This document shows positions 1 through 64,000 of a stretch of 64,000 nt of DNA, piece by piece. Under the pieces are notes generated by a model, which ran no database searches, was not told where the DNA came from, and was given only the letters and a program-made list of their open reading frames with translations. The position numbers were made by a program, and so were the translations under genes. Position 1 is the first letter of the stretch, and each line of letters starts with the position of its first letter. Source of the stretch: Oopsacas minuta (taxonomy: Eukaryota; Animalia; Porifera); assembly GCA_024704765.1 (NCBI GenBank), contig JAKMXF010000002.1:62001-126000 (forward strand), given 5' to 3'.

Positions 1-782
1 TTATCAATCCTTTATCAATCCATGTCCTCTGGCTGTAGCCAATATTCTGAACCAAAACCAACGCCTCAACTATTATTATAACCATAAATATGAATTTAAT
101 CAAATTGTAAATAATTATTAGACAGACTTTGTATTATTTAATCTCAATGATTTGTATATCTGTGTCTGTGTACGTGTTTGTCCAGTTATATTTGTGGACT
201 CTGAAATTCGAATATCTGTGTATTTATCGTTTTTGTCAAGGGGGTAAATAGAATTCAATAATACTCAACTAAGGATTTCAAACAAACGATTAACACTTCC
301 AAATCAATAAGTTCATTTATTTGTGTCAGGTACAGAAAGAAATAGTGATATTTTGAAATATAGTAGAGACTTGATCTCATCAGATAGATATGGGCAGAGC
401 CTACTATATATCAAGGCCTGACAGTAACCTAAATATTTTGGATTCGGGATACGTAACCCAATGCAACAGATTCAATGTGATACATATTAATGAAACGGTA
501 CATTTTGCGCAGTGGCAAGGCCAAAGGGGAGCTATGGGGGCTTTAGCCCTCCAAATGAGAGATTCGGCCCCAAAATTTGATAAATTTAAACCAAAATATT
601 TGTAACTTGAATCTCAATTTGGATGGGATAAGATATACGTATTTTATAGAAATTCAATCTATTTTATGATTCCAACACTATTTTCACGGTCTTATAGTTA
701 TAATCTAAGTAGTTTCATACGTCTTTCAATGAAGACATATTGCATAAAATACGTATTGTTAATACATATCATACCTTCAATT

Positions 783-905
783 TACAATTTTTGTGACGTA
801 ACTTCTATTAGGCTGATTTCTGCAATAAATCTTTTCATTAAAAAAAGTAATTCTCGAATTGTTAATGAGAAATCTCAGAATAGTTGAGCAAATTATATAA
901 TAATT
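783..905 (+). repeat. Fragment of the MULE-type long TIR family also present at 58258-58580 and 60620-60793
   Basis: GTGACGTAACTTCTATT...GCTGATTTC...TTCTCGAATTG...AAATTATATAA aligns by eye with 60660-60770 (direct) and 58390-58500 (inverted). Confidence 0.7.
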
Positions 906-910
906 GAAGT

Positions 911-1457
911 CAGGGGCGTCAGGTTGAACATAATAGTGGGGGCCCCGTTATTCTCATTACTCATTTTACGTTAAACTACACAAATTATAATGAATAGTAA
1001 AAAATTTTATATCGAATTTAATGACTTTGTCAACAAATATGACTTATAGGAGAAATTCAGAATATAGCATATTTAATAAATCCTTTAATGCATTTCTGAA
1101 TCGATTAATCGAAGAATATATAGTTATATTATTCCGTAATTAAACAAATAAGCGTATCTTGACCTAGGGTGTGAATAATATAAACATTATTAAATCATAT
1201 CAATAACTAGTTGCTCATATTACATTCATTACAAATACATAAATAACTATGTTTTAATCGGTTAGAAGTATTAAGTATTACAATCAACACCACATACTTA
1301 TTTATATTACATTGAGTAAACCAGGAAATTGGAATATTAAAATATTTTTCAAGTGAGCATAATTTTTTCAAAGATACTAGGGGGGCAGCCCCCCATTTCC
1401 AGGCTCTTTTCAAAACCGGGGGGCGAGCCCCCCGCTCCCCAAAACCTGACGTCCCTA
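911..1457. mobile_element. Non-autonomous hAT-type element (MITE)
   Basis: Ends are CAGGGGCGTCAGG ... CCTGACGTCCCTA. 8-bp flanks are ATTGAAGT (903-910) and ATTGAAAT (1458-1465). G/C-run subterminal blocks are present. Confidence 0.75.
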
Positions 1458-1670
1458 ATTGAAATAATGTGACTGATATAAGTCCTACAATCTAAAAATC
1501 TCATATTTCGAGGTTAACCTAGGCGTATACTAATTCAAATAGATCACGTATAACGTATTATGCAACTTAGGTTGTAGTACATTATATATCATCATACTTA
1601 GATAAGAATACTACTCAGTTGCTGCTTGCAGGCTTGAGTAGACTATAGTTAATAATGGTTCAAATAACCA

Positions 1671-1858
1671 CAGTATAGAAGACTCTCGTTAATACGTACA
1701 CCAGGGAACTGCAAAAATTCATACTCCTTATCCGGAGTACGTATTTCCGAACTAATTTTCAATGAAAAGGCATCGAATGAAACTGAAAATGTGTACAAAT
1801 TAGTAGTCCTTATCTGGAGTAACCCCTTAATCGTGCTCGTATTAACGAGACTCTACTG
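1671..1858. mobile_element. pogo/Tigger-type MITE
   Basis: Inverted ends CAGTA..GACTCTCGTTAATACG / CGTATTAACGAGACTCTACTG, with TA on the right flank. Confidence 0.7.
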
Positions 1859-2482
1859 TATACGTTACTGACAACTCAATGATTTATGTTATTAATAATA
1901 TAAAATATTTTACAAATACAGTGATAACAAAATTGAGTTGTCTTTACAACAACCTAAGTTGTTTAGCAGTGTGTTCATATAGGCGATACTAGTACACTAG
2001 GTTGATGAGTAAAGTATCTCAAAAAATTTGTTACAGTAAGAAATTATAGAGGCTAGGTCTAAATCATTTTTCTATGCGGACCTATCTGTCAACTCCTAGG
2101 GGCTAAAGCGCCACCCAACAATGAAGGGTGGGCTCGCCCCTAATTTTGCCCCGAATTTATACGTATTGCATAATTCATAACAACAAGTTGTCAACCATAT
2201 CCGCTAAAATATCAGAAATGGGGCGAAATTTGTGTCTGGGAAGCATATTGTTGCAATATGCAATTCTTTGATGGCTTAAAGACAGTTAAATAATGCATCT
2301 TTCAATTGAAAGTGAATGACAGGAAAAGAATGTAGGATGACTATTAGTTATCACGTGCTTCTCTAGGAAAAACACTGTGTGTCCTTTTTCTCAATTTATG
2401 TAGCATATAGGATAATTATGATTATCATTATAATGTATGATTCACAAAATCCTATGTAATAAACATAGCCTACTATATATAA

Positions 2483-3430
2483 GGTCTGTTGCGTGGGATT
2501 TTAATTCATTAGTATTATTGGACCAGAGAAAATCTTCCACCGTGAGATTTTAACTCATCTATATTAAACGACTGTGAATTTATAGGATATCCGACCAGGA
2601 TCATTTCAATCACTAATTTGTCCTATTTGTACTCATCAGATTTACCCGAAATTAATATCATTCGGTAGAGGAGTGTTGGACGTTGTATAAAATACAAATT
2701 TCCTAAGTATTTTTTAACTTTTACTTATCTATTTTGTCATGACGAGTAGGGTCGCTTCTCTATTACAAACGACGATATAAAAGTGAGAATTCAAATCTGA
2801 AATTTTGTGTTTATATTTGTGACCCATGGATGTTTATATAAATTATATTTCATCCAAAAATTCCTAAAACTAGAAGGGATATAAGTATTCCAATCTGAAG
2901 TCAGAGTTATATTGGTTGGGAAAGTATCATTTTGCAAAAAGTAGGGTCAGTTCAAATTGATATTTGATATCACAAATCGAACTCAAACTATTATATTTTG
3001 ATAACAATCGATAGCTGAGACATGGGATGTATACCATTATGTCGCTATAATCATGAAATTCTGAAAGATACAGTCACAATGAGGTTCTAAAAATGACATA
3101 ATTGTCGTTATTTATCATTTTCGAAATTTCAATTTAGAGTCAAATTTCAAAAATGATTCTTTCTCAGAATCGCCTGCTTTTATATTATATCATTCAATTT
3201 CCTTTAAAAAAAACAGAGGTCGATAGTACTTTTAATGAATATTAAATAATAATATTTTGGAAAATGTTTTTCCACTAGCCATATCATTATTCACATTGTC
3301 TAGTACAATACTAGATTATCTCATAAGACTAATGAGCATGACTGTTATCTACGCATGAAGTAACACAAGTTATAACTCTTCTCTTGGTTCCCATTCTAAT
3401 GTTGCTACAACAAACGAATATTCAAACCGC
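2483..3430 (+). repeat. Left long inverted repeat
   Basis: Near-identical to the reverse complement of 7540-8485 along its whole length. Confidence 0.9.
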
Positions 3431-3508
3431 ATAATACTGAAATTACGAATTACATTTTCTATTTTTATCCATCACAATGAAATATACATATTGACAAATA
3501 GTCAGATA

Positions 3509-4347
3509 TCTTCCAGAAAGGTTTAGAGAAGGATATCTAAATAGCTCTGTTGGACACACAAACGCATCCAACTTTGAAGAGCTTGAAATATTGTTACGCC
3601 AAAATGTCCGCGAGATCTTAGCAGAATTGGATGCCCGTTTTGGTACAGATCAATCAGGCATCATGAAGGCTGCTGATTGCTGCTTATCAAGGTCATAAAA
3701 CTTTCTTAACAAACAGGAATTGAATACACTATCTGAACTGTATGCAATAGATATCAAAGATTGTGAAATAGAATTTTTCCGTTCGTTTATTGCTCGGAAA
3801 GATGAATCTCAGCTAAATACTTTGATCGATGTACTGGATGTGATTGACAAAGATATTTTCCCTGATGTTTTCAACTTATACCAAATTCTTGTGACTATCC
3901 CTCAGACGTCTTGCATGGTTGAGAGAATGTTCTCATCTGTTAAGAGAATAAAAACACGTTTGCGCTCACAAATGACCACTGAGCGTCTCAACCATCTTGC
4001 CCTGTTATCTATTGAAAAAGATATTGCAGAAACACTTTGTTATAATGATGTGATCGAACATTTTAAGCAGATGAAGCACCGCCGCTTTCTTTTGTAATGT
4101 CAAATAGTATCCCTGAATTGAGTTTAGTATCTTAATAAATGCTCTTACTATAATGTAGACTAATCTAATGCTCCCTAGCCTAGTAATCTGGTACTTTATG
4201 AATTAAAAAGGTTATACATGTAAGAAAAGGAGACTGGGTCGTACTTGTTATACACAAGTAATTAACTTTTCAAAAATATTTATCCCTGCAGTTGCCCTCC
4301 CGAAATACTTCTTGCCCCCCGAATGTCTTGCTCTAGCTACGTGCCTG
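3509..4347 (+). mobile_element. 3' half of a hAT (ZMYM1/Tip100-like) transposon, displaced by inversion
   Basis: Encodes LPERFREG...ELDARF...SCMVERMFSSVKRIKTRLRSQM (hAT dimerisation domain containing the catalytic E; ORF 3720-4097). Ends in TIR TAGCTACGTGCCTG followed by TCTCACTA. Confidence 0.9.
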
Positions 4348-4842
4348 TCTCACTATGGCAATTTATTTGATGCCCAGGAACAGAAAGGGGAATATTTGGT
4401 AACATGTCTTTGTTAATACTTAGATTAGAACATCCTATAGATTCAGATGGCTCTGTGGCGTGTTTGTAATAAAACTACTAAATACCATTTTTATTTTATT
4501 CCTTGACGGTTTAGTAAAACTTAATTTGCTCTTTTTCATTTTGGATCACTCCTCCCTACAAACCTTCCTCATTTTCCACAACACTTTTTTATTTTTGTTT
4601 AACTGCTTCACTTGCTAATATTGTAAAAGCAAATTTGAATACAGTAATTCTGTCATCTATATTAACATATTTTGGCCTGCGGCCTTTAGCCTAGTTTCGT
4701 ATTTCAAAATATTATGTTTTACTATCCTAAACCAATTTTACACTAGCGTTACTATCTCTTAAAGTAATGTCTTTGTCACTACATACTCTAGACAAAATAT
4801 TTCAGAAATACTGAAGTATGATTCAATAAGGATCAGGTAAGA

Positions 4843-6571
4843 CGCCGTTGCCTGATTGTGTCTCTTACATCAAAATTTTCGAATTCATATTTACCAGACA
4901 AATCTTTGGCATATTCGACAACCTTGTCAAAATCGAAATTGACCAACCTTTCCCTCAGATCGGCAAGTAATATCAAACAAGAAGAAACAGTTGCTGTCGA
5001 CTTCTGAAAGCTTTAGTGCAAAAATCAGAGTAATCATACAGCCTACCAAAGTAAACTAAGATGGTCATAAATTTCTTTGTTTGTAGACTACCTAGTAAAG
5101 ATTTAGCTGCTAAACTTGTGTCTGCATCATTATCATTTCCAAATATGCTTAAAGTATCAAGTATGCAATCAAACCGACGCAGAAACCTTTCCACCTCCAA
5201 AGAACGGGAAGACCAACGAGTACTACATGAACGTGCAAGTTCAAGAGCTTGGACGTTGGGATAGCGCTCACCCTGGACGTCTATGAAAACTGCATGTCGC
5301 TTTGTTCCATTCATGAACGAATACGTCAAATCCAATATATCAAAGAAAGATTTCATCAGAGGATGTCGTTCAGCAGTTGCAGCTAATACTAAGTTAAGCC
5401 TATGTGAAGCACAATGAACATATGTGGCATTGCGATAACCTGCTCCTTTCATGCGGGCTTGGACACCACCGTGTATTCCTGACATAACACTAGCCCCGTC
5501 GTAACCCTGCCCTACACATTTCAGAGGATCGAGCTCAAAAGGCTTAAGTAGCTCTATCAGTTTTTCAGAGATGGTGCCCGCATCCATGTCCTTCAATTCA
5601 ATAAAGCCAATAGCTCTTTCTCGGACATTACCTTTATGGATATATCGCAAAGAAGCACCTAACAACTCCTTCTTAGATGCATCTTTTACTTCGTCAGCTA
5701 GAATAGCATAACAAGACGCGATTTCTACTTCACTTTTAACATAGTCTAGGAGCACTGAAGCGAGTGATGTAAGCAAATCATTTTGAATATCTGGACTTAG
5801 CATTTTTGCATTTCCTGGAAGACTTTCTATCCTCTTGGTCACATTGCTATCATATTTTCCTAAAAGTTCTAATATTTCAAGAAAGTTCCCTTTATTAAGC
5901 GACTGATCTGATTCATCATCTCCTCGAAGAGGAATATCTTGTTTGGCACAAAAAGCAATAATGTCAAGAACAGTCATTAAATGTTTCCGATTGTCATCTA
6001 TGAATTTCTCATTTCGAAAATTTGGATCCAGTTGCTTATCTACCGTCCCTATTATTTGATGAATTGCCCAGACTTTCTGTGTTTCAACAGCTGCCATATG
6101 ACACACAGAACTATCGTGCTTCCTGCACTTGTCGCCAAGTTTCCTCCAGTCACAAAGTCCTTTTGTTGAAAAAGTTGCTTCAGCTGTTGATCCTCCAAAA
6201 AGCCGACACGGTTGGCAAAATATAGCATCGAGTTCTTTGCTATACTCTATCCAGGAGAATTGGGCATACCAATGAGTACTAAAATGTCTACCGGCCTCAT
6301 TTTTTGGGAAGATAATAGAAGGCTGCCTCGGTTTCTCACCATTTTTGGACAAATCATTTACAGTCACAATTGGTGATTGTATATGAGTCGTGTTTAAACT
6401 TGGAGTTGAAATAGTTGTACAAGAATCGGAAGTTAAAGGGGTCGAAACTTGAAGACTCGTAACAACAGGCTCTACCTTCTCATAATTTGAAGAGACGACA
6501 TGATCTTCGATTTCTATTCGATTTCTTTTAAAATATGCCTGAACTTTGCTTTGTTGTAGTCTTTTAGTCAT
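4843..6571 (-). pseudogene. hAT transposase, N-terminal part (TTF zinc finger, DUF4371-like region, DDE core)
   Basis: 532-aa ORF with WIEYSKELDAIFCQPC, ILADEVKD, QGYDGASVMSG, CASHRLNL and TRWSSR. Frameshift near 5010; truncated at the inversion breakpoint after TIRQRRL. Confidence 0.9.
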
Positions 6572-6961
6572 CTAGAATTGTTAGAGATACGAGTCACTGA
6601 ACTGATTGAAGAACAGAAAATGTGAAAGATTTGAGATATAGAATGACTTTATAACTTATAGAGAATATCTGAAATTGGCTTCACTCATGTGTAAATTTCA
6701 AAACAAGCTTTGAAAACTGAAACCCTAAGAGCATCACCAATGCTTCAATTACTTCAATGGACAGTCTAACTTCTGACAACAATTACTAGCGGTCGTGGTA
6801 ATTCAATTAAAATTATAGTAGTAATTCAGTGCCTGTCAAAATAGAACAAGTTTACTATCAATGAGCGTTACTTCCTGTCTAGTATTAAAACCATTATCGC
6901 AACGCGAGTTATTAATTTCATAGTTTTGACGATGCAGTTGAAGTACATAGGCTATTAATTA

Positions 6962-7102
6962 CAGTGGAGTTCGCTTATTAGCAACTCGGATTTTGCAGAG
7001 ATTTGGTTGCTAATAGGGCAACGAAATTAACATTATAATCCCGTTTGGGACCCGAAAGCTGGTTGCTAATAGAGCAATATTACTAATAAGCTAACTACAT
7101 TG
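6962..7102. mobile_element. pogo/Tigger-type MITE nested in the hAT 5' region
   Basis: TA|CAGTGGAGTTCGCTTATTAGCAA ... TTACTAATAAGCTAACTACATTG|TA. Confidence 0.7.
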
Positions 7103-7539
7103 TATATAAAAACGAAAACTTCCAAATTTATCTGGGGGGGCGAGAAAAACTTTTGGGGGGGCGACCGCCCCCCCTTGCCCCCCCGTAGCTACGTGCCTGT
7201 AGTGAGATCAAGATAATTCTACATCTTACTTGCTCATACGTTGGCAGGGAAAGATGTAAAAATAATTAAATCAATATTTAACAAGGCATTTATTGAAAGA
7301 AGAATTATTCTTAACAATTGTGGTGATTGTTATGACTAAACTGGGACGAAAGACTAAAAGAGTTAGAACAAGTAGTCATTTTATCCAAATATAAATTTAG
7401 AGTGAGTGAAGTTATCCGTTTTGAATACTGCGCTAACCTCACAGTCGCATTGTCCCGTGAAAATTATACAATAATACATACGTAGTATGGAGATTAGACT
7501 TAAGAATATTAGATATATAAAAATAGATGAGTATTTGTG

Positions 7540-8485
7540 GTTTGAATATTCGTTTGTTGTAGCAACATTAGAATGGGAACCAAGAGAAGAGTTATAACTT
7601 GTGTTACTTCATGCGTAGATAACAGTCATGCTCATTAGTATTATGAGATAATCTAGTATTGTACTAGACAATGTGAATAATGATATGGCTAGTGGAAAAA
7701 CATTATCCAAAAAATTATTTTTTAATATTCATTAAAAGTACTATCGACCTCTGTTTTTATTAAAGGAAATTGAATGATATAATATAAAAGCAGGCGATTC
7801 TGAGAAAGAATAATTTTTGAAATTTGACTCTAAATTGAAATTTCGAAAATGCATAAATAACGACAATTATGTCATTTTTAGAACCTCATTGTGACTGTAT
7901 CTTTCAGAATTTCATGATTATAGCGACATAATGGTATACATCCCATGTCTCAGCTATCGATTGTTATCAAAATATAATAGTTTGAGTTCGATTTGTGATA
8001 TCAAATATCAATTTGAACTGACCCTACTTTTTGTAAAATGATACTTTCCCCCTCCAATATAACTCTGACTTCAGATTGGAATACTTATATCCCTTCTAGT
8101 TTTAGGAATTTTTGGATGAAATATAATTTATATAAACTTCCATGGGTCACAAATATAGACACAAAATTTCAGATTTGAATTCTCACTTTTAGATCGTCGT
8201 TTGTAATAGAGAAGCGACCCTACTCGTCCTGACAAAATAGATAGGTTAAAGTTAAAAATACTTAGGAAAATTGTATTTTATACAACGTCCAACATTCCTC
8301 TACCGAATGATATTAATTTCGGGTAAATCTGATGAGTACAAATAGGACAAATTAGTGATTGAAATGATCCTGGTCGAATATCCTGTAAATTCACAGTCGT
8401 TTAATATAGATGAGTTAAAATCTCACGGTGAAAAACTGTCCCTGGTCCAATAATACTAATGAATTAAAGTCTCACGCAACAGGCC
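7540..8485 (-). repeat. Right long inverted repeat
   Basis: Reverse complement of 2483-3430. Confidence 0.9.
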
Positions 8486-9297
8486 TACCAAGTGATTATA
8501 GATATTGGAACAGAGATGCACGACGCGACAGAAGCGTAATTTCATGTAGATGTCCCCTTCATGCAAAAATCACCATTACTGGGTATAAGAAATTATTCTA
8601 GGCTATATATTCGTACTCAACAGGCATTTGTCGTTTTTCATACATTTTCCTCATTTAAATGCATGATAGTAGTAGTAAACATATGTGTTAATTTCACATT
8701 ATGATCTCAACAAACGATACCTAACTTGTCAAATATTAACTGTAAATAAATCAATTTATCCTTGGGATGTAGAAGCAGTGGTTCATCTAGATATGGAGGG
8801 CTCAAAGTGGGCTTAAAATGGGAGTTAGGAAAGAATGGGTACTTTCATTTGAAATAGACATATATTATGTATTATCGGCATATAGATTATCATACGCTAG
8901 GAATCATTTAGTGCATTCAATTTTTATAAGGTTTCTATATATCATGTTCTGACGTCATAGCTTTCTGTTGAATTTTTTTTTTTTTTAATATCTGATTGTA
9001 TAACAATGTTAGCCCTATAAATTGTATTACTTGGGTATAGTATTTCATAGCCATGGAAGCAATTACAACTGTTACAATTTCAAAATTACTCATGATTTTA
9101 TAAAATGACGTAATACACAATTTTTCATAATTTTTGCTTTGTACTTCATACTTCTCAATGCGTTTTTAGAATTTATTAATATCTTTTTGCTAATATATAT
9201 ATCAATTCTGACAATTTTTGGATAGAAATAATAAGCACTTATATTAAGAGATGTTTATTTGTATTATATATTTGCTAACATTCAGCAAACTACGTTG

Positions 9298-10480
9298 TTA
9301 CAATATCATATCAATAATAAGGCCCTTAACGATATTATCAATAGATGATTCTAATAAATCTCTTGCATTGTGTCTACAGCACTTATCTCTTCGGGTATGG
9401 CCGTGTCCTCTGCACTTTTCGCATACCACTGTCGATCAATATTTCATTAACACTGGATCGCATTCAGATGAAAGTCTGACAAATATATCAACGACATTAT
9501 CCTAGAAGGAAAATTTCCTTGCCAGATTTTCCCTTTATTTCTGAATAATTTGTTGCAAGCTTCTGATCCTTCTTCGCTAAAGCATTTCAATCAATACCCA
9601 AATTTCATTTCTCTCAGTATTTCTTCAGAATGGGGTAGTAGTTTATGTAAAGTTGGTGTAATGTTCACCCAGAGGAAGGATTGAACTATAAGGAGATAGG
9701 TGTCTGTACAAAGGTTACCCAATTCTTCTGTATTGATTTTCTGTCTGAATTCACGATTCTCAGAATGACAGATAATTGTGTGTGCAATTTACAAAGGGAG
9801 TCCCTATGATCAATCTTAACCAAAGACCTTGCGCATTCAATAAACTTGGAATCGTTTGAAAAAGCTCTTTGAGCCACACCACAGTGGAAGTAGTGCCTCC
9901 TTTGGGGTCTGGTTGGTCAATTCTTAGACCTGTTACGTCTTGAATTATGGTTCGCACATCCGTCATAGAGTCTTTAATTTCTTTTGATGATGGTGACCAT
10001 GTGAGTGTATTACAATTCAGTGGTACACAAGTAAATTAAACCATCTAAAAATGTACGTATAGAAATGTAAGGTAGAAGCATAAAGAATATCTATTGTTGA
10101 TAATGGTTGGTGAGTCAGGTTAAATCTTTGATTAGTTGGTAATGAAAAGAAAGCATCAATGTCTTCGAGTTCTCCAAGCAATTGAAGCTCCTGAGAGAAT
10201 ACTTACCATTTTACCATCAAGCATTGATCGGACAACATCGACAAATATATGTTTATCATCGGCAAAATAGAAACCTTGGTTCTTCATTGATCTGTTTCGG
10301 GATTGACGATATCTTTCATAAATTGGCGAATATTGTCATGATTATCTGTGGCAGGCGCAAGAAGGAAAATTGGACGTTGGGAGAATGGAGAATTCGGGCA
10401 GTTGTTTTCCAAATTTCCTTTCCACTAGAATTGACAATGTGTACTGCTTTAATAGAAAAGTGTGAAAATCGGATTCAACA
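9298..10480 (-). pseudogene. Transib/RAG1-like transposase fragment
   Basis: Manual translation across frameshifts and stops gives IWK..PNSPFSQRPIFLL, RSMLDGKM (second D), GLRIDQPDPKGGTTST, TPTLHKLLPHS (Zn histidines), SEEGSEACNKLFR (catalytic E) and C-terminal CEKCRGHGHTRRDKC. Stop at 9298. Confidence 0.8.
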
Positions 10481-12413
10481 TATTAGATATATTTTGGGAA
10501 GTTTTATTGAATCCTATTAAGGATTCTAATATAAGTGACGGAATGACAATCTGTTAGTAGTGCTTAAGAAAGTTATAATAATGCATAACTATTGACTATT
10601 ACTAACCACATATTTATGCTTTGATGTCTAATATATATGAATCTCGAATATAAGAATAATATAGGTAGCTTTCAATACTCATCAAAGAACAAATCATAAT
10701 CTATATATATTCAAATTCAAGTTCCTATAATTTTAATAGAAATATTTTTGAAGACTTATCCTGACAACAGTGTTAACATGCATGAAGTGGTGTAACTCTA
10801 TACTAATGAATGAACTAATAGTAAATACTACTCGTTTTAACTTTACATTACAAATTTTCATTCTAAGAGGGGTAAAAAGACACGACCTCCAAAATGGCCA
10901 AAATATCAAGAATCTATTAAATTTTAGACACATACTTCGTTTCCTTCTTTAGCAGTCCTTGTTAAGTAGCTTCTTGCTTTTGCTTAGGGTATTATCAGTA
11001 TCTGTAATTTAATAATTGGATACCAGTCTACATATGCATGGCCTTTTCAGGAAAGTCGAAATATATTCCATAATAGTTAATTCTTAAACCTAGCTCGAAG
11101 TTTTGGTTCAGTTTCATATTCTATATTCTTATCCATAGTACAAATAATAAATAATTACATTTACTAAGGTTATGAGTGTACATAAATATTTTCTTCATAA
11201 ATGCCTCTATTCCCTGATATGGAGCCAAATTTTTGGGACCCGTGACCTAAGTAACATACTAAATGGTGCAGCTTGGCCTACGACCTACTTAAATATAATA
11301 CTGTTTAAGTAACCGAGAAGGCTAACAGCAAATGTGTTTTTATCACTTATCTCCAGAAATATATGTTTTAGAGCAGTGGTATGTATTAATGACATATAGG
11401 GATATGACAGCAAAGTATGTATTTCTATTGTGAATCAGGATATCTCATCATATGGTTTCGTAAGATCTATTTTAAAAACGAAGAATGTTGCATTTCAAAC
11501 TATGTTTAAACCATGTCTTTAGTGTTTTTGGTGCTTGACAGTTTTATATATATATGGAACATGTGACCAAATCCTAAATATGGGTTAGTTACATCCAAAC
11601 ATGTCCCCTTATCCCTCCTTTTGGTATGTCCCTTTATCTATGAAATGGATGCACTTGTTTTAGGTAACATATAATGAGAGATTGTGTTTATTTATTTATC
11701 ATAAGGGGGCACTTTTTACGTTGCATACATACTACACGAAATCTGCGAATAGAGGCACTACGTACTACGGCAGATTTTATTCCATTCTCATCTAGTATGT
11801 ATTAGTGCGATAAATTCAGGAAACATTTATCCCAGGACGAATTCTCTTTCATGGGTAAGAACACTATTTTCGTACTTTCAAGAATTTTGTCGGACACACT
11901 TCCCCTACCTACCATATAATCCACTACTCCATATGTATAATATATTGATCCTCTTCTATTGCTTATAATTATCACCATAATATGGCTGTAATATTACCAT
12001 TATCATAATGTCTTCATAATATTTCTCATTCTAGTTTGACAAGGCAATAGTGAATATTTTAGATTTTTTGAGATTTTCGAGGCTCTGATAGTAGCCTTAA
12101 CTATATAAGGATACTTTTGTGTAAAATTTGTTTTCAATATTGCATATTCAACTAGACAATTTTTAGATATTTTTCTTGCAATATTCTTTGTTGTTTACTC
12201 CATATATAGTGACCTGGTCGAGTATTTATAATATTGATTTCATGTAAGATTTATCATTGTGAATTAAATATTATAAATTTAGTTTTGTAACCACAAAAGA
12301 TACCTAATAACTACTCTAAATACCCAAGAGAATACTAAATATAGACTATATCGTACAGACTAGAATACAAATAACAAGTATGTATGTATGATGTATGTGT
12401 ACATTTGTATATA

Positions 12414-12842
12414 TAGTCAAACTTTCTTAACGGCCATCTCTGTATAACGGTCACCTGCACATAGCGGCAACTTAATAACAGTCCGCTACAATTTACCTCT
12501 CTATAGCGGCCACCAATTTTGGTCCGTTACTGACGCTAAACCTGTTTATAAGGGCCACTTCCTCTATATACCGGCCAGTTTCTTTACCTAACGGCCACTA
12601 TATATAGTGGTCGCCTCCAATAAGGGGTACCTTGGGTGACAAGTACCTTTGGTGGCCAACCTTAACTACTTCCACCATAATATCTTAATTATAGGTAACT
12701 TGTCTTTTCTCTATATCAACACCATTAACATAAATTACTACCACACTAATGTACAACAGTCAACCACCCTATAGCTGCCACCTGTATATAACCGCCACTT
12801 TTGGCCAGTACCTCTGGTGGCAGTTATAGACAAGTTTGACTG
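12414..12842. mobile_element. pogo/Tigger-type MITE (same family as 31429-31812)
   Basis: Ends are (T)AGTCAAACTT / AAGTTTGACTG, with many internal (T)ATAGCGGCCAC-like repeats. Confidence 0.75.
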
Positions 12843-13296
12843 TTTGAGTTTATATGTCCAAAATTGATTGAAGGAACTGTTACCCCACAGTTGATTCCTG
12901 GCCTGGGTCAGAAATTCGAGTATTGGAAGAATTTTCGCACCTTGAAATTATAACGTAATTTTCACCATTTCTGAACTTTCGAAAAGTTACATTAATGGCC
13001 ACTGCCCTAGATAAATAATTGATAGAAGTGTTAAAATTTATCGCAGGTAACTCTCGATGTGTTAAATAAGCTGACATGACATTCACTAAATGCAAACTCA
13101 TCACGGGAGTATTACGTGATTTTACGTCATCGTTATAATGCCAACAGTTGAAAATATAACAAATTTCGATATTTTTTGATAATTTAATCTTCATCGAGGC
13201 TCATAGTGCCGAGATAAATATCACAAAGCTGTGTAGCAACATCAGTGTCTCGACAGGAGGTAATAAGGGCTTAGTGCACATTAAGATAAAGTTCTA

Positions 13297-14588
13297 CAAG
13301 GGTTGTTCAATAAGTAATGAAACTAATGCATCGAATTCATATTCTAGTTAATACAGCTCTAAGCCTAATATCAGATTACAAGCCTAACTTGATTGTCTAA
13401 CTTCTATACAATATAGTCTTTGCTCTACTAGCATATTCTTCAGTATATAGTTTCATTTGTATAGGCTACTTTTGACAACTAATGGATTTTGGCAAAGAAG
13501 TTAGACGACAAATAATTTGGTACCTGTGGAAAAGAGGAAGGCTGGCTCATACATTCTTCGTGAAATGCAGGATATTTTTGGTGATGAACATCCTTCGAAA
13601 GCCACCATATATAGATGGATCGAACGTTTTGATAATGGCGATGAGGAACTCCACGATGATCCTCGTCCAGGCAGTCCAACTTCCTCCCAAAAACCGCAGT
13701 AGTGTCGAGAGGGTCCAAACAATTTTGGATGAGGACAGACGAATAACCCTGAGAGAGTTAGAAGAGAGGTAGGCATATAAAAGTGACACTACACTCGATT
13801 ATCACTGAAGATCTGGAAATGTCAAAGGTAACTACACGTTGGGTCCCAAAAACTTATTTCGAAAGAACAAAAACGCGAAAGGGTCAGAGTTGGCAAAGAA
13901 TTACTTTCAAGATACAAGGCAGAGGAAGACTTTTTGGATCGTATAGTGACGGGGGATAAACTTGGTTTCATTATTATGAACCAGAGAGCAAAACTCAATC
14001 GAACAGTGGAAGAGACGTGATGAACCTGGACCCATCAAGGTAAAGGCCGCAAAATCAGCAGGGAAGAGAATGGCAACAGTATTTTGAGATAGGGAAGGAA
14101 TTATACACCTTGACTGATTGCTTGAGAAGACAACCATAAACAGTGATTATTACGTTGACGAATTGAAAGAATTGAGTCAAGCGATTAAACGTGAGAGGCG
14201 AGGCAAGTTGACACTTGGCGTATTGCTGCAACATGACAACGCAAGGCCCCATGTAAGCTCCAAGACAATGGCTGCAATTGACGACTTAGGATACGAATGC
14301 CTCCCTCATCCCCCCATATAGTCCAGACCTGGCTTCCAGCGACTACTGACTGTTTGGAGAGATGAAGAGACCTCTTCGAGGGAAGAGATTTCAGGATATC
14401 AAACGGCTGGAGTATGAAATAAAACAGTGGGAAAAAGGAGCCCCTAAAGAATTCTATGCCACTTGGCTGGAAAAGTTACCAGAACGAATGGAAACGATGT
14501 ATAAAGCTAAAGGGGGAATTTATCGAAACATTTGATGATCAATTATGAATTATGAAAACAAGTCTCATTATTTATTGAACAACCCTTG
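13297..14588 (+). mobile_element. Full-length defective mariner (DD34D), 1,292 bp
   Basis: TA|CAAGGGTTGTTCAATAAGTAATGA ... TCATTATTTATTGAACAACCCTTG|TA. Motifs IVTGD, LQHDNARPHV and HPP(Y)SPDLA..D, with multiple frameshifts. Confidence 0.95.
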
Positions 14589-14590
14589 TA

Positions 14591-14830
14591 GTTGAAAGTT
14601 AGGGTATATGTAAAGGCATACACAAATCGTCTGAAGTGTAACATGAGCATTCGGGCAAATTTCTTTCGTCAGACCAGAATTGTTCAAGACGTCCTTTGAG
14701 GGTAAACAATGAAGGAGTAGATACAACGTGCAAGTCAATTTGTTCCATAGCTTCACTGTTCTTTCTGCAAAAAAGTTAGATCACATTTTGATTAGGTGGC
14801 TTGTTGCATGGAGGCAACAATACGAGGGAG
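14591..14830 (-). mobile_element. CR1/L2-type LINE, 3' tail segment
   Basis: Minus strand reads NFFAERTVKLWNKL...LKGRLEQFW, the typical CR1/L2 ORF2 C-terminus. It is contiguous with 22885+ once 14831-22876 is removed. Confidence 0.8.
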
Positions 14831-15172
14831 CAATGGCGTAACAATAGGCGGTTCATTGAACCAGGGCCCCGATGTCCAGAGGGCCTCCTAAACTTTAATT
14901 CAAATTTGGTATACGCAGAATTTCTGATAAACTTTAATCACATTGAATTAATTAAATATAATTATTCCAAGATCGGCAGAACCCGTTTCTTCTTATCAAC
15001 TTTTCGCCTTGGCCTGTACGATTCCATGTGTGATGTCACCTGAGTACTTTAATTTGCTTTCGCCCGGCCTGTAACAATCATGTTATTGAAATAATATTAT
15101 CATGTTATCTAATCATAAACATCTAAAATACATTAGCACAACTGTACAATATTACACTACTCCTACTATGTG

Positions 15173-15558
15173 ACAAGAATAGCTGTACATCGATGTTTGA
15201 GCGTCTAAGATTCAAAAAATTTTCTGAGTGACTTGACCATAAGACCCCCATGATGATCCTGGATACGCCACTGAATAAGAATAGATATCTTAGCAAAACG
15301 TTCTTATATTATGTTTTGTTTCATCTAAGTACAAGAATAGTATACGTATATGTATACCATTATAGGCTTAATGGCTTTGTGACAAGTGTAGAGATCCATG
15401 CGTCTGAAAACCATCCTTACATGTGAGAAGGTGGGTTTTGAATTTGGAAGAACATATAAAAGCTCCGAAACTCATGAAATTGTGAATTATAGTTTGTCCA
15501 GATGGGGCTTCGCCCATAATTAGGAACTGGGGGGCCCCAAACCTTAGTTACGCCCCTG
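15173..15558 (+). repeat. Direct repeat copy A (hAT right-end module, ~385 bp)
   Basis: Aligns with 22491-22876 and ends TTAGTTACGCCCCTG. Contains a second internal right-end motif GGATACGCCACTG at 15261-15273. Confidence 0.9.
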
Positions 15559-16949
15559 TAAATAGGTTAGCATTAACACAAGTTTCAAACATGTTTACGC
15601 TTAGTTGCTCTCAAAATTCTCTTAATGACTTGAAAAATGAAAACAAGATTTGTAAATGTAAAATGTGAATAAATCTATCTATCTATGGCCTATGAAAATA
15701 TGAAGGTAATGCAGCAATTTGTACAAGTTTGGTCTAATTGATCCATTGTCGATAATTTGTTAGACAATAATTAGGAGGAATAGACATAGCTTGGTGCCCA
15801 ATAAATAGATATTCATACCGCTGTGTTCATTGGCGCCAAGCTTTAGGAAAAAAAATCAAACCTGGGCTGGTCAGCCTACGAAATTGGCGATATCTATATG
15901 TAAATTTCACAAAATACAGTTTCTGCCTCTGAACCCTGGAGGTCCAGACCCCCAATTACCCAAACTTGGAGCTTATGTCTGTGTTGCTCTCGCTCGATAA
16001 ATTCCTGTGAATTTCCATAGTTGCTTGAGTCTGTTTCAAGGGCGTAGACTCATGGTATGATTGGTAGAGAGGCTTTATGCCATGTAACAAGATTGGTAGG
16101 GTCACCCATACATTTTTGTGTTACTTTATATGGATAAAATACAAATATTGATAGGGCCATAGCCTTGCCAACCCTACCGGAGCCTACGCCCATGATGGTT
16201 ATTCATTATGCAATCCTATTCCTCAGATCATTGTTAGCGTCTACGCCGGTAGAACCGATAGTATACGTAAGCATATTCGCCAACATTCTACAGGATCTCT
16301 GGATTATCCCGAGATACCAAATTCAGGTAATGGTTTCATATTTCTGGTTATTTTCCGATGAAATATGGAAAAATCAACAGGGCATCGGAGCAATGAGTGT
16401 TAAGTTAGTGGAGTTGCAGTAGCGAAATGTGAGTACAACTTAACACTTAATATATCAGTCAATTTCCTATCAATTCATCTGAAATTTGTTGAGAATCTCA
16501 ATCCAGTATGGGGTTTTCCTCCAATTCAATAATTAATACCTATCACGCCACAATGATGTTGCAAATTTTTAAACCTAATCTTCATAGTCAGGGTTTCTTC
16601 TAAGATTGTTTGGAAGGGGGGAATTCTGATACGTTTTCAGGTAAAAGAGGAAATCAGGTAATATTATTACTAATTTTCATTTCTTAAAATAGGAAATATA
16701 ATAATTGACACTTCTGAAAGTCGCCATTTGACAGGATACAATCTAAAAATTTACGTTCTGATATAAAACAGATCCTCTGCAATATAGCATACCACATTAT
16801 TATTGTCTAAGTATATGGATCTTGACCATTTCTTCGCAGCCTTACATTCTTCAAAATCACCTGTTAGTTCTAGCTGCAGTGAGAAAGATTAATTCCCTGA
16901 TGATATTGAAACCTAAGAATCAGATCCTCCTCCTAAAAAATACTGATTA

Positions 16950-17780
16950 GGAAATATATGCAATCAAGTTAGCAGAAATACAACAAGAAGGGGGAAAGGA
17001 TTTCTTATGGCTGGAAAATGACCACGACTAGGAAGAAGCCTTTTGTAAAATTATTCGAGTGCATGAGTCACAATCTCTTCAAAGACCGGAAATGTATGGA
17101 CTACAAAACAATTTAAGAATCGGAAGAAGGCAGTGGAAGAGATAAGAGCACATTCTAAGAGCAATTCTCATATTCGACACCCAGTATCAGAATTATTAGC
17201 TGCCCAAATGGTGACGGTCGGTCCGTAGTTCAGCAGTTACATGTTTTACGAGAACAAGAAAGGATAACAAATAGAGTGGGCATCAAGTCTTTACATCGTT
17301 TTACTCATCTCCGTGCACCAGCACATTTCCTACACTACAAATTTTAATAAGGTGATTGAGTTGATCATATCCTGTGGAGGTGAAGATCTGAATAATTTTT
17401 CTGAAAGGGCTGGTAGAAATGCTAGTTACAATTCAACAGATACTGTTTTTGATTTCGTTGAGCCCATAGGGACCTGGATTGAAGAGTCTCAACTCAAACG
17501 TCATAATATGGAAAATACTTTAGATAATTGGCAGATGAGCGCATTGACGTTGCAACTATTGAGGAGTTTTCTATATTCTGTGGGTGGGTCGAAAGTGGAG
17601 AACCTTTTGAACACTTTTTAGAAATCATTCCATTGAAAAGAGCAGATGCTCAATCTATATATTCCATTATGAATGATAATTTGAAAGAAAAGAACATTCA
17701 AAACAGTAAGCTTGTGGGCATTGACTTTGATGGAGCAGCATCCCTTTCTTGGAAGAACACAGGGTACAAGCAAGGATGAA
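16950..17780 (+). pseudogene. hAT transposase fragment (C17orf113/ZNF862-like)
   Basis: TTNFNKVIELIISCGGEDL, MADERIDVATIEEFSIFCGWV, FLEIIPLKRADAQSIY and GIDFDGAAS, with frameshifts. Confidence 0.8.
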
Positions 17781-17787
17781 GAATAAT

Positions 17788-18660
17788 TCACCAAATGCTC
17801 TCTTTTTGTATAGGGTGTCTCCAAAGTTCAGATACAAACCATTTTGTGTTTCTCCACCGAGAACATGATTTCTCTCCAGTAGGACAGCCAGAATGATCCC
17901 CTGCCACATTATCTACCAGTATATGTAGAGCAGAACATAGCTTGATTGATGCTAAACCACGGTGTTGATAGATGACAGTAGAGTAATTTGCGGCGATAGA
18001 ATCAGCCATCCATTCAGGTGGTACATAAGTAGTATTTATCGTGCTTCTCTTCTTCTTCAGACGCTTGACTACATGCGTTTTACATTCCTCTTTCCGAATC
18101 TTCACAAGATTGTATGGATTTGGTTCATCCACTTGCTGAAAACTTCTTGAATATCCCTATCTGACAAAATCCGAGTATGCCAGGTGATTCTTCTCCAAGG
18201 AGCGTCCCTAAATCCTGTTGGCTATTTCTGGCTCCATACCTTGAGAATATCCAGTATAGTTTCGAATACAGTTTGGATTATGACATTCTAACCACACCTC
18301 GTACTCGGCTGAGCGGTCTTTCCGTTTCTCCTCTGTCTAGATAGAGCACTTCTCACAGAGACGGCTGGTGATTTCGTAGTCCAGTACCTTCTTGGTGTCG
18401 GTAGAGATAAGAGCACCGAAACATATGCTGAAATATAATCCTCTGGTTTTCCAAGAGCTATCGAAGCTGACGGCTACGTTGGTAGCGTTAGAATCAGGTG
18501 ATACTTCGCAGTCTGACCTTTGGGGTAGCTGTTCAGCCGCATCAGACATGGCAGTCCCTACTGCAACTTTTATAACAGCTTCCAGACTGTTCAGATATGG
18601 AGATGTCATGCTCTGAACTGGTGGGGGAAATCAAATATTGTAAATAGTTTGTGAAAGTTA
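17788..18660 (-). pseudogene. Kolobok-type (Pfam Mutator-like transposase domain) fragment
   Basis: VAVSFDSSWKTRG, TKKVLDYEITSRLCEKC, H..NCIRNYTGYSQGMEPE, IRKEECKTHVVKR and HSGCPTGEKSC. Confidence 0.7.
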
Positions 18661-18699
18661 CGCCACGAAATAACAGCAATGAATTATCATTGATTAATC

Positions 18700-19110
18700 A
18701 TATCTGAGGAGAATCCGTTTATAATTCAGTGGATCAATGTCGCTTATGACATGTTCGATATTAACATAAGCATTCCTTTGTAGATGCATGGGTGCTAGTC
18801 CGGCTAAACATATTGTGTTCCACAACCATTATTCAGCCTTTTCAGTGTGCTAAGAGAACTTTCTGCAGTTGCAGTGGATGCAGACATTGTTGCCAAATAT
18901 TCAGTGCACTGCAGATGTCTGAAAATGTGTAGACATACAAACTAGTTTCACACGCAGTTTGTGGTTAATCATTCTATGAAATTGTACACCATTTCTCCAA
19001 ATATTCAGTTCCTTCTTCATCATACTCACATCCTGATCTATAGGCATCGAATATATCCCTACAATTTGAGAAATCTGTATCTTGATAAGATACTTCTGAT
19101 CGATCAATAG
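18700..19110 (-). pseudogene. hAT C-terminal dimerisation-domain fragment
   Basis: Manual translation: LATMSASTATAESSLSTLKRL ... LAPMHLQRNAYVNIEHVI. Confidence 0.6.
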
Positions 19111-20191
19111 AAGATGGCTGGCTGCTATTACCGAGGTGAAAAAATATTGCGTTCTTTTGAAAACGAACGTATAAGGGTGTTTTTATAATTACGCCGCATT
19201 GATAAGAGATATATATGATATAGAAATGTATTATATAGGCAGGCAAGTCTGATATATACAATATATTGGCTATCCTCAATTGGCACAAATTATGGAGGTA
19301 TAAGTGGATATTCACGAAACATGCCCCATCCCTGGTCTCAACTGTAACTTCGAAACATGCAAACTTTTTGATGACAAATTTTGCATTATCTACAGAAACT
19401 GTTTTAGATAACTTTGTATATCAACATCTTGGTCATATATCAATATATTGAACGTTCTAGATGGAGTATCATATAAAATATTTGCCATTTACGCTAAAAA
19501 ATAAGGTTGTTTGGATCTGAAATGTGGTTTTGGCGAAATATCAATACATTTATTGGGGTATTATGCTCAAGTTCCGTATTAACAGCGATTATAGAATTGC
19601 TCATCAATATATATCAACTTTCTTCTATCCCTGGCTCAAAAGTAATGAACAGGCCTTGTCTATAATAGGCTATGCTATTGTGTAAATTACAAAAACATGG
19701 ATTCCATCCATGGTGTACTGTTGCCTACAGTCTCGAGGCATTGTGGAATTTAAACTACCACTAGGATTAAAGATATGAAATGTTTAACAATAAAAAACCT
19801 TTGTAGGCCCACGAGTTTCAAAATAAGACCTTGATAGAATAGCTCATTAGTGCGAATTCTATTGTAACTTTCCAAGGAAAATATTGAAATAATAAAGAAT
19901 TACAATCAGTTTTCACAACATACAATTCTGGTGGCTCAAATCTAAGTCTCGTTGTGGTAAGTATTCACAAAATTGGCTCCAGAATTTAGTCATCCGACCG
20001 GCTCAATTAACCTTAGTTCAAGGATATAGCACCTAAGATTACGATTCGCAGCCGATCCAATAATTTGTATTACGAAAACCGAATTTCAGGAATGAACAAA
20101 ATGATATTTAAAATGGAAAATATTGAAAACAAATCATGAATTGTAATAATTCATATGAATCAATAAATACAAAACTATCTTTAACAACTTG

Positions 20192-21745
20192 TTAACACCA
20201 AGTTTGCTGTAAATTGATTGCTATGTCTGCATTCGATTTGTTAAATTTGGGCGGTATTGGAGGCGGATGTTCAATTAGTGGGGACAGAATTGGAGAGATT
20301 AGCTGATTGGTTTTGGGAGAATTGCCTAAGATCAAGGAAATTTCCTTATTCTGATTGGGATCAACACATAAATCAGAAAATGCATCTAACTCACAAGAAG
20401 AGTGTGAATACTTTTGGATTGGTGATTTTTTATCATTGTGCTTGTTAAATCCGCTTGAAAGACCTCGCGAAATCTTTGAAAAAAATCTTTTAGGCGTTTT
20501 TGATTTAGTAGATGGAATTGAAGGAATATTAGGATTCAAAGATTGAATATTTTGCAAAGGTTGTTCTGGATTAGACGAATCTTCGCCATTAAAGGCAACG
20601 GAAGTTTTCATTGGCAATATGGAATTGGAATATATTGAAGGAGTAGAAACCGCCCTGATTAATTGACAATCCCTGGTATCAATAACTGTACTACTGGGAT
20701 TATCGTTTCTATCAGAGGGATTTCTTATGAATTTCATATCAGAAAAGTTTTCATGAATTTCGTGTCGAAACGAAGGTGATGAATCTAGGCTAGACAATTT
20801 ACAGTCCATATTACTTTTAGAAGTTGGCAACTTGTGTAATGGTTTGCACACGAGATCATTAGAACATTTTTTTGGGTCTTCAGAACTTAATGGATGGAGA
20901 TGGTCATAAAAATCTGAGAGTGTCATAGAAGATTGACGAGTGTGAGTAAGGAATGCATTTGAGTTGAAAGATTTGCTCCTCGGCCAAGCTTTTTCCAATA
21001 CTGGATCACAAAGCAAAGTTTGATTGTTAGACGGATCTTTACTGATAGAAAGTGTACCAGTGGGTAGGGTAGAGTTAGATGCTACCTGACGCTTGAGTGT
21101 TTTTTCAGGAACTGGAGGTGGTTGAATAAAAGGCTGAGATAACTGCTCATTATCACATATGGCAATATCGTCTAATCTATTGATGTTTTCAGAGCAGGAA
21201 TTTGGAGGAGAAAGAGTAGACAATTTGTAATTTACAATAAACTCGCCAAGAATATCGAAAAGGGCAGGAATATCAAAATGCGAAAAAATCTCAAATTCAA
21301 CAGAATTCTGAACAAATGAATCGTTGATGTCTAAATAGGAAGTTAAAATTGATTCAATCTCCTGTTGAGAAGGAATCCTTTGAATATTTTCCTCAGACGT
21401 TCGATATACAAGGGGATATCTCTTCGAATCCCCCGCACTGAATTCATATATAACTGCAGTTTCTTTAAGAATTAGAATTTCTTCACGGATACACATCAAT
21501 GATTGTAGTAATCGTTGGTCCTCCGCTTTAAGCTCAAGACAATAATTGTTCAATGTATTAAAACAATAAGAATTATCATTATTGAGTTCTAAACAATAGT
21601 TATCTTGATCAAAAATAGAAGTATCCAAAGAAGTCGTCACCTTAGAACTAGAGTTTATGGTTGAATCTTCTATAATCGATGTCTTAATTAAATTGAATGA
21701 TTTTGTTTTGAATTTCTGAGGTATTGGTGGTGGAGAGGCAGACAT
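20192..21745 (-). CDS. Uncharacterised 517-aa Ser/Pro-rich, largely disordered protein; intronless
   Basis: 1.55-kb stop-free frame in AT-rich DNA. First ATG (MSASPPPIPQKF) is at 21745. PPPIP motifs occur at both termini. One predicted helix, LELKAEDQRLLQSLMCIREEILILK. No TE motifs. Confidence 0.75.
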   Translation of the reverse strand: MSASPPPIPQKFKTKSFNLIKTSIIEDSTINSSSKVTTSLDTSIFDQDNYCLELNNDNSYCFNTLNNYCLELKAEDQRLLQSLMCIREEILILKETAVIYEFSAGDSKRYPLVYRTSEENIQRIPSQQEIESILTSYLDINDSFVQNSVEFEIFSHFDIPALFDILGEFIVNYKLSTLSPPNSCSENINRLDDIAICDNEQLSQPFIQPPPVPEKTLKRQVASNSTLPTGTLSISKDPSNNQTLLCDPVLEKAWPRSKSFNSNAFLTHTRQSSMTLSDFYDHLHPLSSEDPKKCSNDLVCKPLHKLPTSKSNMDCKLSSLDSSPSFRHEIHENFSDMKFIRNPSDRNDNPSSTVIDTRDCQLIRAVSTPSIYSNSILPMKTSVAFNGEDSSNPEQPLQNIQSLNPNIPSIPSTKSKTPKRFFSKISRGLSSGFNKHNDKKSPIQKYSHSSCELDAFSDLCVDPNQNKEISLILGNSPKTNQLISPILSPLIEHPPPIPPKFNKSNADIAINLQQTWC

Positions 21746-22490
21746 AGTATCGAAAAATATATAAGATCTCTTTTTTGAAAAAATAATCAAGAATACTATC
21801 GAGTATAGTCTGCACAATAAAAAGAATTGGATATTATAAATATACACTATAAAACGCAATTATGTCATTAAAGAGTCAGAGCTTTAGAACCTTATGTGTG
21901 GAAGACGTATCACCTGGAATTTATCTTACAAATAATTCTATGAAGTGGATTAATTTAATATTGTTTTCTAATTATGTAATATGGTACCATTACAAAATGT
22001 AATGTAAAATTGTCAGCTTTATACCCCAGTAGTTTAACAAATGTACTGTAAAAGGACCCAAAATATTTAATAAAGGTTACATAATATGGGAACAGAAATC
22101 ATAAAACAGTTTGTTGATATAATTGTTAATGATTACTTTTAGTATAATAATTAGTTATAAATATAATCTATAAAAATATAAAATTCATATTTAGTGGATA
22201 GAAAATAATCATTGGGCTCTCACAAGAGTTCAACTAGAAAATATTGACTGAATCATTTGATAATTTTGGTTTTGAGCAAAATGCAGGAGAAATATATTTC
22301 TGACAGAATGTAGAAACTCATTTATCCATGCTCAAAAATTAATGAAAATATCAAACAATCAAGTTTTGAGCAAAAGTATCTATAATGAAGTAAGGAGAAT
22401 AGAGAAAAATAATGGGAAGTGAGTTTCAAAGATTCTGATACACGTAGGGAGCGTCTGCCATCTTTAGTGGATGTATATTTCCTTACAAAC

Positions 22491-22876
22491 ACAAGAATAG
22501 CTCTACATCGATGTTTGAGCGTCTAAGATTCAAAACATTTTCTGGGTGACTTGACCCCAAGACCCCCATGATGATCCTGGGTACGCCACTGAACAAGAAT
22601 AGATATCTTAGCAAAATGTTCCTATATTATGTTTTGATTCCATCTAAGTACAGGAATAGTATACGTATAAGTATACCATTATAGGCTTAATGCTTTGTGA
22701 CAAGTGTAGGGATCCATGCATCTGAAAACCATTCATACATGTGAGAAGGTGTGTTCTGAATTTGGAATAACATACAAAAGCTCCGAAACTCATGAAATTG
22801 TGAATTATAGTTTGACCTGATGGGGCTTCGCCCATAATTAGGAACTGGGGCCCCCCAAACCTTAGTTACGCCACTG
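22491..22876 (+). repeat. Direct repeat copy B (hAT right-end module)
   Basis: Aligns with 15173-15558, with scattered substitutions. Confidence 0.9.
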
Positions 22877-22884
22877 CAAGGGAG

Positions 22885-23345
22885 TGTCGTCTAGGTCGAT
22901 ATTGGGAACATAGAGAGGGTGGCAATGTGAAATTACACAAATAACACCATTTAGGAATTTTCCATGTCAAAATTAAGTCAGCTCTTCTTCTATTTTCCAA
23001 AAAAAATTAAACCGAGAATAAGTATTCAAACTCTGTATAGAAGATGGGAAACCATATTCACGCACTGAATTGTCATTTTTGGAATGTTCTCATGCCTTAC
23101 AATATCCGATTTCATAAAGTGGACCAAACAATATTGTATATCCAAGCTTTGACCTTATGAAGATCTTGTAAAGTTATAAAAATTTCAGGCGTGATACATA
23201 TATGCGTGCATTAAAATAAGCCAATAATTCTGTTTGCGCTAAACGCAATCTTTGCTACATGTTCAGAAAAGATAGTCTGTTGTCAATCCAAAGTCCCAAG
23301 TCTTTGACTAAATTGCTCTCTCCAATTATTTTTGAATCAACTAAA
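22885..23345 (-). mobile_element. CR1/L2-type LINE ORF2 segment (post-RT)
   Basis: VKDLGLWIDNRLSF.EHVAKIAFSANRIIGL ... RRRADLILTWKI-like region, ending ...RPRRHS at the hAT junction. Confidence 0.8.
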
Positions 23346-23347
23346 TA

Positions 23348-24640
23348 CAGGGTACGTCAAAATTATGGTCACCCTCAATGAAAATTTAACTTGTAGTTTT
23401 AGAACTTAGATTCTTAACGGCCCATATCCTACTATTCCTATTACGAATAGCCACTTTTACTATTACTCCCACATTCAATAAAATTGCATAGATCTATTCC
23501 TGTTATTAAAATCAATTAAAAATTCATTTCTGTCTAACATCAAAATGGATGTCAAAAATATGAAATCAAACATTAGAAACCGAGCAGTAGCTATGTTGCA
23601 AGCTGGCAAAACAAAATTTTATGTTGCTAAGGAAGTTGAGAAATCGATCCGAACAATAAAAAGGTGCTTAAAGGAGAAAAGAGGTGAGAGTCTCGAACAT
23701 CGGCAGGCTGCTGGTCGTCCAAAATCACTTTCTGGAGCATCGGAGATGTTAATCTCAAAATCTTTGGGAAACGACGCCAGTCGACATGATCTTTGGCTAT
23801 GAGAATCACAGTAAGGGGGAACCCTGTCTCTAAAGAAACAATTCACCAGCATGTAACCAGTGTTGACAAAGCCAAGCAGTATAAAGGGCAAAACACCCCA
23901 TTTTGTCCGAAGTCCAGAAGGCAGGTAGACAAACGTTCTGTCAAGACAATAAAAATTGGTCAGTCAAAGACTGGAAAACGTTCTTTGGTCTGACGAATCC
24001 CCATTTCAACTTTTCCAATTAAGCAATCATCAGAATGATCGCATTTGGTTGAAAACCAATTTGAATATTCCATGTCAAAAAACAGTCAAATTTCCTCCTA
24101 AAGTGCTAAAGTGAGGTTTAGACCTCTTGATTTACAATTCCGCCTCCTATGAGGACTGATACATTTCTATGCAGCAGCATACAATGTGGAAGAAATTCTA
24201 ACAAAGGTTTGTCTACCTTCACCCAAAAGAAGAGCTTCTATAGGTACAATCTTGGAGAGAAAACATGTCCCAAGCAGGATGTGTTTCCATTAGGACACAA
24301 GAATGGTGTCGTCAGAACCTCGTTGCATTCTGGGAGAAAAAGGAATGGCCAGAAAACTCTCCAGACCTTAACCCTATCGAAGATCTTTGGTCGATTATGA
24401 CATCTAAGCTTGAAGAGAAGGCACCTGCCGTAATCTCGAGGCGCTAAAATTTCAATTGAAATTAGTCTGATCAGAGATCTGCCAGTGCTTTTGGAAAGTT
24501 TAGTGAGTGGGGTGCCTAGGCGAATTCAGAAATGTATACAGATGGGAGGAGATTATATCGGCAAATAATTAGGTCTATTAATGCATTAGTTATATTTTTC
24601 TAGTACATATAGTAAGGGGACAATAATTTTAAAACACCTC
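23348..24640 (+). mobile_element. Defective Tc1-like element (DD34E type) inserted in the LINE
   Basis: TA TSD and diverged TIRs CAGGGTACGTCAAAATTATGGTCACC. Motifs VLWSDESPF and EWPENSPDLNPIEDLW. LINE codons P-Y-L-V-D rejoin across the insertion. Confidence 0.85.
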
Positions 24641-24642
24641 TA

Positions 24643-25313
24643 AGGCAGCCTAGGGTTTGACTTTCCAATATATAATACTTGACATTTATCAAGATTTAAG
24701 ACATACAGTTCAACTCTGACCAGTTAGAAATATACTACTTGATAAAGATAACCGACATTCAACAGAATGTGAATTGCAGTATAGCTTAATATCGCCAGCA
24801 AAAGATGAAACATGTGTAAGATCGTCCAGTTTAAACAAACTATATTCAGAGCTTGAAGGAAGGTCATAAGTATTTATAATAGAGAATATAGGGCCTTATC
24901 AATCCTTGTGGAACACCACTCGAGACCCTGGTCCAGTTTGAGAAAGATTTACCAATTCTAACTCATTTCCTTCCAGATAAATTTGATTTTAACCAATTCA
25001 AAGATTTCCCCTTACACCAATATATTCCAGCTTGTCTATTAGTATATTTTGTTAAACTTTATCAAAAGCTTTCGCGAATTCCATATAGACAACGTCTAAA
25101 GGCAACCCCTTGTCAATTGCATACGTCCATTCCTCAATTACTTCTACTAACTGATTACACATGATTTTTTAGGCAAGAACCCATGCTGTTTGACTTGAAT
25201 TATGTTTTGCTGAGTAGGTTTGATGATATTCTGAAATATTTTGACCACCATAGATGTTAGGGGATCAGGTCTATAATTCTCGGAAGAACACGTGAACCTT
25301 TTTGAGGTATAGG
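24643..25313 (-). mobile_element. CR1/L2-type LINE reverse transcriptase segment
   Basis: PIPQKG..ENYRP, QHGFLPKKSC, LDVVYMEFAKAFDKV, SGVPQG, degenerate FAGDIKLY and LDKCQVLYIG. Confidence 0.9.
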
Positions 25314-25315
25314 TA

Positions 25316-26643
25316 CAGTCTGACACGACATTATCTACAATTTTCAAATTGTTTCCTAAGAACCCGTAATATTGCAAAAGCACGAAATTGATATATCTCG
25401 ATCAATTTACATAAACAATATAATACATGGTTTTGTTAGTTCAAGATTTTTTGATTTTTTACATCATTTCTTTGATTTTATCGCATCATCCTTGGTGATT
25501 ACTGAGTATTTATCCCTATTCTGTGGTGAACTATAATTCTTCCAAATAAATGCAAGAAGCCAAAAGTCAAGAGGTTTCGGAGTTCTTAAAATTGAAAACA
25601 ACTATAAAGTCAATTGCAAAGCGATGTGGAGTTTCTTTGAAGACCGTGTATAATGTCAAAGCTACAGTGTCAGATTCCAAGAATTTGAAGCATCGAAAAG
25701 AAGCTGGTAGACCGATGAAATGCCTAAAAATAGCAAGATATCTCTTGCAGCCAAGCTCCGAAAAAATCCACGAGTATCTGTAAGAAGGATAGCAATTGAA
25801 TTTCAGGTCACTCAGGATTTAGATATATCTAGAGAGTCGGTACGGAGGACAATAAAGAGTATGGGGCTTTCTAAGAAAGTTCCGATCAGAGGGCCGGGAA
25901 TCACTCACCAGAAAGAGAAAATACGTGTCGATTGGGCCAAGGAACATAGGAATATTCACTGGCACCAGATAATATTCACAGATGAATGTTCTATCTGGCT
26001 AAATCAGGGTAGAATTCGAATGTGGACAAGAGGTGAACGACCAACCCTCAATATTCCACGGCATACTCCCAAAGTACACATTTGGGGAGGAATTTCTGCT
26101 CCAGGTACCGCCCCAGTAAAGGTATTCAAGCATAACTTTAATTCAGAACATTATTGTAATGTTTTAAATGAAGTTCTGTTTCAGATTTCAGAAACATTAT
26201 ACCCTGATGGCTGGAAATTGCAAGAGGATAATTCGAGTATCCATACATCAAAGTTTTCATGTGGTTTCAAAGAGACAGACCGTGTTAGAAGCTAGACTGG
26301 CCTCCCAATAGCCCGGATCTCAGCCATATCGAGAATTTATGGGGTGCACTGAAGCACAGAATAATGGTCAACGCTCCAAAGACAATTGAAGAAGTGGAGA
26401 GTATAATATATTCTCAGTGGGAAACGTTTGAAACTGATTTTCTTTCTAGTTTCACAAGTTCTATGAAAAAGGTGTGATCTGGTAACTGCCTCGGGTGGAT
26501 AAAAGATTAACTATTAGTAACATTATTGTTTTAGGTAATATCTATCACTCCTATACAAGAAATGTATCGTCAATTTCTTTAGTAATCAATGCTAAATTGG
26601 ATCATAGTTAATTTATAATTGTAAATAATTTCGTGTCAGACTG
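25316..26643 (+). mobile_element. Defective Tc1 element (DD34E), 1,328 bp, inserted in the LINE RT
   Basis: TA|CAGTCTGACACGACATTATCTACAATT ... AATTGTAAATAATTTCGTGTCAGACTG|TA. Motifs IFTDEC, LQEDNSSIH and WPPNSPDLSHIENLW. Frameshifts near 25720 and 26290. Confidence 0.95.
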
Positions 26644-26645
26644 TA

Positions 26646-28030
26646 CTGTATCCATCCATTTCAAATCGTTTTGGGAAGATTCCCGCTTGTATGCGATTGG
26701 AAAAGATAATGTATAAAGGAAAAGCTAAAAATTAGAGTACATTTTTAATAATTTGGGATGAATACAATCCGGACCTGGTATTTTGATACCAATAATAGTT
26801 CCAACTGCTGCAGTACCATTTCTTCAGCTAGTTCCAAATCAAATACATGGTTTACGATATATAATAGAGGAGCTTTGAAAGCTCCCCTCTCTCCTGGAGA
26901 GTTGAAAACGGATGAGAAGTGCTTGGAAAACATATTAGCTAATTGTGATTCACTAGTTAATTTGCAAAATGAGTCCATTAGAGAAATATTGTGATTTGTA
27001 TCAATCATCTGCTGCTTAGCGTAGGGAATTTCTTGATATTTAGGGGTGTGTTAAGATTTAGAGATGTAATAGTAGGTGATAATTTTACCTTTGGACCCTT
27101 CCCTGTGATATCTCAGTCATTCTGCTTGGAGGTATCTTCAATCACAGCATTTCCTCTCCTATTGCAACGTTTGCGAGGTTCTTCGGAAACTTCTCTCCTT
27201 AACTCGGTTCATAGATCATTCTGAAGAATTCTCTCCTCCTGTGCAAGGTCCGGTTTCAAATACACCTTGCTATATCTAGAGTGGTTTTAAGCTTATGGCC
27301 ATTAGCGACTAAGCTTTCCCTAGTGAGTTTAAAATCCAGCTTATCCTCACCGGTTTAGGTTTGTCATCTTCACGAACTCTCCCTAGTCAGCAAATATCAA
27401 CCACTTTATGTTTCTCCTCAATCACTCCGCAATAGCTAAGTACTCTTTTGAACAATCCTGAAGTTCAATGCTTTCTGAGAAACCATGAACAATAATGTTT
27501 TTTCACGCTTCTTCATCTCATTCTCTTTGTACGCAGCAGTCTTTCGATTAACTTCCTCTTCCTTCAATAGACTTGATCATCCTCCCTCTGAGGCAGCCTT
27601 AGAGTAAGATAAGGGGTAAGTAGAATTTTCTCTCAATGAAGCACACTCTCTTCAACTTTATTATTTAGTTGAGCTAAAGTAATGGTAAACGTTGTTACGC
27701 AGACACGTAGCTCTACTTCTCTATTAGCAATAAGCTCATTTTTTGATTGTTCCTTGTCCGAGCAGACAATATACTAAGCTTCAAATCTGACTTGGAGAAA
27801 GAATTTAATTTATCTTCCGAAGCCTTATTCAACGAATTTAGCCATTTAGCTAACTCATCTACACCCTAATCGCTTGACAATGGAATCCTGACTATGAGGC
27901 CATTACTATCCACACCGGCATGATTCTTCTTGGTCGTTGATCTAGGGGAAGTAGTCGCAGGAATCTTCTTCTTTCCTCTGTCTTGTGTTCTTTCACCCTC
28001 ATTAGACATAACGATAAAAGTTTGTAACTT
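26646..28030 (-). mobile_element. CR1/L2-type LINE 5' segment (ORF1 remnant plus pre-RT linker)
   Basis: ORF1-like DKPKPVRI...VYLKPDLAQEER, then LANMFSKHFSSVFN and a PGPDCIHPKLL-like stretch. No AP-endonuclease motifs seen. Confidence 0.7.
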
Positions 28031-28625
28031 GTTCATGAAAGTTTTATTGAAGTTTTATAAAACTAATTGCTATAAGTTTTTATATGAAAGATTTGTAAAG
28101 TTTTAGTAAGGGCAAACCGATGTGACGCAATCAAGAATATGCCAATATTGGTCATTATTAAGATAACACAATAATGATTAGAGAAATCGTATCAAAATGT
28201 ATTACAATGACATGTTTTTATGTTCGGAATTGATTGAATAAGCTAGAAGATCCCCAGGGCTGATCTTTGGCATCTAGGGTAATTTTTCGCCTGGCTGGGA
28301 CATGTTTGAGTCTGGGAGGAAAATTCACGCCTATTTCGAAATTATGACCTAATTTAAACCTTTTGAGATAATCGATACATCTCAGCATTTACCATTGCTC
28401 AGCCAATAAATATTAAGCAGTTTGAAATTTAAATCATAGTTACACCTCATTATGTCAAATTTCCTGATGTCATGAATTTACCAAAAATGAAAAGTAATTA
28501 TGGAAATATTAAGTAATTATGACTCTACAACAAAAACCAATTTTTGATAATTTCATATATCTCGAGGTACGAAGTTCCGACATCAGTAACCAAAAGCCAC
28601 ATAGCAGCTCCAGTATTACTACATA

Positions 28626-28775
28626 AGGCCGCGGCCAAAGTGTTAAGTTCGTAACGAAAAGGAACACGATCATTTTAGCACTTCGTTTTAACTATTCCCG
28701 CACCCTAATAAAGATTTCAGCACCTTTTGACGCCATAAAATGACACACTTTCTCCACAGTATTCTGGAAGATGGA
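28626..28775 (+). repeat. Dispersed repeat, possibly a Zator/Harbinger-type end (TAA|GGCC)
   Basis: ~140 bp similar to 31955-32085 (TTCGTAA.GAAAAGGAAC...CACTTCGTTTTAAC..TTCCCGCA...GCACCTTTTGACG.CATAAAA). Confidence 0.5.
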
Positions 28776-29047
28776 ATTTGGTTGTACCATGGAGGATAAC
28801 AAATTTAGAGTTGAGTATACCAAAGTTATGTACCTGTACCTGTTATCGGATCAATATAAAATTTCACTGTGTTTCTGGATCGTGTAGATTATAAAAATGC
28901 AATGAAATACGAACATAATGTATATAGGGGAAAATAAAGAAAATTTTCGGAGCCTCAGTTATACGATTTGTGGAATATTTAAAATGATTTTCATCTATAT
29001 GCTTGAAATACCTTGATGTATCTATTAAGTGCATAGATTGTGTATAT

Positions 29048-29647
29048 CAGGACCGTGTCCATGAAAATCAAGTAGTCCGGTTGGATACTGCACAAATAAG
29101 ACAAAGTGGTCATGTTAACTTGTACAACTGAACCAATTGGTGACATATTAGAAATATGCTAGCAAAATCGGTCAGGTTGAAACCTACCAACCGTGCCGAT
29201 GGCTACGACTTTCAGTATAGTATATATATTATATAAAAGTGTGACTATAGCCACTGCTATAATTCTAGGCAATAATAATATTTAATATCCTTCCAGAGGT
29301 GGGTTAAAAGTATACCTAGAACGCCAGGAGGATCTTAATCGATCTCAGATAGTAGTTACGTGTTGAGATCAGGTCATTAATATTTCGGATTATAATCATA
29401 CGCATGTCACAAAGAAATACAAGAAAAAGATTGTTAACTAAGAGCTTACTATATTACAATGCTCGGCTCAATGTGACTTGTTAAATACCTTTAATTAACA
29501 ATTAGATGAATCCCAACCATAACCTGAGAAACCTGCCTAAGTGGTCAGGTTAACTTAACCAACCTGACTGGGTAATGAGGTTAACTTGACCAACCTGAGT
29601 GAGTGGTCAGGTTAGCCTAACCAACCTGACCAGCGGCCACGGCCCTG
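29048..29647. mobile_element. Possible hAT-like MITE with an internal palindromic ~30-bp tandem array
   Basis: Ends CAGGACCGTGTCC / GGCCACGGCCCTG. Three CAGGTTAAC..AACCAACCTGA-like units at 29540-29632. No clean TSD. Confidence 0.4.
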
Positions 29648-30058
29648 TATATGCATTGTCAATTTTGATACAATACCACCCACTGGGGGATATTAAACAA
29701 TCCGTCGCGGAACTTATTGGAAGAAAAGTTAGTTTGATTTACAAATTATTCGTCAAGTTAATTGTTAGAATCCACAAATGAGCATAAAAACTGGAAAAAT
29801 CATTTAGTTATTTTCTTATGCCACGTTGTTACTACCCACAACAATTGAATAATGATTACTACTGAAAATATTCCCACCTGCCAATAACTCGGCCTATAAT
29901 CGAACTTCTAAAGAAGTTATTGTGCTGATCTTCTCAAATAATATATTAGAGATCCAAAGTACAGTAGACCCTATCAAATCCGGACCACGTTGTTCGTACC
30001 TTCGCTAATCTGGACAGGGCTGAAAGATTCTACATTGATTGGAAATTTGTCTTAAACT

Positions 30059-30946
30059 TAATCGCTTGACACAATTTTTCAATTCGTCAACTTAATAATC
30101 ACTGTTTATGGTTGTCTTCTCAGGCAACCAGTCAAGGTGTATAATTCCTTCCCTATCTCAAAATACTGTTGCCATTCTCTTCCCCGTTGATTTTGTGGGT
30201 TTACCTTGATGGGTACAGGTTCATCACGTCTCTTCCACTGTTCGATTAGGTTTTGCTCTCTGATTCATAATAATGAAACCAAGTTTCATCCCCCGTCACT
30301 ATACGATCCAAAAAGTCTCCCTCTGCCTTGTATCTTGAAAGTAATTCTTTGCTAACTCTGACCCTTTCGCGTTTTTGTTCTTTCGAAAGAAGTTTTGGGA
30401 CCCAACGTGTAGTTACCTTTGACATTTCCAGATCTTCAGTGATAATCGAGTGTAGTGTCACTTTTATATGCCTACCTCTCTTCTAACTCTCTCAGGGTTA
30501 TTCGTCTGTCCTCATCCAAAATTGTTTGGACCCTCTCGACACTACTGCGGTTTTTGGAGGAAGTTGGACTGCCTGGACGAGGATCATCGTGGAGTTCCTC
30601 ATCGCCATTATCAAAACGTTCGATCCATCTATATATGGTGGCTTTCGAAGGATGTTCATCACCAAAAATATCCTGCATTTCACGAAGAATGTATGAGCCA
30701 GTCTTCCTCTTTTCCACAGGTACCAAATTATTTGTCGTCTAACTTCTTTGCCAAAATCTATTAGTTGAAAAAAGTAGCCTATACAAATGAAACTTTATAC
30801 TGAAGAATATGCTAGTAGAGCAAAGACTATATTGTATAGAAGTTAGACAATCAAGTTAGGCTTGTAATCTGATATTAAGTTTAGAGCTGTAACACCTAGA
30901 ATATGAATTCGATGCATTAGTTTCATTACTTATTGAACAACACTTG
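30059..30946 (-). mobile_element. 3'-truncated copy of the mariner at 13297
   Basis: Near-identical to the first ~890 bp of 13297-14588. 5' TIR plus TA at 30946-30948. Retains IVTGDETWFHYYE. Confidence 0.95.
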
Positions 30947-31428
30947 TAGATCTTGGTGCTGTACAATTTGCAAGAGAGTATGGTCGGGGGCACATATATT
31001 CACAGGAGCAACTTGGTCTATTTTGGTGGTACGCGCCCACTTTAGAAATTTGGTACTCACCCAGATTTGACTCCACGATGATACAAAAAAGTATAGTGTG
31101 GGCTGGCACATGGTTGTCAAGTCTCACGGATTTCAAACGTGTCTCACTTTAACATTAAAGGTTACAACCATAGACTCTTTAAATAGATGGCCTAGTATCT
31201 GGCAATCTTAGATTAGGGAACTTGGACCCATGTATTATGATGCAGCTTTGCGTTGTTGCGTCATAAAAATGGCAGTTCCTAGCACTACCGGCCACTCTAA
31301 GCAGCTCGTGTTGCTGTATAATGAATTTCTTCAGGTTCGTAGCCAGGGGCAGGTAGGACCATGGCACCAACTGTAATTCTTATGTCCTTACCACATTTTC
31401 TCATCTCTTTCGCCCTGAATATATTATA

Positions 31429-31812
31429 CAGTCAAACTTGTCAATTATGGTCACCGATTGGACTAGCCAAAAGTGACCGTTATATACACGTGGCCGCGAT
31501 TGAAAGGTTGCCGTTACAGACAGGTATGGTAGTAATTTGAAATTATTGGCCTTTATGTAGAAAAGGTGTCTATTAACACAGGTTACAGATATATATGATA
31601 ATAGAATGGACATGTTTAATGATGGCATCCACGAAATTGTCAAAGATGGACTTTATGGGAGGTAACCGCTATATAAAGTGGCAGTTATAGACAGTTTTAG
31701 CGCCATTAAGGGACCAAAAATGGTGGCCGCTACACAGAGGTCATTATAATGGGAATAAGGGGGACTGTTTTATGTGGCTGCTATGTGCATGTGACCGTTC
31801 AGCAGTTTGACT
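31429..31812. mobile_element. pogo/Tigger-type MITE (family of 12414-12842, opposite orientation)
   Basis: TA|CAGTCAAACTTGTC ... CAGTTTGACT. Confidence 0.7.
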
Positions 31813-32504
31813 TGATATAATCTGTTAATTTGTCATAGACTACTACAGTAGAATCTCCCAAAGTGGAGCGTCGAGGAAGTCCAGATTTTTCTTACAGTAT
31901 GATTACCCAACTTTGATGAAAATTGTATTTTAGTTTACGCAATCATTAGCCAGTTACGTGCGAACTGTTACATTCGTAAAGAAAAGGAACTCTAATATTT
32001 TCCACTTCGTTTTAACCAATTCCCGCAACAAACCGAGATTTTGGCACCTTTTGACGTCATAAAACTACACATTTCCCTGCCATATTCGGTTAATTACAAA
32101 TTTTGTCTCTATGAACATTTAATGTCATGTCAAGATGGCAGAATATTCTTCGATTATTTAATACCAGCGCGCTGCGCCATAGCTTAATACCTCAGGTTAG
32201 CAATTTGGACAGTGGGAAATTTTGAGTAGTCATGATGACGAAATAATCCCATGGTGAGTTTCTATTTGGTCAGAATCATGACGTCAGGACATTTGTCACA
32301 TTGAGGGGTACCTGTGATTCAAATCTCAAAGTCATTCGGAAATTCCAGAATATATTTAATTTCTGAATGAACAGTGGACATACGGATGCACCCCACACGC
32401 AGTAAAATTCTTTTCGAAAACTTTTATATCCGAAGGCCGCAGTCCGCCCACCATTGATTTTAACTTATCTTATAGCCTATTCTCATCGTAACCAGTGTCC
32501 AGAG

Positions 32505-33196
32505 CAATGGTTCTCAAACTTTTATAAATGATATTTGCTCCACTTTTAATTTGGGAATGTACTTACGGTTCCATGGAGTTATCAACAGAAACATTCTAAC
32601 AATACATTTGTTTACCTTCTTCATACTGAGAATTATGACAAAAATAGTCTGTACTACATCTAAAACTTATTACCAACCATTTTAGTCACAATTAGACAAA
32701 TACTGTTGCTATTTTGTTTTTTTTTTATGATATTCCTCATTTAGATTTTCTCAATTTTTGCCACTCTACAAAAATCCTATGCCTGCACTAGCTTCAAAAT
32801 TTCCAAGTGTCTATTGTGGCTTACCGTAATTACTCATAGATTAGCCTGGCAATTATATATTTAGCTTTTCTCAAAGAATTTTACCATGTTTAACATCGGT
32901 AGTATTTGAAAAATATCTGGTTTTTAGACCATTTTCAGTTAGCATTGTTGAAACCCTTTTCCTTTTTTGTGTTTTTATTTGGTGTAAATTCAAATGTATT
33001 TCATTTTTGTATTCATAATATAATCATTTAAGTATACTTAAAGATATTTCAGACTAATAAACTAGAATCATCTATGGTGTGATATAACCGATAGTAAGAT
33101 GAGTTAACTTAAAATATCCTACTCTATAAAAGGCTAAATGTACATTTGTTTTTATATAATCTCGCGGTTCCGCGGACTTCTGTATGGGAACCACTC
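32505..33196. mobile_element. hAT Charlie/Buster-type MITE
   Basis: CAATGGTTCTCAAAC ... CGCGGTTCCGCGG...GGGAACCACT. Flanks GTCCAGAG / CTCCAGGG resemble the NTCTAGAN target. Confidence 0.55.
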
Positions 33197-33767
33197 CTCC
33201 AGGGACAAATTTTCTTGGACAAGTGGGAGGTCGGAAAATGGCCCTTGTGTAGCAATTATCACATAAAATAAGTAAGATAAGACTCTGAAGTTTTCAACAT
33301 AATGTGAACATGAAATAGCGAGTACCGTCTTAGTTCCAATATTTGCTCCCTGAGGCTCCTAAAAATTATTAACTGCTTAAACTGAATCGTTATTCCTTTT
33401 TATTTTGGTCAATCTACTGTTTGAAAGGGTAAATACACATAATGCAAGCACATAGGTATGATTATATCAAAATTATCTTGCTTACAATAATCGCAACTTC
33501 ACTCTTAATTAGGGTGTACCGGTACAAAATCCGAAAATTTTTGCGCAATAATCTTATCTTGTATATTTTCAATAAGTCGCCTTTTTACTGTAGCTGTACT
33601 CTTTGAGATGAATCGTAGTTATGAAGTGACGAACATACGGTTGTCGTGCATCGATCTTGGAAGTGATGCTTGCTAGTTTACACAAATTCCAAAATTGTAA
33701 ATTTGATATTTTACAAAGATTTCTCATTCCAAATTTACTGTTTTATCATATCTTTAGCACTTATAGC

Positions 33768-33992
33768 ATGTATCAGAAGCCCAGTTGCTTTCAACAGGTT
33801 AAAACAGGTTTTGGTATTGGTATGGCAGTTGGTGCTGGTATTGGTGTTATATTTGGCACGTGGGGAGCTGTTAAGATGCGATTGAAGGGAAGAGAATTAG
33901 TCTATGGATTGGGTAAAACTATTGTGCAAACAGGATTTACGTTTGGTTTCTTCATGTCCATTGGACAAGCAATTCGCGGATGCACTTCGTGA
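33768..33992 (+). CDS. ROMO1: Reactive oxygen species modulator 1 / Mgr2 (mitochondrial inner-membrane, TIM23-associated), 74 aa
   Basis: MYQKPSCFQQVKTGFGIGMAVG...GRELVYGLGKTIVQTGFTFGFFMSIGQAIR matches the ROMO1 signature (PSCF..VK.GF..G.AVG; GREL...GKT..QSG.TFG.FM.IG..IR). The true start may include a short upstream exon, since TTATAG before the ATG looks like an acceptor. Confidence 0.95.
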   Translation: MYQKPSCFQQVKTGFGIGMAVGAGIGVIFGTWGAVKMRLKGRELVYGLGKTIVQTGFTFGFFMSIGQAIRGCTS

Positions 33993-36953
33993 TATATATA
34001 TATATATATATTTTTAGACAAATTCAAACGAGTTTCTACAATATGATATAGTTGTCCGATCACTGAGAATTTCATTTTCTGTAATGATAAATTCCAATTT
34101 CAACTATCCTCGGAATTTATAACTTCTGAAACGTATTAGACCATTTTTGAAACCTAATGACTCTAACATTCTATTTTGTTTTTGTTATGATTGATGTTTG
34201 ATAAATATCAAATTGTTTTTGTTTAATTCAGCACACAGACTTGTATGACCAAATCTTGAAACATCATTGCGGGGATTTCATCCACCTAGGGGCCAATCCG
34301 TTTATACGAATTTTATTATTATTATTCCATTATCGGTCAGTTGCTTATCTAATGTCACTTAATATATATGTTCTATAATCATTCTTGAAATTTGGCTGAA
34401 ACTATCACAAAAATCGTAACGAGTGACTCTTAGTACTGTAGACCCTCGATTATCCAAAACCTCTGTAATAAAACTGCGGAAGAACATTTTAATTGTGGAA
34501 ATTGTCCACATTAAATGTCAACAAAGAGCTGTATACGGCTTTAATATTATGTTTTCCGATGATGTAATTAACTTGGACCCATATTGCTATAAATATGTAA
34601 TCAAATATTCCAAATTACACTTCTGTATTTTCATATAACCTTGAACTGTGAATTTCAGATAAGAAAATGCACTACAATGGTGTCAGGTAAATAACAAATC
34701 AAATTTTGCACGATATTTCTTGCTAATAGGCGAATTTGCAATTTAACAAGTTTTCCTTTTGTGTGATGCTAGTCTAAACAATCTATTTTCTTTAATCGGG
34801 TTCTTCTATTTATCCCAGTATTGATCACCATACTGGGTCTTATATAATGGTAGTAACACGATGATCATAGAACTGGACAATATGATACTTATGTAGAACG
34901 GATTCAATGATCAAAACGTTGTCCGGTTCTTTGCAGTTTTAAAATTTGAGTTTGTACTGTTGATATTTTAGGAATTAGTGAATCGAAAATGAATGCGGTA
35001 CTACAAACCACTTTGATTAATTCATACTGTTCAGATATATCAGAAGAGTATTTAGAAATATATTCCGAGTAGGCGTTTTTGTAATCTTAAGACAATAATT
35101 TTGCAATTTATATACATTAAATTGGCCAACAGATGCATATTATTTACTAGAAACAGTATTTATAAGAACTATGATGAGATATGAGGAAAATAAAGAGTAG
35201 ATAGAAACGAAGAAGAAGTTAACACCCAATTAAATTCTATAAAGTGTTCACTTCAATCGTTTATTTGACCGACTCTCCCTATAGCTAAAGAAAAATACTT
35301 GTTATTATTCGAGAGTATAGCGTTGGTGGATTACGAAAATGTCATCAGAATTATAAAATATGTGTGCTGACTTAGCATTGAGGTTTTGAAAATTTTTCCA
35401 TTCGTGTCAACTATAATGCTGTAATTGACCAGCTTCTCATCATTATTTTGATAAGGTTTTCTTCTACATCCTATTGAGGGTTGGTGGATTAGGTGTTTCC
35501 AATTCTTTTACAAATATTCATTGCATTTTGAAATATTGTATTTTGAAAAATTCAACGAGGAAGTTAGTCTAGGGTCATTTCAGTCACTAATTTGACTCAC
35601 TTATACTCATTGGATTTAAACGAAATTAGTATCATTGAAAAGAGGAGAGTTGAACGTTTTAAGTAATGTGTTTTATTTATACACCTTTACTTTTAGTTAG
35701 TTCTTTGTTTTAAATTTTAAGTGTCACGACTCCCTTGAATTTACTCACCTGAAATCAGAATTCGATTCTGAAATTATATATTCATACTTTGGTGATATGG
35801 ACGTTTATTAAAATTCAGATTCAATTTCATTAATAATATTAACAACTCGCGGAGCTAGAAGAATTCAAATTTTCAGTCGGGAGTTAGAATGGTATGGGAT
35901 TAATCATATTCTACATAAAATAGGGTCAATTCAAACTGAAATTTCTTGCCCTAAATCCGCCTGAATTTAATCATTTTTCTGCTAATTGATAGTTGAAAAA
36001 TAGACGTTTATAAGATTATCGATAATTTCGTGAATCACTAAATTATCACCAGCAACTTCCTCCAAAAATCGATAATTTCTGATGTTTTTTTGTGTATTAC
36101 GAATTCTAACTTTGAGATAAATTCTTGAAGTTATTTTTCTTCATAACCCCTTCAAAATTTATCGATACTTTCTTTTGTATCTTATAATTTAATTTCCTTA
36201 AAAACCTGGGGGTCTCTGGTACTTTTTTTTATCATTTTGTGGTAATATATTTTAAAGGGTTCATTCGTTTTGTGTCAATTTTATACTTAATTCTTGTGCA
36301 AATAAGTAAATACGTATGTTACTAGTAAACATTTGCGTCAATCTTATGGTATTTTTCTTCGTAACTAACATATGTTATTTTATCTAAGCGCCTAAAACTT
36401 GTCGTATGGTGATAAATATATATGATGTAAGTAAGACTGTAACTGAGTGTTCAATATGTTTCATAATTTTCGCAATCTATATATACACTTGAATTCGAAG
36501 TAAGACACGATATGTTACTTAATGTATGGGCATCATCTGCCTCTGATTTAGCGTGTAAAAATTTGAACAAGTCGATTTCGTTAATGGTATTGATAAAGAA
36601 AATTCTGAAGGAAATTACTTTTATTTTTCAATACATCTGACGCCTTGTTGTGGGTAGTTGGCGCAAAATTCTATGGGTTATATAATGTTAGAAATATATC
36701 TGAATGTTTGCAATGAAATGATGCATGTTTTATTGATGAGTGTTTTGACTTTGTTAGTTTTCTGGTTAGCTCTCACATAACCTGGTCCTAGTTAGTTTAT
36801 CAAATGTATGATAAAAATAACTCTGTTTAAGTGTTAGAGGTTAGCTCTGGAGTTGACTTTGGGATTTAAAGTTGTGAATCTGGAGAATTTTATTTCGAAA
36901 TCAAATAATAGGATAGTTTGTGCACTACTGTTTCGAACCATCGAATGTCATTA

Positions 36954-37900
36954 TCAGGGCGTTCAATAAGACTTGCAAGTCATGTTATATCTCAGAAATT
37001 AGTCAAGTAATATATCAAACTTTTATATATTATAAGCCCCTATAATTAAACTCCATATACTGAAAGTTTCAAGCTAATTCAATACACAAATTATGATTTA
37101 TTGAGATAATTCCGTATAATCAATTAATACCTACTGTTCGATTTATGCCTTCAAAGGATGATCATTTCATCCTCAGATGGCGAGCTTACATAGAGTTTCG
37201 CACAATACTTAAGATTGAGCCCGTACAGATGTTCAGCGAGCTACAAAGAGATATTCTGCGTGGATTGCCCTTTCAGATCTACTGTAGAGCGATGGGCTGC
37301 CCGTTTTAGATCTGGTGATGCTGATGTCACAGATTTGCCTCGATCTGGGAGACCGGTATCCGCCACCACTTCAGAGAATATCGTACTGATTGATGGTACG
37401 ACTGAATATTGCCAAGAAACTCTTGGAAACTTATGAGAACTGCGATTTAAGACGCCTAACAGAGATTATTACTGTTGACGAGACGTGGGTGTACTATTCA
37501 ACACCATATAGCAAGTATAGGAAGCGATCATGGGTGAGGGGCAATGAACAACCGGTGAAAAGTCCTAGGCCCGACTTCCGAAACCTAAGATTATGTATAC
37601 CATCTTCTTCAGTAGTCATGGAATTGTCTTGCAATTACCTTGTGAGAGTGGCAAGGCTTTACTAATACTTTCTTTACAGAGCAAGTGCTTCCAAACTTGA
37701 TAAAGAATTTACAAAAGTACCGCCCAAAAACTGGAACTCGAGGAATGAAGATTTTTTTGATAACGCCAGTTCCCATACAGCTAAGCTAACCAAAATTTTC
37801 TGGGATGTATAAGGGTTTGGTTTACTTCCCCATCCACCATTCTCACCAGACCTAGCTCCTTGTGATATTAGTCTATTCGCCAAGCTTAAAATCTACCCTC
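36954..37900 (+). mobile_element. Degraded mariner element (third family), with internal deletion and no 3' TIR seen
   Basis: 5' end TCAGGGCGTTCAATAAG. Motifs RSTVERWAARFRSG, RSGRP, IITVDETWVYY, DNASSH and HPPFSPDLAPCD. Confidence 0.85.
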
Positions 37901-38074
37901 AAGTCAATGATTTTAGCACATTACTCGAAAATAAGTTTGGCATATTAGTAGAAGAGAAAATTCTCAAATATAATATGTTAAAGTGTGCTCGATTTGTTGG
38001 TGCCAAATTCACATTATTCTTAGTATCTAGTCTTCCCGTGTCTTATGTCAACCCGATTTTCTGAAGCGTGTAGG

Positions 38075-38605
38075 CAGGGCCGTGAATAGCCAGAACGAGA
38101 CAGGCTAAGGTTTTATCAGGGGCATCGTTAGATCCCAACAATATTGAGTCTTACACTTGGTTTCACAAACCTCGAAGCTCCTGGTAGATTGTGTCAATTA
38201 AGTTTTAGAAGTCAATGTTATCTTGCTAAATTTATTGCTTCCAATAACCTAAACTCCTAGAGTATGTACATTATGTGGTGAAAATCAACAGTTCTTATTC
38301 AAACTTAGAGGGATTTCCTATACAGTCTATATAATTACATGTTTTCTCCTTTCCAAATTATTCAAGTGTACAATGACTATCTGAACTCGCGAACGCAACT
38401 AGCGAGAATATTTTGTAGGTGTACAAGGTTCTGGCCAATATAAAGAAGAAATGAGAGCTCCATACAGGGATATGACACTAATATATTTGCACTTTACAGA
38501 TATGAAATAAGTATAATTTTTGAAAACTCGCATGAAGGTTTGTATTAATTATAGAAACCCCTGACCTAAATTTTTGCCCCCTTGCCTACACTCTTGACTC
38601 TACTG
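38075..38605. mobile_element. hAT-type MITE
   Basis: 8-bp TSD CGTGTAGG / CGTGTAAG around CAGGGCCGTGAATAG ... CTCTTGACTCTACTG. Confidence 0.6.
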
Positions 38606-38882
38606 CGTGTAAGTATGAGCACAAGGGGGGGGACGGTTTGGTTCTGGGCCAGCTATTAGTCCAACTTCTCTAGGGTTTTCCCAAGCATTCATCTCACTTG
38701 GATTGTCTCTGCCAAATTATGTTGATAATGTGTCAACAGCGATTCCAATGTTAGTTTGATATGAGAAATCTGTTATTATACAATGAGAATTTTTTGGTAA
38801 CGACTCCTTCGGTCAGATGCCCTTACATCGTGCTTAGCAACCACCGGATCCTAAAGCTAAGATCCGGATCCGGCCGGATATT

Positions 38883-39191
38883 TATCAATATCCAATTATA
38901 ACTCGATTATTGTGAAAGTAATTGTAAAATCATTATTGCATGATTATAGCCTTATTATCCTGTATCTCTGACTTCCCATAACCTGATATTACAATTCTAT
39001 ATGATATCTCTGAATCATAACGTAATCTCAAAAATCACCATATTGAGGTATATTCCAGAATACATCAGATTGGTAAGAGTAATTATATCAACATTTATTA
39101 TCAAGAAATGGAAAGTTGGTATATAAGTTTAATGGCTGTATTGATTAGACAATAACTTTCACGATTATCGTGTTATAATTGGATAGTGATA
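38883..39191. mobile_element. MITE-like element with ~42-bp inverted repeats
   Basis: ATCAATATCCAATTATAACTCGATTATTGTGAAAGTAATTGT versus its inverse at 39149-39190. TSD and superfamily are unclear. Confidence 0.6.
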
Positions 39192-39696
39192 GAAATGTGT
39201 GTCTCAAAGAACGAGAAAACTTTTTAATGATAATTTTTCCATATTTTCTGAAAATTTATTAGCATTCCTTTGGGGCTCGCTCAAGCAGTGGTTTCAATAC
39301 ATTGCAAGCAACACAGTGCTGCCAAATGAATTCAGGAAATTACCGGAGATTGACCAAAGATTTAGCTAGAAACCAAATTTTATCGAGCATTTTGAATCCC
39401 TTAATGACCCCCAACAGGTCTTAATTTGCTTTTACTAATGCCAGTAGCTAACAACCTTTTATCAATAATCATGAATAAATGTACATTTATGGACGATTTC
39501 GCGTTTGTAAACAATAAGCTATAATCACTATCAGCATGCAATAAACTATAAAAGTACTATTTTAAATGGTGGTACATACTTTGAGAAAATAACTCCTACA
39601 ATTCCGAAGTAGGTACAAACGTTGAGGAATTTTAAATATTAACCTTCATCGTTAACAAAGAACTCATAACTGAGTTGATGGGCTGTTTCGAATATA

Positions 39697-41812
39697 CAGT
39701 AAACATTGGATTTAACGACACTAGTTTGGGCAGGCAAAAAAGGTCGCTATATCCGATTTGTCGCTAAATCCGAGGAAGGTTTATATATGCATTATATACC
39801 GGATGACACCCAAATTTTTTCGTGTTATACGATGTAGTATACTATGTTGTTGTATTATCGTCATAATAATGTCATGAATATGATTAGTTTGACTTGAAAA
39901 AGCTAGTTATGGAGGCCTGCTGCAATCGACTCAGCTGGCTTTCAGCCAAGAAGTTTTGAAGTTCGCTGACAGACTGAATCTGTTTCTCTGAGCATGGGAG
40001 GGTGCGCAAGAACTTCATAACGGTGTCAAGGCATGAGACAACAGTGTCGAATGACGGAACATGGATATTGAGGGGATATTCATTGTCGTCATTTTCGATA
40101 TCAACATCGTCATCACTTGGAGGCTGCAGACTATTAAGGATATCGTCAATTTCGAGACTATTTGCACCAGGTCCAATTGCAACACCATCATCCAGAGCAA
40201 CAAAGTCCTCAAATGATAAGCCATCCGAAACAAGCCCTGCTTCTTCAGCACTGCTCCAAATTGATGTGTCAGGTGCTGAGGTTTCTTCAGTGGAGGTAAA
40301 TCCTTGAACCCAACATGCTGATAGCAATGTTTGATGGTTGTGGGGGTGACATTATCCCAGGACATTTTTAGCCAGTCCAAGGCCTGGAGCAAGTCAAGCT
40401 TGCACCTCGTTTCAGAATCAACTGCTAATAAACGCTTCCTAACAAGAAACCGGCGGTAGTGGTGCTTGAGGTTCTTGATTATACCTGCGTCCACGGGCTG
40501 AGTCATAGACGTTGTGTTGGGTGGGAGAAAGAAAAGCTTGATATGGGACAAGTTAAGGTTCGGATGACCTGAGAAGTTGTCAAGAATCATGGCGATTTTC
40601 CTGTCGTCAAATGTCATAGAATTGTTCAACTTCCTTAGCAATTTCTCAAAAATCTCACTTGTCATCCATGCGGTTCGATTGGCATCATACTCCACTGGAA
40701 GATTCAGGACGCCTCGGGAACAGTGGGGGCGCTTACTCTTTCCAATAACGAGTAGCGGAAACCTCTCCCCAAGCGCACTAGCTGCTACCAATACAGTGAG
40801 GCGTTCCTTGGAGCGCTTGCCTCCTTTGCCCAAGTCTCCTCGGAGAGACAAAGTTCTGTCTGGTGTCATCTTCCAGAATAGCCCAGTCTCATCAGCATTG
40901 AAAATATCCTTGTCTTCAAACTCTTCTCTGATCAGTTTCAGCTGCGTTGATATCCAGTTGTCAGCACCAGCGTGATCTGCTGATTGGCTCTCACCCGAGA
41001 TTTGACGGCTGATGATGTTATGGCGCTTCTTCCAACGATCTATCCAGTTCAGATCAAGGAACACAGGTTCGAGGTAGCCAGGCACATTTCGTACTTTCAG
41101 TTTCTCCACGATGCATATCGACTTTTCTAGAAGAAAGGGACCGGCGACTGACTCATCTGGAGCTGTGCTCTTCAAATAACGAAACCACTCAAGCAGTGCA
41201 GTGTCTATCTCCGGGTATCGAGACAGCTTTGTGCTCTTCGAATCAAGATTTGATGCACTTGCGATGGAAGTTTCAATTATCGCCCGATCTTTCAAGAAGC
41301 CGGCTAGGGTCCCATGTGAAATGCCATGTTTCTGCTCCAAGAATGGTCGCTTAGCTCCTGCATCAAGCTCCTTCAAAATTTTGTATTTTTCAGCAAAAGA
41401 AAAGCGCTTCCTTTTGCCAAGTCCGCTCGAATCCATGACGATTAAATTTTAACATTACATTGTACGTACAATAGCTTTTAATAAGCGTTTTGTAAGAAGC
41501 CAGGTGCTGTTGATTCTAAAGGAGATTTTAATTGTTTTATAATTAAATCAATTATTAAAACCTTAATAATTCACTAGTACACTTTTCTTAAGTCCACAGT
41601 ATAGACAGCCCAAAAGTCGTAATATCCAATTGGATTTGCATGGAGCAGGCATAGAAAATATGTCGCTAAATTCAATGTGTCGTTATCTGACAGGTCGTTA
41701 TACCCGAGGTATGGTGTGTGCAGAATAATGCTGCGAGATTCTGGGCAAGCAAAATGAGTCGTTATAAGCGATTTGTCGTTAAAGCCGATGTCGTTAAATC
41801 CAATGTTTACTG
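39697..41812 (-). mobile_element. pogo/Tigger transposon, full length 2,116 bp
   Basis: Perfect 24-bp TIRs CAGTAAACATTGGATTTAACGACA and TA TSD. Confidence 0.95.
39884..41436 (-). pseudogene. Tigger/CENP-B-like transposase (DD29D), one apparent frameshift
   Basis: CENP-B-type HTH domains, NADETGLFW, ILDNFSGH and TQPVDAGII. Frameshift near 40300 joins to the acidic C-terminus in ORF 39884-40327. Confidence 0.9.
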
Positions 41813-42409
41813 TACTAGAGAATTGTGTCCAAATCAGGTTTAAAAGATTGAATGTCAATTAAGTACAAACAAATTTCTTTGATCTAAAATAATTTGAGAG
41901 AATATTAATTGCTGACCTCTCAGATTCCATGGTCAATCACAACTTTTTGCGAAATAGTAGAGACTAAATTGAAATAAAATTCTTTAGGAAGTGTATAAGA
42001 TATGTCATGGAAGAGCAAACAATTGAAAACACTTCTCGATAAAGGTTGTATAGTAAATGTGATTTTGTATCAGAACTTTGGAGCTGCCCTGTATATTAAT
42101 CAATATGCGACCGAGTGTACAAAGGGATTCTATATCAATAGATTTAATGTACAATTCTTAGAAATGATAACTTAGAATACCATATAAAATGAAAACTGTG
42201 ATGTTTTGAATAACATGTTGAATCACTGAGTGAAATTTTCCGGTTTCTAGTCACCCATGTTAATAGTATAGCGATTAGCATATTTTTGATAATTAATGTT
42301 GTTACAAATTTTAAACATATGAAAAATGAGAAAACAACTATTTAGTCATGCTAACAACCTATTCTATTATACTTAGAATAAAATCATCGAATTTAATTAG
42401 TTTAGATTA

Positions 42410-42478
42410 TCATCTGGGCCGCGGAACCCCATTGGAACCCCAAAATTATTCTGGCGGAACCCTGTTTGAGAAGCACTG
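42410..42478. repeat. Orphan right end of a hAT Charlie-type element
   Basis: GGCCGCGGAACCCC...GGCGGAACCCTGTTTGAGAAGCACTG; the partner end was not found. Confidence 0.5.
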
Positions 42479-42875
42479 CCCTAGTCAACAGTAAGAAGCT
42501 ACTTAACCAGGGTTACTAAAGAAGGAAATGAAGTATGAGTTTATAAATTAGCAAAGTTTTTGATATTTTTAGAGATTTTAGCTGTTTTGCAGAACGTGAC
42601 TTATTACCTCTAATAGAATGAAAATTTATACTTGAAAGGCAAAACGAGTACTATTTTCCATTACTTCATTCTTTAAGAGTTACACCAAAGGATTCTTGAT
42701 GCATGCTAATACTATTTCCTGTGGAAAGTCTTCAAAAATATTTCCATTAAATGTTATAGTCACGTGAATTTGATTATTAACTAAGATTATGATTGTTCTT
42801 CTGATGACCAATGAAAGCTATCTGTATTATTATATATTCGAGATTTCGTTTATATTCGACATGAAAGCATAGATA

Positions 42876-44226
42876 CAGGGTGGTTCAAAAAATGGAAACC
42901 CATTTTTGTTTTAGACCTTCTTAGCCATTTTTGGGTATAACCCAATACCATTTTAAGATAGTATGTTAGCTAACACCTCTGATTTACCAAAAACAAGGCA
43001 GTGGACAACTCAAGAGTGAGTATGGTGTGTTCAGAAATATTTAGAGACTAAGTCATTTGTGAAAACGCAACAAAACTTTTTACATCGATTCGAGACGGAA
43101 CTAGCCCCAACCAAGTCCGCCATATTCAAGATGGTGATGAAGTTTCAATATGCAGGTCTGTCAAGAACCTTAATAAGAGGTGTAAAGACAGAAACTCATT
43201 CTGGAAGAAAGAGACTCCGCACTTCCCATGTTATTGCTGTGGTTCGGGAGTCAGTTGAACAGTCACCAAAACGATCGAAAACCTTACCCGTATCAAGGTC
43301 TACAATGATGAGAGTGATGACCGAAGATCTGGGCATGTTCCCATACCGGATACAAACACACCAGAAGCTTTCTGAAGCTGATAAGAATAGGAGAAAGGAG
43401 ATGGCAAAAGTTCTGCTCGACAAGATTGAGGAGTCTGACACATTTCTGAAGAATCTCTGGACTACTGACGAGACCCACTTTCATTTAGACGGTCAAGTGA
43501 ATTCAAAGAATAATGTATATTGGGTACTTCGCCTCCTGCAGAAGTCGCTGTAAGACCACTCAATTCATGCAAGGTCACAGCATGGGTTGCGATATCTTCA
43601 AGAGGGATTATTGGTCCATTCTTTTTCGAGAGAAATGGAGTGGCTGTAACCGTGAACTCAGAACGATACATTGAGGTTCTTGACAAGTTTTGGATAGAGC
43701 CTCAGAGAAGATTCAACTAGACTTTGAACAGACAGTGGTTCCAGCAGGACGGTGCAGGGCCCCATACTGCCAATGTCAGTATTGAATGGCTGAAGCAGCA
43801 CTTCAAGAAGAGAATTGTAAGTAGACGGTGCCAAATTGAGTGGGCACCCTATTCTCCAGACCTTAATCCCCCAGATTTCTATCTGTGGGGTTATCTTAAG
43901 AACAAAGTGTATGAAGAGAAGCCGAGAGATCTAAATCAGCTGAAAGAGAAGATCAAAGACGAGATAAGTGTAATAGAGGGACCTGTTTTGAAAGCTGTCA
44001 AGCAGAACTTCACTCTCAAGATCAAAAAAATGTATCGAGGTGAACGGAGAGCATATGGAGCACATCTTATAAATCACCACTTATCCGTAAATTAGAATGA
44101 TTATGCTTTGAATGCTTTTAGTAGATTGTTAGAATTGTAAAATTAGAAAGTTTCATTGACTTTGAACAGAAAATAGCAGGGCTATAGGAATTTCAAAGGG
44201 GGTTTCCATTTTTTTGAACCACTCGG
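42876..44226 (+). mobile_element. Defective rosa/DD41D (Tc1/mariner) element, 1,351 bp
   Basis: TA|CAGGGTGGTTCAAAAAATGGAAACC ... GGTTTCCATTTTTTTGAACCACTCGG|TA. Motifs WTTDETHF and QQDGAGPH-(41 residues D to D)-SPDLNPPDF. Confidence 0.9.
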
Positions 44227-44339
44227 TATGTGGTTAGTAGTAGTCAATAGTTACGCAATAATGTATCTTTCTTAACCGCTACTAATAGATTGTCTTTACG
44301 TCACTCTGTAATTAGAGATCCTACGATATAATCTATGCG

Positions 44340-44492
44340 TCTGATTTTGACCGGCATCAAAATTTCTTATAGCCGCTTGATTTTGACCCACATATAGTGT
44401 ATTATAGTCGTAGGATTTTGACCCGTATAATGTATCATACTCGTAGGGTTTTGACCCACATATAATGTAATATTGTCGTAAGATTTTCACAT
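44340..44492. repeat. Degenerate tandem array, 33-36-bp units
   Basis: TTTTGACC anchors at 44345, 44381, 44416 and 44449, with a variant at 44484. Confidence 0.7.
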
Positions 44493-45439
44493 TAAAGTAA
44501 TTACTTACTGTTCCATCATTTGACTTTTTCGGATTCCATACACAAAGAATATTCGGAAGATCTTGAATACGTATTGTAGGGATTTCATATTTGTCCATTT
44601 CTCTAGACTTTCTACCAAGCTTTAAGAAATATACCACTGAAATGGCATATTCATCTATTTCATACGCGTAGACTATGCGTTCGCTACTAGGGTCTTGGTA
44701 GAATATTGATACGCATATAGGGTTGGGGTGAAACACCATGAGCCTTTGGCGTGGACAAAACAAGTCAGCTGGGGTAGCCTCCCTCCCCTTACAGCCACCG
44801 CCTAACGCTAAACGTTAATCTCACCTTGGATATGTTGCAGTGTAGGAGCGAGTTTTGGGTGATTGCCGTCACATAAAATTCGCTTCTACACATAAACGTA
44901 TGCGTACAATAAATTTTACGTTAACAGACGTGACGGTTCGGTTTAGGCCCGGTATGTTTCCCCCAATCTGAATATACATCTCAGACAGCAGTTAGTACAA
45001 CTTCTCCATGAATTTACCAAGCAGTCTCTACTTATATTCACAATGGCAACAATAAATTTGCATATGAGAATCTTTGAAAATGTGAAATTATAATTCAGCA
45101 TACTAGATTATCCTATATTTCTTCTGTTGAGACCAATTCTCTAAGCATATTTCGAGATTTCAACTATTGGTTACTCTATATTCATAGAAACATCAAATAC
45201 ATTTATATATGATTAACTCGAAAGTGTGCAAATTGGAATCAGCATACCTCGATTACCCCAATGTATACACTTATTTACCTGTATCGCCAACAGAAGGATA
45301 TATTCACTATGTTATGCAATTTACTAATATAGGTACACGTATTTGCGAAATTGCTCATTGTTACCCGCCCACTAGTATTCTTTCCCGTGTTTTCGAAAGT
45401 ATATTTAGTGATTGCTAATTATTAATATTGTATGTACGG

Positions 45440-46050
45440 TAGGGTGCGTCAGTTGCTCCATTTATTTGAAAACTTGATTCGCTTGCTACTTTGTATGTTC
45501 TCAATGCGGTTTTGATTCACCATATCGAATTTGAATGGAATCCAAATGATTTAGTGGTACCGCAATAGTATTTTAAAATAGTGCTGGATTTTTGTGCTTT
45601 TTGTCCAATTTTCTAATCAGTATAATTAGAAATGAAGTTTAATTATGGCTAGATATCTGAAAAATTTGAATTATGTAGTTCGGGGTGGTTTATCTCAGTC
45701 AAATAACCTTTGATAACCAATCTTGTACAGTTTAGAAGATTAATGAAAATCGCTTCAATCGATGTTAGGTATCATACCACCGCGACATAAACTATTTTTA
45801 CTAATTTATCCTAACTTTACAAGATTGTTGATCGTATATTGTTTTCACCCACATGAACTCACCTCCAGACTACCCAATTCTAGGGTTTCAGCTATCTAGT
45901 CATGATTGAACTACATTTCTCATCTAAATTGTACGAAAACCGGCCCGAAAGTACTACAAACCAGCACAATTACAAACATATATTCTGGTAGTTTTATCTT
46001 AAAGGATTTCATTGAAATTGTGCATGATTAAGCAGCATAAATGCACCCTA
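45440..46050. mobile_element. hAT (hATm-like) MITE, 611 bp
   Basis: TAGGGTGC ... GCACCCTA with a perfect 8-bp TSD ATGTACGG. Confidence 0.8.
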
Positions 46051-46599
46051 ATGTACGGTGTAGCTGTTAGCGCATGACGGATGCTTTGAAAGTTGCTAAT
46101 TACCAAACCACTACCTAAGTAAGGACTACCAATAGCTAACGTACATGGGTGGAGGTCGTTGGTTGCTCATTCGTACTTTTTGGATAAACCAAAATTTTGG
46201 GAATCAGAATTTCATCCAGATGGTAACCCTTGTGGGATATCCTGTATGATATACGAATTGAATTTTGGCGCAGCTCATATAGGGAGGTGGCCTAATAGCA
46301 TAGACAATGTTCGACGTCCGTTCGTAGGGTCGTGCGAATTCTAGAAATCGGATCCACTTGAAAATTGGTACATAAACACATCTATGTTCGGATATTGGAA
46401 CTCTACCATTAATTTTTTCTAAAATGAAATGTTCACACCTTCTGAGGGAAATATTTCAGGATAGTCAATGTTATTAGTTACCTACAGTACTTCATGTGTT
46501 ATCCTCAAATTCTATGGATGAGATTCCAAATAATTATCCAGCAATTTTCCCCTGTCTAACTTTTGAAATGATATCTCTTGCATCAATTCCAAATATCTG

Positions 46600-47045
46600 C
46601 AAAAGGTGCACAAATGTGATCAATCATGTGATTGCTGACTGAGTGAGATATTTGAATTGTCAAAATTGGAATCTATATTCTCGATTACCCCAGAGTATGA
46701 GTTTGAAACGAAATTTTAGGAACCTTTCAAAAAATATACAAAAGGTGTGAAAATAATCATATGCAAATCATGTTGATATAGAAATGAGGACATGAAATTT
46801 GGAGTCTACACATTGTATTACCCTTGACTAGCAGTGAAAACGAAATACATATTATGATTTTGATTATTATGCAAAGAGGTGTGAAATATGATTAATCATA
46901 TGATAGATCATGGTGACATAGATTTGAAAATGTCAATTTGGAATCTACATACTCGAATACTCCTGACTAGCAGTTGAAACGAACTCTCTAACATCATTTT
47001 AGAAATATTAGCAAATGGTGTGATAATATGATTAATCATATAGGA
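46600..47045. repeat. Diverged tandem array, ~134-140-bp units, about 3.3 copies
   Basis: Recurring AGGTG..AA...TCAT, TTGGA(A/G)TCTA and TTACCC/GAAACGAA blocks near 46603, 46743, 46877 and 47016. Confidence 0.7.
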
Positions 47046-48367
47046 AAACTGTGAATGTGCAATTTTCAGACTCTCAAAATCGGACTCTAAGCAACCAATT
47101 ACCCCTGACATGTTGAAACAGAGTTTTATCCAGGTTCTCAGGGCCATACGCCTAAAACTGGATGAGCTAGTCCGGGGGGGCATTTCAATCCATGGGCACG
47201 GACAAGGGAATATCTAGGAGGGCCGCACTCTCCTTTAGTCGCATGTTTTTTTAGCAATGTGAAAATTGAGGATCTTTTCCTATACCGACACACTACTTTA
47301 CTGAATTAGGTTTATGAAATTTGAGAGGAGCCAAGCAGGTGGTCAGAAACTCTGTAGTACCTCCTGGGCACGAATCCGGAGAAACACATCGCACTATGAC
47401 ACAGGTAAATACGTTATTCACCACACCTCGAAAAAATATCAGATTGAAATCCAAGAGCAACTCGCTTCCTATACCTAAATCCACCCTCTGGGGTGGTACA
47501 GAATCCGGACGCACCTCCCAATGCAAATGTGAGAAACTAGCTCCGGTCAATGTCTAAGATTCACAAATATTGCCACCTGACAGGCGGTGACAATAGTCAC
47601 TTTCCTAATAACATACAACCATCATTATTAAATACAAATTTTCTATAACTAAAAGTTTGAACAAAATTCTTTTACATGTAGCAAATAGGATAAAATGACG
47701 GAGCTTCGGAATATGGAAATTAATCGATCATTTTGAATTATGTAATGCAGATTGTAAAATTCCAAAATTGACAATCAAATTATATTTGTATAACTAGTAC
47801 TCATGAAAATCAAGAGAGTAGAAGTAGTGCAATCGAAATATTCCCTGTTGCGAAATATACATTCTCTCATGTATATTGGGTGAGCAATGGTTAGTAATGT
47901 GATTTTTCGAGAATCCAAAAAGGCGACAATGACGTCATAATTTCGTTATAATTGGGAATTTTCCTCCAGAACTAGAATTTGTCCGAGCAGGCCCAAAATA
48001 CCCCTTTATTCCAAAAATCAGCACTGTCCTCCAGTTTCTTCAATCAATTCTGGACATACAAACATAGCTATATATACATACATTAATACTGTTAAATTGC
48101 GTTTTAATGGTATAGATTTCTACATCAGTCCCTGATTGTAGAACTTTGGGACAGCTTTCATTATTAGTGATTTAGGAGGCGTTATTACTAACCTGGAAAC
48201 ATCTATCAACTGAAGTCTCGTTCCGATTGAATGTAAGCCTTGTTGATCAACTACGGCTGTCTTCGAGAGGATATCTGGTCAATTCTAGCCAATATTTGTA
48301 TTGCAAACAATTGAAATCGGGCATCTACCCGAATTGCCAGACCTTTTTTGCAAGTGATATTGGCATA

Positions 48368-50774
48368 CACTTTACCATCTGCTCGTTTCAAGTTTACCTA
48401 GACTAATATGGCCATGCTGAATCCAAATCTGGCCTTGGATTTTTTCTAACACGTCACGTTTTTGAGATATGACATATGCACACAACAACCCGTAATTGTC
48501 ATTTTGGCTAATTTTGGCTGTGCAGAACAAAACATTACATGTAATAAACACAGTGATTGCCGGTGAAAATAACAGAATTATCATTTTGCACAATTTAAAA
48601 CAACCCAGGATGATTAAACCAGACAAAAATAGCATTGTATCCTCTCAAAAGTGCTTTATACACTTGCTCTTTCGAGCATGTTCAGTATCAGTTTCACGCT
48701 GGAGAAACCAGCAGTAGTCCCCCATCATGTTTGGGTTAAATCGACCTCTATACCGCGATTCCATTACAGAGATGGCTTGGTGAAATCTTTCTCCAAGTTC
48801 GTCGCTCACATCACCCAGGTTTGATGGGAAAAGTCCAAGTGTGAATGAAGAAAATGCAGTTTAAGCGACATTCTGCAGCCCATTTTGCGGTATGATTCCA
48901 GCAAATTGTCCACTAGTTCCGAGTAATTTTCTGCCCTATAGTTTCCAAGAAAATTTTGTACAATCTGTACAAATGCATTCCAGGCTTCCAATTCAATTGA
49001 AATAAGCTTGGATGGAAATACTGGGTCACGCATCAAATCACGTATTTGGGGGCCAACAAATATCCAGCTCTCAGTTGAGCGTCACTTAGTATAGCACCAA
49101 ACTTTTCTTTCATGTGTAGGAATCCATCATTGAAATACATTGCCTTCACAAATTGTTTGATCAGGCCGAGTTTAATATGAAGTGGTGGCAAGTACACTTT
49201 GCTGGGATCAATAAGGGATTTGCACTTAACATTATATCTTCCAACAATGTAGTCAGTTCTCATTGGTCATTCGGTTGTGTCATAGTGGTTTGCCTCGTCT
49301 CTACTATCCCACAGACAGAGAAAACACATATGCTTGGTGTAACCCAACTGCAATCCGAGCAAAAGTGACACAACTTTAAGGTCTCCACATATGTTCCAGT
49401 TGTGAGCCCGGTAGTCAATGACCCTTAGGATGGTTTCCATAGACTCGTACGTTTCCTTCAAGCCGACAGCATGAGCAATAGGGACAGAAGGCTTTTCATT
49501 CCCATTGTGTAGTAGGACAGCTTTCAAACTAGCTTTGCTGGAATCAATGAACAGTCTCCACTCAGTGCTAATGTGTTCGTGGCCAAGCTCATACATGAGT
49601 GAATCAACATCAGTGCAAAAACACACAGTCTTCGAATTTAAAGTAAGCCGAAACATTTGCATGTCGTCGACGAAAATGTGAAATTGTTGATCCTGGCTTT
49701 AACAAATTTAATTCCTTTAGGCGAGACCCTAGAAGCTCAGCTTTTTCTTTGGAAAGAGATAAATCACGCACCAGGTCATTCGAAAATGCCTGGTCCATGG
49801 GAATCATTTTGTCGTTTTCATCATGATCCGAAAAATCAGAAGTGGAATCTGCATCTGCCACGTCTACTTCGTCTGTTGAATCCATTTCAATAGTATCCGA
49901 TGAAGGTGGGATTGGTACAGGAGTTCCATTGCCAGCATCATGCTCTACTGGTTTTAGAGCAGACTTGCATGTTGGATAGATGATTTTCGACTTATTTTTA
50001 GACGAAAATCCAGCAATATTTGTTGTGCAAAAATAACAATCTGACGTATGGTTTTTAGGTTCTCGCCAAATCATAGGTACCGCAAATGGCATGGATTTCT
50101 TCTTTCCATTAAGCCATTGGATTAGACTGGCATAGCAGACGGTACAGCAGATGTGAGGTGCCCAGTTCTTGTCTTGGTCACCAACTTTGCAACCAAAGTA
50201 ATACTTGTAGCCAATCTTGACACGATTGGCAATATTTCTTCGCTGGGGCTTCGGCATAAATTTTCCACAAATATAGCAGAAGTTATCTGGGTGGTTCGTG
50301 CATTGTCTTCTGCTCGTATTCATTGTAAACAAAAAGCTTAAATACACAATCAGTTACAAACTTAAAATTCTGCAAAACAGTAATGTTGTTGGTTTATCGA
50401 TACAGTCTACAATCCACCCGCAAGTAGGCTAAATAACCCCTCCTTATAGCCATGGCCAAGAACATTCAAGAATGCATTAATTGTCAAAAGATAGAACATT
50501 ACATTTACAAAATAATGTTAATAGTAACCGTACATAATATGCATTGTTGACCAACAATTCGCTGGGAAAGAAAATTGTACAATAGGCCTAACTTGTACTG
50601 TATAGTACCTTATAATATAGTGCCAATCAATGCAAAATCCGAATTTCGTGAATTTTCATATCTTGAAATCCTGACGTGATAGACCAATTCTGATTTCAGA
50701 TTTGGAATCAGCATCCCAAAGTTAGTCTAGGTAATATATTTTCATTTGAGGAATAAATTTGATGTTGCCCAGTG
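48368..50774 (-). mobile_element. Chapaev3 (CMC superfamily) transposon, defective, 2,407 bp
   Basis: CAC...GTG termini and 3-bp TSD ATA. Transposase motifs FCYICG, GDQDKNWAPH, PMIWREP, DCYFC, ICGDLKV, PLHIKLGLIKQFVK, KLHFLHSH and ERFHQ, with several frameshifts. Confidence 0.9.
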
Positions 50775-50824
50775 ATATCAATTACTGATGCGGATTTCTC
50801 GGCAAGGAAAATTAGTCGCTACAA

Positions 50825-50869
50825 GCGATTTGTCGTTAGACCCGATGTCGTTAAATCCAATATTTACTG
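50825..50869. repeat. Solo end of the Tigger family at 39697-41812
   Basis: GCGATTTGTCGTTAGACCCGATGTCGTTAAATCCAATATTTACTG|TA matches 41768-41812. Confidence 0.85.
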
Positions 50870-52539
50870 TATTGGACTGAGTTCTTTGTACCAAATCAGA
50901 ATTTGGTTTGACATGAGATATATGAGAATGTTGTCCAATTATTTCGTTTATTTTAATTACTTAGCGAATAATGGATGCCTCTGAGTATTCGAAACTTCTG
51001 ACTTTTCTTTCATGCCGCAAATTGCCGAACAATATATGGACAGCTACAAAATTTGTGGGACACAATTTTAGACAATGTGCATAGGGTAATATGTACTTAC
51101 ACTGAAGATATGTGTTAAATGTTGTCATATATATTAAATCGACACTGTAGATTTCAAAAATGGCACCAGCTTTTTAGTTGCACTTCTGGAAATGGGACTA
51201 TGACTTAATCTGTGTATTTTGATATAATTCATAATTACGGTTCTAGGATAAATGATTTCGAAATTTATGAGTGCTTTATACCAGCCAGCCCTTTTTAATG
51301 ATAAACCAAATACAATGCGTATACTCATTTATGCATTGAATACTTCATAAAATGATACTAATGAATTAGAAATACAGTAGTTATTAAACGTATAACTAAA
51401 GTTAAAATAATTCTACAAATATATTTCCTCCAAATGTGTCTGTCCCATACACTTAATGTCAAGAAAATTATTAGCGGGCGCCTTTGGGGAGGTCCAGAAA
51501 ATATTTAAAATCAAATTTAGAATGATGTACTATGCGAAATTGTCAACTATTCAACTTGCAATTGTTTGCATTGTAAGACCGGGGACCTAAAAGCTAGGCT
51601 AAGGAGCTGAAATGTGGATAAAAAGAGACGACTAATAATGCTTGTGAATGAAAATTAAAGATTTTATTGGTTTTGCAAACGAGTTAAATTAATCACAAAA
51701 TGTATACGAATAAAGATAATGCCATTGCATTACTAATAATCCAGGAATGCTGGAATATCGCAAGGGTATTTGAAAAACATATTTGTGGTTATCAGGTTTT
51801 CAAATTTCAAATTTTAGCCTAAGTTTGAGCTTGTGGTTAGACATGTTAAATGTTCATTAAGTAACTAATAATAGCATATTTCTAGGTTTGAAATAGTGTA
51901 AAATCGAAATGCACACATAAACTTTGGTAAATAGCGAAGTCAAATTTTCCCCTAATACCGCATAGTTCAACACTGTGTTGAATTCGGATTTTAATAAAGA
52001 AACGAAACTTGGGAAGCGCAATTATTATCACTAAAGGACGTATTGATAGTTGGGGAAATAGTGTTTCGCAGTGCTCAAAGGAAGGCGTAGTCCGCGGTTT
52101 AAAATGAGTGAAGTTAGTAGCGCTCAAATCAGCGTGGGTTTTCAAAATTGTGGTGTACAAAGACAAAACAGGGAAATTGAATCCTGCAGTAACTTCCTTA
52201 AGGATTGAATAATTCTTGAAAATATCTTGCCATTGGTAGATAAAACTGATTATGTCAATAGTCACTTTTATATATTTGAAACAGAATATCAATAACACAC
52301 ATGGCAATATTAAATAGTCTTGATAAATTATTCAAATGTCTGGGTTTAAATATAAATAACTTATATGGCAGCGTCCGCCAATATTGCTAGTCCCCAACTC
52401 ACGAGATACCCAAGTAATCGCTGACTACATGCAGCACCAAGCAATAACTGCTAAAAAGTATCATCGGCAGTTGGGAGGGGAAACTAAATTAATATTTGCA
52501 TTTGACGTGATAAGAAAATTAACAAAAATGAATTAACTA

Positions 52540-54885
52540 CAGTAGAACTCGGTTAAGAAGTACTAGCTTGGGAAACAATAAAAAATATGTATTAACCGAG
52601 GTATGTCTTATCCGAGTACATAAATGTAAGGTACTAAAAAAGTACGACTTATCCGATGTACGTAGAAATTGTTATAAGTATTACTTATCAGTATAAAGTA
52701 TAAACGTTTGCGTGTATAAAGTGTAAACTATCTCCTACAATCTAATACGTATTTCATTTTGAGTAATATATACGATTATCAAAATAGGTTGCTTATTTCC
52801 TAGAGTAATATGAGAAAATGATTCGCACTAGCACTATAAGTACATAGCTTATTGGCTAGTTTAAAAATCGGAAAGTGAACTTTGCTTCACACTACAAGTA
52901 TAGATTAATCCTCCATCTCGTTAATAGCATTGAGAAGACAGCTTTTGGAATTACAGGTCACGTAGCGCTTTCCAATCTAAAGAGCATCACGATATTCTGA
53001 CAAGCTTAGGCACACAATAGTATTATCATCCTCATCATGTTCTATTACACATTGTTCTTCAGTAACGTCACCCTGAACCATTGCTGTATTTTCATTATCT
53101 GTAAGAATGCCAGAAATAGAGACGTCATTGTCAATAATAGCATATTCTTCAAATGAACCTTCAAATTAATTTCACGGCTCTTCAATTCCTCATATGTAAT
53201 ACTTTCAGGCACTTCTTCTGAGACAATTGATATTTCTACAGTATTTGATCCAAGACTAAAGCTACAAGGATGAAAGCAATTTTGAATGATCATGGCTGTT
53301 ACTTTATCCCATGAAACCTTCAGCCACTGCATAGCATCAAGAACTGTTATTAATCAGTTCTTCCTTCGTATCCATCGATGAAAGTAGCTTTCTTTACTAA
53401 TTGGTGTCGATAATGAACTTTCAGGGATTGTATAATGCCTTGATCACAAGGCTGTAACTTTGCAGTGGTGTTTGGTGGCAGAAATTTGATAGAAATGTTA
53501 GAAAGCTCAAGATTACGAGGGTGTGCGGGACAATTGTCTATTATGGGCAGGACAGAACGTTTCGTGGATACAATTTTCTATTCCACTTTTCGAGCGATGC
53601 CTGAAAGAAATTCCCGTCATCCAAGCTTTCGCATTAGAAATGTGTCTAGAGGTAACGATCTAATACCCGAAAACACCTTGGTGACTTAGATTTTCCAATG
53701 GCTAGAAGTGGAAGCTTTTCACAAACCAGGCTGGTCCCAACAAGCACTGTAAGAGGGTCCTTCTGTTTCTTACTACCACTGCACTTTTCTCCTTTGAAAG
53801 TCAACGTCCTCTCTGGCGTAACTTGTAAAAATAGCGCAGTTTCATCTGCGTTGTAGATATTTTCTGGTATATATTTCAAGAGCAAATCTGGCAGAGTCAA
53901 ATCCAGCCAAGGACGAATGTTCTCCTCTGAAACTGATTTCTCTTCACCAGAAATTTGTTTCATCTCTATAGAATGTCTTCTCTTCCACTTATCGATGAAA
54001 CCTGTAGTGGCTATAAAAGTTGAAACATTCATGGCATTAGCAAAGAACTGGGCCTTTTCCATCTGTATTTCCCGGGTATAGGAAAATTACAATTTCTTGC
54101 CTGCTTAAACCATTCTAGTAATGCTGTATCCACTTGGGTGAGATTCGATGATCGGATCAGCTTACAGTCAACACTAATTTCAGACGAGTTATAGCTACGT
54201 TTGAGAGTTTCCCTATTTTCCATATTGAATTCACCATTGACCTTGAGATATTTAGTCTTTTGCAGACGCTTGTTTGTGGTTCACCATTCTCTATCCTAGT
54301 AATAAGGTTTATCATTTGTTGAATGGTGAGAGATTTCTTTGAATTTGTAGCCATGATTAAAGCATCTATACGTACTGAAAATAATATTCTAAATTATCAG
54401 TATTATCATGCAAATTACTTTTGACATTTGGCTATGCCTATCCCTAAATGAGGATGTGTTTTTATAAATAAATAAGGTACGTATAAGGACATACGAATTG
54501 TATTTTTGTTAATCGAGTACGAATTAAACAAGTACGTCTTAACCGAGACGCAATAACCGAGTAATCTGAATCTCCGATTACTCACTAGTGCAAATTAGTA
54601 TACAATAACTAACGATAAGATAAAAATCATGTTATGGTTCGATTATTACAGGATATATACTGTATGTATCCGAGTATATTATTCTACTTTTGAGTATGAA
54701 TTAACCTAGTACGTCTTAACCAAGTACGATTCAATACATTTTGTCCTTTTGGGAAGAATAATTTAGTACATCTTATCCGATTGTACGTCTTAACCTATTA
54801 CGTCTTAAACGAATCATTTACAATGGATTAGATAGGAGAAAATTCCGGTTATTGGAGACGAGTACGTCTTAACCGAGTTCTACTG
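52540..54885 (-). mobile_element. Second pogo/Tigger family, full-length defective, 2,346 bp
   Basis: TA|CAGTAGAACTCGGTTAAGA ... TCTTAACCGAGTTCTACTG|TA. Multiple subterminal GTACGTCTTAACC repeats. Transposase pieces (NADETALF, IIDNCPAH, QPCDQGII) over 54354-52950 with frameshifts. Confidence 0.92.
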
Positions 54886-55181
54886 TAATTAATCATAGAT
54901 TGAATAAAACAAGAGGTGGAGTACCAAATGTAAAAGAAGCAGAAGAAATTCAAGAATTATTCAAATTCCAAATTATGTATACAGAATGATGGTACAATCT
55001 TTGTGTACGTTGTGTTCGTGTGTGTTTTAGTTGCTTGTGAATTAAATATATACAGAAGGAAATCAAGAACAATTAACACTAATAAAACATCACAAGAGAA
55101 AGAAAATAGTCACTGTGAACGTTTAGATCGAATTGTAATGTATAGACGTATAATTAGAGCATTAAGCACTACTCATTTATT

Positions 55182-55310
55182 GGAGCGTGCTCTAGCTCCC
55201 ACCTACCGGACTTCAAAAGGAGGGCGCTCCCACCTCCGCTCCTTCCTCAGAAAAGGAGAGCACAACGGCTCCGGGTCCATGAAAAATGGAGCGGGCTCCA
55301 ATCGCGCTCC
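55182..55310. repeat. GC-rich self-complementary GGAGCG/CGCTCC island (MITE remnant)
   Basis: Starts GGAGCG and ends CGCTCC, with internal copies of both motifs. Confidence 0.45.
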
Positions 55311-58300
55311 TTTTCATTATTTTAGATAATTATTCCATTTGTATTTCAAGTAATCAGGATTGAATTTAACCATTGTACATTCAGAAAATTTCTTAATGTA
55401 CAACGTCAAACTAATTCAAAAAATTATGAATTAGATAAAGAGGTCCCAGCATCCATTTTTTGTAGTAAGAATACTGAATTTCATGCAGAATAATGATGGA
55501 ATTAAGGAATTTTCGGAAATTTGTAACAATTGATATTTGTAGAATATGAAAATTTTGTAAGTAATGGACATTTTGTAATTTTGGTACATATTTAATTTAT
55601 GGACATTTGGTAATTTTTGGATATTTGTAATATATGGACAATTGGAATTCTCGACTCTTATATTTCCTTTATTATATCGATTTAAATCAAATTTATAGTC
55701 TAATGCTGTGGTAGTTTACCAAATACAGTCCCTTTTCAATCATGTCCAAATTTCCATTAAATTTCAAACTAGTAGTTTATAGCAGAAAGCAAAAACGAAT
55801 TCTATGCTATGTTTTTCCAAAGAAATTTGGACGAAATCGGCCAAAGACCGATTTTTCCTTTTAAACGGGCTAATTGGGGCCTTTTTGTTAAATTTGTCTC
55901 GAAATTGACAAAATTATCTCTTCATTGCGTTAGAATTGTATTCGAAACGTGTTGTTGAATTCGTCACTGAAACTGTGCTCATTGATAAAAGAAATTTTGA
56001 AAACCTAGGAATTACAACGGTATTTTTCCCAGTTTACGACAGTGAGATACTGTCCCTATTAAATTTGAATTGTTTCATCAAGTTTTGGCAGCCAATTTGG
56101 ATTTTACGTCAAAATCAAAAAATTTGTCATCGAATTTAGTTTCTACATTTCTAAATGGGTGAATTTTGATTGACGGTTTTCGATTTACATTCAACGAGGA
56201 TTTTTTCGAATAATTTAGATATGAGTAAGAGTTACTTTTCGATATGATTTCGGAAATAATTTTCCACAAAAGAGCTAGGCATGGCCAGATCTCTCTACTA
56301 TGGTAACGGAGAGAATGCGGACCAAGATGATTGCGTCATTATTCAAAATTTCTCCACTATGATCGATTACTGCCGAAGTGTTACGTTCCTAACCAAAAGG
56401 GACACAACAATTTTATCACTTCATTTCAACCAATTCTTGCAACCAAATCGAGTTATCAGCATCTTTAAAGACTAATTGTAGTCGTTTTTCTGTTAAAATA
56501 TTTTCTCATTCTGTCCTCTTTCAAATAATTTTTCCATCCCGATCTTAGTTTCTCTGTTACCGAAATTCTGATGCGTTAGGTTGCGTGTAATGCGTCAGGT
56601 TACATTTGAATGCTTGTTCAATGTAGCATTTTTATTTCAGATTGCCACGATTTGTCCCAAATTTAAATCTTGACTAATTTCAGGATCTAGGTTTGAATTT
56701 TTAATGAATTGTTTTATGCACGGAAAATATGTTTCTAAGTAAGGAATATAATTTAAACCCTCAATAATAGCATATTTCTGTGTAAGGGATCGCTTTGGAT
56801 GAATTAAAAAATTTCTTTTATAACAAACGGATTCACACCTTTCATGGGGTTATGACTAAATTATCCCCTTTTAAACCCCGAAATTACACATAATTGCCCA
56901 CATCTCGCCCAATATTTCAATAATCAGTTTATTATTTGGCTAGATATATGGAGCAAAGATTTGCATCGTTTATCAAAAGCTGAATGAAAATACTAACACA
57001 TCAGGTAAATATACATAATCGTAATTATAATAATTGAAAATATGCTATATTGAACATTTGATTCAACTCTACGAGGCCCTATATACTATTTTCTCATCAT
57101 CAAGATATATTTATTATATTGTATATATTTGGTATAATTAATAGATATATTTCGAAAAGAAACACCTACTATTCTGTTATAATAATTACACACTATTTAT
57201 ATGACGTGATAATTGATAAATATACGACCATACACAATTTATGATTAGGCTAATCGTTTTCTTAGGGCTTATACTATACACTCATAATACATTTAATGGG
57301 TCGAATAGACATGCCTACTATTCTGATTATAGTTTTACACAATTTTAAGATGACTCCATAAATAATAAACCTGGACCATATACAATTGTATCCAATAGAG
57401 TGCAAATGGGGCATTGTTCCCCCACTGAGATTTTGTAACATTGGTATATAAGTAGCTCAGGCCTATCCAGTCAACTCAGCTAAATTTGGGCACATGGGCT
57501 CCAGCCTTTTCGTCCTGATTAAGCGGGGTTCCAAAGAACCGGAGATTTTCTGATACTAAATAGTAGCATTTTTCTATTTTCTGTCGCAGAGTCCCCCAAA
57601 GCAAAATCACCACTCTATGGTCGAGGTAGACAAATCAAAATAAAACTTTGAAATTTCGGATATTTTAGTGCCTTTCGCGAATCTATGTTGATAAGAATAA
57701 CTATTAAATAGAAATTGATTTGGCCCAAATAATCCCAAATTTAACCCATAATTATCCTAAATTTGCATGCTAAGCTTGTTAGAATTCCCTAAATCAAGAG
57801 AAACTTCCTCTTTATTGAGTTACGAATTTTGTTCCACGGGAATATATTTAGGTGGCCGTTATGTACTAGTAACAGTTATACAAAGGTGGCCTATAAGGGA
57901 ATGATAGTGAATCTCTACGACAGATACAGAAACATTATAGAGAGTTAATATTGGAAACGGACCCAAGGCCTGTTTCCTCAATCACAAAGTACAATGAATG
58001 TGAAGTTAGCAGCGAAACAAATCGAACACACTTTAACAAGTCATAATTATGCAACTAGTAGATTGAACATATCATTACTAGCCTAGGAGGTTTTTGTCAT
58101 TATTATAGCAAATCATTCTGACACGATAATGAGAAACGGTGATGTTGCAGAAGTGGGAACTTTTGGCAAACTTGTTTTGTATAATCGAGCACACTTTAGC
58201 ACATTATAATCATGCAACCAATGCATGTTGACAGATTTCATTAGGAAAACATCAATCTAGCCTAGAAACATCTGTATATTTTGGTCGAATGATGAAAAAG

Positions 58301-58829
58301 GCAAATTTTGATCAAAGTTATACTAAAATGTCTTCAGTCGAACTTTGATCGAAAAATGAGAACTTGTATTTATCACATAAATATCACGAGTTAGATAATT
58401 TGGTTAACTAACCTGAGATTTGTTTTATCAATTCGGGAACTAGTGTTACATGCAAAATATCTGTGGCAGAAATCAGCCCAATAAAAGTTACGTCACCAAA
58501 AATTATTGATTGAACAACTAATATGTGTTGTACGTAATGAGTCTTCACTGAAAGAAGTATTAAACAACTTATGATAGAACACATATGGCGCATATACTAC
58601 TTCTACATTCTAATAGCATATGGGTAATGTAACTATAAAGTAATATTCGCTATCTAACTTTAGATAATATACCATCACTAAACTACAATATATTATCACA
58701 GTAACCTAATTCTAATGTTCAGTTAAAACTGACATGTCAAACGTTGGATTGACTTCGTTATTGGAAAATCTGCATCTTGCTCATTATAATAGAACGACAG
58801 ACTGGGCATCTATCACCGAGCGTAAATTC

Positions 58830-60100
58830 AGTTCACAATTTCCGCATACACTAGCATGTCCACAAGGTATGAAGACAAACGTTAAATCTCTACTGTTCAA
58901 ACAAATGATAGACGGTTCTTCACCATTGATTCTTCATTTCTCTGGTATTCAAGATCATATATTTTCAGTGTCTTTTCGAGACATTCCATAAATGCCCATA
59001 GGTTAGGCTTTTTTACACGGATGAGAGACTTTAAACCCCGATGATATACTTCAGAACAGTTATTAGTTGTTTGAATAGGATGGGATATTGATAAATCATT
59101 TCTGTTAATCCATTCTCTCTTTATGTAACTCTTAAGCCTTTGAAGATTAATAATCACATGATCATTCATATTTTGTAGATTAACTCCAGATAACAATCTA
59201 TAGACTGGTAGAATTTCTTCTTCAGGTAACATGGGAAGTACCATAACAGACCTAACCCATCCATTAAACTCAGAGTTCTTTGTTTACGAAGAAGTGAGAT
59301 GTAGCTTTGTTAGCCTTTTCCAAATAACTCTCGAAAAATGAAACAGGCATACTGATACTTCTATCGAATTGAAAGCTGTGCGAAATGAATTTCTTGATGC
59401 CCTTTCATAGTCACCTACAGCTAATTTTGGTTTGAAATCAGGCATAAATTCTGCTACCTTTGGCAGAACAGCACCATAGAGAGATTCTGATTTTTTGACA
59501 TTAAAATATGTACGGCTGGCAAAGCATGATGACCTTCTTGTAGGAAAATAGTGAACAACTGGTAAATTAATTTGTGGACAACAAAAAATGTTGCATCAAA
59601 ATTGATTGCATCAGTATTTTTCAGAGGTTCAAACATAAGATAAGACCAGAATACAGCTGCAAAGCCTTCTGATTAGATTATCATTGTTCGGAAAAAGTGG
59701 GGCTAATCGTGTTTGTTCGATCATTACTTCAAATTGTTCAGGCGTTAGAGGATTCCCTGGTAATTCAAGTTTTCTTCTTTTAACCATCGTATTTCGAACA
59801 CTGCGATAACTCACTAATGCACCTGCTTGATCCGTAGAAATCACACCATCAAAGATTTCCCTTAGATTTCCTGTTGACGATTCTGCAGCACGTTTGATTC
59901 TATTATTCAGAACTATTACACTGGATTCGTAGGCGACTTCATTGTGATTATGATCTTTTTTCGGTAAAAAAGATTAGTTGTGAGATCAATTCGCCCTGTA
60001 CCATGACATTCAATTTCTTTGCACCTCCACAAGGGTACACCTCAATTAAATGGATGTTGAAGACGAGGAGGACCGAATATATCGACAGCATTGACATTCA
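58830..60100 (-). pseudogene. MULE transposase remnant
   Basis: WRC...C...HNH (FLYWCH-like), NFDATFFVV..LIYQLFTI, DYEKASRN, CLFHFSRVIWKR and TTNNCSEVYHRGLK. Confidence 0.85.
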
Positions 60101-60793
60101 TAGTTAACAGAACCTATTTGTTTACCTTCAATAACACTATATTCCATTGATTGAGATGAATAAGAGCGATGCATAAAATATTCAAAGACAATACAGTTTA
60201 TGAAATCAGAACCATTGGAATTTCTAGATGTTAATACAATTTTAATGGTAAATTAAAAGTGGCACAGAAGTGGCAATCATGTCAGATCAAAACCGTATAC
60301 CAAGGTACAAATCTATAGGTCGCACAGACTCACACTGAACACTTTGATAATTTTCAGTTCTTAATCGTAAACAGTGTGGCCTGGAGAACGAAAACGGAAA
60401 CGCAAACAAGAGACAAAAAATACAAAACAAATAAGCACTGAGATCAATACAGAGCCTCATACTAAAGTATAGTCGGCACAGTAAAAACTGCAAAAAATAT
60501 AGCTGAACATCTAAGCCTATGGAATGATGTTTAAAGATGGGACACACACATTGAATCTAACACTAATTTGCGATCGGAATAATCTAACAATGAGTTCAAA
60601 GTGATGATTTCAGATCAAAATAGTACACATTAGATCGTATTAGTCGTTCAATCAATAATTTTGGTGACGTAACTTCTATTGGACTGATTTCAGCCACAGA
60701 TATTTTGCATGTACACTAGTTCTCGAATTGATAAAAAGAAATCTTACGTTAGTTAACTAAATTATATAACTCGTGATATTTATGTGGTAAATA

Positions 60794-63577
60794 CAGTGGC
60801 GTCGTGCTTGGAAATTTTCTGGGGGGGCACAGAGTCAATAATAAATCCCAAAAGAGTTATAAATATCATAATAAAAGTACTCGAACTCTCTTTGGTTCAA
60901 ACTATATTTCAAGTAATCTATGGAAAATACTATTATATTTGTAAATTAGTGTTCATATGTTCAGTACTGATATACACTATTTCCTGGGAGTATTCCAAAA
61001 TCTCTCGTGAATTTTCTCAAATGTTTTAGGGACTGAATTCATTCTGTTAGATTCAATGGACAATAACAGTAAATTACTTAACCTGTCTTCACACATCGTG
61101 CTACGTAATCGAGTCTTAATAAGCTTTAATTTTGAAAAAGAACGTTCACATGCGGAGGATGTCACTGGTAGTGTAAGAATCAACCTATATAGAATGTTCA
61201 AATTGGGATATAATTTGGCTATTCCTTCTTTGACCATATAAAGATAAAGTTTATGAATTCCAATTTTCCCGATATTGGATAATTCAATTGATTTCGCAAG
61301 AAGTTTGTATTCATATTCTATTAAATCTGCGTCGAAGTCGCCAATATAATAACTTGCTAGTACTCTTAAATCCTGTATATTTTCAGCTTTAGGAGGATTT
61401 AAGCATTCAATAGATTTGAGAAGAGGCATGGTTTCATGTGAGAATCTACTCTGAAGCGCTTCTTTAATCAACTCTATCACATCATTAAAGAATTGCTCTT
61501 TCATACGCTCTTTTCCAGTTAACACTATTGGTACATGGTGTTCACTATCATCCAACCTTGTAGGTACCTTCCTGTGACGTGGTTCACTATATGTGACGCC
61601 AATATTCTCAGCAATTTTTTCAGCTTGTAAATATAATTGATCAAAGTATGCTTCAGTTGTATATCCTTGTAATGTACTAATCAAAGATTCAATATGTAGA
61701 CTTGCTGATGATATGTTAAGATCTTCATTTTGAAGATATTTTGAAATGATATTACACAATTTGAGGATATCTGTAAAGGTAACTAAACATAGACAAAATT
61801 GGAAATCTATACATTTTGATAGAGAGAAAGCATCTGACGCCACACCAGAATCATATTTACCATCGCATATAAAGAATCTAGAACTTTTAGAAGAACACTA
61901 ATATTTTCAAGCAAAACTTGGCATGCCTCTGCACGGGAAGACCATCTAGTATCGCTTAGTGATTTAAGTGTACCTATTTTCTTCCCTTCACCCTGACTGG
62001 CATAGCATTTCATCTGAATATCTTAAATAACCCATGTCTCTTTGTGCTACCCTCAATAAATGCGTACAGCTTTTCCATTATTCCAAAGAAATTTCTAGTG
62101 ATCACATTGCGTTTACAAGTATCAATAATAACTAGGTTTAACCGATGCGCATAACAATGTACAAAATATGCTTTAGGGTTCTTTACTTTAATTAAATTTT
62201 GGACTCCATTATATCTACCAGCCATTGTTGCACATCCATCATAACCTTGACCACGTAATGATTCGATCAATAATCCGTGCTTACTGAAAACTTCAACAAT
62301 GGTTGTCACTAACCCTACAGCTGTACAATTCGCCACTTCAATCAAGTCAAGTAGAGATTCAATTATTTCACCATTTATATTGACATATCTTACTACAATA
62401 GATAACTGATCTTTCTTAGCTATATCTGGAGTAGTATCTAAACAAATTGAAAAAAAGTGAGCTATTTGAATATTTTCAATAATATCTTCCCTCAAGATTT
62501 CGGCACTATACTGAATCATTTCATTCTGAGAAGTAGGTGATAAATAACTGGGATAACCTTTTGGATTTGCTTGTCCTTTTTGTAGATGAATCATTAAAGG
62601 TGGGTGATAACGAGAAATAAGTTCGACAATTCCCTTGAAAACACCTTTATTCGCAAACACTTCTCCTTCATTATGACCACGAAAAGGCAAGTTCAATTGA
62701 GCTAATGTAATAACTACATCAATCAGGAGATAAACAATATCTTTTCTTGATTGCCTTTCTTTATTTGCAAGAGATAATGCTTTCTTCATATCTTCGCTGA
62801 TGAGGACATCTACTGGAGTTTCATGTAAATAACTAGTCCATTTTCCATGCACATGGAATGATTTTCACTTTTTGAATGTTTATCGAATCCCCTATTTTTC
62901 TCTAACGTATGTGGCCACTGTCTAAAACCATCTTCCACAAATGTTCTATCATATTTATTTAATGCAGAACCGAAAACACGACAGGGAAAGCACAAAGCCG
63001 AATCATTATACTTATTATACTCCAACCAGGGTCTTGAAATATACCAGTTTGCCTGAAAAGCCCTCATTTTCCCATGAAATAATGTCTGAGGGTATGAGTT
63101 ATTTGGTAGTTTCAGTCGTATAGGTCCATATTTGATGTATTCAGCACGAAGTAATCTGTCTACTGGAATTACAAATTCTTGTCCCATAGCATCGTTCAAC
63201 AACGATGCATTCACAAACGAAGTCTCAGATTCTATAGAACTATTAGTGACTACTACATCTGTAGAAGTATCACTTGATTGAATAATTGGAGGAGAACATG
63301 GTGACAAAGGGTGAAAATATTTATCCAAATTCATTGACGAACAAAAGATAATAACTATATACGAAAGTTAGGAAAAAGAATCAAATAATGTTCTAAATTG
63401 ATATATAAAACAAAAAATTAAGGGTTGGCCTATGTACATGATGTAACTATCAGTAGTATGCATCAAGACCAAAAGCGAAAAGCATTAGTCAATTCGGAGA
63501 AATAAACTATCTGGAGGCGGCTCATGAAATTTGGGGGGGCCCTGGCCCCCCCGGGCCCATAGAGCACGACGCCACTG
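60794..63577 (-). mobile_element. hAT (ZMYM1-like) transposon, full length 2,784 bp
   Basis: Perfect 15-bp TIRs CAGTGGCGTCGTGCT and perfect 8-bp TSD GGTAAATA. Confidence 0.95.
60977..63334 (-). pseudogene. hAT transposase, three frameshifts
   Basis: Overlapping ORFs 63334-62810, 62852-62010, 62013-61807 and 61843-60977 carry WLEY..ALCFPC, ICLDTTPD, QGYDGCATM, HCYAHRLNL, DTRWSSR and SACERSFS. Confidence 0.92.
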
Positions 63578-64000
63578 GGTAAATACAAGTACTCATTTTT
63601 TCGATCAAAGTTCGACTGAAGATATTGTAGTAGAACTTTGATCAAAGATTTGCTTTTTCATCATTCCATCAGAGTTTACATAAGAAAATTTGATCAAAGT
63701 TCTACAAAAAATTCGATCAAAATTTACAGATTCGCCTAGAATCTTGAAATAGTAAATACTGTTCTTTTGCTCCAATCTTTTCTAAGCATTTATCTGAACT
63801 GCTCTTGGTGAACTCTTCAATACAGGATTGAACTTCAAGGGGGGGGCTAGCAGCGAGCAAAGCGAGCGACGGTAAGGAGGGGCTTGGAGACTTCCCCCAG
63901 AAAAATTCTTAAACGGTCAAATATCAATGTTTTGTGCTGTTCACATATATCCAATAATTTTAACTAACTTTAATCCATGAATTCTGGTAAAGAATACTCA

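Follow-up and report, generated by a model that had tools for sequence, protein, structure and literature searches.

In maize, a full element, a stretch of flanking DNA and a fractured element enclosed together by an 8-bp duplication are described as the arrangement of Ac/fAc Composite Insertions and macrotransposons in the accounts of PMC4270019 and PMC9910405, the former citing Huang & Dooner 2008 for the macrotransposons. In animals, the account of Pack-TIRs by Tan et al. 2021 (PMC8277862) presents them as duplications whose parental copy can be identified, in most cases no more than 15 kb away, and holds that the single-copy Pack-TIRs of animals mostly arise without transposition. Maize genetics has documented well the alternative transposition that draws on the ends of two neighbouring hAT elements, whereas few natural fixed examples exist in animals.

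Here we describe a composite block of 8,046 bp (14831-22876) from the glass sponge Oopsacas minuta, which interrupts a CR1/L2-like LINE within its degenerate 3' end; all positions refer to the window, i.e., the whole stretch of 64,000 nucleotides that was analysed. In order, the block consists of a complete 728-bp MITE, a cargo of 6.9 kb that is for the most part single-copy, and a second MITE copy that is 5'-truncated and keeps the right end. It is like the maize Ac/fAc units in that a complete element and a fractured one reduced to its 3' end enclose several kb of ordinary DNA, with the outer 5' and 3' ends facing outward in the standard orientation and an 8-bp duplication around the unit. 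At 8 kb we consider its size to be within the maize range (10-28 kb reported). The sponge elements are non-autonomous MITEs of 728 bp, whereas maize Ac is autonomous and 4.6 kb long; the sponge event is old, with no excision, reinsertion or donor site observed. Moreover, the maize Composite Insertions are duplicative, whereas the sponge cargo holds the only copy found of a conserved gene. The block also resembles the animal Pack-TIRs as characterized in PMC8277862: a TIR element encloses non-transposon host sequence, the arrangement exists as a single copy, and its breakpoint is internal to the element. Unlike in Pack-TIRs, neither the window nor the read depth over 18.7-20.3 kb nor the gene calls revealed a parent (a decayed parent elsewhere may exist), the filler opens with the right half of the element repeated, terminal repeat included, and the cargo carries a complete, putatively functional gene rather than a fragment.

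Results

The features of the locus are listed in Table 1. The two termini of the block, CAATGGCGTAAC on the left and GTTACGCCACTG on the right, are terminal inverted repeats: when the right end is reverse-complemented to CAGTGGCGTAAC, it agrees with CAATGGCGTAAC in 11 of 12 letters. With at most one mismatch, this terminal 12-mer occurred five times in the 64-kb window, against 0.15 occurrences expected. The outer flanks, CGAGGGAG and CAAGGGAG, were identical at seven of eight positions (chance probability 1e-4 to 7e-4). By contrast, TAAATAGG, which follows the inner right end GTTACGCCCCTG, matched the left flank at only 2/8 positions. Therefore, the complete MITE (MITE-A) was not inserted here on its own, and the target-site duplication encloses the whole composite. 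A sequence-only reading of this DNA had paired a hAT left end at 14831 with the right end at 22876 and had seen no matching duplication at the nearer right end (15558); both observations held. Each outer end is thus part of a different element; the two elements are directly oriented and are separated by 6.9 kb of mostly single-copy DNA.

Table 1 Features of the composite block and of the LINE that hosts it
Feature	Position	Strand	Description
3' part of the LINE	14591-14830	-	End of ORF2 (SNFFAERTVKLWNKL, ~14736-14780) and 3' UTR; decayed, 5'-truncated; by translation; single-copy
Left copy of the 8-bp target-site duplication	14823-14830		CGAGGGAG; 7/8 match with 22877-22884
MITE-A, complete hAT-like MITE	14831-15558	+	728 bp; left repeat CAATGGCGTAAC at 14831-14842, right repeat GTTACGCCCCTG at 15547-15558
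Cargo	15559-22490		6.9 kb; mostly single-copy DNA, old transposon debris, one intact gene
Mutator-like transposase gene fragment	17791-18630	-	Multi-copy family; Pfam PF20700, E 7e-11 and 2e-7
P0001, intact intronless 517-codon gene	20192-21745	-	Conserved orphan family; ORF 20195-21745, stop 20192-20194
fMITE-B, fractured MITE	22491-22876	+	Right 386 bp only; MITE-A orientation; consensus-like repeat GTTACGCCACTG at 22865-22876
Right copy of the 8-bp target-site duplication	22877-22884		CAAGGGAG; single change, CpG-type
Upstream part of the same LINE	22885-23356	-	ORF2 C-terminal region: KDLGLWIDNRLSF, LYKIFIRSKLGY, LENRRRADLILTWKI, RPRRHSL at the junction; by translation

As had been proposed, a minus-strand LINE with one frameshift is restored when the block is removed. 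In the right flank the reading frame FFLENRRRADLILTWKIPKW...RPRRHSL is open to the junction without a stop, and SNFFAERTVKLWNKL is read in the left flank after the frameshift. The four motifs LYK..R..L.Y, LE.RR.R.DLI..YK, RGH..KL and FF..R.V..WN.L were all present (4/4), in order and on the minus strand, across the junction; such patterns are those of CR1/L2 ORF2 tails, and the LINE is putatively CR1/L2-like. Two LINE-tail patterns occurred once each in the six frames of the 64-kb window, exactly here and in the correct order: RR..DLI..WK, unique in the window, lies 131 nt (~44 codons) upstream of FF..WN once the block and one copy of the duplication are removed. The left part of the LINE is at unique read depth (a high-copy repeat stops at 14590), and the copy is 5'-truncated near 23356. 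Searches with blastn and tblastx found no second copy of the LINE in the window or in four foreign loci, a word search with a 70-aa piece of the tail gave no candidate for a reference LINE, and there was no YxDD or other RT motif in the 64-kb window. The interpretation of the block as one insertion-type unit within a single LINE copy is supported.

The MITE is putatively assigned to hAT from the 8-bp duplication, seen at this one insertion, and from its CAG-type ends, which mark hAT elements. It belongs to a multi-copy family: read contigs at least 85% alike stacked ~7-23-fold over 14900-15500 and comprised many variants and internal deletion joints. No autonomous hAT partner was found in the 64-kb window, whose two hAT transposase genes (DUF4371 plus hAT dimerisation domain) do not have these ends. 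In the search for a transposase partner, 13 bases at 3589-3601 that agree with the left end were discarded as a chance match, lying within hAT coding sequence. MITE-A also contains an additional right-end-like motif at 15262-15273.

The module shared by the two copies (15173-15558 and 22491-22876) was 93.5% identical, with 25 substitutions and 2 indels (K2P 0.068), and its homology begins abruptly at 15173 / 22491. Other members of the family were unbroken across 15172/15173 (read contigs X1 records 1 and 2), which identifies the right-hand piece as a fractured copy, comparable to fAc. Of the sites private to the inner copy, the five with the best support (15276, 15304, 15415, 15497 and 15500) all had the family-majority letter in fMITE-B. 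Given these letters and the K2P of 6.8%, the right halves look like two separate family members and not like a fresh duplication. In the best 40 of 520 rows, private differences from the family majority numbered at least 4-6 in the 342 bp of the left half and at least 5 in the 386 bp of the inner right half; such similar densities in both halves of MITE-A are as expected for one copy, a weak indication at the best 40 of 520 rows. The assignment of the left half to either the inner or the outer right half likewise drew on the best 40 of 520 rows and is weak. The octamer TAAATAGG at the start of the cargo is presumably an old target-site duplication of MITE-A.

Fragments of three other transposons had been proposed within the cargo, of which the Mutator-like one was recovered, covering positions 100-199 and 253-354 of the 357 of profile PF20700, and the remaining two were unconfirmed. 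Read depth was high over 17.7-18.63 kb, and the homology to the Mutator-like family stops at 18627. The gene P0001 presents three PPPIPxK-type motifs, RQSSMTLSDFYDHL and a C-terminal QTWC. Seven homologues in other assemblies (502-551 aa, 28-42% identity) were aligned with it, and P0001 retains all the invariant columns of the alignment. Judged by this conservation, the predicted 517-codon ORF, which the sequence-only reading had called intact and host-like, is a real, conserved host gene. Searches for Pfam or PDB relatives of P0001 found none, and no RNA runs containing this stretch were found.

In the other assemblies, the P0001 family has one copy per assembly; MITE ends are absent nearby, and none were found adjoining the homologues in other species. 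Regarding synteny, the 10-kb flanks of homologues from four other assemblies share only transposon pieces with the window or with one another. A search of 5.8 billion sequences gave no further family member from O. minuta, the cargo had no second copy at DNA or protein level in the 64-kb window (-15/+41 kb), and read depth was single-copy over 18.7-20.3 kb. P0001 therefore looks relocated, or its parent lost, rather than duplicated: with no parental copy in the window, in the reads (18.7-20.3 kb) or among the gene calls, cut-and-paste fits better than copying.

The read contigs came from four runs of one sample, which probably also gave the assembly, and were compared with the stretch 14300-20299. 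The left junction (14830/14831) was bridged by X2 record 8 and X3 record 16, and the 15558/15559 junction by X1 record 3, X2 record 9, X3 record 17 and X4 record 24. Two haplotypes, ~1-2% different, both carry these left junctions of the block, and a single X1 contig of 3,674 bp covers 18478 to ~22150. 

Discussion

Our leading reading, to which we give a probability of roughly 0.5, is that alternative transposition moved the block, which would be a composite hAT element like those of maize Ac/fAc. The donor site would have held a complete MITE and, 6.9 kb apart in the same orientation, a 5'-truncated copy, with the host gene between them. A hAT transposase acting in trans would have paired the left end of the complete copy with the right end of the fractured one, in a macrotransposition or in its replicative variant, Composite Insertion, and the 8,046-bp unit would have landed in the tail of an old CR1/L2-like LINE, producing the 8-bp target-site duplication. 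We infer the movement of the unit in one piece, the action of a hAT enzyme and the relocation, as opposed to copying, of the gene. No second composite, empty donor site or empty target allele was found; the window holds no other copy of the composite, and both haplotypes seen carry the left junctions of the block. The narrower proposal, that a functional glass-sponge gene, conserved in its lineage and present in one copy, was relocated by cut-and-paste hAT macrotransposition via a complete and a fractured MITE, is tentative and has somewhat less than an even chance of being right. In any case the event is old: the duplication has acquired one change, the right halves are 6.8% apart and the block is common to two haplotypes.

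Growth of the block in situ would give the same picture, and we regard it as a possible, though clearly less probable, origin. A simple MITE composed of the left half and the outer right half would have inserted in the LINE and later been enlarged by gap filling or recombination: a break near consensus position 342/343 would have been repaired from the right half of an ectopic MITE copy together with 6.9 kb of its gene-bearing flank, followed by end-joining, or else a circle with right half and cargo would have been integrated by homologous recombination, the parental locus being lost later in both versions. The module does start sharply at an internal MITE position, as a break site would, and family members have many internal rearrangement joints at 14920-15460, an interval that includes 15172/15173. 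Furthermore, the account of PMC8277862 gives internal breakpoints, little or no element loss and homology-guided template switching as hallmarks of the single-copy Pack-TIRs of animals. However, this route needs a parental copy, and there was none within -15/+41 kb, read depth was single-copy over 18.7-20.3 kb and the gene calls held no paralogue. Annealing would normally end the repair after 386 homologous bp, and 6.9 kb of further synthesis is unusual; in addition, the left half and the inner right half seem to have diverged from the family majority to a similar extent (weak evidence, in the best 40 of 520 rows). The in-situ route would not be transposase-mediated transduction. The earlier claim of gene transduction by a hAT element keeps its two-element architecture, its duplication and its conserved gene, but transduction in the sense of a duplicated gene is unsupported, as no donor or parental copy was found.

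A complex rearrangement or an assembly error, i.e., a chimeric right-hand join or several unrelated events (deletions, ectopic MITE exchanges) mimicking one insertion, seems improbable to us. The region is very transposon-rich, the bridging by reads covers the left pair of junctions and not 22490/22491 or 22876/22877, and the four runs derive from a single sample, probably the assembly's own. Against this, the left and 15558/15559 junctions are bridged by contigs in two haplotypes ~1-2% apart, a 3.7-kb contig extends over 18478 to ~22150, and chance would have to account for both the 7/8 duplication and the collinearity of the LINE halves; a false join would require two coordinated errors within repeats of 386-728 bp. 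Far less probable still is that the block is a decayed long hAT element, autonomous or Ds-like, which was the source of the MITE family and whose internal sequence is the cargo. The plus strand at 17.27-17.78 kb resembles a hAT DUF4371 region by eye, but it had no Pfam match at E<=1 and was unlike both hAT transposases of the window, and the candidate was rejected. Nor would one expect an autonomous element to contain, only 728 bp from its left end, another complete right end. The MITE is multi-copy whereas its cargo is single-copy, and the gene is conserved, at one copy per assembly, in other assemblies with no such ends nearby.

Conclusions

Either of the two main origins, composite transposition or in-situ growth, is a known class of event and not a new mechanism. 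The product in the sponge is unusually legible, as the host LINE has a reading frame that serves as an inherent 'empty site', and the only copy found of a conserved gene lies in the cargo. If the unit did not move as such, the block would represent an unusually large gap filling of the Pack-TIR type, with the parent lost. If macrotransposition took place, it would be a natural animal counterpart of maize Ac/fAc, in which gene order was reshuffled in an early-branching animal; and movement of the unit would mean that entire working genes of a sponge can be carried to new sites by small non-autonomous hAT elements.

Ends of the block and flanking duplication

In contig JAKMXF010000002.1 of the glass sponge Oopsacas minuta (GCA_024704765.1), a complete hAT-like MITE (MITE-A) and a second copy of the MITE right half (fMITE-B) enclose 6.9 kb of cargo sequence, together forming the block analyzed here. 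The sequence-only reading had paired a left end at 14831 with a right end 8 kb away at 22876, and both ends were found as described: the outer flanks, CGAGGGAG on the left and CAAGGGAG on the right, were identical at seven of eight bases, a match expected by chance with P = 1e-4 to 7e-4. The inner right end (15558), for which a missing target site match had been claimed, is indeed followed by TAAATAGG, with 2/8 agreement with the left flank; therefore, MITE-A alone did not insert at its present site. The 8-bp duplication, the CAG-type ends and the multi-copy family are those of a hAT-type MITE, and five occurrences of the 12-base end motif (one mismatch at most) were counted in the window, where 0.15 would be expected.

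The inner and outer right halves showed 93.5% identity (25 substitutions and 2 indels, K2P 0.068), and their homology started abruptly at 15173 and 22491, respectively. Two of the five end motifs lie inside the right halves, one in each; these right-end-like motifs, GATACGCCACTG (15262-15273) and GGTACGCCACTG (22580-22591), precede the respective true ends by 285 bp. A nested or double-ended element may have been ancestral to the MITE family. The search for a transposase partner was negative, both hAT genes of the window having other ends. One hAT-type transposase gene lies between ~950-bp inverted repeats, 95-99% complementary, which are either terminal inverted repeats of unusual length or a duplication in palindromic form around the element.

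Features of the block and of its surroundings, in window positions
Feature	Position	Strand	Description
MITE-A	14831-15558		728 bp; first bases CAATGGCGTAAC, last bases GTTACGCCCCTG
fMITE-B	22491-22876	as MITE-A	right 386 bp copied; terminus GTTACGCCACTG
517-codon ORF	20195-21745	minus	inside the cargo
Mutator-like transposase fragment	17791-18630	minus	Pfam
LINE motif RR..DLI..YK	22991-22959	minus	single match
LINE motif FF..R..WN.L	14774-14736	minus	single match
~950-bp inverted repeats	2482-3431 and 7536-8486		around hAT-type transposase gene
DUF4371	4976-6571	minus	hAT-type transposase gene between the repeats
hAT dimerisation piece	3720-4094	plus	hAT-type transposase gene between the repeats

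The interrupted LINE

Minus-strand translation of the right flank gave KDLGLWIDNRLSF, LYKIFIRSKLGY and then FFLENRRRADLILTWKIPKW...RPRRHSL, the last being a stretch of 43 stop-free codons that reaches the junction; the left flank continued the reading with VLLPPCNKPP... and, past one frameshift, with SNFFAERTVKLWNKL. We take the order of motifs across both flanks to be that of the ORF2 C-terminus of CR1/L2-type LINEs. A search of the six frames of the 64-kb window with two tail patterns located each of them only once and in the correct order, separated by 131 nt (~44 codons) after removal of the block and one duplication copy, near the ~38-41 codons found between these motifs in CR1/L2-type tails. 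The claim that a CR1/L2 LINE is rejoined by removing the block is thus probably correct, and LINE continuity across it appears well supported. Neither the window nor the loci retrieved from other assemblies contained a further LINE copy, and a word search for a reference LINE gave no candidate. This LINE is single-copy and has many stops, and is therefore older than the insertion. Adjoining its 3' end is a very high-copy repeat (14300-14590, contig depth hundreds of times single-copy) with ATTATGA-type short repeats inside, whose copies stop at 14590 and in many cases start at 14544; possible identities are a SINE, a MITE and a shared LINE 3' tail.

Junctions in read contigs

Four read runs containing the stretch (X1-X4), all from one sample and stored as contigs, were compared with 14300-20299 at 85% likeness. 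The LINE/MITE junction (14830/14831) was spanned by X2 record 8 and X3 record 16, each covering 14565-14863, and the MITE/cargo junction (15558/15559) by X1 record 3, X2 record 9, X3 record 17 and X4 record 24. X1 carried the reference letters and X2-X4 a consistent alternative set, ~1-2% different over 14565-20299 (e.g., 15589, 15631, 15727 and 15763). This split within one sample points to two haplotypes or individuals, so that both left-side junctions would be common to two haplotypes. The MITE family was multi-copy (~7-23x single-copy depth), and other members in X1 records 1 and 2 were unbroken across 15172/15173; hence, left and right halves are normally one unit, and fMITE-B (22491-22876) is a fractured copy. 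Single-copy depth was seen for the cargo at 18.7-20.3 kb, and one contig of 3,674 bp spanned 18478 to ~22150.

The enclosed gene and the rest of the cargo

The intact 517-codon ORF claimed within the block is, judging from its conservation, a real gene. It had seven homologues of 502-551 residues (28-42% identity), the four looked up lying in four different ENA assemblies, and in the alignment of the protein with its homologues (A1) the O. minuta sequence kept all 66 invariant columns. The invariant motifs were MSxxPPPxPxK, PPxPxK, RQSSxTLSDxYDHLxP, SKSxxDCK and the C-terminal PPPxPxK...QTWC. Three proline-rich PPPxPxK motifs were distributed at the N-terminus, middle and C-terminus, the C-terminal QTWC being invariant. 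No relatives or known domain were found in Pfam and PDB; this orphan family looks like a putative disordered adaptor with SH3-type ligand motifs. A protein search for a second O. minuta member found none. The flanks of the homologues shared only transposon pieces with the window and with each other, so the former gene location is not readable from synteny. One homologue occurred four times in alternating orientation on a 9-kb contig (L005:1-9013; 9 member sequences), corresponding either to a palindromic amplification or to a long-read assembly artefact.

Fragments of three other transposons had also been claimed; Pfam confirmed one fragment, a Mutator-like one, and no others. By read depth, the Mutator-like fragment (17.7-18.63 kb) was multi-copy. 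The hAT-like appearance of 17.27-17.78 kb, an impression by eye, was not borne out in Pfam or similarity comparisons. Nothing similar to the cargo was present elsewhere in the window. A ~86%-identical relative of 16670-17305, with two parts skipped, was located at a single other locus in the genome (contigs of 4,652 and 2,681 bp); it is a low-copy repeat or old segmental copy, not the parent of the whole cargo.

Origin of the block

In maize, the transposase pairs the Ac 5' end with the 3' end of fAc, a fractured Ac lying close by (PMC4270019; PMC9910405). The block has the layout of the Ac/fAc macrotransposons and Composite Insertions formed in this way, with a complete element, 6.9 kb and a right-end fragment in order and an 8-bp duplication around the whole, and by its layout it fits the structural definition of a macrotransposon. 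In such an alternative transposition, a transposase would use the left end of MITE-A and the right end of fMITE-B, moving the whole block. We favour this reading, with a probability of roughly 0.5, because a single step then accounts for both the outer duplication and the orphan inner end. It is also ranked first since the two right halves appear to be distinct members of the family, the outer copy having the family-majority letter, and the inner copy a different one, at the five best-supported sites among the variants listed (15276, 15304, 15415, 15497 and 15500), and since the left half (14831-15172) seems, among the same variants, to have a level of private divergence similar to that of the inner right half (15173-15558).

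The main rival, rated less probable, is growth in place. A simple MITE in the LINE would have suffered an internal break for which another MITE copy served as the repair template, with synthesis running into the flank of the template and end-joining after; a related variant invokes recombination with a circle. Transposition-independent gap filling was argued for most single-copy animal Pack-TIRs, which have internal breakpoints and little element sequence lost, by Tan et al. (PMC8277862). Pack-TIRs have an identifiable parental copy of the enclosed sequence. Growth in place needs such a parent as well, but the window, the read depth at 18.7-20.3 kb and the O. minuta proteins of the family showed none for the block; this result fits cut-and-paste and is a further reason for ranking alternative transposition first. 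Moreover, 6.9 kb of extra synthesis beyond the 386 bp homologous to the other broken end would be unusual. That the block reflects misassembly or a more complex rearrangement is unlikely, and that it is a decayed long hAT element is very improbable. As to the hAT gene transduction proposed in the sequence-only reading, the two-element layout with a real gene inside stands, and the block may have moved as a unit.

The block belongs to known kinds of event and is not a new mechanism; what distinguishes it is the clean 'empty-site' frame of the LINE together with the only copy found in O. minuta of a conserved gene.
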